The notes under the pieces: generated by a model
The model's database searches: none
Told to the model about the DNA's origin: nothing
The model's input: only the letters and a program-made list of their open reading frames with translations
Shown here: piece by piece, positions 1 to 64,000 of the stretch
Layout: each line of letters starts with the position of its first letter
Numbering within the stretch: the stretch's first letter is position 1
Assembly (NCBI GenBank): GCA_965223855.1
Contig: CBDCXM010000009.1
Span: 2,880,001-2,944,000, forward strand
DNA length: 64,000 nt
Origin: Candidatus Multivoradales bacterium
GTDB lineage: Bacteria > Acidobacteriota > Thermoanaerobaculia > Multivoradales > JAHEKO01
Reading direction: 5' to 3'
Translations under genes and position numbers: made by a program

Positions 1-246
1 CGCCCTCCCGACCGCCCCCAGCGACCTCGCCAGCGCTTCGTGCGCCCAGGCGTTGGCGGGGGAGAGCTCGAGGTACTCCTCGAAACCGGCGATCGCCCCT
101 TGGTAGTCCCCGGCCGCGTAAGCCGCCCGCGCCTCCGCCCACACGGCTTCCAATCGGTTGGGGGGTGCCTGTGCGAGACCTGCGCTCGAAGTGAGAAGGA
201 GAGCAGCAGCTACGAGAGGAGCGGTCCCTCGTTGAGTACGGATCAT
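1..246 (-). CDS. Secreted TPR-repeat protein, 5' part (runs off window start)
   Basis: Manual translation from ATG at 246: MIRTQRGTAPLVAAALLLTSSAGLAQ (signal peptide) followed by ARAAYAAGDYQGAIAGFEEYLELSPANAWAHEALARSL (TPR-like). No stop before position 1. Not in the ORF track. Confidence 0.65.
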   Translation of the reverse strand, partial: MIRTQRGTAPLVAAALLLTSSAGLAQAPPNRLEAVWAEARAAYAAGDYQGAIAGFEEYLELSPANAWAHEALARSLGAVGRA

Positions 247-304
247 GCCGCGATCTTGTCACTCTGCTCGGATTCGAGCTCTCGGAAAGACACGCGCGTC
301 TGAG

Positions 305-340
305 TTGCGATGTACGTCATGTGTAGGTACGCTGTACAGC
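305..340 (+). promoter_or_regulatory. Putative sigma70 promoter of brnTA with palindromic operator
   Basis: TTGCGA (305-310), 17-nt spacer, TACGCT (328-333). Perfect palindrome GCTGTACAGC (331-340) lies just before the ATG at 344. Confidence 0.45.
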
Positions 341-343
341 CGC

Positions 344-634
344 ATGATCGAGTTCGAGTGGGATCAGTCGAAGGCTGAGATCAATCTTGCAAAGCACGGC
401 ATCGACTTCCGCGAGGCGGCGTCGGTTTTCTACGACGACCGAGCGCTCTTCATGGCAGACCCCAGTCACTCCGATACTGAGGATCGACTGCTGCTCCTTG
501 GCCTGAGCACCCTCCTGCGCCTGCTGCTCGTGGTGCACACCTATCGAAAGGACAGCCAGACCATTCGGATCATCTCCGCCCGCCGGGCGAGCCGGAGCGA
601 GCGCAGGCAGTACAGCGAGAGGCAAAGACGATGA
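344..634 (+). CDS. brnT: BrnT-family toxin (DUF497 ribonuclease)
   Basis: MIEFEWDQSKAEINLAKHGIDFREAASVF...IRIISARRA is the BrnT signature. Start set at ATG 344 within ORF 245..634. Confidence 0.9.
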   Translation: MIEFEWDQSKAEINLAKHGIDFREAASVFYDDRALFMADPSHSDTEDRLLLLGLSTLLRLLLVVHTYRKDSQTIRIISARRASRSERRQYSERQRR

Positions 635-849
635 AAGACAGCTACGACTTCACCGACGCGCAGCGCAACCCCTACACCGAGGCGCTGAAACAGCCGGTCA
701 CCATCCGTCTCGATGTGCCGACCGTTCAGTACTTCAAGGAGCTAGCCGGCGATCTGGGGATGCCCTACCAGACGCTCATCAACCTCTACCTGCGCGAGTG
801 CGTGATGGAGAGGAAGCGGCCCTCCCTGGATTGGGTGGCGGAGGGGTGA
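631..849 (+). CDS. brnA: BrnA/CopG-like antitoxin
   Basis: MKDSYDF...RNPY...KQPVTIRLD...YFK...GMPYQTLINLYL. ATGA overlap with the toxin. Confidence 0.85.
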   Translation: MKDSYDFTDAQRNPYTEALKQPVTIRLDVPTVQYFKELAGDLGMPYQTLINLYLRECVMERKRPSLDWVAEG

Positions 850-877
850 GAGAGACCGGCACAGATCGAGGTCAACC

Positions 878-1594
878 CTAGTCCAGCAGCAACCGGTTCT
901 CCTTGAACCACCGCCGCCGATCCCGGTAGTCGGGTAGCAGCGACTCCACCAGCTCCCAGAACGCCGGCCCATGGTGGTGCTCCCTCAGATGGCAGAGCTC
1001 GTGGACCGCCACGTACTCGTAGACCGCCTTCGGCACCGCAATCAGCCGCCAGTTGAGAGAGATCGCCCCGCTCACCGAGCAGCTTCCCCAACGTGTCCGT
1101 TGCTGCCGCAGCGTGATCCGTGTCGGCATCACTCCGAGCTGCGCTCCGTAGCGCCGGGACCAGCCGACGGCGTCCTCCATCGCCCGCTCGTGCAGCCAGG
1201 CGACGACCAGCTCCCGTGCCGCCGTCTCACCTTCGGCCTCGGACAAGCCCCGGGGTACGCGCACATGGAAGCGGTTGGCGAACGCGAGTCGTGGTGTCTC
1301 GACCGCTGCCACCTCGATCTCGAGTCGGAGCAGGCGCCCGCGAAAGCGAACGCGAGCGCCGGACTCGAAGCGCTCGGGCAGGATCCGAAGCCCACCCGCT
1401 CCGAGGCGCTCGAGCCGATCGCGAATCCACCCTTCCTTGCCGGCCACGAACGCCTCGATCTCCGACTTGCGCACGAACCACGGCGCCGTGACTCGCACCC
1501 GCCCCGGCCGTACCGTGATCCGAACCCTCTTCGCCCGTCGTGTGCGGTGAAGTTCGAAGGGGATCGGGGCGCGATCCAGCTCTGGATCCGACAC
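878..1594 (-). CDS. YgjP/SprT-like M48 (DUF45) zinc metallopeptidase-like protein
   Basis: QRTRWGSCS...ISLNWRL...YVAVHELCHLREHHHGPAFW motif. Start chosen at GTG 1594 and is uncertain. Confidence 0.85.
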   Translation of the reverse strand: MSDPELDRAPIPFELHRTRRAKRVRITVRPGRVRVTAPWFVRKSEIEAFVAGKEGWIRDRLERLGAGGLRILPERFESGARVRFRGRLLRLEIEVAAVETPRLAFANRFHVRVPRGLSEAEGETAARELVVAWLHERAMEDAVGWSRRYGAQLGVMPTRITLRQQRTRWGSCSVSGAISLNWRLIAVPKAVYEYVAVHELCHLREHHHGPAFWELVESLLPDYRDRRRWFKENRLLLD

Positions 1595-1830
1595 AGCGAG
1601 TTGGACTGAATTCCTGCTCAAGGCTTCGATGCCGTTGTGGGGCCCATGTTCAGGCGAGGCGCCGATCGTCCGGAGCGAGCTTCCTCGACGGTCTGCCCCT
1701 GCGCGCAAACCAGCGGAACGACTCCACCACAGTCCAAATCCGCCGCGGCCAATCTTGACCATGGTCCAAATCTGCCGTCCACCGTTGGGCACCGGAAGCG
1801 GGCTCTAGACTTAGTGCGGAGGACCGCCCC

Positions 1831-2316
1831 CTGCAATCGATCACCGTCAAGTACTGCTCCCGCTGCGAAGGCGAGTTCCAGGACTGGGTCGAGACGTGCC
1901 CGGACTGCGAGGTTGCCCTCGAGTCGCGATTCGACTCCGACCTGGTGCCGGGAACCGCCGGGATCGGGTCGCGAGCGCCTCAGCCCTCCCTTCAGGAAGA
2001 AGCCTACCTTCGCGAAGCCGAGCCGGAGTGGGCCTACCGCCTCGCCGAAGCGCTGGCCGCCGCCGGGCTTCCTCACGTGGTCCGCCCGCCGGCGGAGGTC
2101 AGGGAGGGCAAGAGAGTCACGCTGACCCTCTACGTCGAGGCGTCCGATCTCGAGCGCGCCAGGGTCATCGACCTCGAGATCCTCAGGGACGAGGTGCCGG
2201 ACACCGACGACCTCGTCTACGAGTTCGAGTCCGACACCTGCCCGTCCTGCGGCGCCCACGTCGTGCCTCAGGCCGCGCGCTGTGGCGAGTGTGAGCTGGA
2301 GTTTCCGGAGTACTAG
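1831..2316 (+). CDS. Double zinc-ribbon protein with DUF2007-like central domain
   Basis: In-frame N-terminal YCSRC..CPDC upstream of the ORF-track start (1945) and C-terminal CPSC..CGEC. GGAGGA at 1818-1823 is 7 nt before CTG 1831. Confidence 0.6.
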   Translation: MQSITVKYCSRCEGEFQDWVETCPDCEVALESRFDSDLVPGTAGIGSRAPQPSLQEEAYLREAEPEWAYRLAEALAAAGLPHVVRPPAEVREGKRVTLTLYVEASDLERARVIDLEILRDEVPDTDDLVYEFESDTCPSCGAHVVPQAARCGECELEFPEY

Positions 2317-2379
2317 TCCCCGGTCACGTCAGAACTGAGTCCAGTAGGAAGCGATGGCAAGGCAGCTCCTCAACCAGTC

Positions 2380-2661
2380 TCAGTAGGCCGACCCTCGATG
2401 TGCCGCCGCGATGAGGAAGACGATCCGGTCCTCCTCGTCGAGTTCGTAGAAGAACCGCCAGGCACCAATTCGATAGCGCCAGGAGGGAGGCTCGTACCCC
2501 TTCAGTCGCCGGATGTGAGGCCCGAAGTGTGGCTTCGCTCGCAGCTGAGGGTAGACGGTGCTGCGGAGCTTGCGAATCAGGTCGTCGCGCCCGGACCGGG
2601 CCAGCAGAGCGAGATCCTTGTCGAACTGCTCGGTCTCGAAGATCCGGTACGGGGCCGACAA
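2380..2661 (-). CDS. RelE/ParE-family toxin
   Basis: YRIFETEQFDKDL...PHFGPHIRRLKG...WRYRIGAWRFFY...VFLIAAAHRGSAY. Confidence 0.85.
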   Translation of the reverse strand: MSAPYRIFETEQFDKDLALLARSGRDDLIRKLRSTVYPQLRAKPHFGPHIRRLKGYEPPSWRYRIGAWRFFYELDEEDRIVFLIAAAHRGSAY

Positions 2662-2670
2662 GACCGAGAC

Positions 2671-2913
2671 TCAGTCCACGAAGGCGCCGCGTCGAGCCGC
2701 AGCGTCCGCAGAGCCCGCGCGAAGCCGCTTCTGGAGTGCCTCGTTCGATCGGATCTCCGCCATTTCACCGTCGTCGAGGAACTGAGCTTCCCTGATCCTC
2801 ACCAGCGCAGCCGATTCGATCAGGTTGGCAATCGAGCGATGCTCGGCTGTCGCCGCCTCGCGGAACTCCTCGTAGACGGCGTCGTCCAGTCGCAGGGTGA
2901 TGGTCTTGGGCAT
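2671..2913 (-). CDS. Ribbon-helix-helix antitoxin
   Basis: MPKTITLRLDD..Y..F...A..EHRSIANLIE (RHH). Lies directly upstream of the RelE-like toxin. Confidence 0.8.
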   Translation of the reverse strand: MPKTITLRLDDAVYEEFREAATAEHRSIANLIESAALVRIREAQFLDDGEMAEIRSNEALQKRLRAGSADAAARRGAFVD

Positions 2914-2981
2914 GAGAAGGCTCCGAATGCGTTCGTTTCGCTTCTTTTGCATTCTACCTGATGCCTCTCCCTGAGACGAGA

Positions 2982-3362
2982 TCAGCCGTTCGCCGCCGCA
3001 AGCGGCGGCCAGGCCTCGACCACGCTCAGATCCTCGATCCCGTGAACCTCCCGGAAGATCGCCCGCACCAGCTCGGCGATCGAGTCGGCGTTCTGCCCGA
3101 CGTCGCACTGCCAGCTGCCGCCGGAGTCGAACAGCTCGAGCCCGTTCCACGGCTCGCGCGACAGGAGCTCGAGCAGGCGCTTGTTGGCGTCGGCCGGCAG
3201 GATCTCGAACGGCAGATCGAGGATCAGCGAACCGCGGTGGTTCTTCTGGAACTGCACGAAGAGCCTGGTCGGCGGGTGGTCGAGGATCAGAACCTCGCCC
3301 AGCGGGCCGTTGTTGAGGATGTCGGTGAGGGAGGGCAGGATGGCGTCATGGGTTTCGCTCAT
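2982..3362 (-). CDS. Hypothetical protein, possibly TY-Chap/YbjN-like chaperone fold
   Basis: Clean ORF with FVQF and 'IAELVRAIFREVHGI' segments. The family assignment is weak. Confidence 0.5.
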   Translation of the reverse strand: MSETHDAILPSLTDILNNGPLGEVLILDHPPTRLFVQFQKNHRGSLILDLPFEILPADANKRLLELLSREPWNGLELFDSGGSWQCDVGQNADSIAELVRAIFREVHGIEDLSVVEAWPPLAAANG

Positions 3363-3490
3363 GCCCTTCAAGACGGCTTCGGGATCGTTTTCCTTGCACG
3401 GTCACCTGGCCTGTCTGTCCGGTCGCCCCGTAAGGTCCACTCTTCGCGATTCGCCCGGCAGCCCCCGTGCTAGCTTGACGCGCCAACCCG

Positions 3491-4081
3491 ATGACCGTCT
3501 TCTCAGCAGCCCTGCTCCTCTTCCTGGTGATGGACCCGTTCGGGAACATCCCGCTCTTCATCTCGGCGCTCAAGCCGGTGGAGGAGTCGCGCCGCACCCG
3601 AGTGATCCTGCGCGAGCTGCTGATCGCCCTGGCCGTCCTCGTCACCTTTCTCTTCGCCGGCCAGCACTTGCTGCGGGCGCTCGGCATCTCCGGCCCGGCG
3701 CTCACCGTCGCCGGCGGCACGGTGCTGTTCCTCATCGCCGTCAAGATGATCTTCCCGCCGGCGAAGGGCGGAGGGAGCGAGCACATCAGCGGCGAGCCGT
3801 TCATCGTCCCGCTCGCCGTCCCCTACGTCGCCGGCCCCTCGGCGATGGCGTCGCTGCTGCTGATCATGAACCGCGAGCCGAGCCGCTCGATGGAATGGCT
3901 CCTCGCCGTCGTCGCCGCCTGGTTCGTCACCGGCCTCATCCTGTCGCTCTCCGGCGTCTTCGCTCGCCTCCTGGGCGAGAAGGTGCTGATCGCCATCGAG
4001 CGCCTCATGGGCATGCTGCTGGTGGCGATCGCCATGCAGATGGTGATGACCGGGGTGGCGGAGTTTGCGGCGGCGTTGTAG
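3491..4081 (+). CDS. marC: MarC-family membrane protein
   Basis: LFLVMDPFGNIPLF...VPLAVPYVAGPSA...ERLMGMLL, about six TM segments. Confidence 0.9.
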   Translation: MTVFSAALLLFLVMDPFGNIPLFISALKPVEESRRTRVILRELLIALAVLVTFLFAGQHLLRALGISGPALTVAGGTVLFLIAVKMIFPPAKGGGSEHISGEPFIVPLAVPYVAGPSAMASLLLIMNREPSRSMEWLLAVVAAWFVTGLILSLSGVFARLLGEKVLIAIERLMGMLLVAIAMQMVMTGVAEFAAAL

Positions 4082-4154
4082 CCGCGAACCCCGTCCACGG
4101 GGGTGAGCGGCGGAAGTCCCCATCGACCTGTCAACGAACGGAGGCCCACCTACC

Positions 4155-7100
4155 GTGACAACCTACGCAAGAGTCCTGATCCGGCTATGGCTGATCGCCA
4201 TGGCCGTCACCATCGCCGGGGCCATCGCCGGGGCTCCTGCCTCGTCCGCGCAGACCACCTCCTCGGGGGTGAAGCAGAACGTCGAATTCAGGATCGTCGG
4301 CCCGAGCCGCGTGCGCGAGGGGCGACCGGCCCACTGGACGGTGGTAGCCGTCCGCCGGAGCGTGGCGAACACAGCCGAGGGCTACGCGCCTCGCGTGCGC
4401 GCTCACGCTGGTGGGGAGCTGCCGACCAAGTGGGTGCCGCCGGCGGAGTTCAGTTGGGACTTCGGCGACGGCACCGGGGTCAAGTCGACCGGCGATCATC
4501 CCGTGGCGACGCATGTCTACGAGCAGGACTCGAGTGACGCCCAGGACGGCGTCTTCACGCTGATCGCCTACGGACGAGACGAGCACGGCTGGTTGGTGGA
4601 GGCGACCAGGAAGATCGAGGTGACGAACCAGAAACCGCGGATCCCCCGCATCCGGGCCGTTGAGATCGACCCGACCACGAACCGGTTCGAGTTGACGGCG
4701 CGTGCCTTCGATGCCGAAGCGGACATGAACGAGCTCGTCTACGACTGGGACTTCGGCGACGAGACCCTCCTCGACGGCGGCTGGAAGGTGGAGCGTTCGT
4801 TCAAGTCCGCAGGGACGGCAACGGTGAAGCTGACGATCCGGGACGACGATGGCGAGGAGCTGAAGGCGGAGCGGGACATCAACGTCCGCGGCGCCTCTGC
4901 CGGAGCCTCGACGGCGGCCCCGATGCCGATGGACCCCGACGAGCGGCCGGACGCCATCTCTACCGGCCTCGTGGCGGAGCTCTTCGGCGACATGGGCACG
5001 ATCGACCTCGACGCCGAGATCCTGCCCTACACCGGCCTCTACCTCGTCAAGTCGGATGCATGCCGCTACCGCTTCCTGTGGACGGCGTGGGACGACGACA
5101 ACCTGGCCTCACTGATCTTCATCGCCGATCTCAACGGCCTTCCCGACGCGAAGGGCGGCGTCTACGAGCTGCAGCCGAACACGGCGCAACTGACCTTCCA
5201 CGCCGAGGGCGAGGACTGGATGAAGAGCTACGAGCGGGGGCGCATGGGCCTCGGCCTCGCGCGGCTCGGGTTCTCTCAGCCGCAGGTGGGTGAGTACATC
5301 GACGAGGGCGGCGACGATCCGGAGGAGATCCGCGGGGAGGTGAACCAGGAACTCGATGCTCTCGGAATCGGCCTCGCGGTAGGCCCGGGGGAACAGCGGA
5401 CTCCACCCCAGCCGCCCAGCCGTTCCCCTCTCGGTCTGAGTGAAGACGTCTGGTTCGCAATGGCCGGTGGCACCGTGCGCCTCACCCTCGTGCCGGGGCA
5501 GTACGCGCTCGCCGAACTGGATGGAGTCGTGCTGGCGACCGAGAATGACGAGGGGCCGGTGCAATCGGTCCGGTTCGGCAGCGAGAGCACCTTCCTGCTC
5601 GACCTGGCCACGGCGCGCCAGGACGGCATCGTCCAGGATCGGGAGGTGGGCATCCTGGCGCAGCAGGGGCCCGCGAACTGCGCACCGCCGCCGACACCGC
5701 TGAAAGTCGACAGCACGTACCCGAATGCCGACGAGGAATACGTCCGGCCGATCACCAGGATCAGCGTCGACTTCGATCAGCCCTACGACCTGAGCACGCT
5801 CGACGATCACTCCTTCCAGCTCACCTATCCGGAAGCCGGCTCGGGCGAGCTGGTGGTGGTCGACACCAAACTGCTGCGGGACCGCGACGCCGCGGACCTC
5901 GTGCCGCTCGAGCCGCTGTGGGGAGGCGTGACCTACACCGTGCGCGTCAAGGCGGGGGAGGAGGGGGTCAAGGGACTCGGCGGCACCGAGCTCGAGGGCG
6001 ACAGCGGCGACGGCTGGTACAAGTGGAAGTTCACCACCAGAGTCGATTTCTCGGCCACCGCAGACGGCGAGACGGGACTCTCCTGCCACACCATGCAGTC
6101 GGTCCGTGACGTGCCGCTGATCTGGGGCAAGCCGGCCGTGGCCCGGGTCTACGCGGAGTGGAAGCCACGGCCCGAAGTCGCCGAGGCCGCCCAGGTCAAG
6201 TCGTTCGCCGCCAAGCTCGTCATGAAGTCCGGTACCCAGGAGGTGGGATCGACAACCGCCAACTTCGTGCGCCAGGACCTCCTGGAGGCCTGGGGTGTCG
6301 ACAAGGCCGAGGCCCAGCACACCGCCAACATCTTCTGGACCCCTCGGGAGAGCCAGAACCCGGTGTCGTGGGTACAGGTCTCGATCCCGGGCGTCGACGA
6401 TCCGACCGTCTACTCGACGAGCTGCCCGACCCCGATGTGGACCGAAGCACCCAAGCTCGTGGTGCACCAGTACGTGCTCGGCCTCGGCGAGGCCGAGGAC
6501 GACGAGGGGCTGCGAATGGAGATGGCGTTCCAGGTCGATCAGATGCGCTACGAGATCGTCAGATACGCCGAGCAACTGCTCCCTTTCCAGGAGGTTCAGG
6601 TCGCTCCCGCACGCATCCTGGCGCTCGAGGAGGGTGAGGAGCTACCGCCCTGCACTCGACCGCGAAAGTGCCCGGCGATCTTCATGAGCCGCAAGGCGGG
6701 GACGGGGGGCCACATCCTCATCGGCTGGAAGCCGGGCGCCGCGGAAGGGGGGAAGCAGCAGAAGGTGGGGGAGATCGTCCAGGTGGATGGCCAGGTGCTG
6801 TTCCCGGGCGCCGGCGATCGCGGCCTGATCACCCTCGACCTGCCCTTGGCGGGGGAGATCCCCGAAGACCGGCTGATCTTCGCCGCCGTGCACGAGATCG
6901 GGCATGCGCTCCATCTCGAGCACCTGCCCTTCTTTCATGAGGACGAAGAGCGCGATGCCATGATCGTCCAGCGCGATCTCGGATTCGAGAATGCCCTCGA
7001 CGAGCCGGTGCACGAGCACAAGGGGATCGAAGGCTTCCGCATCGACGCCTCGGGCACGGAGGGGATCAACAAGTCCTCGACCGAGGGGAACGGCGAGTCG

Positions 7101-7223
7101 AGATGGCTGGTGCCGCTGATGTTTCCGGCGGGGATGTTCCGGCGCGATGCGTTCATCGCGCCACACCACTACTTGGATGTGCAGGAACTCATTGAAGAGA
7201 GTGCGGGGAGGTTCGGGGGGTAG
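4155..7223 (+). CDS. Large secreted protein: PKD repeats, Ig-like (Big_5-type) domain and C-terminal zinc metalloprotease
   Basis: Signal peptide, two WDFGD PKD motifs, 'ISVDFDQP..L...Y.V.V...V' Ig-like segment, and HEIGHALHLEH zinc motif with a downstream PLMFP (Met-turn-like). Confidence 0.75.
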   Translation: MTTYARVLIRLWLIAMAVTIAGAIAGAPASSAQTTSSGVKQNVEFRIVGPSRVREGRPAHWTVVAVRRSVANTAEGYAPRVRAHAGGELPTKWVPPAEFSWDFGDGTGVKSTGDHPVATHVYEQDSSDAQDGVFTLIAYGRDEHGWLVEATRKIEVTNQKPRIPRIRAVEIDPTTNRFELTARAFDAEADMNELVYDWDFGDETLLDGGWKVERSFKSAGTATVKLTIRDDDGEELKAERDINVRGASAGASTAAPMPMDPDERPDAISTGLVAELFGDMGTIDLDAEILPYTGLYLVKSDACRYRFLWTAWDDDNLASLIFIADLNGLPDAKGGVYELQPNTAQLTFHAEGEDWMKSYERGRMGLGLARLGFSQPQVGEYIDEGGDDPEEIRGEVNQELDALGIGLAVGPGEQRTPPQPPSRSPLGLSEDVWFAMAGGTVRLTLVPGQYALAELDGVVLATENDEGPVQSVRFGSESTFLLDLATARQDGIVQDREVGILAQQGPANCAPPPTPLKVDSTYPNADEEYVRPITRISVDFDQPYDLSTLDDHSFQLTYPEAGSGELVVVDTKLLRDRDAADLVPLEPLWGGVTYTVRVKAGEEGVKGLGGTELEGDSGDGWYKWKFTTRVDFSATADGETGLSCHTMQSVRDVPLIWGKPAVARVYAEWKPRPEVAEAAQVKSFAAKLVMKSGTQEVGSTTANFVRQDLLEAWGVDKAEAQHTANIFWTPRESQNPVSWVQVSIPGVDDPTVYSTSCPTPMWTEAPKLVVHQYVLGLGEAEDDEGLRMEMAFQVDQMRYEIVRYAEQLLPFQEVQVAPARILALEEGEELPPCTRPRKCPAIFMSRKAGTGGHILIGWKPGAAEGGKQQKVGEIVQVDGQVLFPGAGDRGLITLDLPLAGEIPEDRLIFAAVHEIGHALHLEHLPFFHEDEERDAMIVQRDLGFENALDEPVHEHKGIEGFRIDASGTEGINKSSTEGNGESRWLVPLMFPAGMFRRDAFIAPHHYLDVQELIEESAGRFGG

Positions 7224-7378
7224 TGATCAGGGGCCTGAAGCTAGCAGTTGATCTGGCGCCGAGCCGAGCTGCTCCCTTCCCGGCCATTCACCTGGTACCG
7301 CCCTGTCTGGCGTCGCGCGGAGGGTCTGGCCGCATTGCGCAGCTACCTCAAGTCGCCCGGCTTCAGACCGAGAGGGCT

Positions 7379-8455
7379 CTACGGACGTTCGTCGTGAGCT
7401 CTCGACGCTCGCTTCCAAGCCTCGATAACAGATTCGAGAAGTGCTCCAAGTGGATTCCTGAGCGATGCCCAGTTCTTCGCCGTGATCTCCACCTCCAGGC
7501 ACGCCCAGGACTTTTCGATCCGGCGAGCCTGCGGGATCGCGGCGCAAAGGACCGTGATCGCATCCTCCGCGAGGTCTGAGACCCGGGGAGGGAGGTTGAG
7601 CAGGAGCGTGCTTCGTCTCTTCGTGTCGAGGTACAAGGTCGCATAGGAGCGGAGCGAGGGGCGTCCTTCCGAGGTCTGTTCCTGCAGGCTGAACGTGAAG
7701 GCGGTCTTCCCCGGCCAGCGATAGGCGGACGCCATGCGCGACTCGATGAAGTCAGCGACCTCGAGCAGGAGATCCCTGCTCCCGAGAGCTTCCGCGGACT
7801 CCAGCAGGACCCTGAGGTTGCCCGCCTTCGACTCGCTCTTGTTACGGGCGGCTCCCTGCTGCTGGGGCGGTGTCGTTTCGACTTGCTTTGCCAGCAGGGT
7901 TTGTCCCGCGACCTCGAAACCCTGGAAAGTAAGAAGTTGGATATCGATCGCCGACGCGGCGAGGAAGTTGACGATTCGCTTGGCCCGGTCATCGACGCCG
8001 AGCCCGACCAGCACCAGCCTGGGTGGCTCGGCCAGAGGTTCGTCGTTGTCTGGATAGGTCCGGTCGTACCAATCGACGAAGTCGTCGATACGTGGGATTC
8101 CATTCCTTCCCGAAGAGGCCTCGATCAAGCCGGCGAGTCGCTCGGTCGAGGCGTCTGCGAGGTCGGATCCGTAGTCCAGAATCTGCGCGACCGCCTCACG
8201 AGTGAGCATTCCCTTCTTGAGTTCGAAGATCACCACCCGGCCGTCGCCGTCGATCCCGAGTAGGTCGAGGGGGCCGCCCTCCGTCGGCACCTGGCGTCCG
8301 ACGAGAGTGAGGTCGCTCATCAGGAGATCCGGAGACTCCACGAGCAAGTCTTCCAGCACCGCCTCGGTTTCCGATGAGTCGACCATGGGCGCCGGAGCTG
8401 CAGCCACCGACCCGGAAGAGCCGGGGGAAACCGTCCAGACTTGGATTCTCTTCAC
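7379..8455 (-). CDS. NucS-like (DUF91) PD-(D/E)xK endonuclease domain protein
   Basis: E..LEDLL..SPDLL...GRQV.TEGGPLDLLGID..G.VVIFELK...REAVAQILDY. Confidence 0.75.
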   Translation of the reverse strand: MKRIQVWTVSPGSSGSVAAAPAPMVDSSETEAVLEDLLVESPDLLMSDLTLVGRQVPTEGGPLDLLGIDGDGRVVIFELKKGMLTREAVAQILDYGSDLADASTERLAGLIEASSGRNGIPRIDDFVDWYDRTYPDNDEPLAEPPRLVLVGLGVDDRAKRIVNFLAASAIDIQLLTFQGFEVAGQTLLAKQVETTPPQQQGAARNKSESKAGNLRVLLESAEALGSRDLLLEVADFIESRMASAYRWPGKTAFTFSLQEQTSEGRPSLRSYATLYLDTKRRSTLLLNLPPRVSDLAEDAITVLCAAIPQARRIEKSWACLEVEITAKNWASLRNPLGALLESVIEAWKRASRAHDERP

Positions 8456-8697
8456 CGGCGAGAAGGTATCAGTTGGATTTCCTAGAGGGCTGGGAGTTGC
8501 CGCACCGCCATCGCCCGGAGGCTCCAGGCTTGGAGCCAGCGTAGACTTGGCCAGACCTTGGCAGAATAAGCGTCAGGAGATGCTCGCGCCGGCGGGTTTG
8601 TAGCTCGACCCACTCATCTGCTCTGAGCAGCTACCAAGTCTCCCGGCACCAACGCAGCCCCGAGCGGCCTTCACTTCAGATTGCAACTACCGACGCA

Positions 8698-9615
8698 ATG
8701 AAAGCCTATGTGGGAGTCACCGACTACGACTGGTTCCGATTCCTCAAGTCGGGCGATGTCGAGGAGGTCAACTTCTGGCAGCCGAGCGGGAGCAACCACT
8801 TCCGAGCGCTCGACCAAGGTGAGTTGTTCCTCTTCAAGCTCCATAGCCCGAGGAACTTCATCGTCGGCGGCGGCTTCTTCGCCCACTTCTCGATCATCCC
8901 GCACCGAACGGCTTGGGAGTTCTTCGGTGTCGCCAACGGCGCTGGGTCTTTCCAGGAGATGGAGACGAGGATCGGAAAGTACCGTCGAGTGGTCCCCGAC
9001 GCTCGGTCGAGCTTCGACATCGGCTGCATCCTCCTGGCCCAACCATTCTTTCTCGATGAAGAGCTTTGGATCCCGGTGCCGGAGGATTGGAAGCCGAACA
9101 TCGTTCGGGGGAAGACCTACGACCTGACCGACGGGCTAGGACGGGAGCTCTATGCTCAGCTTCAAGTAGCTCTGGCCGGGAATGTGGCTGAGTCGGAAGC
9201 CGTGGAGCCCAGCAGTCTCTACGGTGATCCGGTTCTCGTTCGCCCTCGCATCGGACAGGGCACCTTCAAGTCCCTCGTCGCCGACATCTATCAGCGGCGT
9301 TGCGCCGTTTCAGGAGAAAAGGCACTGCCAGCTCTCGACGCGGCGCATGTCCGTGCCGTCGCGAGCGGCGGTACTCACTCCGTAGACAACGGCATCCTGC
9401 TCAGATCGGACATTCACAGGCTGTTCGACGCCGGCTACGTCGGCATCACACCCGACTACCGCTTCATGGTCAGTCGTCGTCTCAAGGACGACTTCGACAA
9501 TGGAGAGCCCTACTATCCCTTGGCGGATCGTGAGATCTGGCTTCCCGCCGATCCCAGGAATCACCCGAATCGCGAGTACCTCGAAGAGCACTGCGACACG
9601 AGATTCCGTTACTGA
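8698..9615 (+). CDS. HNH endonuclease (putative restriction endonuclease)
   Basis: R.GQG.F...V..Y..RCAVSG....LDAAHV......G....NGILLRSDIHRLFD.G. N-terminal 'VGVTD.DWF..EVNFWQP' domain. Confidence 0.85.
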   Translation: MKAYVGVTDYDWFRFLKSGDVEEVNFWQPSGSNHFRALDQGELFLFKLHSPRNFIVGGGFFAHFSIIPHRTAWEFFGVANGAGSFQEMETRIGKYRRVVPDARSSFDIGCILLAQPFFLDEELWIPVPEDWKPNIVRGKTYDLTDGLGRELYAQLQVALAGNVAESEAVEPSSLYGDPVLVRPRIGQGTFKSLVADIYQRRCAVSGEKALPALDAAHVRAVASGGTHSVDNGILLRSDIHRLFDAGYVGITPDYRFMVSRRLKDDFDNGEPYYPLADREIWLPADPRNHPNREYLEEHCDTRFRY

Positions 9616-9641
9616 GCCAACAACCCGACGGATTGGACCTG

Positions 9642-9989
9642 ATGAACCTGACCGACCTTCGAGATCTACTCCGGGAGTTCGCCCGCGATCGTGACTGGGA
9701 TCAGTTCCATTCACCGAAGAACCTGGCGATGGCACTCAGCGTAGAGGCTGCCGAGCTTCTCGAGCAATTCCAGTGGCTGACCGAGGGCGAGTCGAGGGAG
9801 CTGGACAAGCAGCAACTCGAGAGCGCGGCCGAGGAGATCGCGGACATCCAGATCTACCTCGTCCGGCTCGCGGACAAACTGGGGATAGACATCCTCGAAG
9901 CAGCCAGCACCAAGATGCGCGCCAATGCCGAGAAGTACCCGGCCGAGTCTGTCCGCGGCAGCGCGAAGAAGTACAGCGAGTACGAGTAG
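9642..9989 (+). CDS. MazG-like (DCTPP1/RS21-C6 type) nucleotide pyrophosphohydrolase
   Basis: RDWDQFHSPKNLAMALSVEAAELLE.FQW...EEIAD...KM..N..KYP. Confidence 0.9.
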   Translation: MNLTDLRDLLREFARDRDWDQFHSPKNLAMALSVEAAELLEQFQWLTEGESRELDKQQLESAAEEIADIQIYLVRLADKLGIDILEAASTKMRANAEKYPAESVRGSAKKYSEYE

Positions 9990-9998
9990 GCCGTCCTG

Positions 9999-12395
9999 AT
10001 GCTGGTCTACACGGCCACCAAGAGCGAGTTCGTCGCCGACGTTCAGTCGAATCGCATCGAGGCGAAGATCCTCGCCGAGTTCCAGTCGCGACTCGGCTTT
10101 TCGACCGGCGCGAGCGAGATCGCTGCCTGGCGGAACTCGATGCAGTACATGCAGAACGTCCTACTCGACGACGGCATCCCGGACGACAGCGGGGTAGCGA
10201 TCGAGTACCGCATTCCGATGACCGCGAAGAGGATCGACTTCATCCTGACGGGCCGGGACGGAAGCGATCGTGAGTCCGTGGTGATCATCGAACTGAAGCA
10301 ATGGTCAGAGGCGACATCGACGCCGCTCGATGCCATCGTTGAGACCTTCGTCGGAGGAGGCATGCGCGAGGTCGCTCATCCTTCGTACCAGGCGTGGACC
10401 TACGCGGCACTCCTGGACGATTTCAATCAGGAGGTGCAGAACTCCGATCTCAGGCTCGCTCCCTGCGCCTACCTACACAACCTCGAAGACGGTTCGTCTT
10501 TGCGAGAGGAGCACTATCGCGAGCATCTCGACCGGGCACCACTCTTCATCCGTTCAGATGTCGACCGACTGGCCCGTTTCATCAAGAACTATGTTCGCAA
10601 GGGCGACAGAGACGACCTGCTGTACAGGATCGATCAGGGGCGGATCCGCCCCTCGAAGAACTTGGCGGACAGCCTCAGTTCGCTGCTCGAGGGGAACACC
10701 GAGTTCCACATGATCGACGACCAGAAGGTCGTCTACGAGAAAGCGTTGGAGCTGGCAGCGAAGGCGGCGGAGGGGGAGAAACAGGTCCTGATCGTGGAGG
10801 GCGGACCGGGAACCGGGAAATCGGTGGTGGCCATCAACCTTCTGGTGGAACTCACTCGGAGACTGAAGACCACGCAGTACGTGACTCGAAACGCTGCTCC
10901 CCGCGCCGTGTACAAGAGCAAGCTCACAGGGACGATGACGGGGACTCGCTTCGACAACCTGTTCCGCAGCTCTGGCGGCTTCATGGAATCAGAACCGGAC
11001 GTCTTCGACTGTCTCATCGTCGACGAAGCCCACCGTCTCAACGAGAAGTCGGGGCTCTACCAGAACCTGGGCGTCAACCAGGTCAAGGAACTCATCGACG
11101 CCTCCAGATCGACCGTCTTCTTCGTCGACGATCGACAACGGGTCACCCTGAAGGACATCGGCACGGCATCGGAGATCCGGCATTGGGCCGCCATCGCAGG
11201 AGCTGAAGTGACCGAGCTGAAGCTGGCTTCCCAGTTCCGGTGCAACGGATCCGACGGCTATCTCGCCTGGCTCGACAACGCCCTTCAGATCGAGTCCACG
11301 GCCGTCGAGACACTCGAGGGCATCGATTTCGATTTCCGCGTGGTCGACTCGGCAGCTGAACTCCGCGATCTGATCCTCGACCGCAATGTCGCCGACAACA
11401 AGGCGAGGTTGGTGGCCGGCTACTGCTGGCCGTGGGCGAGCAAGAAGAATCCCGCAGCGATGGACATCGAGCTTGAGGACGGTGCGTTCCGGATGCAGTG
11501 GAACCTGACCAGGGACGGAGGGAACTGGATCATGATGCCGGACTCCGTCGAGCAGGTGGGGTGCATTCACACCTGTCAGGGGCTTGAGCTCGACTACGTC
11601 GGCGTCATCCTCGGGCCGGATCTGGTCGTGCGAAACGGCGAGGTGGTGACGGATGCGACCGAGCGCGCCAGCCAGGATCGCTCCGTGTTCGGCTACAAAA
11701 AGCGGAGCAGAGAAGACCCCGTGGGGATGGCGAGACTGGCAGCCGAGATCATCAAGAACACGTATCGCACCTTGATGACGCGAGGACAGAAGGGGTGCTA
11801 CGTGCATTCTGTCGATCCTGAGACGAACGCCTACCTCAAGGATGCGATTGGATCTCGAGTTCTTGGAAACGCCGAGTCGGAGGTGGAGCCGCTTCACCCC
11901 TTCCCTGTCGTCTCCGGAGAAGAGCTGCGGCCCTGGGAGAATGCCGTTCCGCTCTACGACCTCCAAGTGGCTGCTGGCGCCCTCAGCGAGGCGACCGAGC
12001 CCGAGGTTCTCGATTGGGTGGCGCTCCCGGAGCACTATCGAATCAGCGAGGGGCTCTTCGTCGCGCGTGTTGTTGGGGAATCGATGAACCGACGTGTCGC
12101 GAACGGTTCCTGGTGCCTCTTCAAGGCTCACCCGACCGGGAGTCGGGCTGGAAGAGTAGTGCTGGCGCAGCACCGAGAGATTTCCGATCCGGAGCTCGGC
12201 GGGCAATACACCCTCAAGCTCTACGAAGGCGGGCCGGCACTGGACGAGAGCGGCAGCCGAAGCGGTAGCGTCATCCTTAGACCGATGTCCACCGATTCAC
12301 GGTTTCAGCCCCTGGTTCTGTCTCAAGAAGTCGCCGAGGGACTGTCGGTGCTGGCTGAGCTGCTGGGAGTGCTCCTTCCCGGCTCGTCGCGTTAG
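9999..12395 (+). CDS. DUF2075 (Schlafen group 3-like) nuclease-helicase with C-terminal S24/LexA-like peptidase domain
   Basis: N-terminal IEY..P...RIDF...IIELKQW, Walker [33 protein letters not shown]. Tail has [17 protein letters not shown] and YTLK. Confidence 0.85.
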
Positions 12396-12441
12396 TCGAT
12401 CGCGAGAAAGCCGCGCAGAATCGAGTGGCACCTCCAGAGGG

Positions 12442-12546
12442 GGTGAAGGGGAGGATGACGCGGCCGTACTGCGACTGTTTGAAGTCGCCGCGCAGGAGGT
12501 CGGCGACGGACCAGATGAAGGAGACCTTTTCGGAGAAGCGGTTCAT
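12442..12546 (-). pseudogene. hsdM: Truncated 5' fragment of a type I restriction-modification methyltransferase gene
   Basis: [35 protein letters not shown] matches the HsdM N-terminus, then similarity stops abruptly. GAGG SD upstream. Confidence 0.75.
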
Positions 12547-12568
12547 GGCGTGCCTCGGGGAGCGCTTT

Positions 12569-13705
12569 CTATTGGAGTGCGCCGCTCTTGTGGGTTTCGA
12601 GGAACCAATCGAGGACTACCAGGAAGTCGTTCATCCTGGATTCTTCGGCCAGCAGTGCGATGGGTATCGACGGCCGCTTGCGGAGGCGATCGCGGGGGAG
12701 TTCGATCCCGTCGATGGAGGTGAAGCGCTCGAACAGCTCTTCGAGGACGGCGTCGTCGTCGAAGGGGGCGCGACGCAGAAGGTGTTGAAACTGGAACTCG
12801 ACGCCGCCTCCGGTCCACAACGCGATCACACTCGACCAGACGCCATTGACGGTCAGGCCAGGGAAGAAGGACCCGGACTGGGCACCCTCGCCCCAGTAGA
12901 ACTCCGGCATCCGGTCTTTAGCCCAGGTGAAGAGCCTGCGGGCCGGAGCTACGGCCGCCGGATCGTTCGCCTCGAGCTCGCGGAAGAACGACTCTTCGTC
13001 CCACTTCCTCTTGGTGGTACCCGATTTCCGTTGGGTCGCCGCCGTTTGGCCGAGGAGCCTGGGAACGAGTGTCTGCAAGCCGCGGCCCGAGAACTGCTTG
13101 ATCTCCACGGCGAGGACTTCGGTCGTTCCCATCTGCTCGTTGAGGAACTCGACGACTCTTCGAAGCTCTGAGGGTACCCAGTCGGCAACGAACAGGAGGC
13201 GAAGGCGCCCTGCCGAGAGGTTCGCGCCGACCCGGACCCAAAAGTCGTCGTAGTCGAGGTCCTCCGGTTCTTCTTCGAGGAGGTCGGCTACCCTGGCAGC
13301 GGCGGCCGCGGAGTCCTCGTGTCGCTCCTCGAAGCGGCGGCGCAGCTCCTGAACCGGCAGGTGGGCGACGAGATTGGCGGCGTAGTCGAGTACTTGCCCT
13401 ACAACCTCTCGTCGAATGCGAGGATCGTCCGCACGCTTGACCTCAACAAGAGTCGGTATAGCGTCCTGATCGACGAACAGGTGGTCGAGCGACCACCAGT
13501 TGCCGCCTTCGGGTTCGTTGGGAATACCGCACTCCCGGTCGATGAGAATCCACCGGCGGGGAGTATGCTCGTTGATCTGATCCCCACCGAGCAGGTCGGG
13601 GTAGTCCTCGAGGAGGGCCTGAAGAAGATCCTCGGAGTCGTAGTCGGTCTCGTCGAGGGGGCTCAGGGAGCCCTTCTGATCGAGGAGGAAGATGCGCCGA
13701 GGCAT
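12569..13705 (-). CDS. NucS-like PD-(D/E)xK nuclease domain protein
   Basis: SEDLLQ.LL..YPDLL...LDHLFVD......LVEVK....[14 protein letters not shown]-terminal domain follows a 'KWDEESFF' linker. Confidence 0.75.
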
Positions 13706-13898
13706 GTGGCTTTCATCGGAAGTAGGAGCGGTCCGATGCGGTTCTCTGCAAATCGGTGTGGCGAGTGCGGCGCACTATATCGACTTGGGGCCTCCGCCCC
13801 TTCTACTTGCACTAGCGGTTGCCGGTGACGCCTGGCTGGTGGCCTCGTGCTCTGACAACGTGAAGCCGGTACGTGAAGTGGGAGTCAGCGCTCCGAGG

Positions 13899-14240
13899 TC
13901 AGGAACGAGGAGCGGAGGATCCTGCGCTCTCTTCGAAGAAGCAAGCGCGCAGCTCGTGTTCGTAGTCGCCCATTCCAGCCTCCTCGAGGAGATTGGCGAC
14001 AATCTGCCGATGGAGCGGCCGAAGGCGCTCGTTGACGAGGGTGGTCTGAGAGTAGGCTGAACTCCCCTTGCTCTTGAGTCCCTGGATCAGCCGCTCACGA
14101 AAGTCGATCTCTCGATGGACTTGGTCGGAGAGGAGGGCAAGAGTGCCAACTCTCGACGTTCGGTTCATCTCTCTGCGCTGGAGCAACAGCGCACAGACGG
14201 CAATCAGGGTTCCACCGAACCCGATGAGAATCTCAATCAC
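13899..14240 (-). CDS. Small hypothetical protein with one N-terminal TM helix
   Basis: GGAGG SD before GTG 14240. VIEILIGFGGTLIAVCALLL is hydrophobic and is followed by a charged helical region. Confidence 0.55.
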   Translation of the reverse strand: MIEILIGFGGTLIAVCALLLQRREMNRTSRVGTLALLSDQVHREIDFRERLIQGLKSKGSSAYSQTTLVNERLRPLHRQIVANLLEEAGMGDYEHELRACFFEESAGSSAPRS

Positions 14241-14622
14241 ACTGCCTCCCCGTGTTGTCACCGCGGCGTTTCGCGGTGTGTTCAGGACGCAATCATAGTA
14301 CGCAATATGCAAGTTCTTGGTGGCTCACCTGGGGGGTGGAGAGGGTGTCTCGCACTCGACTCTCGAGAAGGAGGCGCAAGGATTGTCTGGGCGCCGCGAT
14401 TCACCTGCGTGGGGTGCAGTCGCGACGGAGGACAAAGAGGAGTCGTAGGGCGGGTGCCGTTGATGCTGTCCCAGACGGCTTCATCCCGCGTCAGCACTAT
14501 GTCGATGTGCAGACGCCCATCGACGAGAACTCGGCGAGGTTGGGCGAGGGCTGAGCACTGCGTTCGCGCAGCGAGCCGGTGACCGTTGGTTGCAGGAGCC
14601 TGTTGCCAGGCGCTGTCGGAGG

Positions 14623-14883
14623 TCAGGCTTCGTCGATCGCGGCCTTGAGCGGGAACCTCTCCGGGTGCTCGATGGACTCGACGGCGAGGTCCACATCGAG
14701 TTCTGGCCAGTAGAGGTGGTGGTTCTGCGGACGCTCCACGTTCAGGATCGCCTCGACCGATGCTCCCTTGAACCAGGGGAACTCCTCGAAGGGAAGGAAG
14801 AGTTCACGATCCCCAAGAAACACCCAGAAACCGTGCCGAGAGATGTTGGTGATCTCAGCCTCCGAAATGACGCTGCCAGGCAT
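14623..14883 (-). CDS. DUF2442 protein
   Basis: ISRHGFWV...ELFLPFEEFPWF...I.NV......LYWPELDVDL..ESIEHPERFPL. Confidence 0.85.
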   Translation of the reverse strand: MPGSVISEAEITNISRHGFWVFLGDRELFLPFEEFPWFKGASVEAILNVERPQNHHLYWPELDVDLAVESIEHPERFPLKAAIDEA

Positions 14884-15094
14884 TCCAGATCTCCCGCTCG
14901 TGTTCCTCGATGAGTTTCTCTATCCGGCGAAGGTCCGGGCTTCCGAAGCCGTAGTTCCTGGCGAGCTCGATCTCGGGCTCGACCCAGAACTTCGCCTCAC
15001 CTTCTGCCGAGACGACATGGATGTGGATCCTGGGTTCCTCCCGCGAGAAAAAGAAGAAGCGGAACGGTCCCGCGCGGAAGACTGTCGGACTCAC
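14855..15094 (-). CDS. DUF4160 protein (partner of DUF2442; TA-like pair)
   Basis: MSPTVFR...FRFFFFSREE.RIHIHV....GEAKFW.EP.I.LA.N.G...W..HF. Confidence 0.85.
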   Translation of the reverse strand: MSPTVFRAGPFRFFFFSREEPRIHIHVVSAEGEAKFWVEPEIELARNYGFGSPDLRRIEKLIEEHEREIWNAWQRHFGG

Positions 15095-15221
15095 CGGCCT
15101 ATTCTATCGCCCATCAGAGTCTGACCCCTCGTGCCGCCGAGGGGCCGTTGCCACTGCGCCCCCGATCCCCTATGATCCCGTCGCTCAGACGGACTGGCCC
15201 GCCAGGCGCCGTCAACCAGAA

Positions 15222-15297
15222 GCCGATGTAGCTCAGCTGGTAGAGCAGCTGATTCGTAATCAGCAGGTCAGCGGTTCGAGTCCGCTCATCGGCTCCA
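15222..15297 (+). tRNA. tRNA-Thr(CGT)
   Basis: GCCGATG acceptor pairs with CATCGGC, followed by T-CCA. D-arm GCTC/GAGC, anticodon arm GCTGA-TTCGTAA-TCAGC, T-loop GGTTCGAGTCC. 76 nt. Confidence 0.97.
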
Positions 15298-15357
15298 CAG
15301 TCAGCCTGGCACCCAGTTCACGCATCCACTCCGTTGCACGCGGGGTAGGATCGCCGC

Positions 15358-16767
15358 ATGTTCTCGATCGACACGTATGTCTCCCGCCGGCGTCGGCTGG
15401 CGGAACGGATGAGTGCGGCCGGAGCGAGCGGCCTTGTGCTGGTGATGGGCAACGACGAGGCGCCGCTCAACTACCGGGACAACCACTATCCGTTCCGGCA
15501 GGATTCCTCGTTTCTCTACTTCTTCGGCTTGAATGAGGCGAATCTGGCCGGGGTGATCGATCTCGACAGCGGGGCGGAGACGCTCTTCGGGCACGAGCCG
15601 ACGCTCGACGACATCGTCTGGACGGGGCCGTTGCCGTCGCTGGGGGAGCGGGCGGAGAGTGTCGGAGTCGGGGCGGCGATGGATATCGGCCACCTGGGAG
15701 AGACGGTGCAGCGGGCGCGCTCGGAGGGGCGCACGGTGCACGTGCTGCCGGCGTACCGCGGCGACGGCGTGTTGAAGCTCGCCGGGGTGCTGGGGATCGC
15801 TCCTTCGGAGGTCGAGGGGGCGGTGTCGGAGGCGCTGGTGCGCTCTGTGATCGCGTTGCGCTCGCCCAAGGAGGCACGGGAGGTCGCCGAGATCGAGAAG
15901 GCGCTCGAGGTGTCGTTCCACACGCATACGGCGGCGATGAAGGCGACGAGGCCGGGGCGCTACGAGTGGGAGGTGGTGCGGAAGGTCGAGGCGTGCCATG
16001 CCCGGCATGGCTCGCCGGTGTCGTTTCCGATCATCCTGAGCGTGCGCGGCGAGGTGCTCCACAACCATGCGCACGGCAACCGGATGGAGCCGGGGCAGCT
16101 GGTGGTGCACGACTCGGGGGCGACATCGCCGGAGGGGTACGCCTCGGACATCACGCGGACGTTTCCCGTGTCCGGGACGTTCGATACCCGGCAGCGAGAG
16201 ATCTACACGATCGTGCTGGAGGCGCTGGAGGAGGCGACGCGGGCGGTGAAGCCGGGGATGCCGTTCATCGACGTCTACAAGACGGCGGCGCGCTCGCAGA
16301 TGGAGGGGCTGAAGGCGCTCGGGCTGGTGCGGGGCGACACCCATGAAGCTGTGGAGCAGGGAGCGCATGCGGCGTTCCTGCAGTGCGGTACCGGGCACAT
16401 GATCGGGCTCGACGTCCACGACATGGAGGGGCTGGGCGAGGAGCTGGTGGGCTACGACGACACGATCCGGCGCTCGGAGCTCTTCGGGGTCTGCTACGTG
16501 CGGCTCGGGCGCGCGCTCGAGGCGGACTGGGTGGTGGCGGTGGAGCCGGGGATCTACTTCATCCCCGAGCTGATCGACCGCTGGTCGGCGGAGGGGAAGT
16601 ACGCCGACTTCATCGACTGGGAGAAGGTCGCGGCCTACCAGGACTTCGGCGGGGTGCGGATCGAGGACGACGTGCTGGTGACCGCCGACGGCCACCGGGT
16701 GCTGGGGCCGCCGATTCCGAAGACGGTGGCGGATGTCGAGGCGATCGTGGGGCAGGACGAGGAGTAG
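15358..16767 (+). CDS. pepP: Xaa-Pro aminopeptidase (M24B)
   Basis: YPFRQDSSFLY.FG, DSG...YASDITRT, GH.IGLDVHD, VEPGIYF, GVRIEDD. Confidence 0.9.
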   Translation: MFSIDTYVSRRRRLAERMSAAGASGLVLVMGNDEAPLNYRDNHYPFRQDSSFLYFFGLNEANLAGVIDLDSGAETLFGHEPTLDDIVWTGPLPSLGERAESVGVGAAMDIGHLGETVQRARSEGRTVHVLPAYRGDGVLKLAGVLGIAPSEVEGAVSEALVRSVIALRSPKEAREVAEIEKALEVSFHTHTAAMKATRPGRYEWEVVRKVEACHARHGSPVSFPIILSVRGEVLHNHAHGNRMEPGQLVVHDSGATSPEGYASDITRTFPVSGTFDTRQREIYTIVLEALEEATRAVKPGMPFIDVYKTAARSQMEGLKALGLVRGDTHEAVEQGAHAAFLQCGTGHMIGLDVHDMEGLGEELVGYDDTIRRSELFGVCYVRLGRALEADWVVAVEPGIYFIPELIDRWSAEGKYADFIDWEKVAAYQDFGGVRIEDDVLVTADGHRVLGPPIPKTVADVEAIVGQDEE

Positions 16768-16774
16768 GCCCGGC

Positions 16775-16845
16775 GGGAGCTTTTAACGAAAACCCGGCTT
16801 TCCGTTAAGTTCTCCCGAGGCTTTTTTAGGGCTCTTCAAAGCCTC
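16775..16845. terminator. Tandem hairpins between convergent genes (intrinsic terminator)
   Basis: GGGAG..TTAACG/CGTTAA..CTCCC (16775-16816) followed by a T run (16822-16827). Second stem GAGGCTTT/AAAGCCTC (16817-16845). Confidence 0.6.
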
Positions 16846-18078
16846 TCAACCGCCGTCACCATCGTCCCCGTCCTCCTGTTCCCCGTCGTCTTCTTCGCTG
16901 TCGTTGTTGTTCTGTTCTGCGCTGTTCTGGTTGTTGTCGCTGCCCCGACGGCCGAAGCGCCGGAAGAGCCGCCCCGGGCCGGTGTCGGACTCGCGCAGCT
17001 GCTGGAGGTACATCCGTCGCATGCTGCGGACGGGCTGGCTCATGTCCGGGAGCTCCTGGCTGGTGATTTCGAGGAGCTCGTAGTCGTCCGGCAGGTTGCC
17101 GCCGTGGATGTAGTCGAGGAAGCCGTCGTCGACCGGCAGCACCGCGGCGAGGACCACTTCGAAGGCACTGCCGGCGGGGAGCGGGATCGGGGCGGCTCGT
17201 GAGATGGTTCGTTGCGTCATCGCGCCCGCCAGGGGAAGCCCCTTGTGGGCGATAGCGGCGAAGTTGAGGGTCAGGCCACCCCCCATGAGGCCGAACCAGC
17301 CTGACTCCAGGACCGCGGCCGCAAAGTCGCGGTAGAAGGCGGCGAAGATCGGTGCCCCGCGGTGGTCGGGTGCCAGCCAGATCTCGCCGTCGGTCGTGAC
17401 CTCCGCCTTGAGCACCCCCGTGCCCGCGGAGACCTTGAAGTTGTACTTGTGTCGCTGCGCTCTGGTGTGGGCAATCTCCCGCCAGTCGTCGAAGTCATCG
17501 ATGTTGCCGATATTGGAGGCTCCGGTCGGGATGTGGGTGGCTACCAGGGGATGGTGGCGCATCACGCGCCGCAGCTCGTGATCGGCGAAGGCCATGGTCG
17601 GTGGCGAGCCGTTCTTCCACACCATCGACTGGCCCTGGACGTTCATGCGCACCGCGTTCGGGGTGACCAGCATGACGAAGCCCTGGCGGTTGTCGCGCTC
17701 GGACAACTCGTCGAGTGCCATCAGAAGCTGAGGCATGACTCCGGGGCTTGCCATGCCATTGCCCACGAGAAGCTGAGTCAGGGTCCGAGAATCCTGTACC
17801 TCGTCCGAACTGGCGATCGCGTTGAAGGTCCTCTCGAGCCCCTCTGGGGTAAGGCCCACCACCTCGGCCAGGTCCACGCCGCCGCCGTAGACCACCGCGC
17901 CGGCGAGGAGAACAGCGCGCTGAGAGTCCTCGTCGGTGGTGACGACGACCCCATCGGTTTCGTCGGGCTCCGCAGTGGCGGGAGTTTGAGCCGGAGCCGC
18001 GGAAGCGATGAGGGCGGCGGCCACCAGGAGGCCGCCGGCTCTCACGGCGTTCGAGAGAGGGGAGACGCGTGTCTGCAT
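16846..18078 (-). CDS. Secreted hypothetical protein with acidic Asn/Asp/Glu-rich tail
   Basis: MQTRVS...LLVAAALIASAAPA signal peptide, with GGAGGA upstream. No family recognised with confidence. Confidence 0.65.
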   Translation of the reverse strand: MQTRVSPLSNAVRAGGLLVAAALIASAAPAQTPATAEPDETDGVVVTTDEDSQRAVLLAGAVVYGGGVDLAEVVGLTPEGLERTFNAIASSDEVQDSRTLTQLLVGNGMASPGVMPQLLMALDELSERDNRQGFVMLVTPNAVRMNVQGQSMVWKNGSPPTMAFADHELRRVMRHHPLVATHIPTGASNIGNIDDFDDWREIAHTRAQRHKYNFKVSAGTGVLKAEVTTDGEIWLAPDHRGAPIFAAFYRDFAAAVLESGWFGLMGGGLTLNFAAIAHKGLPLAGAMTQRTISRAAPIPLPAGSAFEVVLAAVLPVDDGFLDYIHGGNLPDDYELLEITSQELPDMSQPVRSMRRMYLQQLRESDTGPGRLFRRFGRRGSDNNQNSAEQNNNDSEEDDGEQEDGDDGDGG

Positions 18079-18188
18079 GACTCTGTCCTCCGGTCGGGAC
18101 GCGCGGTGTAAGTGGCGGATGTCGAGGCTTGGAAGCGTACCAAGGACCCGAGAGCGGACTCGGCAGAGTCGTGGCGTGTCCGGGGTGG

Positions 18189-19160
18189 TCAGAGATCTAC
18201 CTTCGTGCCAAAGCCGCGATCCTCCGCGACCCTCAGTACGGCGCTGCCGGCGGCGAGGTCCTGGACGGCGAGGCCGACGGACTTGAAGAAGGTGAGGCCG
18301 GCGGGGTCGTGGGTGTAGCCGCCCTGTTCCTCCACGTTGCCGAGCTCGGTCCATTCGCTGGGATGGGTGACCCCGGCGGCGATCGCCTGGACGAGATCAC
18401 CCGGTTCCTGGGTGCAAGAGGCGACCGAGTCGACGTAGATGCGGGAACGGGCGACGGTGTCGAGATCGACCTCGCTGGCGTCGGGGGTGAAGCTGCCGAC
18501 GCCGGTGACGTGGGTGCCGGGGGTGAGGTCGATGCCGGCGAAGACCGGTTCGTTCGATGTCGTGGCCGCGGTGACGACCTGGGCGCGTTCGACTGCGGCC
18601 GTGGGGGAGTCCACGGCGACGAGTCGCGCGTCCACCTGGTCGCGATACCGATCGACGAACGCTTCCCGGGTCGCTGGCGTGCGGGCGTAGACCCGGATCT
18701 CTTCGAAGTCGCGCACCGCGTCCATGGCGAGGAGCTGCGTGACCGCCTGATCGCCGGCGCCGAAGAGGGCGCCGACCGAGGCATCGGGAGCGGCGAGGAG
18801 GTCGGTCGCGGCCCCTCCGGCCGCGCCGGTACGCCAGGCGGTGAGGAAGGTGCCGTCCAGAAGGGCGGTCGGGATGCCGGTGGCGAGATCGAGGAGTACG
18901 ACGAGGCCGGGGACGACGGGGAGGTCCCTCGAAGCATTGCCGGGGAAGACGGAGACAATCTTGGCTCCGAGCGCTCTACCCGGGAGATGGCCGGGTTTGA
19001 CGAGCACGGTGCCTTCCTCGCCGACCGGGAAGACCACCCTCTGAGGGATCTCGGCACGGCCGGCGGAGAAGTCGGCGAACGCCTGCTTCATCACCGCGAT
19101 GCAGTCGCGCATCGGCAGCGCCCGCCGGATGTCGTCGGCCGACAACAGGCGCAGCTTCAT
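18189..19160 (-). CDS. Ornithine cyclodeaminase/mu-crystallin family; likely delta1-pyrroline-2-carboxylate reductase
   Basis: K.VSVFPGN, LT.WRTGA, GAGDQA, FKSVGLAVQD. Co-transcribed with a proline-racemase-family gene. Confidence 0.85.
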   Translation of the reverse strand: MKLRLLSADDIRRALPMRDCIAVMKQAFADFSAGRAEIPQRVVFPVGEEGTVLVKPGHLPGRALGAKIVSVFPGNASRDLPVVPGLVVLLDLATGIPTALLDGTFLTAWRTGAAGGAATDLLAAPDASVGALFGAGDQAVTQLLAMDAVRDFEEIRVYARTPATREAFVDRYRDQVDARLVAVDSPTAAVERAQVVTAATTSNEPVFAGIDLTPGTHVTGVGSFTPDASEVDLDTVARSRIYVDSVASCTQEPGDLVQAIAAGVTHPSEWTELGNVEEQGGYTHDPAGLTFFKSVGLAVQDLAAGSAVLRVAEDRGFGTKVDL

Positions 19161-19170
19161 CGCTCGCCGG

Positions 19171-20211
19171 TCACTTGAGAAAGAAGCCGTGCGGGAAGAG
19201 GTCGTCGTCGGCCAGCAGGAACTCGTGGCGCCCGGTGATCGAGGCGCTGCCGGTGACCCGGGGGACGACGGCGGTGCGGTTGGCGACTTCGAGGGTCTCG
19301 ACGATCTCGACGCCGAAGGCGCTGCCGGTGACGCTCTCGATCTCGATCCTGGTGCCGGGCGCGAGTTCGCCGCGGGCCGCCAGCAGCGCCGCGCGGGCGC
19401 TCACCCCGGTGCCGGTGGGGGAGCGGTCGACCTCGCCGTCGGCGAAGACGCACAGGTGGCGGCTGTGGCGGCTCTCCTCGGCCGGAGACCCGGTGAAGAT
19501 GACGCCGTAGAGGAAGGCCAGCGACCTGTCGGTCGGATGCTCGAGGCTTTCGACGGCGGCGATCTCATGCTTGAGCGATCTTCCGAGAGCCGAAGCCTCG
19601 GCGGCGCTGAGCGAGTCGCAGTCGTGGCCGAGGGCTTCGATCGGCACGAAGGCATAGAAGGCACCGCCGAAGGCGAGGTCGTAGGGCATCGGGCCGCGGT
19701 CGGTGCAGACATCGCGGTCGAGGCCGACGGCCCAGGAGGGGACGTTGTCGAACGACGCCTCGGGAACGGTGCCACCCTCGAGGGCCGCGGTCGCGGTCAC
19801 CGGACCCGCCGGGGTGTCGATGCGCATCGTGCCGGGCGTCAGCGCTCCGGTCTCGACCAGCGCCGTCGTCAGCGCGAGGATGCCGTGGCCGCACATGGTG
19901 CTGAAGCCCTCGTTGTGGAGGAACAGCACCCCGAGGTCGGCGCCCTCGGTCACCGGTTCGGTGAGGATGCCGCCGTACATGTCGGCATGGCCGCGCGGCT
20001 CATGCATCAGCAGGCGCCGCAGCCCGTCGGCGTGCCGCGCGGCCCACAGCCGCTTGGCGACCATGGTGTCGCCCGGGATCGGCGGCGCATCGAGCAGGAT
20101 GCGGAACGGCTCTCCCCCGGTGTGGAGGTCGAGGGTGCGGAAGCGCCGCTGGCGACGGCCGGGCTCCCAGGCTCCGAGCGCCTGGAGGAGCGCCTCGGGT
20201 TGGAGGGTCAT
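19171..20211 (-). CDS. Proline racemase family; likely trans-3-hydroxy-L-proline dehydratase
   Basis: DLHTGGEP, EPRGHADMYG, STMCGH (Cys) and DRSPTGTG (Thr in place of the second Cys). Confidence 0.85.
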   Translation of the reverse strand: MTLQPEALLQALGAWEPGRRQRRFRTLDLHTGGEPFRILLDAPPIPGDTMVAKRLWAARHADGLRRLLMHEPRGHADMYGGILTEPVTEGADLGVLFLHNEGFSTMCGHGILALTTALVETGALTPGTMRIDTPAGPVTATAALEGGTVPEASFDNVPSWAVGLDRDVCTDRGPMPYDLAFGGAFYAFVPIEALGHDCDSLSAAEASALGRSLKHEIAAVESLEHPTDRSLAFLYGVIFTGSPAEESRHSRHLCVFADGEVDRSPTGTGVSARAALLAARGELAPGTRIEIESVTGSAFGVEIVETLEVANRTAVVPRVTGSASITGRHEFLLADDDLFPHGFFLK

Positions 20212-20265
20212 TGGGGTAACGATACCCCGTCCCGCGGCTGGGATGGCGGCCTGTGCGCTTCGTGG

Positions 20266-23200
20266 CTAGGCGGTGGCCAGCTCGGGCTCGCGCTCGCGCG
20301 GCTGCACGTCGTCGAGCTCGACGGCGACGAGCTTCGAGACGCCGCGCTCCTGCATGGTGACGCCGTAGAGCATCGACGCTGCCTCCATGGTGATCTTGTT
20401 GTGGGTGATCACCACGAACTGGGTCTCGGCGGCCATCTTCTGCACCAGCTGGACGAAGCGCACGGTGTTGACGTCGTCGAGCGGTGCGTCGACCTCGTCG
20501 AGGATGCAGAAGGGGGAGGGTTTGGTGCGGAAGAGGCCGAAGAGGAGCGCGATCGCGGTGAGCGCCTTCTCGCCGCCGGAGAGCAGCATCAGGTTCTGGA
20601 GCCGCTTGCCGGGCGGGCGCGCCATGATCTCGATGCCGCTGTCGAGCGGGTCGTCTTCGTCGAGCAGCCGCATCGACGCCTGGCCGCCGCGGAAGAGCTC
20701 CTGGAAGGTCTTCGCGAAGGTCTCGTTGACCTCCTCGAAGGTGGCGAGGAAGCGCTCGCTCGACTCGCGGTTGAGCTCGGCGATCGTCGCCTTGAGCTTG
20801 ACCACCGAGTCGGCGACATCGGCGCGCTGGGTGGTGAGGAACTCGTGGCGCTCGACCTGCTCCTCGTGCTCCTCGGCGGCCAGCAGGTTGACCGGACCGA
20901 GCCGCTCGAGAAGAGCCTCGCAGCGCTCGAAGTCGGTTTCGATCTCCGGCAGGTTGTCGGGTGCGGGCTCTGGAGTCTCCGGCAGGCTCTCGTCGAACTC
21001 GCGACGGAACTCGGCGTCGAGGTGCTCGCCGTCCTGGCTGTGGGTGGCGCGCTCGACCCTGAGGTCGGCGAGCTGCTCGCGCAGATCGTCGCGCTCGAGA
21101 CGCAGCTGGCCGAGGCGGGCTTCGAGCTCGCGCAGCTGTCGCCGGAGCGTTTCGAGGCGATCCTGCGCGGCGAGCAGCTTCTCCTGTGAGCCGGCACGCC
21201 CCTCGAGGGAGCTCTGGAGCTCGGTCTCGGCGCTCTCGATGGCGGCGCCGATCTCGCGGCCTCGTGCTTCCAAGGTCTCACGCTCGCTGCCCCAGGTCTC
21301 GACCGCATGCGCCAGGTCGGCGAGCTGGGCGGTGAGGCGGGCGATCTCGCTCTGGTGCGACTCGAGCCGCTGGGCGATCAGCTGGTGGCGGCCACGCCGG
21401 CTCGCCCCCTCGGTGGTCGTCTCTTCGCGCCGCTGGCGTGCCTCGCTCGCCTCCAGCTGGCGGCGGTCGAAGGTCTGCTCGAGTTCGGTGTGGCGGGTCT
21501 CGGCCATCCCGAACTCGGTCTCGAGCTGGCTGCGGCGCTCGGCGATCAATGCCAGCTCGCGGCGGGTCTCCTCGGCCTCGGTCTCGAGGTTCTCGAGCTC
21601 GACGCCGTAGCGCCGCAGTTGCAGCTCGAGGTCGTCGCGCCGCGCCTCGGCGACCGCGATCTCGCGCCCGAGCTCGGCGAGGCGCTCTTCGCGGGGGGCG
21701 ATCTTCTCGGTGAGCTCACGGGAACGTTCGGCGTTGTGGTCGAGCCGCGAAGCGGTCTCGGCGAGCCGTTCGCCGAACGGTGGGATGGTGGCGTCGAGGT
21801 GAGTGAGTTCCTCCTCGGCCGCCAGCAGGCCGGGGCGGCCGCTCCCCTCGGCGATCCGCAGCGTTCCCGCCTGCGCCCAGACGCCGTCCTGGCTGAGGAA
21901 CACCGCGCCCGGATGTTCGCGCGCCAGCCGCTCGGCGTCCGCCGAGCTGGCGGCGAGGTAGGCGGGCGGCAGGGCGGCCGCCAGCTCGCGGCCGAGGCCG
22001 AGCGCCTCGCCGGCGGTCGACAGCACGGCGGGGTCGTCGATCGTCGCTACCTGGTCGTCGCGGCCGCGGATGAGATAGCCGCCCGCCCCTTCGTCCTCGA
22101 GGAAGCGGGCAATGCGCAAGCCGTCTTCGTCGCTCGGCAGCACGGCGGCGTCAGTGAGCTCACCGAGGTAGAGATCGAGACTCTCCGCCCAGCCTTCGGG
22201 CACGGTGAGCTTCTCGGCGAGGAGCGTCACCTGCGGCATGCCTGCCGCCTCGAGGGCGTGGGTGAGCCCCTGTAACCGCTCGCGGCGCGCCGTGGCGAGC
22301 TTGGCGATCAGCTCGCGGCGACCTTCGAGCGTCACCAGCTCGTCCTTGAGGGCGACGCGCTCCTTCTCGAGGCGGCGCGACTGCCGGTCGAGCTCCTCGG
22401 CCTCGGTGCGCAGGCGCTCGAGCTCCGCCTCCTGCTCCGCGCTCTGCTCCCGGAGGGTGGCGAGCTGGCGGCTGGTGGAGTCGCGCGCCTCGGTGTCGCC
22501 GGCGCTTCGTTGCTCGGTCTCCTTGCGGGCAGAGGCGAGGTGCGACAGCTTGAGCTCGCCCTTCTCGCTCTCGACCTGCTCGCGGTGGAGGCGGTTGCGC
22601 AGGTCGTTGACGGTGTTGACCGACGTCAGGAGCGCCGCCCGGGTCGATTCGCGCCGTCCCTCCGCTTCGCTCACGAGGCGGGCGATGTCGGAGATGCGGC
22701 CTTCGTCGTCGGAGAGCGCCTCGGAAGCGACGCCGAGCTCCGCCTCGAGCTCCTGCTCGAGGCGCCGGGCGGCTTCGAGCTCGCGGTCGAGCTCGGTGCT
22801 GCGGCCGGCGCGGCGCTCGGCCTCGCGCTTGCCGGCGGCGAGACGCTCCTTGACCTCCACCGCTCTCTGGCGCGCCCCCTTGAGGAACTCCTGCTTGCCC
22901 TCGATGCGGGCGGCGATCTCGGTGTCGGAGCGGTGCTGCTCGGCGAGTTCGCGGGTGAACGACTCCTCCTGCTCGCGCCCCTCGGCCAGCTCGGCTTCTA
23001 GGCGGTGGAGCTCGGCGGTGACTTCGGCTTCGCGGTCGATCCGGCGGTCGATCTCGGCTCGCAGCTTCGCCAGTGCGGCGTGGACCCGCGACCAGCGGCC
23101 CAGCAACACCCCGCGCAACAGCTCGGCGCGCTGGCTCTGGGCGTCACGGTAGCGCTTGGCCGCGTTGGCCTGGCGCTTGAGCGAGCGCATCGCCCGCTGG

Positions 23201-23796
23201 ACCTCGGAGAGCACGTCGTCGAGCCGGGAGAGGTTGGCGCGCGCCTCCTCGAGCTTGACCTCGGCGATGCGGCGGCGGTCCTTGTAGCGGGTGATCCCGG
23301 CCGCCTCTTCGAGCAGCTTGCGCCGCTCCTGCGGCTTGCTCGACAGGATCATGCCGATCTGGCCCTGCTCGATCATCGAGTAGCCGCGCAGGCCGAGGCC
23401 GGTGTCCATCACCAGGCTCCGGACGTCCTTGAGGCGCACCGTCTTGTCGTTGAGGGTGTACTTGCTCTCGCCGGTGCGGAACACCCGGCGGCCGATCGAG
23501 AGTTTGCCGTCCTCGGAGGCGGGCAGCGTCGGGTCGGTGTCGAGCTCGAGCGTCACCTCGGCCATGCCGAGCGGCTTGCGGCCCTCGGAGCCGGCGAAGA
23601 TGACGTCCTCCATCGTGCCGCCGCGCAGGCTCTTGGCGCTGCGCTCGCCGAGGCTCCAGATCACGGCGTCGGCGATGTTCGACTTGCCGCAGCCGTTGGG
23701 GCCGACGATGGCGGTGAGACCTCCGGCGAAGTCGACCGTCGTCGGGTCGACGAACGACTTGAAACCGGAGAGGTGGAGGCGACGGATCTTCATCAT
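20266..23796 (-). CDS. smc: Chromosome segregation protein SMC
   Basis: GFKSF, GPNGCGKSN, long coiled coils, hinge, LSGGEK, LDEVDAPLD. Confidence 0.95.
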   Translation of the reverse strand: MMKIRRLHLSGFKSFVDPTTVDFAGGLTAIVGPNGCGKSNIADAVIWSLGERSAKSLRGGTMEDVIFAGSEGRKPLGMAEVTLELDTDPTLPASEDGKLSIGRRVFRTGESKYTLNDKTVRLKDVRSLVMDTGLGLRGYSMIEQGQIGMILSSKPQERRKLLEEAAGITRYKDRRRIAEVKLEEARANLSRLDDVLSEVQRAMRSLKRQANAAKRYRDAQSQRAELLRGVLLGRWSRVHAALAKLRAEIDRRIDREAEVTAELHRLEAELAEGREQEESFTRELAEQHRSDTEIAARIEGKQEFLKGARQRAVEVKERLAAGKREAERRAGRSTELDRELEAARRLEQELEAELGVASEALSDDEGRISDIARLVSEAEGRRESTRAALLTSVNTVNDLRNRLHREQVESEKGELKLSHLASARKETEQRSAGDTEARDSTSRQLATLREQSAEQEAELERLRTEAEELDRQSRRLEKERVALKDELVTLEGRRELIAKLATARRERLQGLTHALEAAGMPQVTLLAEKLTVPEGWAESLDLYLGELTDAAVLPSDEDGLRIARFLEDEGAGGYLIRGRDDQVATIDDPAVLSTAGEALGLGRELAAALPPAYLAASSADAERLAREHPGAVFLSQDGVWAQAGTLRIAEGSGRPGLLAAEEELTHLDATIPPFGERLAETASRLDHNAERSRELTEKIAPREERLAELGREIAVAEARRDDLELQLRRYGVELENLETEAEETRRELALIAERRSQLETEFGMAETRHTELEQTFDRRQLEASEARQRREETTTEGASRRGRHQLIAQRLESHQSEIARLTAQLADLAHAVETWGSERETLEARGREIGAAIESAETELQSSLEGRAGSQEKLLAAQDRLETLRRQLRELEARLGQLRLERDDLREQLADLRVERATHSQDGEHLDAEFRREFDESLPETPEPAPDNLPEIETDFERCEALLERLGPVNLLAAEEHEEQVERHEFLTTQRADVADSVVKLKATIAELNRESSERFLATFEEVNETFAKTFQELFRGGQASMRLLDEDDPLDSGIEIMARPPGKRLQNLMLLSGGEKALTAIALLFGLFRTKPSPFCILDEVDAPLDDVNTVRFVQLVQKMAAETQFVVITHNKITMEAASMLYGVTMQERGVSKLVAVELDDVQPREREPELATA

Positions 23797-23969
23797 GCCG
23801 GCGCGGAGAATAGCAAATCTTGGGGTGTTGCCAAGATAGGGCACAAGATGTTGTAGCGCAAGGGGTTAGAGGGGGCGCTCCGTGAAGCTCCGGGCGCTTG
23901 CCGTGTGAGGCCGTTGACAGCCCCTGCCGGCCCCCTTAGGATGCCGCGACTTCTGGAGCCAACCTTCCC

Positions 23970-24530
23970 GTGAACCGGCGCACGATTCTCGACGCGGACC
24001 AGATGCGTCGCGTCATTCGTCGGATGGCGGACGAGATCGCCGAAAAGGGCGCCGGAGCGAACCTGCTGCTCGTCGGCATCCGCACCCGCGGCGTGCCGCT
24101 GGCCGAACACCTCCAGCGCCACATCCTCGAGTCCGAGGGGATCGAGCTGCCGATGGGGGTGCTCGACATCAACCTCTATCGCGACGACCTGTCGACGGTG
24201 GCGCACTACCCGGTGGTGCGCGAGTCGCGCCTGCCGGGGCCGATCGACGACCTGACGGTGGTGCTGTGCGACGACGTGCTCTTCACCGGGCGCACCATCC
24301 GGGCGGCGCTCGACGCGCTGGTCGACTACGGCCGCCCGCACTCGGTGCGGCTGGTGGTGCTCGTCGACCGCGGCCACCGTGAGCTGCCGATCCAGGCCGA
24401 CATCGTCGGGCAGGTGGTGCCGACGGAGCACGACGAGCAGGTCGAGGTGCGCTTCGAGGAGACCGACGGCGATCTGGGGGTCGAGCTGGTGAGCGCTGGA
24501 GGTTCCGGGGAAGGCTCGGAGGAGGAGTGA
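23970..24530 (+). CDS. pyrR: Pyrimidine operon regulator / uracil phosphoribosyltransferase
   Basis: [39 protein letters not shown]. Confidence 0.95.
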
Positions 24531-24537
24531 CCGCGGG

Positions 24538-25482
24538 GTGACGGACGAGTTCCACTGGCAGCGCAAAGATCTTCTCGGCATCGCGGAGCTGTCGGCCGAG
24601 GAGATCACTGCCATTCTCGACACCGCCGAGTCGTTCCACGAGGTGTCGACGCGGCCGATCAAGAAAGTGCCGACCCTGCGGGGTCGTACGGTCGTCAACC
24701 TGTTCTTCGAGCCTTCGACCCGCACCCGCTCGAGCTTCGAGATCGCGCAGAAGCGGCTGTCGGCCGACGGGCTCAACTTTTCGGCCAAGACGTCGGCGCT
24801 GACCAAGGGGGAGTCGCTGGTCGACACGGCGCTCAACCTCGAGGCGATGCAGCCCGACCTGATCGTGATCCGGCACGCCTACCCGGGGGCACCGCAGATG
24901 CTGGCGCGGCGGCTCGATTCGGGGGTGATCAATGCCGGCGACGGCGCCCACGAGCACCCGACGCAGGCGCTGCTCGACGCCTACACGATCCGCGAGCGCA
25001 AGGGGCGGCTTGACGGGCTGAAGGTGGCGATCGTCGGCGACATCGAGCACAGCCGGGTGGTGCGCTCGAACATCCACCTGCTGACGAAGATGGGCTCCGA
25101 GGTTACGGTCGCCGGGCCGCGGACGATGATGCCGGTCGAGATCGACAAGCTCGGGGTGACGGTCTCCTACGACCTCGAGGAGGCGATCGCCGACGCCGAC
25201 GTGATCATGATGCTGCGCATCCAGCTCGAGCGGCAGTCGAAGCTGCTGTTCCCGTCGACGCGCGAATACTTCCGCCTCTTCGGCCTCACCCGTGACCGCT
25301 TGCGTGCGGCGAAGGACGACGTGATCGTGATGCACCCCGGGCCGATGAACCGCGGCGTCGAGATCGCCAGCGACGTCGCCGACGGCCCCGGGTCGGTGAT
25401 CCTCGAGCAGGTCTCGAACGGTGTGTCGGTGCGGATGGCGGTGCTCTACCTGCTGGCCGGTGCGCGCAAGGAGGCGGCATGA
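24538..25482 (+). CDS. pyrB: Aspartate carbamoyltransferase catalytic subunit
   Basis: [28 protein letters not shown]. Confidence 0.97.
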
Positions 25483-26753
25483 GCCTGCTCCTGCGCGGCG
25501 GCCGCGTCGTCGATCCGACGCAGGATCTCGACGCCGTGTGCGATGTGCGCCTCGAAGGCGGCACGGTCGCGGAGGTCGGCGCCGACCTCGCGAAGGGCGA
25601 CTCGCGCGAGCGGGACGTCTCCGGTCTGGTCGTGACCCCGGGGTGGATCGACATGCACATTCACCTGCGCGAGCCGGGGCAGGAGTACAAGGAGACCGTC
25701 GCCACCGGCACGCGCGCTGCCGCCGCCGGCGGCTTCACCGCGGTGGCCTGCATGGGCAACACCGAGCCGGTGAACGACAACCGCTCGGTGACCGAGCTGA
25801 TCCTCAAGGAGGCGGCCAAGGCGGGACTGGCGCGGGTCTATCCGATCGGCGCGGTCAGCAAGGGGCAGCGCGGCAAGGAGCTCGCCGAGGTCGCCGAGAT
25901 GGTCGATGCCGGCGTCGTGGCGATCTCCGACGACGGCCATCCGGTCGCCAACCCGGCGCTGATGCGCAGGGCGCTCGAGTACGCCCAGCACTTCGACATT
26001 CCGGTGATCCAGCACGCGCAGGACATGGAGCTCACCGCCGGAGGCGTGATGCACGAGGGGGAGTGGTCGACACGCCTCGGGCTGCCGGGTTGGCCCGGGG
26101 CGGCGGAGGACATCGTCGTGGCGCGCGACGTGATCCTCGCCGAGGACAGTGGCGGGCGCTACCACGTGGCGCACCTGTCGACGGCTCGGGCGCTCGATCT
26201 GGTGCGTCAGGCGAAGGCGCGGGGTCTGAGGGTGACCTGCGAGGTGACGCCTCACCATCTGCTGCTGACCGATCGGACGGTGGCGGAGAGCGCGTTCTCC
26301 CCCGACGCCAAGATGAACCCGCCGCTGCGCGCCGAGAGCGACCGCCAGGCGCTGCTGGCGGGGCTCGTCGACGGCACGGTGGACGCGATCGCCAGCGACC
26401 ACGCGCCGCACCACCCGGACGAGAAGGACGTCGAGTTCTCGCTGGCGCCGTTCGGCATCGTCGGCCTGGAGACGAATCTGGCGCTGTGCCACGACCGGCT
26501 GGTGCTCTCCGGGCACATGACGCTGACTCGCCTCGTCGAGCTGTTCTCGACCGGGCCGGCGCGGGTGCTCGGAGTGCCGGGCGGCTCGCTCGCTCCCGGC
26601 GCGCCCGCCGACGTGACGCTCTTCGACCCGGAAGCGGAGCTGACCGTCGAGGCGCGGAGCTTCCACAGCAGGTCGCGCAACACGCCGTTCGAGGGCTGGA
26701 CGCTCAAGGGCCGGGCGGTCGGCACGATCGTCGGCGGCCGCGAGATCGAGTAG
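25479..26753 (+). CDS. pyrC: Dihydroorotase
   Basis: [24 protein letters not shown]. Confidence 0.95.
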
Positions 26754-26763
26754 CGGTACCGCG

Positions 26764-27636
26764 ATGGCTCGCCTGCCGCTGGCGGAGATCGCTGTCGAGG
26801 CCGCGCGGGCCGGGGCGGCGGAGCTGGTGCCACGGTTCCGGCGTCCCGACCTCGAGGTGGCCGAGAAGGCACCGAACGACCTGGTGTCCGAGGCCGACCG
26901 GGCGAGCGAGGCGGCGGTGCTCGGGGTGCTGGGGGAGCGCGCGAGCGGACACGGCGTGCTGGCGGAGGAGGGCGGGATTCAGGCTCTCGGCGGCGGCACG
27001 ACGGGCGACCAGGACAGCCCGCTGTGGATCGTCGATCCTCTCGACGGCACCACCAACTTCGTGCGCGGACTGCCGATCTGGGGGGTTTCGGTCGCCTGTT
27101 GGCAGGAGGGCGCGGTGGTGGCGGGTGCCATCTTCGAGCCGCTGGCGGAGCGGATGTACGTGGCCCAGCGAGGGGAAGGGGCGTTCTGCAACGGCGAGCG
27201 GCTGCGGGTGAGCGGTCGCGAAGGGCTCGACGGTGCGTTTCTCGCCACCGGCTACCCGTTCAAGGCGCGCAAGGCGCTCGATGCCTATCTCGAGATCTTC
27301 CGCGCCCTGTTCAGCAGGGCCAAGGCGATCCGCCGCTGCGGCGCCGCGGTGCTCGACCTGGCGTACACCGCGGCCGGGAGCTTCGATGGCTTTTTCGAGT
27401 TCCGGCTGTCGCCCTGGGACCTGGCGGCGGGCACCCTGCTGATCGAGGAGGCGGGGGGTGTGGTGTCGGATCTCGACGGGGCGGGGAGGTACCTGCGCAG
27501 CGGCAATCTGCTGGCCGGAAGCCCGGCCGTGCACGCCGCGATGCGCGCCGAACTAGAAGGGCTCGTTTCCGAGGCACAGCTCGACGAGCTGGCCCCCGAC
27601 GAGGCTCTCAAGTCCTTGGACGTGCTAGGCTTGTGA
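26764..27636 (+). CDS. suhB: Inositol monophosphatase family
   Basis: D.V..AD, EE, WIVDPLDGTTNF, WDLAAG. Confidence 0.85.
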   Translation: MARLPLAEIAVEAARAGAAELVPRFRRPDLEVAEKAPNDLVSEADRASEAAVLGVLGERASGHGVLAEEGGIQALGGGTTGDQDSPLWIVDPLDGTTNFVRGLPIWGVSVACWQEGAVVAGAIFEPLAERMYVAQRGEGAFCNGERLRVSGREGLDGAFLATGYPFKARKALDAYLEIFRALFSRAKAIRRCGAAVLDLAYTAAGSFDGFFEFRLSPWDLAAGTLLIEEAGGVVSDLDGAGRYLRSGNLLAGSPAVHAAMRAELEGLVSEAQLDELAPDEALKSLDVLGL

Positions 27637-27642
27637 GCCAAG

Positions 27643-28707
27643 ATGCGGTCAGCTGCGCAATCGCCCTCCGAGGGCACCGTTCTGGAAATCCAGATCCATC
27701 CGAGCGACATTCGTCGCCGGGTCTGGTATTTCTTTCTCACCCGTCGACAGATCAACTGGTCGGTCGCCGGTGGGGTCGCGCTGGCCGCGTTCCTGGTGCT
27801 CAACGTCGTGCTCGCGCCGCGGGTCGTCGGTGATCTGCTGAGCCGCCACAAGTACGGCTCCCTGGTCGGCGAGCGCACCCTTCACGGCGAGAGGCTGCAG
27901 GAGCTGACCGAGCAGATGGCGTCTCTCGGGCGCGAGACCGAGGCGTTGCACCTCAAGATGAACCGCATCTACCTCACCTACGGGCTCGACAGCGATCGCA
28001 GCTCGGCCGGTGAGGGGTATCCGTTCCCGCCGCGCGACGTGCCCGACTCGATCTACTCGGGCGCGATTCGAAGAGGCAACCTCCTGGAGGCCCGGATCGC
28101 CGAACAGATGCGGGTGCTCGGCACTTTCGTCGAGGAGGTCGAGAGCTTCGAGGCGGCACATGGGGATCAGGTGGAGACGACACCGTCGACGAGCCCGCTC
28201 CATCGCAGCGAGTTCGTGCTGACGAGCCCGTTCGGCAACCGCCGGAGCCCGTTCACCAAGGAGCTCGATTTCCACCCCGGCCTCGACATGGCGGCCTCCA
28301 CAGGCACCGAGGTCTTCGCGCCCGCCGACGGCGTGGTGGTGTTCGCCGGGCGTTATCCGCTGAAACAGAGCGTCTCCTGGTGGCGCTACGGCAACCTGGT
28401 GGCGATGCGCCACGGAGACCGTTTCATCACCCTCTTCGGCCATCTCGACGAGACGACCGTGCAGAGCGGTCAGCAGGTGTCGCAGGGCGAGGTGATCGGC
28501 ACGGTCGGCAACACCGGCTGGAGCACCAATCCGCACCTTCACTACGAGGTCCGGCGGGCCAACGAAGAGGGCGAGTTCGAGCCCGTCGATCCACGCATCT
28601 ACATCCTGGACCATCGCTGGCGTGACGAGGAGCAGTTGCTCGTGCGTGCGCGGATGGCTCCCGACTTCCGAGACTACGAACCGCTGCCGCGCCTGATCGG
28701 CCGGTAG
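27643..28707 (+). CDS. M23 peptidoglycan endopeptidase with TM helix and coiled coil
   Basis: SPFG.R..PF, HPGLD, YGN, HL, PHLHYEV. Confidence 0.9.
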   Translation: MRSAAQSPSEGTVLEIQIHPSDIRRRVWYFFLTRRQINWSVAGGVALAAFLVLNVVLAPRVVGDLLSRHKYGSLVGERTLHGERLQELTEQMASLGRETEALHLKMNRIYLTYGLDSDRSSAGEGYPFPPRDVPDSIYSGAIRRGNLLEARIAEQMRVLGTFVEEVESFEAAHGDQVETTPSTSPLHRSEFVLTSPFGNRRSPFTKELDFHPGLDMAASTGTEVFAPADGVVVFAGRYPLKQSVSWWRYGNLVAMRHGDRFITLFGHLDETTVQSGQQVSQGEVIGTVGNTGWSTNPHLHYEVRRANEEGEFEPVDPRIYILDHRWRDEEQLLVRARMAPDFRDYEPLPRLIGR

Positions 28708-28758
28708 AGCACCCAAGGTCCGCCCGCGCAGCGAGGAGAGGCGGAGGGAGAGACGACT

Positions 28759-29655
28759 ATGCCCGGCGAAGCACCGACAATGATCATCCCGCAGGGGGCC
28801 GACATCCAGGTGGATGTCCACGGCCAGTTGTCGATCTCGACGCCCGGCAACCTGGTGATCCAGAACTCCGGCAACTACCGCAAGCTCGAGTCGCTCAACG
28901 GCTCGATCCGCATCGAGCCGATGGCCGAGGTCGAGGCGGTCGACGTGCTGTGCGCCAGCACCTGCTATGTCGAGGGCACCCTCACCGCCTGGAGGGTCGA
29001 GGCGGAGGCGATCCACCTCGAGGACTCGGCGCAGGCGAACATCGTGCTGCAGGAGACCCGCCGGCTCGACATCGGCAAGGACGCCCGACTGGTCGGCAAC
29101 TTCGCCAACGAGAAGGAGCTCTTCCTGCTGCTGTCGCGCTTCGCCCGCCAGCTGCGCTCGCTACCGCTCTTCGGTGAGCTCGCCAGCGCGGAATCCCCCA
29201 AGGAGCTGCCCCCGGACGCCTCGCCGGCCGCACTCGCCGCGACCCTCGAAGAGCTCGACGACCTCGAGCCGGGGCAGTTCGTCGGCACCCGCACCGAGCC
29301 GGCCGAAACCGCCGCCGAGGTCACGGAAGCCCCGGGTGAGGCCGCCGACAAGGCCGACGACGGTGGAGCGGCTGCCGAAGCGACGCCAGAGGCGCCCGAG
29401 GGGAACGGGGAGGACGACGCCTCCTCTGACCCGCTCTTCTTCGCCCTCGTGCTGCTCGAGCGCGAGTTCGCCCGCGCCACCTACGGCCCGACCTCACAGC
29501 GCGCGATCGAGCAGGTGGTCAAGCTCCTCCAGGAGGGCGACCACGACACCCTGCGCTCGACCTACCGGAGCCTCTTCAACCGCATCGTCGAGCCGGGTCA
29601 GGACGTTCGCCGAGCCTACGAGCTGATCGACCAGAACTTTCAGTCGGCAGGGTAG
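28759..29655 (+). CDS. Hypothetical protein with bactofilin-like beta-rich N-terminus, acidic linker and helical C-terminus
   Basis: Repeated I.I....V....V.G beta pattern in residues ~8-115. GGAGGGAG SD. Follows the M23 gene. Confidence 0.55.
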   Translation: MPGEAPTMIIPQGADIQVDVHGQLSISTPGNLVIQNSGNYRKLESLNGSIRIEPMAEVEAVDVLCASTCYVEGTLTAWRVEAEAIHLEDSAQANIVLQETRRLDIGKDARLVGNFANEKELFLLLSRFARQLRSLPLFGELASAESPKELPPDASPAALAATLEELDDLEPGQFVGTRTEPAETAAEVTEAPGEAADKADDGGAAAEATPEAPEGNGEDDASSDPLFFALVLLEREFARATYGPTSQRAIEQVVKLLQEGDHDTLRSTYRSLFNRIVEPGQDVRRAYELIDQNFQSAG

Positions 29656-29861
29656 GCACTCCGCAGGGTAGGCAGCCTCCGCGGTCGTCGGTCAGGAGGC
29701 CGTCAGGACGGGATCCGTCCGGCGGGTAGAGAGTCTTCGATAGCCGTGCTGCCTACCTGGCAGCCGGCTCGTCGCAAAGGACTCCAGGTACGGTCCCTTC
29801 CAACTTTCGGCAGCTTCCTGGTCGTACCTGGAGTCGTTCGCCGCGAGGATGCGACGCCGGC
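29647..29861. other. Structured intergenic element with several perfect stems
   Basis: GGTAGGCAGC/GCTGCCTACC (29667-76/29748-57), GACTCCAGGTACG/CGTACCTGGAGTC (29780-92/29823-35), GGACGG/CCGTCC, and a 12-nt direct repeat at 29647 and 29663. Confidence 0.5.
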
Positions 29862-29956
29862 ACCGTTGTTCCCAGTGGCGAAGCGGGTCGGACGCCAGGG
29901 AAGACCGTGGTCTCGCCCGCTCTGTCGCCGACCTTCGAGTCCTCAGTGGGTCCGGA

Positions 29957-31721
29957 CTAGACCGTCGTCACCCTGACGATCTCTTCGAAGCTCGTGATCC
30001 CTTCGGCGAGCTTGCGTAGCGCGCTCTGACGCAGGGTCCGCATGCCGGCGTTGATGGCGTCGCGCTTGATGCGCGCCGAGTCGGCGCCGGCGAGGATGAG
30101 CGGCTTGATGGTGTCGTCGACCGGCAGCACCTCGAAGACGGCGGTGCGGCCGAGGAAGCCGGTGCCGCGGCATTCGAAGCATCCCTTCGCCGACCTTGAC
30201 GCGCACCCGTTTGCCGGGCGGCACGGAGAGCCGCAGGATCTCCACTTCGCGCTGCGAGAGGTGCGAGTCCTGGGTGCAGTGGGGGCAGACCTTCCTCACC
30301 AGTCGCTGGGCGACGGCGCCGGCGAGGGTCGAGGTGATGAGGAACGGCTCGATGCCGAGGTCGATCAGGCGGCCGATCGCCGATGGCGCGTCGTTGGTGT
30401 GGAGGGTCGAGAAGACGAGATGCCCGGTAAGCGCCGCCTGCACGGCGTACTCGGCGGTCTCCGGGTCACGGATCTCACCGACCATGATGATGTCGGGATC
30501 CTGGCGCAGGACGTGACGCAGCGCCTTGGCGAAGGTGATCCCCGCCCGCGGGTTGACCGCCACCTGGTTGAAGTCCTCGTAGACCATCTCGATCGGATCT
30601 TCGATGGTCGTGATGTTGAGCTCGCGCCCGGCGATCGTCTTGAGCGCCGAGTAGAGGGTGGTCGTCTTACCCGAACCTGTGGGGCCGGTCAGCAGCACGA
30701 TGCCGTGCGGCCGGGTGATGAAGTCGTTGAAGAGGTCGAGCTCGTCGGGATAGAAGCCGATGTCGGGCAGGTCCTGCATCAGCACCGTCGGATCGAAGAT
30801 GCGGATCACGAGCTTCTCGCCGAAGCCGACCGGCAGGGTCGAGACACGGAGCTCGACCTCTTCGCCGGCGCGGCTCGTCTTGACCCGGCCGTCCTGCGGG
30901 CGGCGCTTCTCGGCGATGTCGAGGCGCGCCATCGTCTTGATGCGGCTCACCACCGCGCGATGGACGACCATCGGCATCGTCTGGATGTCGTGCAGCACGC
31001 CGTCGATGCGGAAGCGGATGAGGCTGAACTCGCGTTTCGGCTCGACGTGGATGTCGCTCGCCCGGGTGTCGTAGCCGTGCTGGAGCATGAACTCGACCGC
31101 ATTGACGATGTGCTGGTCGCTGGACTCGATCTCCTTGGCGTCCTTGAGCTGAACCAGCGCTTCGAGGTTGCCGAGGTCGATGCCGCCGGATAGGTCCTTC
31201 TCGGCCCGCTTGACCGAGTGGCGCAGGCCGTAGAACTCGGTGATCGCGCGCAGGATGTCGGGCTCGGAGGCGACCACCAGCTCGAGCTCGCGTTCGGCGA
31301 TGCGCCGGAACGAGTCGATCCCCTCGATGTCGTTGGGGTCGGCGCAGGCGACGCGCAGCCGTCCGTTGGACAGCGCCAGCGGGATCATCCGGTGCCGGCG
31401 AGCGAACGGCCGCGACATCTTCGATTCGATGAGATCGGCGTCGAGGTCGATCGGATCGATGCGGGTGAAATCCAGCTCCGACTCGCGGGCGATGGCACGC
31501 GCGATCTCGAACTCGCGCAGCGGTTTCTTCGGGTTCTCCCGGCTGGGGAAGTTGCAGCGCTCGATGAGCTCGTAGGCGAGCGCCCGCTGCTCGAAGGCAC
31601 GCGGGTTGCGCACGCGAGCCGGCAACTGGCGCGCCTCCTTGTTGACCTCCTCGGCCTGCTCGTCCGTCAACACCCCCTGGCGGACGAGAATCTGCGCCAC
31701 GGCTTCGGGAGTGAGACTCAT
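29957..31721 (-). CDS. GspE/PilB-family secretion ATPase with a 1-nt frameshift near the 3' end
   Basis: ASDIH.EP, GPTGSGKTTT, TIEDP.E, RQDPD.I.VGEIRD, TGHLV.STLH. The conserved GCxxCxGTG.GR tail lies in another frame after 30183-30185. Confidence 0.85.
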
Positions 31722-31843
31722 CGCGGTTCGGCCCGTTGGAGGCGAGGGCTGGCCCGTGTGGGCGGCCCCGGCGCGGCAGAGTGTAGCGGAAGCGGGCGTT
31801 TCGAAGGTGCGACGCCGGGCGCACGGCCGTAGAATCCGGCGCG

Positions 31844-32722
31844 ATGACGATTTCGCTCTTCTCGATCACGGTGGTCGTCGCCGCCGGAGCCGCCTACGCG
31901 GTTCTGGATCTGGTGCGCAAGCGGCTGATGGGCGGGCTGACGGCGCGGGCGCTCCTGGTGTGGCTGGCCCTGCTGCCGGTGCCGATTTTCTGGGCGGTCG
32001 CCGCTGCCGACGGCTGGCAGCTCACCTCGGCCTACTGGTCGGCCGGCCTGGTGTCGATCGGCGTCAACGTGGTGGCCAATCTCGCCTTCCTCAAGGCGCT
32101 CGAGATCGCGCCGCTGGGGGTGACGATCCCGTTGCTGTCCTTGACGCCGGTGTTCGCGACCCTGCTGTCGATCCGGCTGCTGGGGGAGCTTCCGAACCCG
32201 GTGCAGTGGGCCGGCATCGTCTGCGTGGTCCTCGGCGCCTTCGCGCTCAACTGGCATCCGGACGACGGCGTCACATTCAAGGGGGCCTGGCGATCGCTGA
32301 CGCGGGAGAAGGGGAGCCTCCTGATGGTGGTGACGGCGCTGGGCTGGTCGATCACCCCGCCGTTCGACAAGCTGGCTTCGGAGGCGGCGGGCACCTACGA
32401 GCACGGCACCCTGCTCAATCTCGGAGTCGGCCTCGCGGTGCTGCTGCTGGTGGTCGCACAGGGGGAGGCGAAGAGCCTCCGCTTCGCCCGCAGCGACCTC
32501 GGATGGCTGCTCGCCTCCGCGGTGATCGGCTTCACGTCGCTGGCGCTCCTGCTCAAGGCCTACACCGTCGCCTGGGTCGGCCTGGTGGAGGCGGGGCGGC
32601 GCGCCGTCAACTCGGTGCTGGCGCTGGTCTTCGGCCGGCTCTACTTCGACGAGACGGTGCGAAAGGCCCAGCTGGCAGCGGTGGCGCTGATGAGCGTCGG
32701 CGTAGCGCTGATCTTCCTCTAG
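31844..32722 (+). CDS. EamA/DMT family transporter
   Basis: About ten TM segments in two repeats. 'PLLSLTPVF..L....LLGE'. Confidence 0.85.
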   Translation: MTISLFSITVVVAAGAAYAVLDLVRKRLMGGLTARALLVWLALLPVPIFWAVAAADGWQLTSAYWSAGLVSIGVNVVANLAFLKALEIAPLGVTIPLLSLTPVFATLLSIRLLGELPNPVQWAGIVCVVLGAFALNWHPDDGVTFKGAWRSLTREKGSLLMVVTALGWSITPPFDKLASEAAGTYEHGTLLNLGVGLAVLLLVVAQGEAKSLRFARSDLGWLLASAVIGFTSLALLLKAYTVAWVGLVEAGRRAVNSVLALVFGRLYFDETVRKAQLAAVALMSVGVALIFL

Positions 32723-32731
32723 TGTGAGGAG

Positions 32732-33922
32732 CTAGCGCCGCCGCGCGGCCGGCCATTCGCGCTGCAGCCCCCGGGTGGAGGCCCAGTGCGCTCGCAGCTC
32801 GGTCATCGAGTCACCGCCGAGCTTCTCAAGCAGGGCGTCGGCGAGCACCAGGGCGACCATCGCTTCGGCGATCACCCCGGCTGCCGGGAGCGCCGTGACG
32901 TCGCTGCGCTCGTACTGCGAGGTGGCGGCTTCGCCGCTGTCTAGGTCGACCGAGGGCATCCCCTTGCGCAGCGTCGAAATCGGCTTCATGTAGGCGGTGA
33001 TGACGACGTCCTCACCGTTGGTCACGCCCCCTTCGAGGCCGCCGGCCCGGTTACCTTCCCGGCTGAGCCGCTCGGCGCTGCCGGGGACGATCGGGTCGTG
33101 CGCCGCACTGCCGAGTGCGCGGCTCGCCTCGAGCGCGTGGCCGATTTCGACCGCCTTCACCGCCGGCACCGAGAGCGTGGCGGCGGCGAGCCGGCCGTCG
33201 AGCTTTTCGTCCCAGTGGGCATAGGAGCCGAGGCCGGGGGGCACGTTGTGGGCGACCACGGTGACCGCGCCGCCGAGCGTCTCCCCGGCCGCTGCGGCCT
33301 CGTCGACGAGCGCCATCATGCTTTCCTCTAGCGCAGGGTCGGCGGCTCGCAGGGGGGAGGTGTCGTCCATCTCGGTGAGCTGCGCCCAGTCCGGGGGAGG
33401 CGCGTCGGCGCCGATCGAGCCCAGCGCCCGCACGCCGCTCGCGATCTCGACGTCGAACTGCGCGAGGAGCATGCGCGCCAGCGTCGCGGCGGCGACTCTC
33501 GCCGCGGTCTCGCGCGCCGAGGCGCGCTCGAGGACGTCGCGCAGGTCGTCGCGCAGATACTTGATCCCGCCCGCGAGATCGGCGTGGCCGGGCCGCGGCG
33601 AGTGGACCCGCCGCAATTCGACCCGTCGCGGGTCGTTCTCGAGCGGGTTCATGACGTCGTCCCACTTGGCGTAGTCGCGGTTCTCGATCCACAGCCCGAC
33701 CGGCGAGCCGAGGGTGACGCCGCCCCGCACGCCGGCGCGAATCTCCACCGCGTCGGTCTCGATCTTCATCCGCGCGCCGCGACCGTAGCCGTGCATCCGG
33801 CGTTTCATCTGCCGCTCGATCTCGGCGCTGTCCACGGTCATGCCGGCAGGAAGGCCCCGCAGCGTCGCGGTGAGGCCCGGCCCGTGGCTCTCGCCCGAAG
33901 TGGTCAAAGAGAGGCGGCGCAT
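32732..33922 (-). CDS. aroC: Chorismate synthase
   Basis: GESHG, RPGHAD, RASARETAARVA, NRAGGLEGG, MKPISTL. Confidence 0.95.
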   Translation of the reverse strand: MRRLSLTTSGESHGPGLTATLRGLPAGMTVDSAEIERQMKRRMHGYGRGARMKIETDAVEIRAGVRGGVTLGSPVGLWIENRDYAKWDDVMNPLENDPRRVELRRVHSPRPGHADLAGGIKYLRDDLRDVLERASARETAARVAAATLARMLLAQFDVEIASGVRALGSIGADAPPPDWAQLTEMDDTSPLRAADPALEESMMALVDEAAAAGETLGGAVTVVAHNVPPGLGSYAHWDEKLDGRLAAATLSVPAVKAVEIGHALEASRALGSAAHDPIVPGSAERLSREGNRAGGLEGGVTNGEDVVITAYMKPISTLRKGMPSVDLDSGEAATSQYERSDVTALPAAGVIAEAMVALVLADALLEKLGGDSMTELRAHWASTRGLQREWPAARRR

Positions 33923-34064
33923 GGCGGCGACGATATCGGAATCGTCCCGGGACCGCGGACCTGTTCGCGCGGGCCTCTGTGCGGGCTGGAGCGAGTGCCC
34001 GGGACCTCGCACCTGTTGCGATTGCCTGGACGCGGCTCGCACCGAGCGTTTAGTCTGCCCGGCT

Positions 34065-34703
34065 ATGAGCGAGCCGGTCCTCGACACGGTCGATCTGCGC
34101 GACGAGGTGGACGACCTCGACGAGCTGCTGGGCGAAGGCTCCGTCGAGGTCGCGGCGCGGGCCCGGAGAGCGAGCCACCTGGAGTTCGGGATGGTGACGA
34201 TCGCCAACGTGCTGTGGGCGGTCGTCGGGCTGGTGCTGTGGCTGCCGCAGGCGTTCCGGGCGGTGCTGGGGGCGGCGCTGCGAGTGGTGCACTCGGCACT
34301 CACCCATCAGGAGTCCGACCGGGCGATCGCCGGCATTCGTCGCGTCAGCCGCTTCTACACCGACCGCTTCCTGCGCACGCAGGGAGGCGGGAGCCCGACG
34401 GTGGGACGGCGCCATGAATGGCGTCCGCTGCGGCTGCTGTTCGAGATCGCCTGGGCCGCCGCCTTCTACCTGCTGGTCCTCAAATGGTGGCGGCCAGAGA
34501 CCTTCGCTCCGATCGGTGCGCGACTCGAGAGCTTCGCCTCGACGGCGTGGGAGCGCCTGGGTGGAGCGGCGGCTTCGACACTCGACTGGATCGCGTTCGA
34601 TCCGAGCGTGCTGGGTGGCATCTGGCTCCGGGTGACGGCGACCGTGCTGGTCGCGATCGGACTCGGCCTGCTGCTCGGGCTCTGGCTCGGGCGCCGCAGG
34701 TAG
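34065..34703 (+). CDS. Hypothetical membrane protein
   Basis: ATG 34065 preceded by TAGTCT, with three hydrophobic segments. Confidence 0.6.
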   Translation: MSEPVLDTVDLRDEVDDLDELLGEGSVEVAARARRASHLEFGMVTIANVLWAVVGLVLWLPQAFRAVLGAALRVVHSALTHQESDRAIAGIRRVSRFYTDRFLRTQGGGSPTVGRRHEWRPLRLLFEIAWAAAFYLLVLKWWRPETFAPIGARLESFASTAWERLGGAAASTLDWIAFDPSVLGGIWLRVTATVLVAIGLGLLLGLWLGRRR

Positions 34704-34724
34704 CGGGCACCTTCCCCGGCCGGA

Positions 34725-35927
34725 TCAGGCTGCCTGCCGAGGCCCGCGATGCGGGCGGTTCGGGCGCGCGCCGCGCAGCACGTCGACGGCGGCCGACAGA
34801 CCGTCGAGGGTCAGCTCGAACATCGGAAACACCCTGCGGATGGCATCGATCGTCGTGGCGTGCCAGATGCGCTGCGGTTCCGGATTGAGCCAGACGGAGT
34901 CGGGGCAGCGCTCCCGCAGCCTCAGCAGCCAGTCGAGACCGCTCACCGAGTTGCGATGCGAGTAGTCGAGCGCGCCGAAGCGCAGCAGCTCGACCGGGCT
35001 CATCCAGGCATCGCCGACGATCACCACCGACCAGCGCTCGTCGAGCTCGCGCAGCCACTCGACCGTCGACTCGCCCTTGCGCAGGCTCGAGTCGCGATAG
35101 ACGCGCTCGTAGAGGCAATTGTGGAAGAAGCGGGCCTCGAAGGAGCGGAAGTGCTGCGCCCGATGCGTGGCGCTGAAGAGCAGCTCCGAGATCCGGCTGT
35201 GAGGATCCATCGACCCGCCGACATCCATCAGGAGCGCCAGACGGACCCGGTTGCGTCGCTCGGGCCGGAAGACCAGCTCGATGTCTCCGGCGTTGCGGGC
35301 GCTGGCGTCGATGGTCCCGTCGAGGTCGAGCTCGTCCGGTACGCCGTGGCGATCGAGCTTGCGCAGCCGCTGCAACGCCACGCCGATCTGCCGCGTGTCG
35401 AGGATGCGGTCGGATCGCAGGCGCCGGAACCGCCGCTCGCCCGCCACCTGGACGGCAGAGCGGCCGCCTCCGAGGTCGCCGACCCTCACGCCTGCCGCGT
35501 GGCGACCGCCGCGCCCGAACGGAGAGCGCCCTCCGGTGCCGATCCAGTGACTGCCGCCGTCGTGTCGCTCGTCCTGCTCGCGCATCCGCTCCTCGAACGT
35601 ACGCCGGAGCTCGTCGAGGTCGAAGTCGTCGGGGAAGGGGAGGCGGGTGGCGTCGAGCGGCGGCAGCTCCGCCTCCGCCAGCCACTCGAGTAGCGCCTCG
35701 TCGACATCGAAGTGCCCTTCGACGCCGCGAAAGAACTCCTGGAACGCGAGGTCGTAACGGTCGAAGTCCGAGACCCGATGAACCAGCAGCGACCGCGCGA
35801 GGTGGTAGAGGGTCGCGAGATCCGAGCGTGCGTGGCCGCGGGCGAGCGCGTCGAGGAAGGTCAGCCACTCGGAGAGGCCGACCTTCAGGCCGTGCGACCT
35901 CAGGTGGAAGAAGAACGGAGTGAACAA
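34725..35927 (-). CDS. CoxE-like VWA domain protein
   Basis: WIGTGG.SPFG, LDLDGTI, MDVGGSM (MIDAS), VGDA.M, WLNP. Confidence 0.85.
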   Translation of the reverse strand: MFTPFFFHLRSHGLKVGLSEWLTFLDALARGHARSDLATLYHLARSLLVHRVSDFDRYDLAFQEFFRGVEGHFDVDEALLEWLAEAELPPLDATRLPFPDDFDLDELRRTFEERMREQDERHDGGSHWIGTGGRSPFGRGGRHAAGVRVGDLGGGRSAVQVAGERRFRRLRSDRILDTRQIGVALQRLRKLDRHGVPDELDLDGTIDASARNAGDIELVFRPERRNRVRLALLMDVGGSMDPHSRISELLFSATHRAQHFRSFEARFFHNCLYERVYRDSSLRKGESTVEWLRELDERWSVVIVGDAWMSPVELLRFGALDYSHRNSVSGLDWLLRLRERCPDSVWLNPEPQRIWHATTIDAIRRVFPMFELTLDGLSAAVDVLRGARPNRPHRGPRQAA

Positions 35928-35942
35928 CGGTCTTTGCGGAGA

Positions 35943-36773
<831 letters not shown>

Positions 36774-36941
36774 GGGAGTCTCCGGGCCGGCGCGGTGGGT
36801 GGGCGTCGAGGGCGGGAGAGTCTACCGAAGCCCGACGCGGGAAGATCGACGGCGGCCCTCGCCTCAGGATAGGCTCATGCGAGTTTTCACCGAGGCAAGG
36901 TTCGCCACCTCCGTGGTGCGCGACCGGAACAGGAGATCGAA

Positions 36942-39338
36942 ATGACGAAGCGGGTTTTGGGGTTCGTAGCGGCTCTGGCGTGCGTCGCCGGGGTGGTCGT
37001 GGCGCAGGACACGGGCAGTGTGAGAGGGACGGTGACCGACGACGAGGGGCGGGGAATCGCCGGCGTCGCCGTGATCATCAACGAAACGGGCGCCGTAGAG
37101 ACCACAGGCGGTGACGGCAGCTTCGCTTTCCGCAGCGTGCCCGCCGGCACCTACTCGGTGAGCTTCACCCTCGGCAGCAACTCGACCTCGGTCGAGGGCG
37201 TCGAGGTCGCCGCGGGCGGTACCGCCACGGTCGACCAGAGCGTCGACTGGGACACGACCTTCCTCGACTCGATCACCGTCTTCTCGGCGTCGCGCCGCGA
37301 GGAGCGGATCGTCGATGCGCCGGCGTCGATCTCCGCCTTCAGCGAAGAGGAGATCGCTCAGGACGTCGCCACCGGCCAGATCGCCAAGGTGATCGAGTTC
37401 GCTCCCGGCGTGGAGGTGAACCAGAGCGGCATCTACGACTTCAACATCAACGCCCGAGGTTTCAACAGCTCGCTGAACCGCCGTGTGCAGACGCTGGTCG
37501 ACGGCCGCGAGCCGTCGGTGCCGTTCCTCGGCTCGACCGACTGGCTGTCGATGACGGCGATGGCGGACGTTGCCAAGATGGAGCTGGTGCGAGGCCCGAG
37601 TTCGGCGCTCTACGGCGCCAACGCCTTCAACGGCGTCCTCAACGTGATCACGCAGCCGGCGCGCGACCTGACCGGCGGCGAGGTGACGATTTCGGGCGGC
37701 GAGCTCAGCACCCTCAAGGGAGAGGTCCTGTGGGGCGGCGAGATCAGCGACAGCTGGTATCTCAAGTTCATCGGCGGCTTCACCGACGGTGAGGACTTCT
37801 TTCAGTCGCGCAACGTGACGACGGAGTACGCCGGCCTGCCGATGGAAGCCGAGCCGGGCAGCAACCAGTACGACAACACCACCGCCACGCTCCGGCTCGA
37901 CAAGGAGATCGGCGACGACCAGCTGTTCACCCTCGAGACGAATCGCTACGAGGGGAGCGGCGGCACGGTGGTCACCGGTATCGGTCGGGTGCAGGTGACC
38001 GACCTCGAGCGCGACTGGACGCGACTCAACTACTCGAACCGCCACTTCAACGTGCTCGCCTACCGCAACACCCGGCAGAGCCCGGACCAGAAGGCGCTGT
38101 CGTCCGGCGGGCGGATCTTCCTCGACTCCGAGCAGACGAAGCTCGAGATCCAGGGCAATCGCAGCTTCGCCGACGGGCGCACCCGCCTGGTGGTCGGTGC
38201 GTCGCACAAGGAGGAGGAGATCGATACCGCCAACGCCGCGGGCTTCCAGACTCTGGTCTTCTCGCCCGTCGATCACGACTTCACCGCCGCGTTCGCCCAG
38301 GTCGACTTCGATCTCACCGACCGGGTGAAGCTGGTGCTCGCCTCGCGCTTCGACGACAGCTCGCTCCACGACTCGCAGGTTTCGCCCAAGGCGGCGTTGG
38401 TGATCGGCCTCAACGACCGGCACACGCTGCGCCTCTCCTACAACGAGGCGTTCCAGGTGCCGAACTACTCGGAGTTCTTCCTCGACGCTCCGACGGCGAT
38501 CCCGGGCGTCGGTGCGTCGATCGACCTCAGGGCGATCGAGGCGGGACTGTGCGCCCCGTTCGGCGTCTCCTGCGGCTTCGACACCCCGGTCGGCGTTCGC
38601 GCGCTCGGCAACACGGCGCTGACGCTCGAGGAGATCACCTCGATCGAGGTCGGCTACTCGGCGATCCTCGCGGACAAGGCGTTCCTGACGATCGACTACT
38701 ACTCGAACGAGCTCGACAACTTCATCACCGACCTGACGGTGAACCCGTTCGGCCTGGTCAACCCGCAGTTCGGTCCGTACACGCCGCCGCCCAACCATCC
38801 GGCGCCGCAGCTGCTGCTGACGACGCTCGCAGGCGCGCTCGGTCCGGCGGCGGCGTTCCTGTCGCGCAACGTCGACGGCACGCCGATCTTCGCCCTCGTC
38901 TCCTACGCCAATGCGGGCCAGGTGGACACCCAGGGCATCGATCTCGGCCTGAACTACTACGTCACCCCCTTCTGGCAGCTCGAGTTCAGCTACTCGTGGT
39001 TCGATTTCGACATTCAGGACACCGGCGGCTTCGCCGAGTCGAACCTGCTGCCGAACGCCCCCGAGGGCAAGGCGTCCTTCGGCCTGACCTACTCGGGCGA
39101 CCGGTTCGGCGCATCGATCAAGGGTCGCTGGGTCGACGACTTCCTGTGGGCTGCGGGCGCCTTCCAGGGTCCCGTGCCGTCGTACGAGACCTTCACGGTG
39201 GCGGGGCGCTACGATGTCAGCGATGCCGTGACCGTCGGCGTCAACGTGTCGAACGCCTTCGACGACGAGCACTACCAGTCGTTCGGTGGGGACCTGCTGA
39301 CGCGCCGCGCGCTCGGTTTCGTGACGATCAACTGGTAG
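36942..39338 (+). CDS. TonB-dependent receptor with N-terminal carboxypeptidase-regulatory-like domain
   Basis: Signal peptide, G.V.GTVTD, plug 'ELVRGP.SALYGANA..GVLN.IT', barrel ending in W. Confidence 0.9.
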   Translation: MTKRVLGFVAALACVAGVVVAQDTGSVRGTVTDDEGRGIAGVAVIINETGAVETTGGDGSFAFRSVPAGTYSVSFTLGSNSTSVEGVEVAAGGTATVDQSVDWDTTFLDSITVFSASRREERIVDAPASISAFSEEEIAQDVATGQIAKVIEFAPGVEVNQSGIYDFNINARGFNSSLNRRVQTLVDGREPSVPFLGSTDWLSMTAMADVAKMELVRGPSSALYGANAFNGVLNVITQPARDLTGGEVTISGGELSTLKGEVLWGGEISDSWYLKFIGGFTDGEDFFQSRNVTTEYAGLPMEAEPGSNQYDNTTATLRLDKEIGDDQLFTLETNRYEGSGGTVVTGIGRVQVTDLERDWTRLNYSNRHFNVLAYRNTRQSPDQKALSSGGRIFLDSEQTKLEIQGNRSFADGRTRLVVGASHKEEEIDTANAAGFQTLVFSPVDHDFTAAFAQVDFDLTDRVKLVLASRFDDSSLHDSQVSPKAALVIGLNDRHTLRLSYNEAFQVPNYSEFFLDAPTAIPGVGASIDLRAIEAGLCAPFGVSCGFDTPVGVRALGNTALTLEEITSIEVGYSAILADKAFLTIDYYSNELDNFITDLTVNPFGLVNPQFGPYTPPPNHPAPQLLLTTLAGALGPAAAFLSRNVDGTPIFALVSYANAGQVDTQGIDLGLNYYVTPFWQLEFSYSWFDFDIQDTGGFAESNLLPNAPEGKASFGLTYSGDRFGASIKGRWVDDFLWAAGAFQGPVPSYETFTVAGRYDVSDAVTVGVNVSNAFDDEHYQSFGGDLLTRRALGFVTINW

Positions 39339-39765
39339 ACGGCACAGCGTCGGCGTCACCGAGGCGCTCGAACTCGTCTCTGATCGCGGCCGGCAGGCGG
39401 ACAGGCTTGCCGGTCGCGCGCTCTACCCAGACGTGCTCCGTCGCGCCGGTGGCGAGCAGCTCCTCGCCCCGGCGCACGGTGTAGCTGTAGCGCACCCCGC
39501 GACTCCAGAGCCGTTCGACCTTGGCGGTCACCTGCACGGTGTCGCCGTAGACGGCCCCGCGGCGGTACTTCACCTCGACGCCGGTGACCAGCAGCAGGTA
39601 GCCGGCCTTCTCGATCTCTGCGTAGTGGAGCCCCGCCGCAGCCGACAGACGGGTGCGGGCGAGCTCGAACCAGACGATGTAGTTGGTGTGGTGGACCACC
39701 CCCATCTGGTCGGTCTCGACGTAGCGCACTTCGACGTCGACGGTCGCTGCGAGAGAGTCAGACAC
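39328..39765 (-). CDS. YbgC/FadM-family acyl-CoA thioesterase
   Basis: VRYVETDQMGVVHH.NY..WFE.AR. Confidence 0.88.
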   Translation of the reverse strand: MSDSLAATVDVEVRYVETDQMGVVHHTNYIVWFELARTRLSAAAGLHYAEIEKAGYLLLVTGVEVKYRRGAVYGDTVQVTAKVERLWSRGVRYSYTVRRGEELLATGATEHVWVERATGKPVRLPAAIRDEFERLGDADAVPSTS

Positions 39766-40459
39766 GGCGGGCGAGAGCGTAGCGCAGGACGGTCCAGAGG
39801 ATCTTGTAGCCGGCGAGGGCCGTCCCCTTGAACGTGCCGGTGATCTTCGAGACCCCGACCCGCTTGCGGTAGGAGACCGGTCGCTCCACGACCCGGAGGC
39901 CGTGGCGGAGCGCCTTGACCTGCATCTCCGCCGTCCAGCCGAAGTCTGGATCCGACATCGCGAGCGCTTCGAGCGCGTCCCAGCGGATCGCCCGGAACGG
40001 GCCGAGGTCGGTATAGCGGTGGCCGTAGAGGAGGCGGATCAACGTGCAGGCGACGAGATTGCCGGCACGGGCCTGCGGCAGCAGCGCTCCACGCTCCCGC
40101 CGCCCGAGGACTCGGGAGCCGATCACGAGGTCGGCCTCGCCGGCCAGCAGCGGTGCGACGAGGTCGGGGAGCTCCTCGGGATGATCGGAGAAGTCGCCGT
40201 CGAGGAAGACGACGAGCGCCGGTGGATCGTTGCGACGCAGGTGCGCCAGAGCGGCCAGGCAGGCACTGCCGTAGCCGGCCCGCAACTCGGAGACGACCTC
40301 GGCCCCTCCCTCCCGGGCGCGGTCGGCGGTCGCATCCGTGGAGGCGTTGTCGCAGACCACGACCCTCCGTACCGGCGGGCGAGGGACCGCCGCCAGGACC
40401 AGCGGCAGCGAGGCCTCCTCGTTGTAGGCCGGAATGACGACGTCGATAGCGGTGGACAT
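39758..40459 (-). CDS. Glycosyltransferase family 2
   Basis: VVIPAYNEE, DN.STD.T, GYG.AC, FLDGD.SD.P, DLGPFRAI. Confidence 0.9.
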   Translation of the reverse strand: MSTAIDVVIPAYNEEASLPLVLAAVPRPPVRRVVVCDNASTDATADRAREGGAEVVSELRAGYGSACLAALAHLRRNDPPALVVFLDGDFSDHPEELPDLVAPLLAGEADLVIGSRVLGRRERGALLPQARAGNLVACTLIRLLYGHRYTDLGPFRAIRWDALEALAMSDPDFGWTAEMQVKALRHGLRVVERPVSYRKRVGVSKITGTFKGTALAGYKILWTVLRYALARRV

Positions 40460-40528
40460 GGGAAAGGCTCGTGCCGTCGTGCCGGCGACCCCGGAGCGCC
40501 GCCCGGGGGGAGCGGATAGTATCGCGCG

Positions 40529-41092
40529 ATGCCGATCGCGGCCTACGAGGGGATACGTCCGCGCCTGGGAGAGCGGGTCTATGTCGCGCCCGGCGCCTGG
40601 GTCGGCGGAGACGTCGAGGTCGGCGACGACGTGTCGTTCTGGTTCCAGTCGGTGACGCGCGGCGACGTCAACTCGATCCGCATCGGCGACCGCTCGAACG
40701 TGCAGGACGCCGCGGTGCTGCACGTCACCCACGAGACGCATCCGCTGGCCATCGGCCGCGATGTCGTCATCGGCCACGGAGCGATCGTCCACGGCTGCAC
40801 GATCGGCGACGGCGCCCTGCTGGGGATCGGTTGCACGGTGCTCGACGGCGCCGTCGTCGGCGCGGGAGCGCAGGTCGCGGCGGGGGCCCTGGTCCCTCCG
40901 GACATGGTGGTACCGGCACGGACCCTGGTGATGGGGATTCCGGCGCGTGTGAAGCGCGAGCTCAGCGCCGCGGAACTCGAGGCGAACGCCGAGATCGCTC
41001 CGCGCTACGTCGGTGTCAAGGAGTCGTGGGCGGCGGAGACGGGCTACGGCACTTCGGAGTCCGGCGAGGTGGCTGCGGAGAGGGCGCCATGA
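40529..41092 (+). CDS. Gamma carbonic anhydrase family (YrdA-like)
   Basis: RGDVN.I.IG..SNVQD...LH, IGH...HGC, hexapeptide repeats. Confidence 0.9.
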   Translation: MPIAAYEGIRPRLGERVYVAPGAWVGGDVEVGDDVSFWFQSVTRGDVNSIRIGDRSNVQDAAVLHVTHETHPLAIGRDVVIGHGAIVHGCTIGDGALLGIGCTVLDGAVVGAGAQVAAGALVPPDMVVPARTLVMGIPARVKRELSAAELEANAEIAPRYVGVKESWAAETGYGTSESGEVAAERAP

Positions 41093-42351
41093 GTGGGAAG
41101 CTCCAGAGCGTCAAGGGGACCCGCGACCTGCTGCCCCCGGAGACGGCGGTGTGGGCGGCGGTGGAGGCCGAGGCGCGGCGGACCTTCGGCTCCTACGGCT
41201 ATCGCGAGATCCGCACGCCCTTGCTCGAGAGCACGGAGTTGTTCGTCCGCTCAGTGGGCGAAGAGACCGACATCGTGGGCAAGGAGATGTACACCTTCGA
41301 GGACCGCAAGGGCCGTTCGCTCACCCTGCGACCGGAGGGGACGGCCGGAGTGGCGCGTGCCTTCGTCCAGCACGGGCTGGCGAGCGGCGTGCTGCCGGCG
41401 AAGCTCTTCTACATCGGAGCGCAGTTCCGCTACGAGCGGCCGCAGCGCGGGCGCTACCGGCAGTTCCACCAGATCGGCGCCGAGCTGATCGGGGACCCCG
41501 GGCCGGGCTCGGACGTCGAGCTGCTGGCGATGCTGGTTCGCTTTCTGGGGAATCTCGGCTTCGAGGGGTTGACCGTGCGACTCAACACCGTCGGTGACGC
41601 CGAGTCGCGACAGGCGTATCGGGAGAGGCTGGTCGCCTACCTGGAGCCGTTCGCGGAAGAGCTGGGCGAGGACAGCCGCCGGCGGCTCGAGACGAACCCG
41701 CTGCGGATCCTCGACACCAAGGTGCCGGCCGAACGTGCCTTGCTGGCGGACGCTCCGCGCCTCGAGGACTGTCTGAGCGCCGCGAGCGCGGAGCACTTCG
41801 CCGCGGTCCGCGCCGGACTCGAGCGGCTCGGCATCGAGCATCGCGTCGAACCGCAACTGGTGCGCGGGCTCGACTACTACGCCCGGACGGTGTTCGAGAT
41901 CGTCGCGGAGGGCCTGGGGGCCCAGGACGCCATCGTCGGCGGTGGCCGCTACGACGGCCTGATCGAGGAACTCGGCGGCGCGGCGGTTCCCGCCCTCGGC
42001 TTCGCCATCGGTCTCGATCGCCTGATCGAGATCCTTCCGGAGACGAAGGCAGCGGCGTTCGAGCCGCCGCTTCTGGTGCGGCTCGTCGGCGTCGGTGTCG
42101 GGGATCCCGAGCTGCTGGCACTGGGCGAAGAGCTCAGGGAGGCGGGGGTGGGGGTCGAGATGGAGGTCGGCGACCGGAGCCTCAAGGCGGCCCTCAAGCG
42201 CGCGCACCGGGCGGGTGCCAGGTGGGTGGTGCTGCTCGGCAAGGACGAGCTTGCGGAAGGAATGGTGACCCTTCGTGACCTCGACGGAGGCGAGCAGGAG
42301 ACGATGGACCGGGCCGAGGCGATCGGCCGGCTGACGGTCGAGACGGCCTGA
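41089..42351 (+). CDS. hisS: Histidine-tRNA ligase
   Basis: KGTRDLLP, KEMY, LRPEGTA, RYERPQ.GRYRQF, VRGLDYY, GGGRYD. Confidence 0.95.
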   Translation: MSGKLQSVKGTRDLLPPETAVWAAVEAEARRTFGSYGYREIRTPLLESTELFVRSVGEETDIVGKEMYTFEDRKGRSLTLRPEGTAGVARAFVQHGLASGVLPAKLFYIGAQFRYERPQRGRYRQFHQIGAELIGDPGPGSDVELLAMLVRFLGNLGFEGLTVRLNTVGDAESRQAYRERLVAYLEPFAEELGEDSRRRLETNPLRILDTKVPAERALLADAPRLEDCLSAASAEHFAAVRAGLERLGIEHRVEPQLVRGLDYYARTVFEIVAEGLGAQDAIVGGGRYDGLIEELGGAAVPALGFAIGLDRLIEILPETKAAAFEPPLLVRLVGVGVGDPELLALGEELREAGVGVEMEVGDRSLKAALKRAHRAGARWVVLLGKDELAEGMVTLRDLDGGEQETMDRAEAIGRLTVETA

Positions 42352-42373
42352 TGGGCCGCAGGGAGCTGATGCG

Positions 42374-44137
42374 ATGAAGCGAGTCGGAGCAGGGGAGATG
42401 GGAGCGGAGGCGGTCGGGAGCGCAGTGCGGCTCCAGGGATGGATTCATCGGCGCCGGGATCATGGGGGGCTGATCTTCCTGAACCTGCGCGACCGCAGCG
42501 GCGTCATGCAGACCGTGGTGCATCCCGACTCGGCACCGGAGGCGGCGGAGGCGCTCGCCGCGGCGCGCCTCGAATGGGTGATCGAGATCGAGGGCACCCT
42601 CGAGCGTCGCTCTCCCGAGGCAGTGAATCCGGAGATGCCGACCGGCGAGTTCGAGGTTGTGGTGACGGCGGGACGGGTGTTGTCGCCGGCCAAACCGCTG
42701 CCGTTCAACGTCGACGGCGAGGTGGAGGCGAGCGAGGAGACGAGGTTGCGCTACCGCTACCTCGATCTGCGGCGCGAGGAGCTGCAACGGAACTTCCGCC
42801 TGCGACACGACGTCACCCACGAGTTGCTCTCGCACTTCCACGAGAACGGCTTCCTGCATCTCGAGACGCCGATCCTGACGCGCTCGACGCCCGAAGGGGC
42901 TCGCGACTATCTCGTCCCGAGCCGGGTGCAGAAGGGGGCGTTCTACGCCCTGCCGCAGTCGCCGCAGATCTTCAAGCAGATCTGCATGGTGGCGGGCTTC
43001 GAGCGCTACGTGCAGATCGCGCGTTGTTTCCGCGACGAGGACTTGCGCGCCGACCGCCAGCCGGAGTTCACCCAGGTCGACGTCGAGATGTCGTTCGTCG
43101 AGGAGGAGGACGTGTTCGCCCTGATCGAAGGGCTCTTCGTCCGGCTCTTCAGGCTTTGCGGACACGAGATCGAGGCACCGTTCGAGCGCCTGACCTACCA
43201 GCAGGCGATGCTCGAGTACGGGTCCGACAAGCCGGATCGGCGTTTCGGGATGAAGATCCGCGACCTCGGCGAGGGGTTGGCCGGGAGCGACTTCCGGGCC
43301 TTCTCTGCGACCCTGGCGGACGGCGGCGTGATCCGCGGCTTCCGGGTTCCGGGGGGCGCCGGAGCGAGCCGCAAGCAGGTCGACGGATGGGTGGAACTCG
43401 CGCGGCGTCACGGTGCGGCCGGGGTGCTGACGCTGCGGCGGCGCGACGGCGAGGTCCAGTTCCAGGTGAAGAACGTGCTCTCCGAGTCGGAGCAGGAGGG
43501 GTTGGTGGAGGCGCTGGCGCTGGAGGAGGGAGATCTCGGCCTGATCGCGGCCGGTGAGGCGAGGCACATCGCACCGGCGCTCGGTGCGCTTCGACTGGCG
43601 GCGGCGCGTGAGTATGAGCAGATTCCCGAAGACCGGTGGGAGTTCCTCTGGGTGACGGACTTTCCGCTCGTCGAGTGGGACGAGAACGAGGATCGCTTCC
43701 AGGCGGTCAACCATCCGTTCACCGCACCGCAGGAGCGGGATCTCGACCGTCTCGACAGCGAGCCGGCGAGCGTGCGCTCGCGCGGCTACGACGTCATCCT
43801 CAACGGCTACGAGCTCGGCGGAGGTTCGATCCGCATCCACGAGCGGGAGCTGCAGCAGCGGTGCTTCGCACTCCTGGGGATCGACGAGCACGAGGCGGAG
43901 GAGCGGTTCGGGTTCCTGCTGGAAGCGTTGCAGTACGGAGCGCCGCCCCACGGCGGGATCGCGCTCGGCCTCGACCGCATCGTCATGCTGCTGGCGGGCG
44001 CCGAGTCGCTGCGCGACGTGATCACGTTTCCCAAGACGACCTCCGCCACCGACCTGATGACGGCCGCGCCGTCTCACGTCGAGCCGTCTCAGGTCGCCGA
44101 CCTAGGGCTGGCGCTCGTCGATCCCGACGAGTCCTGA
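42374..44137 (+). CDS. aspS: Aspartate-tRNA ligase (RRRDHGG suggests non-discriminating Asp/Asn type)
   Basis: RYRYLDLR, STPEGARDY, LPQSPQ, FRDED.RADRQPEF, PPHGG..GLDR. Confidence 0.95.
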   Translation: MKRVGAGEMGAEAVGSAVRLQGWIHRRRDHGGLIFLNLRDRSGVMQTVVHPDSAPEAAEALAAARLEWVIEIEGTLERRSPEAVNPEMPTGEFEVVVTAGRVLSPAKPLPFNVDGEVEASEETRLRYRYLDLRREELQRNFRLRHDVTHELLSHFHENGFLHLETPILTRSTPEGARDYLVPSRVQKGAFYALPQSPQIFKQICMVAGFERYVQIARCFRDEDLRADRQPEFTQVDVEMSFVEEEDVFALIEGLFVRLFRLCGHEIEAPFERLTYQQAMLEYGSDKPDRRFGMKIRDLGEGLAGSDFRAFSATLADGGVIRGFRVPGGAGASRKQVDGWVELARRHGAAGVLTLRRRDGEVQFQVKNVLSESEQEGLVEALALEEGDLGLIAAGEARHIAPALGALRLAAAREYEQIPEDRWEFLWVTDFPLVEWDENEDRFQAVNHPFTAPQERDLDRLDSEPASVRSRGYDVILNGYELGGGSIRIHERELQQRCFALLGIDEHEAEERFGFLLEALQYGAPPHGGIALGLDRIVMLLAGAESLRDVITFPKTTSATDLMTAAPSHVEPSQVADLGLALVDPDES

Positions 44138-44158
44138 TTGCGCGCTCCGGGAGATCTC

Positions 44159-45268
44159 ATGGGGAGCACAACCCGGCGGCTCGAACGCACCACCCTGACC
44201 TTCGGCCCCGGCGTGGAGAGCGAACTCGTGGTCGGCGGCTCGCCGGCGACCGTCGGCGAGGAGCTCGGGGAGTGGGTGGAGGGACGGACGGTCTGCCTCG
44301 TGTCGGCGGCCGAGATCAGGGCGTCGCTGGGGTCCGACCCGCTGACGGTCCTGCGGGAGCGTGCCGCCGGCTGGGTCGAGATCGAGGTGCCCGACGGTGA
44401 GACCGCCAAGGGTGTCGACTCCCTGTCGGCGATCTGGCAGCGATGGAAGGACCAGGGAGTGCGCCGCGACGCTCGGGTCGTGGCGCTGGGCGGCGGCGCG
44501 ATCTGCGACCTCGCCGGCCTGGCGGCGGCGACCTACATGCGCGGTCTCGAGCTCGCCCTCGTCCCGACGACGCTGCTGGCCCAGGTCGATGCGGCGGTGG
44601 GCGGCAAGACCGGGATCAACTTCGAAGGCGCGAAGAACCTCATCGGCGCCTTCCATCCCGCGAGCCGGGTGGTGAGCGTCACCGACCTGCTGCGATCGTT
44701 GCCGCGCCGCGAGGTCTTCTCCGGGCTGGCCGAGGTGGTGAAGGTGGCCTGGCTGCTCGCGCCGGAGCTGCTGGAGCGTCTAGAGCAGGGGGAGGGACCG
44801 CTCGACCGCGTCGCCGGGTCCGACTGGGTAGCGACCGTGGCGGCCGCCCAGCGAGCCAAGGTCGCGGTCGTCGAGCGAGACCCGAAGGAACGGGGGGAGC
44901 GTCGGGTCCTCAACTTCGGTCATACCCTGGGGCACGCCCTCGAGGCGGAACTGAGGGATCTCACCCACGGCGAGGCGGTCGCCTGGGGGATGAGCTTCGC
45001 GCTCGAACTCGGTCGGGATTTCGGTTTGAGCGAAGAGCTTGCGGAGCGGGGCGCGCGGCTCATCCGGAGGCTCGAGCCCCCGGCGTTGCCGACCGTCGAC
45101 CCTGACGCGCTGATGGCGCACCTCGGCCATGACAAGAAGGCGACCCGGGAGGGAGTGATCTGGGTCGTGCCCACCGGCTTCCAGCAGTGGCGACCGATCG
45201 CGGTCCCCTCCGAGCAGGTGCGCGATCGTCTCGAGACCTTCGTGGCGCGCACCGGGCGCGGCTGCTAG
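44159..45268 (+). CDS. aroB: 3-dehydroquinate synthase
   Basis: GE..K, LGGG...DLAG, PTTLLAQVDAAVGGKTG, LNFGHT.GHA.E, HGEAV. Confidence 0.92.
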   Translation: MGSTTRRLERTTLTFGPGVESELVVGGSPATVGEELGEWVEGRTVCLVSAAEIRASLGSDPLTVLRERAAGWVEIEVPDGETAKGVDSLSAIWQRWKDQGVRRDARVVALGGGAICDLAGLAAATYMRGLELALVPTTLLAQVDAAVGGKTGINFEGAKNLIGAFHPASRVVSVTDLLRSLPRREVFSGLAEVVKVAWLLAPELLERLEQGEGPLDRVAGSDWVATVAAAQRAKVAVVERDPKERGERRVLNFGHTLGHALEAELRDLTHGEAVAWGMSFALELGRDFGLSEELAERGARLIRRLEPPALPTVDPDALMAHLGHDKKATREGVIWVVPTGFQQWRPIAVPSEQVRDRLETFVARTGRGC

Positions 45269-45289
45269 GCTGTCCACGATCTGGACACT

Positions 45290-47053
45290 ATGAGCTTTCT
45301 CGGGAGCATCACCCGCCGCTGGCCGCTGAGCCGGTTGCTGTTCGTGCTGCTGGTCGCCGTCGGCATCGTGCCGCTGGCACTGATCAGCTGGCTGCTGATG
45401 CGCCAGAACCGCGAGATCTTCGAGACCCAGGAGCGCAGCTACCTCACGCGGGCTGCCGAGACGCTGTCGGTCGAGCTGTCGAGCTACCTCGCCTCGACCC
45501 GGAGGCAGCTCCAGCAGCTGGGCGGCGCCTTGCTGGCGGCACCGCCGGAGGGGCCGATCGAGACCAAGCTTCGCCAGCCGTGGTTCGGCTCGTTCCTGGA
45601 GGACTTCCTCGTCAGCAACCCGAACGTGGTCGCCCTGCGGGTGCTGAGCGCCGCGGGCGAGGGGCCCTACCTGGCGCCGGGAGATCTCTCACCCGCGGTG
45701 CAGGCGGCGATGGACGGCGCCTTCGGCGGCGCCCTCGAGGCGGCCGATCGCTCCTACCGCTTCATCGTCGTTCCCGAGACCTCCGAGCCGCTGACGGTGA
45801 TGGCGGTACCGATCTTCGACGCCCGCGGCGACGCTCTGGCCTTCGTGCAGGCGGCGGTGCACCTGCGGCCGATGGAGGTGCTCTTTCGCCAGGAGGGGCA
45901 GGGCGACGCCGGCGTCTTCCTGATCCAGCGTGACGGCAGGATGCTGTGGTCCGGAGGAGCGGAGCCGGACACCGTGGAGTCGCTCGAAGCCTCGAAGCTG
46001 GTGCGCGACTTCGTCGACTCTCCGCTCTCCATGACCCAGGAGTACGAACTGACCACGGGCGGCGAGAGGGTGACGATCCTGGGGCGCGCCAGCCCGGTGC
46101 CGGAGACCGGATGGGGCGTCATCGTGCAGAAGCCGGCTGCGGCTGCCTACACATCGGTCCGGGAGATGATCGGGCGGACCGCGCTTTCGACCGGCGTCCT
46201 CGTCGGCCTCGCGTTCCTGCTCGCCGGGTGGCTGGCTCGGCAGTTCGGCCGTCCGATCCAGCGGCTCTCGGACGGCGCCGCCGAGATGGCGGCCGGGAAC
46301 TTCGGCAGCCGCCTGGCAGGCAGCGATCTGGGCGTAGAGCTCAACGAGCTGGCGGAGAACTTCAACCGCATGAGCGGCCACGTCGAGGAGTACGTCCAGC
46401 AACTGCGGGCGGCGGCACAGGTCAATCGCGAGCTCTTTATCGGAGTGCTGCGGGCCTTCACCGCGGCGATCGACGCCAAGGACCCCTACACCCGCGGCCA
46501 CTCGGAACGTGTGGCGCAGTACAGCCGCGCGATCGCCCGGCACATGGGGCTGGGGCGGGAGCAGCAGGAACAGGTGTGGGTCGGCGGTGTCATCCACGAC
46601 GTCGGCAAGATCGGCATCGAGGACGAGATTCTGCGGAAGGGTACGACGCTGTCGCGCGAGGAGTTCGAGCAGATGAAGCTCCACACGGTGATCGGCGCCA
46701 AGATCATGAGCCGGATCGACCAGCTCAAGGACGTCATTCCGGTCATTCGCTGGCACCACGAAGCGGTCGACGGGTCGGGGTATCCGGACGGCCTGACGGG
46801 GGAGCGCATCCCGATGATCGTCAGGATCGTGACGCTCGCCGACACGCTCGACGCGATCACCACCGACCGGCCCTATCAGCGAGGCTTCTCCGCGGAAGAG
46901 GCGCTCGAGCGGATCCGTGAGCTCGACGGCACCCGCTTCGACAGCGAGGTCGTCGAAGGCTTCTTCGCCGCGTGGGACGCCGGCGAGATCGAGATTGAGA
47001 GCCGGGGCGCGGCTGCCGGAGAGGCGCCCACCGAAGTTCCCGTCGCCTTCTGA
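45290..47053 (+). CDS. Membrane-bound sensor-HAMP-HD-GYP cyclic dinucleotide phosphodiesterase
   Basis: Two TM helices, Cache-like periplasmic region, HAMP, KDPYT.GHS.RV, HDVGKIG, HHE..DGSGYP. Confidence 0.9.
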   Translation: MSFLGSITRRWPLSRLLFVLLVAVGIVPLALISWLLMRQNREIFETQERSYLTRAAETLSVELSSYLASTRRQLQQLGGALLAAPPEGPIETKLRQPWFGSFLEDFLVSNPNVVALRVLSAAGEGPYLAPGDLSPAVQAAMDGAFGGALEAADRSYRFIVVPETSEPLTVMAVPIFDARGDALAFVQAAVHLRPMEVLFRQEGQGDAGVFLIQRDGRMLWSGGAEPDTVESLEASKLVRDFVDSPLSMTQEYELTTGGERVTILGRASPVPETGWGVIVQKPAAAAYTSVREMIGRTALSTGVLVGLAFLLAGWLARQFGRPIQRLSDGAAEMAAGNFGSRLAGSDLGVELNELAENFNRMSGHVEEYVQQLRAAAQVNRELFIGVLRAFTAAIDAKDPYTRGHSERVAQYSRAIARHMGLGREQQEQVWVGGVIHDVGKIGIEDEILRKGTTLSREEFEQMKLHTVIGAKIMSRIDQLKDVIPVIRWHHEAVDGSGYPDGLTGERIPMIVRIVTLADTLDAITTDRPYQRGFSAEEALERIRELDGTRFDSEVVEGFFAAWDAGEIEIESRGAAAGEAPTEVPVAF

Positions 47054-47124
47054 TTCGGGAAGAGCCCGTCCGGCCTGCAAGGGCACTCCCGCGAGAGTGC
47101 GGGCTTGCTAGCATCGGCGCCCTG

Positions 47125-48090
47125 ATGAGCGACTCCCCCCTCGAACTGGCTCCGGAGAAACCCCTCCCGGAGGGCGAGAAGCCGACGTTCTGGCGCAAGC
47201 TCAAGCGCGGCCTGTCGATGACCCATACCGAGGTCCTCGCCCGGGTGGACGCGGCGATGTCCGGGCAGGCGGTGCTCGACGAGGAGATCCTCGAGTCGGT
47301 GGAAGAGGCGCTGATCGGCGCCGACGTGGGGGTGGCGACCGCGCTCGAGCTGGTGGAGGAGCTGCGATCGGGAGTGCGGCCGGATGAAGCGGTCGATCCC
47401 CTTCGTCTGCGTCAGCGGCTGGTGGACGAGTTGTCGATCCTGCTGCTCGATGCCCCGGCGCCGACGCCTCGTGGTGAAGGTCCTCGGATCACGCTCCTGG
47501 TCGGGGTCAACGGAGTGGGCAAGACGACGACGGCCGCCAAGCTCGCCCGACGGGAGGCGGAGGCCGGCAGGAGCGTCTTGCTGGCCGCTGCCGACACGTT
47601 CCGCGCCGCGGCGGTCGAGCAACTCACCCTGTGGTCCGAGAGGGTCGGGGTCGAGATCGTCAAGCAGGGCCACGGGGCGGATCCCGCCGCGGTCGTGTTC
47701 GACGCGCTGCAGGCCGCGCGTGCCCGCAACATCGACGAGGTGATCGTCGATACCGCCGGCCGCCTGCATACGAAGGACAACCTGATGGCCGAGCTGGCGA
47801 AGATCCGTCGGGTCGTCGAGCGCGAGGGCGAAGGGTGGCAGCAGCGGCGCCTCCTGGTGCTCGACGCGACGACCGGACAGAACGCCGTGGCGCAGGCGCG
47901 CGAGTTCATCGACGTTGCCGGCGTCGACGGTGTGGTTCTGGCCAAGTTGGACGGGACGGCGAAAGGGGGCGTCGCCGTGGCGATCGCCCGCGAACTGAGG
48001 CTGCCGATCGTCTACCTCGGAGTCGGCGAAGGAGCCGACGACCTGATCGACTACCATCCGCGCGATTTCGCGGCGGCCCTCCTGGGATGA
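47125..48090 (+). CDS. ftsY: Signal recognition particle receptor
   Basis: GVNGVGKTTT, DTFRAAA, DTAGR, KLDGTAKGG. Confidence 0.96.
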   Translation: MSDSPLELAPEKPLPEGEKPTFWRKLKRGLSMTHTEVLARVDAAMSGQAVLDEEILESVEEALIGADVGVATALELVEELRSGVRPDEAVDPLRLRQRLVDELSILLLDAPAPTPRGEGPRITLLVGVNGVGKTTTAAKLARREAEAGRSVLLAAADTFRAAAVEQLTLWSERVGVEIVKQGHGADPAAVVFDALQAARARNIDEVIVDTAGRLHTKDNLMAELAKIRRVVEREGEGWQQRRLLVLDATTGQNAVAQAREFIDVAGVDGVVLAKLDGTAKGGVAVAIARELRLPIVYLGVGEGADDLIDYHPRDFAAALLG

Positions 48091-49106
48091 AGGCCGCGCC
48101 CAGCGGCGCGACGCCTGGGAGGAAGAGGACGCTGCGGCGACAGCGTTCCGAAGCGTCGCGGCTCTGGATCTCCGCGATCCCGCGCGACTGGCCCCTGCCG
48201 AAGCTCCCCTGGACCGACCTCGCCGGGAGAACGGTGGGGCGGTGGGACAGTGAGGCCAGCGGTGATGAGGAGCCGACCGGCCTCGCGATCGAGGGACATC
48301 CGGGAAGGGTCTACCTGCCTCCGGGCGCGGCCGGCCAGGGGCCGACCGGTCAGGGGCCGACCGGTCATGGGGCAGGGGCCGCAGGGGTGAGGCGAACGGT
48401 CCTCGAGGCGGGCGGTGCGATCCTCTCGCAGATCACGTCCACTCGTGCGGCGAGCCGCGGGGACGAGTCGTGCGAGGAAGTGGTGCTCGACCTCCTGCCG
48501 CACTGCCTGGGGCTGAGCACCGACGCCGACGTGGTCCTCGAAGGACCTTGCGAGTTCGCCGTCTGGCCGCTGATTCCCGGCCTCACGTCCGACGAGGACA
48601 AGGCGCGCGGTTGGCTCGAGTCTCTGCGGCATGCGGGGTTTTCCAGGATCCTGCCGGTGGCGCTCGGTCTCGATGCCCGCCAGCGCCGGAGTCTCGCCGA
48701 GTTCGCCGACGAGTCCGGATACCGCGAGCTCTTTCACGGCGAGTTGGCCGACGAACGGCAGGCCGCCCGGCAGGTGGCCCGCCACGGGTTGCGACCGTTC
48801 GCCCGGCCACCGCGCTACGGCGGTTCGCGCCGGCAGCGCTTCGGTTTCGGCGCTGCCGCGGTGCTGGAGCAGGTGGGCGATCTCTGGTTGCGCAACAGCC
48901 GTTCGGAGGTCATCGGGCAGGAGCTGCTGCGGGCCGCGCGCTTCTGCCGCCGCGACGAGCATGATCTTCGAGCCCTGATTCGTGAAGGCAACCTCGACAT
49001 CGTGCCGTGGCTGGCGGCGGAAGCGCGAGAGGTGCTGGAGGAGCTGGGCAAGGGCGAGCCTCCGGCTCTGCAGCGAGAGCTCGAGGAGGAGTACCTCGCG
49101 CCATGA
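48087..49106 (+). CDS. Hypothetical protein: degenerate radical-SAM-like region plus PolX-type helix-hairpin-helix domain
   Basis: ATGA-coupled to ftsY and hemW. PLIPGLT motif. C-terminal pattern resembles the PolX N-terminal HhH domain. Confidence 0.55.
   Translation: MKAAPSGATPGRKRTLRRQRSEASRLWISAIPRDWPLPKLPWTDLAGRTVGRWDSEASGDEEPTGLAIEGHPGRVYLPPGAAGQGPTGQGPTGHGAGAAGVRRTVLEAGGAILSQITSTRAASRGDESCEEVVLDLLPHCLGLSTDADVVLEGPCEFAVWPLIPGLTSDEDKARGWLESLRHAGFSRILPVALGLDARQRRSLAEFADESGYRELFHGELADERQAARQVARHGLRPFARPPRYGGSRRQRFGFGAAAVLEQVGDLWLRNSRSEVIGQELLRAARFCRRDEHDLRALIREGNLDIVPWLAAEAREVLEELGKGEPPALQRELEEEYLAP
48336..48365 (+). repeat. 15-nt tandem repeat (x2) encoding QGPTG
   Basis: CAGGGGCCGACCGGT at 48336-48350 and 48351-48365. 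Confidence 0.7.
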
Positions 49107-50257
49107 GGGATCGACCGGGCGAGCGGCCGGACGGACTCGGCCTGTACGTCCACGTTCCGTTCTGCCGCACCCGCTGTCGCTACTGCGATTTCTACAGGGT
49201 GGCGGAGAACGCACCTCAGTTGGCGCTCTTCCTCCAGGCGCTCGAGCGGGAGGTTTCCGAGCGTCGTGCTCAGGTGCCGGGCCGCAAGGTCGACACGATC
49301 TTCCTCGGCGGCGGCACGCCGTCTCTGATGAACCCCGAGCAGGTCGGCTCGGTACTCGAGCTGCTGCGAGACAGCTTCGAGGTCGAAGCGGGCTGCGAGA
49401 TCTCGATGGAGGCGAATCCGTCCGATCTCGACCGTGAGCGTCTCGCGGCCTACCGGAGGGCCGGCGTGACGCGTCTCAGCCTGGGCGTGCAGTCGCTCCA
49501 GTCGCGCGAGCTCCGGCTTCTGGGGCGCCGGCACGGAGCGGAGCATGCGGTCCAGTGCGTCGACTGGGCTCGCCGGGCGGGATTCGAACACCTGAGCGTC
49601 GACCTGATGCTCGGTATCCCGGCCCAGACCGAGGCGGGATTCCGGGCTACCGTCGCGAGGACCGTCGAGCTGCCGATCGATCACGTCAGCGTCTATCTGC
49701 TCGAAGTCCACGAGGGGACCGAGATCGACGGTCTGCGTCGCCGCCGACCGGGCCTCTTCCCTTCCGTCGACCGACAGGCTCGCCGCTACGAGTGGCTGGT
49801 CGGAGCTCTCGAAGCCGGCGGGCTGGCACAGTATGAGATCTCGAACTTCGCGCGACCCGATGGAGAATGCCGCCACAACCTGCGGTACTGGCGGCGTGAG
49901 GACTTTCTTGGCTTCGGCCCCTCAGCCCACTCCTGTCTCGGCGCGCACAGGTGGTCGAACCCGCGTGACCTCGCCGGCTACCTCGTCGATCCGATGCTAC
50001 GGATCGAGGAAGAGAGCGACCGTGCGTTCGAAGAGGTCTTTCTCGGATTGCGGCTACGGGAAGGGATGACGGTCGGGCGTCTCGCCGAGCGACTCGGCAT
50101 CGCGCCGGGCCAGTGCCGCGCCCGGGTCGAGTCGCTGTCACCGTTCCTCGAGCTGGCAGGGGAAGACCGGGTGCGGTTCACGGTCCGGGGCTACCTGGTC
50201 TCCAATGCCGTCTTCGGAGAGCTCGAGAGCGAAAGCCCGGACGAGGCGATCGCGTGA
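49103..50257 (+). CDS. hemW: Radical SAM heme chaperone (HemN-like)
   Basis: LYVHVPFC...C.YCDF, GGGTPS, YEISNFA, HNL.YW. Confidence 0.9.
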
Positions 50258-51291
50258 GTAACCCACCCACCGCCGCAGCACCGATGGTCGACCTGCGCTC
50301 GGACACCGTGACCCGGCCGAGCCGGGCCATGCGGGCGGCGATGGCGGCTGCTGTCGTCGGCGACGACGTCTTCGGGGAAGACCCCACCGTCAGCGCTCTC
50401 GAAGAGCGGGTGGCGGCGCTGCTGCGGATGGAGGCCGGGCTGTACCTGCCCAGCGGAACGATGGCCAACGAGGTCGCGCTCCACGTGCTCGCCCCGCCGG
50501 GAAGCGAGGTGGTCTGCGCCGAAGGGTGTCACCTCACCGAGTGGGAGATGAGCGCCATGACCGTCTTCTCCGGGCTCCTGCCCCGGACCTTGCCGGCGCC
50601 GAACGGTCGACTCGATCCGCGTCAGGTCGCCGGCGCGCTGCGGGCTCCCGGCGCCCTTCGAGCCGGAAGCGGCCTTCTGGCGATCGAGAACAGCAACAAC
50701 ATGGCCGGAGGCCGGGTCTACGATCGACGTCTGCTCGACGAGCTCCTCCAGGTGGCCCGCCGGGCCGGGGTTCCTGCCTATCTGGATGGCGCCCGGCTCT
50801 TCAACGCCGCCGCGGCCCTCGGGTGCGAAGTGGGCGATCTCTCGGCCGGCTTCGACGCCGGAATGGTGTCGCTCTCGAAGGGTCTGGGCGCACCGGTCGG
50901 ATCGGTTCTGTGCGGATCTCGGAGTTTCGTCGCCGAGGCGAGAAGGGTCCGTCGCCGGTTCGGCGGCGGCTGGCGGCAGGCCGGGATCCTGGCCGCTGCC
51001 GGCCTCCTGGCGCTCGACGAAGGGCCGGCGCTGCTGGCGGAGGATCACCCGCGCGCCAGGCGCCTGGCCGACGCCGCAGTCGTGAACGACCGTCTCGAGG
51101 TCGACCCGTCCGCGGTCGAGACCAACATCGTGATCGTCGGTACGGAGGCTCCCGATGAGTTGGTCGAGCACCTGCGCGAGCACGGGGTTCTCGCCCTGTC
51201 GATCGAGGAGGGCACCGTCCGTTTCGTCACCCACCGGGACGTCGATGACGAAGGGATCGGGCGAGCGGTGACGGCGATCGGTACCTTCTGA
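50254..51291 (+). CDS. ltaE: Low-specificity L-threonine aldolase
   Basis: [43 protein letters not shown]. Confidence 0.9.
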
Positions 51292-51318
51292 CGGCGAGCC
51301 GATGCCGCTCGCAGTTCG

Positions 51319-54006
51319 TCAGGACCCGGGTTCGGTGTCCGAGGCTTCCGCGCCGGACGCCTCAGGGTCCGAGGTATCCGGCGGAGGTCCGTCCGGAGCC
51401 GGCTTCCCCGGCCCGGTCCTGATCGCCGTACTGACACCCTCACGGGGCTCTTCCGGGCGCTCGAGGGTCGCTCCGGCGACGCCATCGACGCCGGTCTCCT
51501 CGTTCCAGAAGTAGAGGGTGGCCCGTCGTGTCCCAGGCCCTGTGGCGACGCTCCAGCGCGCCCGGGCCTCGTCGATCGACTGCTCTTCGCTCGCGAGCGT
51601 CACACCGTCGTCGTCGACCAGCACCCACGAGGCCTTTCCACCGATGGCTCCGGCCGGCAGGTCGGCGAGGAAGTGATCGAGCTCCGACTCCTCCTCGATC
51701 GCGAGCGGGATCTCGACGGCGGGAGCCGCGACCGGAACCGCGGGATCCCCGAGCAGATTGAAGAGGTGGGTCGAGTCCCGACGCCCGAGGTCCCGCTTGA
51801 CCCGGAGCAGCGCCTCTCCGATGGTGCCCGGCCTCGACAGTTCCTCGACCAGTCCCCGGCTCAGCGCGCGTGGCGGGGCGTTGCGCCAGGAGGCTCCGAT
51901 GAAGCCGATCGCTCCCCGGTCGGGCATCCTCAGGAACGCCTCGCCGATCGAGTCCGAGCTCGGATGATCGAAAGGCGCCGAGTAGCACGAGACGCTGACC
52001 ACGACCGAGAGGCGCTCGCTCGGTTGCAGCTCGGCGAGCTGCTCGAGGCCGAAGAGATCGATCTGGTTGGACAGGTCGGGAGGTGCGGTGCGCCAGATGA
52101 ACCGCCCGCCGTGCCCGATGAAGTGGGTCACCAGCATCCCCTCGTCGAGTCCCTGCATGATCCGGGCGCGATCCTCGGGATTGGCCTCGTCGCCGGGCAG
52201 TACCATCGTGGGCGCGAACCCGGAGTCGGCGAAATCCCGCGCGAGTCTCTGACTCCGGCTCTTATGTGACTGAACACCGCCCGTGATCCACAGGTGGCGA
52301 CTCCGCCAGGGTCCGAGCGGGGCTTCGGCGATGTAGCGACGGATCTTCGCCGTGATCTCACGTACTTCGTCGGGGTCGACGACCGGGAGGCGGCCGAGGG
52401 CGAGATCGGGTAGCTCGTCGTCGCCGTCCACCATGACGAAGTAGGCGTCGCTCGCGGCGTGTCCCTCGGTGGTGTGGTAGCTCCAGCTCGGCACGAGGTT
52501 GCGGTTGTTGAGCAATGCCTCGGAGTAGTCGAGCGTGTGCATGCGGCCGAACCTCGGCCCGGCAGCGCCGGCGCGGTTCCCCCAGTTCGCATAGTTCGCG
52601 TCATCGACGGTGGCGTTCTTCGTGTCCCAACTCGCGTCGCCTACCAGCAGGACGAATCGGGGCCGGGGTCGCTCCCAGTTGTGGTAGGCGAACTCGAGGA
52701 ACGAACGGATCGCTTCCGGGGCCGAGACACCGGCGAGAAACTCGTCGTAGACGTCGGCGACGTCGATCACTTCGACCTCGAGACCGCGGTCGCGATGAAG
52801 CGCGGCCAGCTCCTCCGTCGCCTCCAGCAGGCTGCGATGAGCGATCATCAGATAGTCGGCCCTGTTGTCGAAGGCACGCAATCGGCTCGGGCGGTCGACC
52901 TCGATGGCGACCGGCTCGAGGACGGCGTCACTTCGCAGCAGCCACAGGTCGGCGGTGCCGGCGTTCTCGAGAAGCATCGTCGCGCCGGCGTTCGCCTCCC
53001 ACTCCCACAGATGCTCGCCGAACACGGTGATCGTGCCGTCGACCGGGCTTTCGACGGGGACGGGAAGGCGTTCGTCCTCGGCATGCCGCCGCCAGCGAAC
53101 CAGCTCCTGGTGGAGAACTGGTTCGACCGCGAACTGAGCCCGGATCCAATCGAACACGACGACGTCGAGGATGGACTCGCCGGCAAACTCCCGCGGCTCG
53201 ACGTAGACCTCGAACGCGAGGGAGGAGACCTCGCCGGAATCGGCCTCGACAGCGGCCGATCGCTCTCCCACGAACGGTGTGCGACCGTCCCAGGTGAATC
53301 GATGTGTGTTGCCTTGCAGCGCCACCATCACCTGATGGTCGCGCCCCGGATGAGGCTGACCGTCCACCGGCTCCGGCACCGCGCTCGACAAGCCCCGGAA
53401 GCTGGCCTCGAAGTTAACCCGCGCCCCGGCTCTGATGCCGCGTGCTTCCATCTCGGTGGAGAACGGTTTCTTGCTGAGCTGGCTCAGCTTGCTCCAGTAC
53501 CAGAGCTCCGGATGCTCGTCGTCACCGACTTCGGCCGCCGCCAGACGGATCAGAAGCTGGTCCTTCTCGAGATGCTCATCGCGATAGGGAACCGCGACAT
53601 CGATCCCGGTCTCGTCGTACTCTGAGAGAGTTCCTTCGGAGTAGCGACGTGCGGCACTCGGATCGAGCTTCAGCCAGTAGACATTGTGCCGGGCATAGGG
53701 GTGGTAATAGGTCGCCGGTCCGTGGAGGACGTCCGCGACGAACTCGAGGTGGTCACCGGGCCCGAACAGGCCGTCGCCGCCGTCCTGGACCCTCAGACGC
53801 ACGAGCCGGTCGCCGTTGCTCAGCGCGAGGTGTGAACTCTTCACCTCGCCTTCGGCTCCCGCGGCTTCGAGCTCCTCGAAGTTCACTCGGTGCACGCCGG
53901 CCTCGGCGGTGAAGATCTTCACCTGCTGCCAGGAGGGTTCGGCGACCGCCGAGCCGGCGGCGGCGATCGAGAGCGCGAGCGTGAGGGCCAGACGTCGGTT
54001 TTTCAC
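51319..54006 (-). CDS. Secreted C25 (gingipain-family) cysteine peptidase
   Basis: Signal peptide, ADYL.I, DVYDEF, FVLLVGD, SD.YF...GDD..PD...GRLP, catalytic GHG and SC motifs, LLGDP. Confidence 0.85.
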   Translation of the reverse strand: MKNRRLALTLALSIAAAGSAVAEPSWQQVKIFTAEAGVHRVNFEELEAAGAEGEVKSSHLALSNGDRLVRLRVQDGGDGLFGPGDHLEFVADVLHGPATYYHPYARHNVYWLKLDPSAARRYSEGTLSEYDETGIDVAVPYRDEHLEKDQLLIRLAAAEVGDDEHPELWYWSKLSQLSKKPFSTEMEARGIRAGARVNFEASFRGLSSAVPEPVDGQPHPGRDHQVMVALQGNTHRFTWDGRTPFVGERSAAVEADSGEVSSLAFEVYVEPREFAGESILDVVVFDWIRAQFAVEPVLHQELVRWRRHAEDERLPVPVESPVDGTITVFGEHLWEWEANAGATMLLENAGTADLWLLRSDAVLEPVAIEVDRPSRLRAFDNRADYLMIAHRSLLEATEELAALHRDRGLEVEVIDVADVYDEFLAGVSAPEAIRSFLEFAYHNWERPRPRFVLLVGDASWDTKNATVDDANYANWGNRAGAAGPRFGRMHTLDYSEALLNNRNLVPSWSYHTTEGHAASDAYFVMVDGDDELPDLALGRLPVVDPDEVREITAKIRRYIAEAPLGPWRSRHLWITGGVQSHKSRSQRLARDFADSGFAPTMVLPGDEANPEDRARIMQGLDEGMLVTHFIGHGGRFIWRTAPPDLSNQIDLFGLEQLAELQPSERLSVVVSVSCYSAPFDHPSSDSIGEAFLRMPDRGAIGFIGASWRNAPPRALSRGLVEELSRPGTIGEALLRVKRDLGRRDSTHLFNLLGDPAVPVAAPAVEIPLAIEEESELDHFLADLPAGAIGGKASWVLVDDDGVTLASEEQSIDEARARWSVATGPGTRRATLYFWNEETGVDGVAGATLERPEEPREGVSTAIRTGPGKPAPDGPPPDTSDPEASGAEASDTEPGS

Positions 54007-54114
54007 GCCGGTAAGCTAGCATGTCCTGCGCCTGCCGCGAGGCGTGCAACCTCGCTTGTACGCGTACGTATCGAAGGGCAGTTCGCCCCAACCGACGATC
54101 TCCGAGGGACCTCC

Positions 54115-56034
54115 ATGAAACTCACCCGCCTTTCCGCGGCGACGACAGCCGTCCTGCTTTCTCTGACTCTCGCTTCGTGCGCGACCGCTCCCGAGCCGGA
54201 TCCGCTGCCCTCGCGGCAGTACACGGTCGACGAGTTCGTCAGCACCGTCTCCTATTCAGGCGCTTCGTTCGCTCCGGACAACGCGGACATCCTCGTCAGC
54301 AGCGACGAGAGCGGCATCTTCAACGTCTACTCGGTCCCGACGGCCGGAGGGGCAGCGACGGCTCTGACGACCTCGACCGAGGAGTCGATCTTCGCGGTCG
54401 GATACTTCCCGGCCGACCGCAGGTTTCTCTACACCGCGGACGAGGGGGGCAACGAGCTCGACCATCTCTACGTTCGCGAGGAGGACGGCTCGGTCCAGGA
54501 CCTGACGCCGGGCGAGGGACTCAAGGCGCTCTTCCTCACCTGGTCGCGGGACGACGAGGCGTTCTACGTCGCCACCAACGAGCGCGACGAGCGCTATTTC
54601 GACGTCTACGAGTACCAGGCGGACGACTACGAGCGCGAGCTGATCTTCGTCAACGACTCCGGGCTCGACTTCGCCGACCTGAGCCCCGATCGGCGCTGGA
54701 TCGCGCTGGCCAAGACGAACACCAACGCCGACAGCGACATCTACCTGTTCGATCGCGAGAGCGGTGAGACGTCCCTCATCTCGGAGCATGAGGGTGAGGT
54801 GCAGCACTACCCGGCCTCTTTCACGCCAGATGGCGCCGGCCTCCTCTACCTGACCGACCGCGACAGCGAGTTCCTCTATCTCGTGCGCCGGGATCTCGAG
54901 TCGGGCGAGGACACGGTCATCGAGCGCGACGACTGGGACGTCTCCTTTGCCGGCTACTCCAAGCACGGCAAGTACCTGGTGGTCGGCTTCAACCGCGACG
55001 CGAAGACCGACCTGCGCGTGTTCGAAGCCGAAACTCACGAGCGGGTGGCGCTGCCCGAGATGCCGAACGCGGAGATCACGTCGGTGCGGTTCTCCGGTGA
55101 CGAGAGCCACCTGGCGTTCTACGCCAGCAGCAGCCGGATCCCGCGCGACCTGTTCGTTCTCGAGCTCGGCGGCACCGACGCCCGGCAGCTCACGTCGTCG
55201 CTCAACCCGGTGATCGCCGCCGAGGATCTGGTGGAAGGTGAGGTGGTGCGGTTCAACTCCTTCGACGACCTCGAGATCCCGGGGATTCTCTATCGCCCCC
55301 ATCAGGCGAGCGTCGAGAATCAGGTGCCGGCAGTCGTGCTGGTCCACGGTGGCCCCGGCGGCCAGTCCCGCCTCGGCTACAGCGCGATCATCCAGTACCT
55401 GACGAACCACGGATACGGGGTCTACGCGATCAACAATCGCGGTTCGTCCGGCTACGGGAAGACCTTCTACCACCTCGACGACCAGCGCCACGGGCGCGAC
55501 GATCTCGACGACTGCGTCGAGAGCAAGAAGATGCTGATCGAGACCGGCTGGATCGATCCCGAGAGGATCGGCATCATCGGCGGCTCTTACGGCGGCTTCA
55601 TGGTCCTGGCGGCTCTGACGTTCCGCCCCGAAGAGTTCGCCGTGGGCGTCGACATCTTCGGCATCTCGAACTGGCATCGCACGGTGCAGAGCATCCCGCC
55701 ATGGTGGGAGTCGTTCCGCGCCGCGCTGGAGAAGGAGATGGGACCGTTCGACGACGAGGAGTACTTCCGATCGATCTCTCCGTTCTTCCACGCCGAGAAC
55801 ATCGTCAGGCCGCTGATGGTGCTGCAGGGGGCCAACGATCCCCGGGTGCTCAAGGTCGAGTCGGACGACATCGTGGCGGCGGCGCGCGAGAACGGAGTGC
55901 CGGTCGAGTATGTCGTCTTCGAGGACGAGGGGCACGGCTTCCTCAAGAAGGAGAACCGGATTCGCGGCTACCGCGGCATCCGGGAGTTCCTCGACCAGCA
56001 CCTGAAGTCGATCGGACGCGATCTCGAGGGCTAA
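54115..56034 (+). CDS. S9 family (acylaminoacyl/dipeptidyl) peptidase, lipoprotein
   Basis: LASC lipobox, beta-propeller, HGGP, GGSYGG, G.NDPRV, DEGHG. Confidence 0.9.
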   Translation: MKLTRLSAATTAVLLSLTLASCATAPEPDPLPSRQYTVDEFVSTVSYSGASFAPDNADILVSSDESGIFNVYSVPTAGGAATALTTSTEESIFAVGYFPADRRFLYTADEGGNELDHLYVREEDGSVQDLTPGEGLKALFLTWSRDDEAFYVATNERDERYFDVYEYQADDYERELIFVNDSGLDFADLSPDRRWIALAKTNTNADSDIYLFDRESGETSLISEHEGEVQHYPASFTPDGAGLLYLTDRDSEFLYLVRRDLESGEDTVIERDDWDVSFAGYSKHGKYLVVGFNRDAKTDLRVFEAETHERVALPEMPNAEITSVRFSGDESHLAFYASSSRIPRDLFVLELGGTDARQLTSSLNPVIAAEDLVEGEVVRFNSFDDLEIPGILYRPHQASVENQVPAVVLVHGGPGGQSRLGYSAIIQYLTNHGYGVYAINNRGSSGYGKTFYHLDDQRHGRDDLDDCVESKKMLIETGWIDPERIGIIGGSYGGFMVLAALTFRPEEFAVGVDIFGISNWHRTVQSIPPWWESFRAALEKEMGPFDDEEYFRSISPFFHAENIVRPLMVLQGANDPRVLKVESDDIVAAARENGVPVEYVVFEDEGHGFLKKENRIRGYRGIREFLDQHLKSIGRDLEG

Positions 56035-56046
56035 CACCGACAGGGA

Positions 56047-56400
56047 CTGGTCGAGGAGGGGATCTTCCTCGGCCCTTCGGACTCTGCCCGGTCTGCCTGG
56101 CACTTGGCGTCAGGTCAGCGGCACCAGGGCATCGGCGTCATGACCAGGTGACGGTGCAGCCCCGATTCCGGGGCCCTGGGTGTCCGCCGGAAGATCGCTC
56201 TTCCAGGTAGGAAGGAGGTCGGCGCAGGCCTTCGCGAGGACGGAACCTACGGGGGGAAGGACGCGCGAGCGCGCCGGGCCCAAACCGACCCACACTTCTG
56301 CCGCCTGAGGCCCGGTTGAGCGCGAAAGCCCTGGCGGGCGTCCTTCCTACCCGAGTCCCTTCGCGAAACGGGTCGCTGTGGCCGAGGGGGCTCTCACCAG
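56047..56400 (+). ncRNA. Candidate ~350-nt structured RNA of unknown family
   Basis: Nested long-range helices CTGGT/ACCAG, CTTCCTCGGCC/GGCCGAGGGGG, GGACTC/GAGTCC and GGTAGGAAGGA/TCCTTCCTACC, plus local hairpins. Fills the gap between convergent genes. Confidence 0.4.
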
Positions 56401-56425
56401 GCTGGAAGCCCAGTAGAGAGGCGCC

Positions 56426-56809
56426 TCAGCTGCCTGGAATCCGCGCGACCAGGTCGATCTCGACCAGGGCCCCCTTCGGCAGCGCCGCCACCTGAACGGT
56501 CGAACGGGCCGGACGGTGGTCGCCCATGAAGGCGCCGTAGAGTTCGTTGATGGTGCCGAAGTCGGCGAAATCGACGAGGAAGATCGTCGCCTTGACGACG
56601 TCGGCGGGGCGGCACCCGCCCGCCTCGAGCACGGCGCCCAGGTTCGCGAGCACCTGCCGAGCCTGTCCCGCAAAGTCGTCGGCGACCATCTCGCCGCTCT
56701 CGGGGTCGAGGGCGACCTGCCCGGAGGTGTAGAGCCAGCCGTCGACTTCGATCGCCTGGGAGTAGGGGCCGATAGCGGCGGGAGCGCGGTCGGTGTGATG
56801 AGACTTCAT
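56426..56809 (-). CDS. ridA: RidA-family reactive imine deaminase
   Basis: APAAIGPYSQA, SGQ, NL.AVL, F..IN..Y..F, PARS.V.V..LP. Confidence 0.9.
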   Translation of the reverse strand: MKSHHTDRAPAAIGPYSQAIEVDGWLYTSGQVALDPESGEMVADDFAGQARQVLANLGAVLEAGGCRPADVVKATIFLVDFADFGTINELYGAFMGDHRPARSTVQVAALPKGALVEIDLVARIPGS

Positions 56810-57336
56810 GAGGATTCCTCCCGGACGACGCCCACGTAGGGCAGGTTTCGATAGCGCTCGTCGAGGTCGAGTCCGTAGCCGACGACGAACTCGTTGCCGA
56901 CCTCGAAGCCGCTGTAGGCGATCGGGACCTCGATCTCGCGCGCCGGGACCTTGTCGAGCAGGGTGCAGACCTCGATCGAGGCTGCCCCGTGATCGCGGAG
57001 AACATCGAGGACCGTGTGAAGCGAATACCCGGAATCGACGATGTCCTCGATCAGAAGCACCGGATCGTCGCCGAAGTCGAGTTCCGGCCGGCGCTTGACT
57101 TCCAGCCGCCCGCGGACGGTCCCGCGGTAGCTCGACACCTGGACGAACTCGATCTTGACGGGGACCGAGAGAGCCCGGACGAGATCGGCGAGGAAGAAGA
57201 GCGAGCCCTTCAGTACGCCGACACAGATGAGCGTCGAGCCGTCGGAGTACTTCCGGTCGATCTCCGCAGCGAGCTCGGCGATCCTTGCGTTGATGCGTTC
57301 GCGGGAGATCAGGACGTCGATCGCGGGGCCGGGCAT
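56806..57336 (-). CDS. hpt: Hypoxanthine phosphoribosyltransferase
   Basis: VLKGS..F.ADL, SSY, IEDIVDSG, FVVGYGLD...RYRNLP. Confidence 0.93.
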   Translation of the reverse strand: MPGPAIDVLISRERINARIAELAAEIDRKYSDGSTLICVGVLKGSLFFLADLVRALSVPVKIEFVQVSSYRGTVRGRLEVKRRPELDFGDDPVLLIEDIVDSGYSLHTVLDVLRDHGAASIEVCTLLDKVPAREIEVPIAYSGFEVGNEFVVGYGLDLDERYRNLPYVGVVREESS

Positions 57337-57493
57337 GGCGCGTAGGGTAGCAGGCGCGACGCCCCCCTTCGAGGTCCAACCACTCGCCTCTTCGTGAGGC
57401 GGTGGCTCCCCGGTGCGGCCGTGGTTCGAGCGGGGTCTTTCTTGTAAGGTTCGCCTGCCTGCTCGACGCCTGTCGGCGGGTTGCGGAGAAGAG

Positions 57494-59068
<1,575 letters not shown>

Positions 59069-59099
59069 TTCGAAGAGCGACGCTCGCCTCGCCGGGCCG

Positions 59100-60275
59100 C
59101 TGCCGCTCGCGATCGCGCGGCGCTATCTGAAGAGCGCGCGGCGCGACGCGTTCGTCAGTTTCCTCTCGCTCGCCGCCGCGGCCGGCATCGGGCTGGGGGT
59201 GGCCGCGCTCGTGATCGCCCTCGCCGCGCTGGCGGGGTTTCAGGGGGCGCTGCGCCAGGAGATCCTCGGGCGCACTCCCGAGATCGCGCTCTCCACGCCG
59301 CCGGGGACCGACACCTCGGAGCTCGCCGCGCGGATCCGAGACCTCCCGGCGGTCGAGACCGCTCAGGCGGTGCTCGAGGGGAGCGGTTGGATTCTGCGCG
59401 ACGGTGCCGCCCGACCGGTCTCGATGGTCGCCTACGAAGGTGAGCTGCCGACACTCTTCCCGGGAGTGGAGGGGCTCGGGGGAGAGGATGGGCGACCGCA
59501 GGGCCTCTACCTCGGCGACGAGCTCGCCGCAACCTGGGGGCTGATGCCGGGCGACACCGTCGAGATCGTCGCCGCCCGGCCGCTACTGACACCGCTCGGA
59601 CCGCAGCCGCGGGTCCGACGGATCCCGATGGCGGGTACGTTCACGACGGGCCGGACCGAGTATCGCGATCGGATCGCCCTCCCGTGGGAGATCGGCCGGG
59701 GTCTCATCGGCCGCGGGGGTGAACGGATCCTCGCGGGCAGCGGCGATCTGGAGCGGGTGGACGAACTCTCTGCCGCTATGGCGCCGCTGCTGCCCGAAGG
59801 CACGCGCGTCGAGACTTGGCGCGATCGCAACCAGGCGCTGCTGTTCGCGCTTCGACTGGAGAAGACGCTGATGTTCCTCGGCATCTTCCTCATCGTCGTC
59901 GTCGCCTCGCTGGCGCTCGTCTCGAGCCTGCTGCTGATCCTCGCCAGCAAGAGACACGAAGTCGGGATGCTGCGCGCGATGGGGGCCACCCGGGCGTCGG
60001 TCCGGTCGGTGTTCCTCTGGCTCGGAGCGATTCTGGCCGGCGCGGGAGCGGCGGCCGGCGCGATTGCCGGTTGCGCGATCGCCTGGGCGCTCGATCGGTG
60101 GCGACTTCTGCGTCTGCCGGACCAGGTCTACTTCCTCGACCACGTGCCGTTCGAACTCGCGCCCCTCGACTTCGCCGCTGTGCTGGTCACCAGTGTCGGG
60201 CTCGCAGCCGTCTGCGCCACCTGGGCGAGCCATCGGGCCGCTACCCTCGACCCGGTCGGAGCGTTGAGACGATGA
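59100..60275 (+). CDS. LolC/E-family lipoprotein-releasing ABC permease (start codon unclear)
   Basis: In-frame IARRYLKS..RDAFVSFLS...GIGLGVAALVI begins upstream of the ORF-track start. Also W.DRN..L..AL.LEK, EVG.LRAMGA, P..ALR. Confidence 0.85.
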   Translation: MPLAIARRYLKSARRDAFVSFLSLAAAAGIGLGVAALVIALAALAGFQGALRQEILGRTPEIALSTPPGTDTSELAARIRDLPAVETAQAVLEGSGWILRDGAARPVSMVAYEGELPTLFPGVEGLGGEDGRPQGLYLGDELAATWGLMPGDTVEIVAARPLLTPLGPQPRVRRIPMAGTFTTGRTEYRDRIALPWEIGRGLIGRGGERILAGSGDLERVDELSAAMAPLLPEGTRVETWRDRNQALLFALRLEKTLMFLGIFLIVVVASLALVSSLLLILASKRHEVGMLRAMGATRASVRSVFLWLGAILAGAGAAAGAIAGCAIAWALDRWRLLRLPDQVYFLDHVPFELAPLDFAAVLVTSVGLAAVCATWASHRAATLDPVGALRR

Positions 60276-60970
60276 GTGTCGCGGTCGAGGCGCGGAATCT
60301 GCGCAAGGCCTATCGCGACGGCGAGCGGTCGATCCGGGTGCTCGAAGGAGCGAACCTCTCGGTCGGAGCCGGAGAGTTCGTGGCGGTGGTAGGTCCGTCC
60401 GGCTGCGGGAAGTCGACCCTGCTCCACCTGCTCGGCGGTCTCGATCGGCAGGACGGCGGCGAGATCACCCTCGGCGGGCAGTCGTGGACGGCACTCGGAA
60501 GCGCCGATGCCGCGCGCTTCCGCAACCGCACGATCGGGTTCGTCTTCCAGTTCCAGGAGCTGCTGGCGGATTTCAGCGCTCTCGAAAACGTCATGCTTCC
60601 GGGCCGGATCCGCGGATGGCCCGCTGCGCGGTGCGCGTCTCGGGGGCGCGACCTCCTCGCCGAAGTCGGGCTCGAGGATCGGGCCGACTCGTTCCCCGGC
60701 CAGCTTTCGGGCGGCGAGCGACAGCGGGTGGCGCTGTGCCGCGCATTGCTCCTCGAGCCGCCGCTGCTGCTGGCCGACGAACCGACGGGGAGCCTCGACC
60801 CCGACAGCGGCGAGGCCGTTTTCGACCTCATGCTGAGCCTCCAGCGGCGCCACGGGACGACCGGCCTGGTCGTGACCCACAACCCGGAGCTGGCGAGGCG
60901 CTGTGGTAGAGTCCTCACCCTCGAAGAGGGGCGCCTAAGTCCCGAAGAACAAGGCTTTTCGACCCCGTAG
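60272..60970 (+). CDS. lolD: Lipoprotein-releasing ABC ATP-binding protein
   Basis: GPSGCGKSTLLH.LGGLD, RN..IGFVFQF, LSGGERQR, ADEPTG.LD. Confidence 0.9.
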   Translation: MSVAVEARNLRKAYRDGERSIRVLEGANLSVGAGEFVAVVGPSGCGKSTLLHLLGGLDRQDGGEITLGGQSWTALGSADAARFRNRTIGFVFQFQELLADFSALENVMLPGRIRGWPAARCASRGRDLLAEVGLEDRADSFPGQLSGGERQRVALCRALLLEPPLLLADEPTGSLDPDSGEAVFDLMLSLQRRHGTTGLVVTHNPELARRCGRVLTLEEGRLSPEEQGFSTP

Positions 60971-61006
60971 ACGGCACCGCGAGCGACCTTCGAAGCCTTC
61001 AGGACG

Positions 61007-63433
<2,427 letters not shown>

Positions 63434-63455
63434 CCTTCCTTTTCTTCGCCGCCGT

Positions 63456-64000
63456 ATGGATCGCTTCTTGCAGAAGAGCACGCGTGGAGACGACGACCGG
63501 GTGAGAGCTCTCGAAGCAGACTGGGGCGGGTGCAGGCCGTCGCCCACAGATGGACGTACGCACAGCGCCCACCGGAGCAGGTGGCGCGGTGCTCTATTGG
63601 CGGCATGCTGCCTGATCGGCGCGCTCTCGGCGCCGCGGGAGGCCTCCGCGCAGCTCTACAACGGACAGCAGATCGTCGATCTTCAGTTCGAGGGGCTTCA
63701 GACGCTGGCGGAGAGCACCCTCGTCTTCTACCTCGGTCTCGAGGAGGGGACGAGCCACACCGCGGCTTCGCTCAACGAGAAGATTCATCTGCTCTGGTCG
63801 CGCGGCCTGATCGACGACATCTCCGTGCAGACGGAGCAGGTTCCGGGCGGTGTGAGCCTCAGAATCCGGCTCGTCGAGAGGCCGACGCTGTCGTCGATCG
63901 AGTACACCGGCATCAAGCGGCTGCAGCGCACCGACATCAACGACCGGATCACCCGCGACCGGATCAAGGCCCGAGAGGGAGATCCTCTCAGCGAGGGTGA
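63456..64000 (+). CDS. bamA: Outer membrane protein assembly factor, 5' part (runs off window end)
   Basis: Manual translation: signal peptide then POTRA-like IVDLQFEGLQ...LWSRGLIDDI...VERP.LSSIEY.G.K. Start is ATG 63456 or GTG 63501. Confidence 0.8.
   Translation, partial: MDRFLQKSTRGDDDRVRALEADWGGCRPSPTDGRTHSAHRSRWRGALLAACCLIGALSAPREASAQLYNGQQIVDLQFEGLQTLAESTLVFYLGLEEGTSHTAASLNEKIHLLWSRGLIDDISVQTEQVPGGVSLRIRLVERPTLSSIEYTGIKRLQRTDINDRITRDRIKAREGDPLSEG

Follow-up and report, generated by a model that had tools for sequence, protein, structure and literature searches.

The window, a stretch of 64,000 nucleotides of contig CBDCXM010000009.1 from Candidatus Multivoradales bacterium, probably holds a horizontally acquired defence island, the core of which is a two-gene module of a MazG-like pyrophosphatase and a nuclease-helicase. 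In this explanation, which is to be taken as a whole, the pair would be the defence module, the S24 domain of the nuclease-helicase would serve as a removable cap, and the HNH nuclease gene upstream would be a separate element. The pair is a widely conserved candidate anti-phage unit that is still unnamed, and its function is predicted from sequence.

The gene pair and its island

Three co-oriented open reading frames are found on the forward strand between positions 8698 and 12395: gene 1, the HNH gene (8698-9615, 305 aa), gene 2, the MazG-like gene (9633/9642-9989, 118 aa from a TTG start or 115 aa from an ATG start), and gene 3, the helicase gene (9999-12395, 798 aa). All three have the GC3-rich pattern typical of real genes. 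Given the ATG at 9642 as the start of gene 2, the intergenic gaps have the lengths stated in the initial annotation, 26 and 9 nt; the first gap is 17 nt with the alternative TTG start at 9633. A consensus scan gave no sigma-70-like promoter or forward-strand terminator between the three genes, which is uninformative in a high-GC genome. The domain assignments made earlier (HNH, MazG-like, and DUF2075 helicase) were borne out by Pfam (E 3.7e-11, 1.3e-15, and 1.7e-101, respectively), and so was the opposite orientation of the neighbours, since the flanking genes at 7379-8455, 12277-12546, 12569-13705, and 14623-15094 are all on the reverse strand.

The proposed defence-island setting also holds, with two PDC-S11 candidates, an hsdM stub, a putative toxin-antitoxin-like pair, and a GC content of 0.60-0.63 over 8-15 kb as compared with 0.66-0.73 in the flanks. 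Outside the unit, the gene at 7379-8455 encodes a NucS_C-like nuclease (Pfam NucS_C, 6e-8) that matches the PADLOC candidate PDC-S11 (5.3e-33). A second PDC-S11-like gene (1.3e-13) lies at 12569-13705, and the two products share weak similarity (33% over 91 aa, E 3e-6). The hsdM stub (12277-12546), whose reading frame shares 119 nt with the 3' end of the helicase gene, is recognisable for its first ~35 codons only (HsdM_N at residues 9-35; MTase_I over residues 2-35, 1.3e-11). At the island edge is a DUF2442/DUF4160 gene pair (14623-15094; Pfam 6e-17 and 1.5e-16), which we take to be toxin-antitoxin-like, and a ParE-family gene is found at 2380-2661.

The product of gene 2 (9642-9989, forward strand) is a DCTPP1/RS21-C6-type all-alpha NTP pyrophosphatase. 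It scores 57.9 bits for the Pfam MazG-like family (PF12643), where the cut-off is 27, and over almost its full length it matches the PDB structures of mouse and human DCTPP1 (E 1e-23). The metal-binding E-x-x-E...E-x-x-D motif is kept, E35, E38, E41, E65, and D68 being invariant in 34 sequences. The preferred substrate of DCTPP1 is 5-modified dCTP. The MazG enzyme may hydrolyse dCTP-type, probably base-modified, dNTPs. Such activity would either deprive phages of the building blocks for modified DNA or prevent modified nucleotides, set free as phage DNA is degraded, from entering the host chromosome, where they would otherwise invite type IV cutting.

The helicase protein begins with a domain (residues 1-240; 9999-10718, forward strand) that carries a PD-(D/E)xK-type motif, D80 and E98-x-K100. 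None of the three residues varies among 24 sequences, and the AF2 model places them on consecutive strands. Neither Pfam nor a sequence comparison with the PDB gave a match for this domain, and the nearest named Atlas cluster, NERD (0.84), is a lead only; the assignment as a PD-(D/E)xK nuclease is putative and comes from the motif and the model. The SF1B helicase core (residues 261-606; 10779-11816, forward strand) belongs to DUF2075/Schlafen group 3 (Pfam SLFN-g3_helicase/DUF2075, PF09848). Its Walker A GGPGTGKS (268-275) and Walker B DEAH (342-345) residues are invariant among homologues, and Foldseek matches include RecD, RecD2, SLFN11, Dda, and Dna2 at E 2e-10 to 1e-6. If its action is analogous to that of Nhi, the protein would attack phage DNA or replication intermediates.

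A contig scan for helicase relatives, with one genome per species, gave at least 592 matching stretches, 589 of which encode a relative, and the neighbourhoods of the best 80 of these at least 589 loci were surveyed. In 62 of the 80, a MazG gene is on the same strand as the helicase gene, which argues that the helicase subfamily of the window works as a pair. The MazG gene is within 59 nt upstream or overlapping in 52 loci, within 123 nt downstream in eight, and farther upstream in two (705 nt in L049 and 175 nt in L066); the match is weak or partial in five (L006, L012, L026, L066, and L069). Eighteen loci are without MazG, and in four of these the available sequence reaches no more than 350 nt upstream. 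Since the other 14, with enough flanking sequence, do without it, the MazG partner is not obligatory. A Streptomyces homologue that is 32% identical also lacks MazG; therefore, the MazG link is specific to the helicase subfamily of the window. No third gene family is present in more than 7 of the 80 loci.

The pair spans many bacterial phyla and archaea, plasmids, and one phage record, that of Microcystis phage Mwe-JY31. On an archaeal (Halalkalicoccus) and a Bacillota (Priestia) plasmid it is annotated as 'nucleotide pyrophosphohydrolase' and 'DUF2075'. Since the pair is so common, an assigned function would annotate many genomes. Defence genes near the relatives include McrB/McrC-like, PLD-helicase-DUF3427, AbiEi, RhuM/Fic, Mrr, HNH, EEP, and MrcB_N genes. 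Neither the pair nor the trio is covered by a named PADLOC system, in agreement with the earlier statement that the set matches no named system, and nothing was found on the pair in the literature searched.

It might be supposed that the locus has a repair or housekeeping role, with an SOS-linked nuclease-helicase at damaged forks and a pyrophosphatase that clears damaged dNTPs. Its S24 domain is LexA/UmuD-like, and mammalian DCTPP1 has a house-cleaning role. Helicases of the SLFN11 type act at stressed forks (PMC6765204). Such a role is nevertheless highly improbable, given the patchy phyletic pattern with ~55% identity between distant phyla, the lower GC of the island, the occurrence of the module on plasmids and in phage records, and the restriction, Abi, and toxin-antitoxin genes in the neighbourhood.

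The PUA-HNH gene

Gene 1 (8698-9615, forward strand) encodes a PUA-superfamily (ASCH/EVE-like) domain, residues 1 to ~165, followed by a C-terminal HNH_2 nuclease domain at residues 202-250, in which H217, N231, and H240, invariant in 37 sequences, represent the HNH catalytic His...Asn...His. The AF2 model has a pLDDT of 80-93 over residues 1-160. Foldseek matches of this model include VcaM4I EVE-HNH (PDB code: 6yex; E 4e-6) and ASCH proteins (7e-5 to 3e-4), such as Zymomonas ASCH (7e-5) and TRIP4 ASCH. The PUA-fold matches have a probability of 0.99-1.0, with a TM on target of 0.6-0.65 for ASCH, and favour ASCH as much as EVE. By phmmer, VcaM4I aligns with the HNH part alone (residues 179-265, E 6e-6) and its sequence does not match the N-terminal domain; therefore, membership by sequence in the characterised TspA15I/VcaM4I group was rejected. 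Assignment as a phosphorothioate-dependent restriction endonuclease (NCBIfam NF045808) was also rejected, since the score of 56.2 bits is below the cut-off of 180 and comes from the HNH part only. This architecture is that of restriction endonucleases of type IV (modification-dependent), and the dependence of cleavage on modification is predicted from the sequence and the model. The enzyme thereby joins the candidate readers of modified DNA.

In the initial annotation all three genes were one system, a claim that was to fall if the trio proved not to be co-conserved. The tie between MazG and the DUF2075 helicase stood, but that of the HNH gene did not: the HNH family of the window is present in only two of the 80 surveyed loci and at differing positions, downstream of the pair in L004 and upstream of it in L066. 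This is no more frequent than systems that are clearly separate, such as RhuM/Fic (7 of 80), AbiEi (5), DUF3427 (4), and McrB/McrC-like genes (4). With the HNH family in 2 and MazG in 62 of the 80 loci, the conserved unit is therefore the pair.

In a true three-gene system, the PUA-HNH protein would detect and cut modified phage DNA, the breaks would lead to RecA filaments, which would act through S24 on the nuclease-helicase, and MazG would remove modified dNTPs. The short gaps on one strand are consistent with such a system, as is the joining of the HNH family of the window to the pair in L004 and L066, which belong to different helicase clades. Seven of the 80 loci (L004, L044, L056, L066, L077, L078, and L079) have some type of HNH gene on the same strand at a distance of no more than 100 nt, and in a Vibrio prophage hotspot HNH and MazG-like genes overlap in the absence of a helicase gene. 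In addition, the HNH protein (P0123) and the helicase (P0004) of the nearest relative are both listed with a longest contig of 9022 bp, which suggests that close relatives may retain all three genes together. However, the helicases in all seven HNH-linked loci lack the S24 tail; therefore, a relay from break through RecA to S24 is not the general design. The HNH family is also very large (6564 matches among 8000 scored candidates), and it occurs without the MazG-helicase pair in four of four plasmid records. Overall, a three-gene system appears unlikely, and the HNH gene is probably autonomous or an exchangeable accessory to the pair.

In the preferred explanation, the upstream PUA-HNH protein would be a type IV enzyme working alone, or at most one of several interchangeable nuclease add-ons. 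As an accessory, the gene may be swappable, and the tight same-strand spacing in the window and in 7 of 80 loci, together with the Vibrio overlap, leaves room for what may be a real functional link between HNH and MazG.

The S24 tail

The part of the locus found most interesting in this analysis is the predicted autoproteolytic S24 module at the C-terminus of the helicase protein, the intactness of which had not been remarked before. This LexA/UmuD-like module (11940-12392, forward strand) has a Ser-Lys dyad and an Ala/Cys-Gly site. The alignment predicts A659-G660 (nt 11973-11978) as the scissile bond, S695 (nt 12081-12083) as the catalytic Ser, and K740 (nt 12216-12218) as the catalytic Lys. 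With 23.2 bits, the window protein falls 0.1 bit short of the Pfam Peptidase_S24 cut-off (23.3); PF00717 is precomputed in many homologues, and most fusions score 26-49 bits. In an alignment of 23 sequences (A4), A-[A/C]-G, G-x-S-M, and the K are invariant. The A4 profile matches LexA and UmuD chains only in the PDB, weakly (E 0.005-0.8), and places VAAG on the LexA cleavage site and GeSM on the LexA Ser motif. All 150 listed representatives keep the Ser and Lys, and 139 of them keep the four features together. By its dyad and site, the S24 domain appears to be an intact autoproteolytic module for which cleavage is predicted.

The tail is modular. Among the best 80 of at least 589 helicase loci, 47 have it and 33 do not, with 7-10 gains or losses on the helicase tree. 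The module occurs in at least 559 clusters (50% identity) at E<=1e-30, and in L043 a neighbouring DUF3427 helicase carries the same module. When the 74 of the 150 listed representatives that are 300 aa or longer were scanned with Pfam, 51 had a recognisable N-terminal family, which was of restriction or defence type in 50. The module ends DUF2075, DUF3427, Type I HsdR, Type ISP, MmeI/Eco57I-like, AlwI, LlaJI, McrC-like, and PLD proteins. An HTH domain is absent from the window protein and from all 74 scanned fusions, and the helicase protein was rejected as a LexA/CI-type repressor for this reason.

RecA-ssDNA filaments would be the most likely stimulus of self-cleavage at A659-G660, the part of RecA being proposed purely by analogy. 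The product would be about the size of the natural S24-less helicase forms (616-669 aa), which is why the S24 domain is read as a removable inhibitory cap. Its removal would license the nuclease-helicase once ssDNA or DNA damage appears.

The opposite effect may also be considered, in which S24 is a restriction-alleviation switch: on damage to host DNA, RecA-stimulated autocleavage would disable or delocalise the nuclease-helicase and restriction enzymes with like tails, and so limit self-killing. DNA damage in E. coli triggers proteolytic alleviation of Type I restriction, and the module is fused, with its catalytic and cleavage-site residues conserved, to restriction enzymes that need no activation (the HsdR C-terminus, Type ISP, MmeI/Eco57I-like, AlwI, and LlaJI). 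However, the cleaved protein would equal the S24-less forms of 33 of the 80 loci; since these are presumably active, loss of the tail alone is unlikely to inactivate the enzyme. An alleviation switch is accordingly quite unlikely.

More generally, and as a tentative proposal, many DNA-targeting immunity enzymes could be under the post-translational control of a LexA/UmuD-like self-cleaving tail, a switch that would be widespread and as yet undescribed. In the window, such a switch would control a nuclease-helicase paired with a DCTPP1-like nucleotide-pool enzyme, a bacterial parallel to Schlafen-11 acting at the ssDNA of stressed forks. If cleavage is triggered by RecA-ssDNA filaments, the SOS signal would directly control both restriction and Nhi-like defence, by licensing them or by shutting them off. 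This would account for how many restriction and defence nucleases detect infection or avoid damaging their own cell. From bacteria to humans, DUF2075/Schlafen-group-3 helicases serve as immune effectors, and this subfamily offers two handles on how they are switched on: a dNTP pyrophosphatase partner, common but not obligatory, and a predicted self-cleaving LexA-like tail.

Relation to known systems

Nhi (S. epidermidis SERP2475), Nhi-like proteins, and AbiO likewise combine a nuclease at the N-terminus with an SF1B DUF2075 helicase, the nuclease of the window protein being putative. Two preprints on Nhi and Nhi-like proteins (bioRxiv 10.1101/776245 and, by Millman et al., 10.1101/2022.05.11.491447) describe anti-phage proteins with a nuclease and a DUF2075 helicase. 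Full-length Nhi is reported to be almost inactive in vitro while an N-terminal fragment is active, which hints at proteolytic control. The PADLOC profiles of Nhi (E 3.1e-9) and AbiO (E 1.4e-9) cover only residues ~235-416 of the helicase protein, and full-length membership in either family was rejected on this basis. Nhi is described as a single gene, whereas the subfamily of the window has a conserved MazG partner and an S24 tail. The best PADLOC match, PDC-S41, spans residues 4-288 (the nuclease region and the P-loop; E 1.1e-18) but covers 257 of 657 profile positions, and it is a single-gene candidate without MazG or S24.

Gene 2 shares its acidic metal-binding residues with DCTPP1/RS21-C6 but is prokaryotic and lies beside a nuclease-helicase. 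Gene 1 resembles the PUA-HNH type IV enzymes TspA15I, VcaM4I, and CmeDI (Lutz et al. 2019, PMC6765204), which also combine a PUA-fold reader with a C-terminal HNH; it is of similar size (~305 aa as compared with 309 aa for VcaM4I), and no intact methyltransferase gene is near it. The S24 tail has in common with LexA, UmuD, and lambda CI the Ala/Cys-Gly site, the G-x-S-M serine, and the downstream lysine. However, LexA and CI have an HTH, whereas the S24 module of the window type forms the C-terminus of nucleases, helicases, and restriction enzymes.

The three genes and their surroundings

Three genes lie together on the plus strand: an HNH gene at 8698-9615 (305 aa ORF), a MazG gene at 9642-9989 (115 aa from ATG, with a TTG at 9633 likewise open), and a DUF2075 helicase gene at 9999-12395 (798 aa ORF), the gaps between them being 26 and 9 nt. 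Since their third-position GC is 0.75-0.82 in a high-GC genome, the ORFs are taken to be real genes. GC content is 0.60-0.63 at 8-15 kb versus 0.66-0.73 in the surroundings. The arrangement is thus as the initial annotation described it, and so is the setting, among nucleases and an hsdM remnant and with neighbours on the minus strand. Two distantly related NucS_C-like genes, at 7379-8455 (-; 5e-33) and 12569-13705 (-), flank the trio on both sides and both match the PADLOC candidate system PDC-S11; a DUF2442/DUF4160 pair recognised by Pfam follows at 14623-15094 (-). These surroundings constitute a defence-island context. The hsdM stub at 12277-12546 (-), with only about 35 recognisable codons, shares 119 nt with the 3' end of the helicase gene, as if the trio or a larger segment had taken the place of most of a type I restriction-modification system.

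Further upstream are a YgjP-like metallopeptidase gene (878-1792) and a small ORF at 1945-2316 (+), which matches a '(seleno)protein DG' zinc-ribbon model weakly (27 bits versus a cut-off of 130) and adjoins a ParE/RelE-family toxin gene (2380-2661). Scans for terminators and for a sigma-70-like promoter consensus gave no operon signals, a negative that is uninformative in a high-GC genome, and a repeat scan of the window found no island-boundary repeats.

The catalytic motifs are intact in all three genes. The MazG protein is closely related to mammalian dCTP pyrophosphatase 1 (E 1e-23), and its acidic metal-binding residues do not vary among 34 sequences. The helicase protein consists of four parts: an N-terminal domain in which D80, E98, and K100 are invariant, an SF1B DUF2075 helicase core (Pfam 1.7e-101), a linker, and a C-terminal S24-like domain. 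The core has Foldseek matches to RecD, RecD2, SLFN11, Dda, and Dna2, and it dominates the matches of the whole model, masking the N- and C-terminal folds. Single-sequence PDB searches with the N-terminal domain and the S24 region returned nothing useful, and an Atlas search with the N-terminal domain returned unnamed clusters only.

The first gene encodes a protein with a C-terminal HNH_2 domain, and its model, built from a 37-sequence alignment, is confident over the first ~160 residues (pLDDT 80-93). Structural comparison ranks the EVE-HNH restriction enzyme VcaM4I (E 4e-6) and ASCH domains (7e-5 and weaker) highest; sequence alignment with VcaM4I is limited to the HNH part. According to Lutz et al. 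(PMC6765204), a PUA fold joined to HNH gives modification-dependent (type IV) restriction, and the modelled protein has this architecture. Assignment as a phosphorothioate-dependent enzyme was rejected, the model score being far under the cut-off. The HNH gene adds one member to an already known kind of enzyme.

Conservation of the MazG-helicase pair

Scanning one genome per species for the helicase gave at least 592 matching stretches, at least 589 of them encoding a relative. The best 80 of these loci were retained with 6-kb flanks, and MazG was sought by tblastn and profile searches. A same-strand MazG-like gene stands beside the helicase gene in 62 of these best 80 loci, although the match is weak or partial in five of the 62. 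It lies within 59 nt upstream of the helicase gene or overlaps it in 52 cases, within 123 nt downstream in eight, including a Halomonas-centred clade, and further upstream in two, L049 with a RadC gene between and L066 with a truncated copy. MazG is missing from 18 of the 80 loci, in four of which the upstream sequence is no longer than 350 nt, and from a Streptomyces homologue with 32% identity. Annotated copies of the pair also exist on a haloarchaeal plasmid and on a Priestia plasmid, and the Microcystis phage Mwe-JY31 record contains one as well.

The HNH family of the window was found in two of the 80 loci, lying downstream of the pair in L004 and upstream of it in L066. In an all-against-all clustering of 909 ORFs from the neighbourhoods, the most frequent third family beside the pair occurs in at most seven loci. 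Since MazG is found in 62 of 80 loci versus two for the HNH family, the conserved unit is the pair, whose co-conservation is evident. The initial annotation had proposed one three-gene anti-phage system: a defence-type unit of MazG and DUF2075 helicase survives from this proposal, and the HNH gene as a third, co-conserved member does not. The HNH family is itself very large (6564 matches among 8000 scored candidates; 55-73% identity among the top 120 listed relatives), and in four of four plasmid records it occurs with neither MazG nor DUF2075 nearby.

It is unlikely that the HNH, MazG, and helicase genes form one system in the strict sense, even though several observations favour some linkage. 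Seven of the 80 loci have an HNH gene on the same strand within 100 nt, and these genes are of several unrelated kinds (HNH_2 with different N-termini, and HNH_4); however, all seven loci have helicases without S24, and they represent fewer than seven independent events since L078 is nearly identical to L079 and one clade comprises L044, L056, and L077. In a Vibrio 186/P2-like prophage, an HNH gene overlaps a MazG-like gene 53.5% identical to that of the window, in a cassette with no helicase. For the window HNH protein as for the helicase protein, the best relative is listed with a longest contig of 9022 bp, the nearest relatives of the window proteins being metagenomic (73% identity). Thus, the HNH gene may belong to a set of nuclease add-ons that replace one another.

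The recurrent neighbours of the helicase loci are other defence genes: RhuM/Fic (7/80), AbiEi (5/80), PLD-helicase-DUF3427 (4/80), McrB-like (4/80), and McrC-like (4/80), with Mrr, HD, EEP, a second DUF2075, and a Schlafen AlbA_2 protein as single cases. In the Halomonas-centred clade (L008, L013, L015, L017, L021, L030), MazG lies ~120 nt downstream of the helicase gene, frequently with an AbiEi gene after it; MazG is absent altogether from the related Haliea locus L011. L024 carries two different tandem DUF2075 helicase genes overlapping by a few bases (1307-5705), the first with an S24 tail and an upstream MazG. Large TPR protein genes stand directly upstream of the pair in L045 (3686-5668) and in the Microcystis phage record (L090, 1629-3647), both matching the 'TPR-S' sensor family under its cut-off, and upstream of a helicase alone in L027 (4814-5965); the upstream TPR gene may be a further accessory variant. 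Genes of the endonuclease/exonuclease/phosphatase family occur 21 nt downstream of the pair on plasmid 1 of the archaeon Halalkalicoccus jeotgali (L081, 3648-7051) and, tightly linked, upstream of it in a Rickettsiales MAG (L032, 4808-5587). On the Priestia aryabhattai plasmid (L082, 2548-3941), a gene with MrcB_N, which serves McrB-type enzymes as their reader domain, overlaps the MazG start of the pair and has mutT and a type I restriction-modification system as neighbours. The 186/P2-like Vibrio prophage mentioned above, phage 10N.286.55.A5_PE003 (L089, PQ189364.1, 1885-4214), has two HNH genes between integrase and CI repressor, the second overlapped by the MazG-like gene, in a cassette adjoining genes for a RiboL-PSP-HEPN protein and a type II REase.

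The S24 tail

The S24 tail is present in 47 of the 80 loci. Across 23 aligned tails the A-[A/C]-G motif, the serine of G-x-S-M (S695), and a lysine (K740) never vary. In the PDB, the tail profile matched only LexA and UmuD (16 of 16 matches), weakly (best E 0.005), with VAAG aligned onto the LexA cleavage site and GeSM onto the LexA serine motif. On a FastTree tree of the helicase core (76 rows; L006, L008, L063, L069, and L076 dropped for in-frame stops), tail presence changes ten times, and at least seven changes are forced by well-supported branches. A single gain of the tail, which this tree replaces with 7-10 changes, was therefore rejected. The same tail (profile E 1.5e-45) is borne by the PLD-helicase-DUF3427 neighbour in L043 (9675-13061, -), while homologues of that neighbour in L004, L018, and L076 lack it.

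Against 1.84 billion representatives, the tail profile gave 2605 matches, 559 of them with E<=1e-30. Among the 150 listed matches (P0242-P0391; 119-1878 aa), the module is nearly always C-terminal, the serine and lysine are kept in all 150, and all four S24 features are found in 139. As 30 of the 150 sequences lack an initial M, many shorter entries are probably incomplete. The 74 listed proteins of at least 300 aa, none of which has an HTH, were scanned for N-terminal families. DUF2075 was found in 19 (two also with GIY-YIG), the Type ISP C-terminal domain in eight, DUF3427 in four, the Type I HsdR C-terminal domain and the MrfA-type Zn domain in three each, and Eco57I/MmeI-type or N6 methylase, AlwI, PLD, and ResIII/SNF2 alone in two each. 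LlaJI, the McrBC family, RE_endonuc, a Type I S subunit, Schlafen AlbA_2, and a topoisomerase-type zinc ribbon occur once each, and 23 proteins have no family besides S24. Overall, the S24 tail is a distinct module, C-terminal on many restriction and defence enzymes, including Type I HsdR, Type ISP, MmeI/Eco57I-like, AlwI, LlaJI, McrC-like, PLD, DUF3427, and MrfA-type helicases. This putative autoprotease is modular, appears intact in its motifs, and is shared with restriction enzymes.

Proposed mechanism and comparison with known systems

The nuclease-helicase would degrade phage DNA or replication intermediates, as a preprint proposes for Nhi (bioRxiv 10.1101/776245). The MazG enzyme may act on dCTP-type, probably modified, dNTPs, and would either withhold these from phages or prevent their incorporation into host DNA; the latter would be relevant in cells with type IV enzymes, whose genes often neighbour the pair. 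Predicted self-cleavage at A659-G660 would trim the protein to roughly the size of natural forms that lack the tail (616-669 aa), which favours the S24 tail as an inhibitory or licensing cap that would be removed on a RecA-filament signal. The main alternative is that the tail serves as a restriction-alleviation switch. Proteolytic control would be consistent with a result of the same preprint (bioRxiv 10.1101/776245), in which full-length Nhi is almost inactive in vitro and an N-terminal fragment is active.

The helicase may resemble Nhi, Nhi-like, and AbiO proteins in action; however, their profiles match it only over part, and its best PADLOC match, the candidate system PDC-S41, is confined to the N-terminal third. 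The MazG protein has no match among the PADLOC profiles. Literature searches of main texts, mostly outside subscription journals, found neither DUF2075 or Schlafen joined with MazG or pyrophosphohydrolase, nor restriction or defence enzymes ending in an S24 tail, although an earlier mention of either elsewhere is possible; titles and abstract openings gave nothing relevant on a defence system of MazG and an anti-phage helicase. What we consider new is a variant of Nhi-type nuclease-helicase defence, in which the enzyme has a conserved partner, a nucleotide pyrophosphatase, and ends in a LexA-like tail, and it is the proposed S24 switch and the widespread unnamed pair, more than the three-gene combination, that give the finding its weight.
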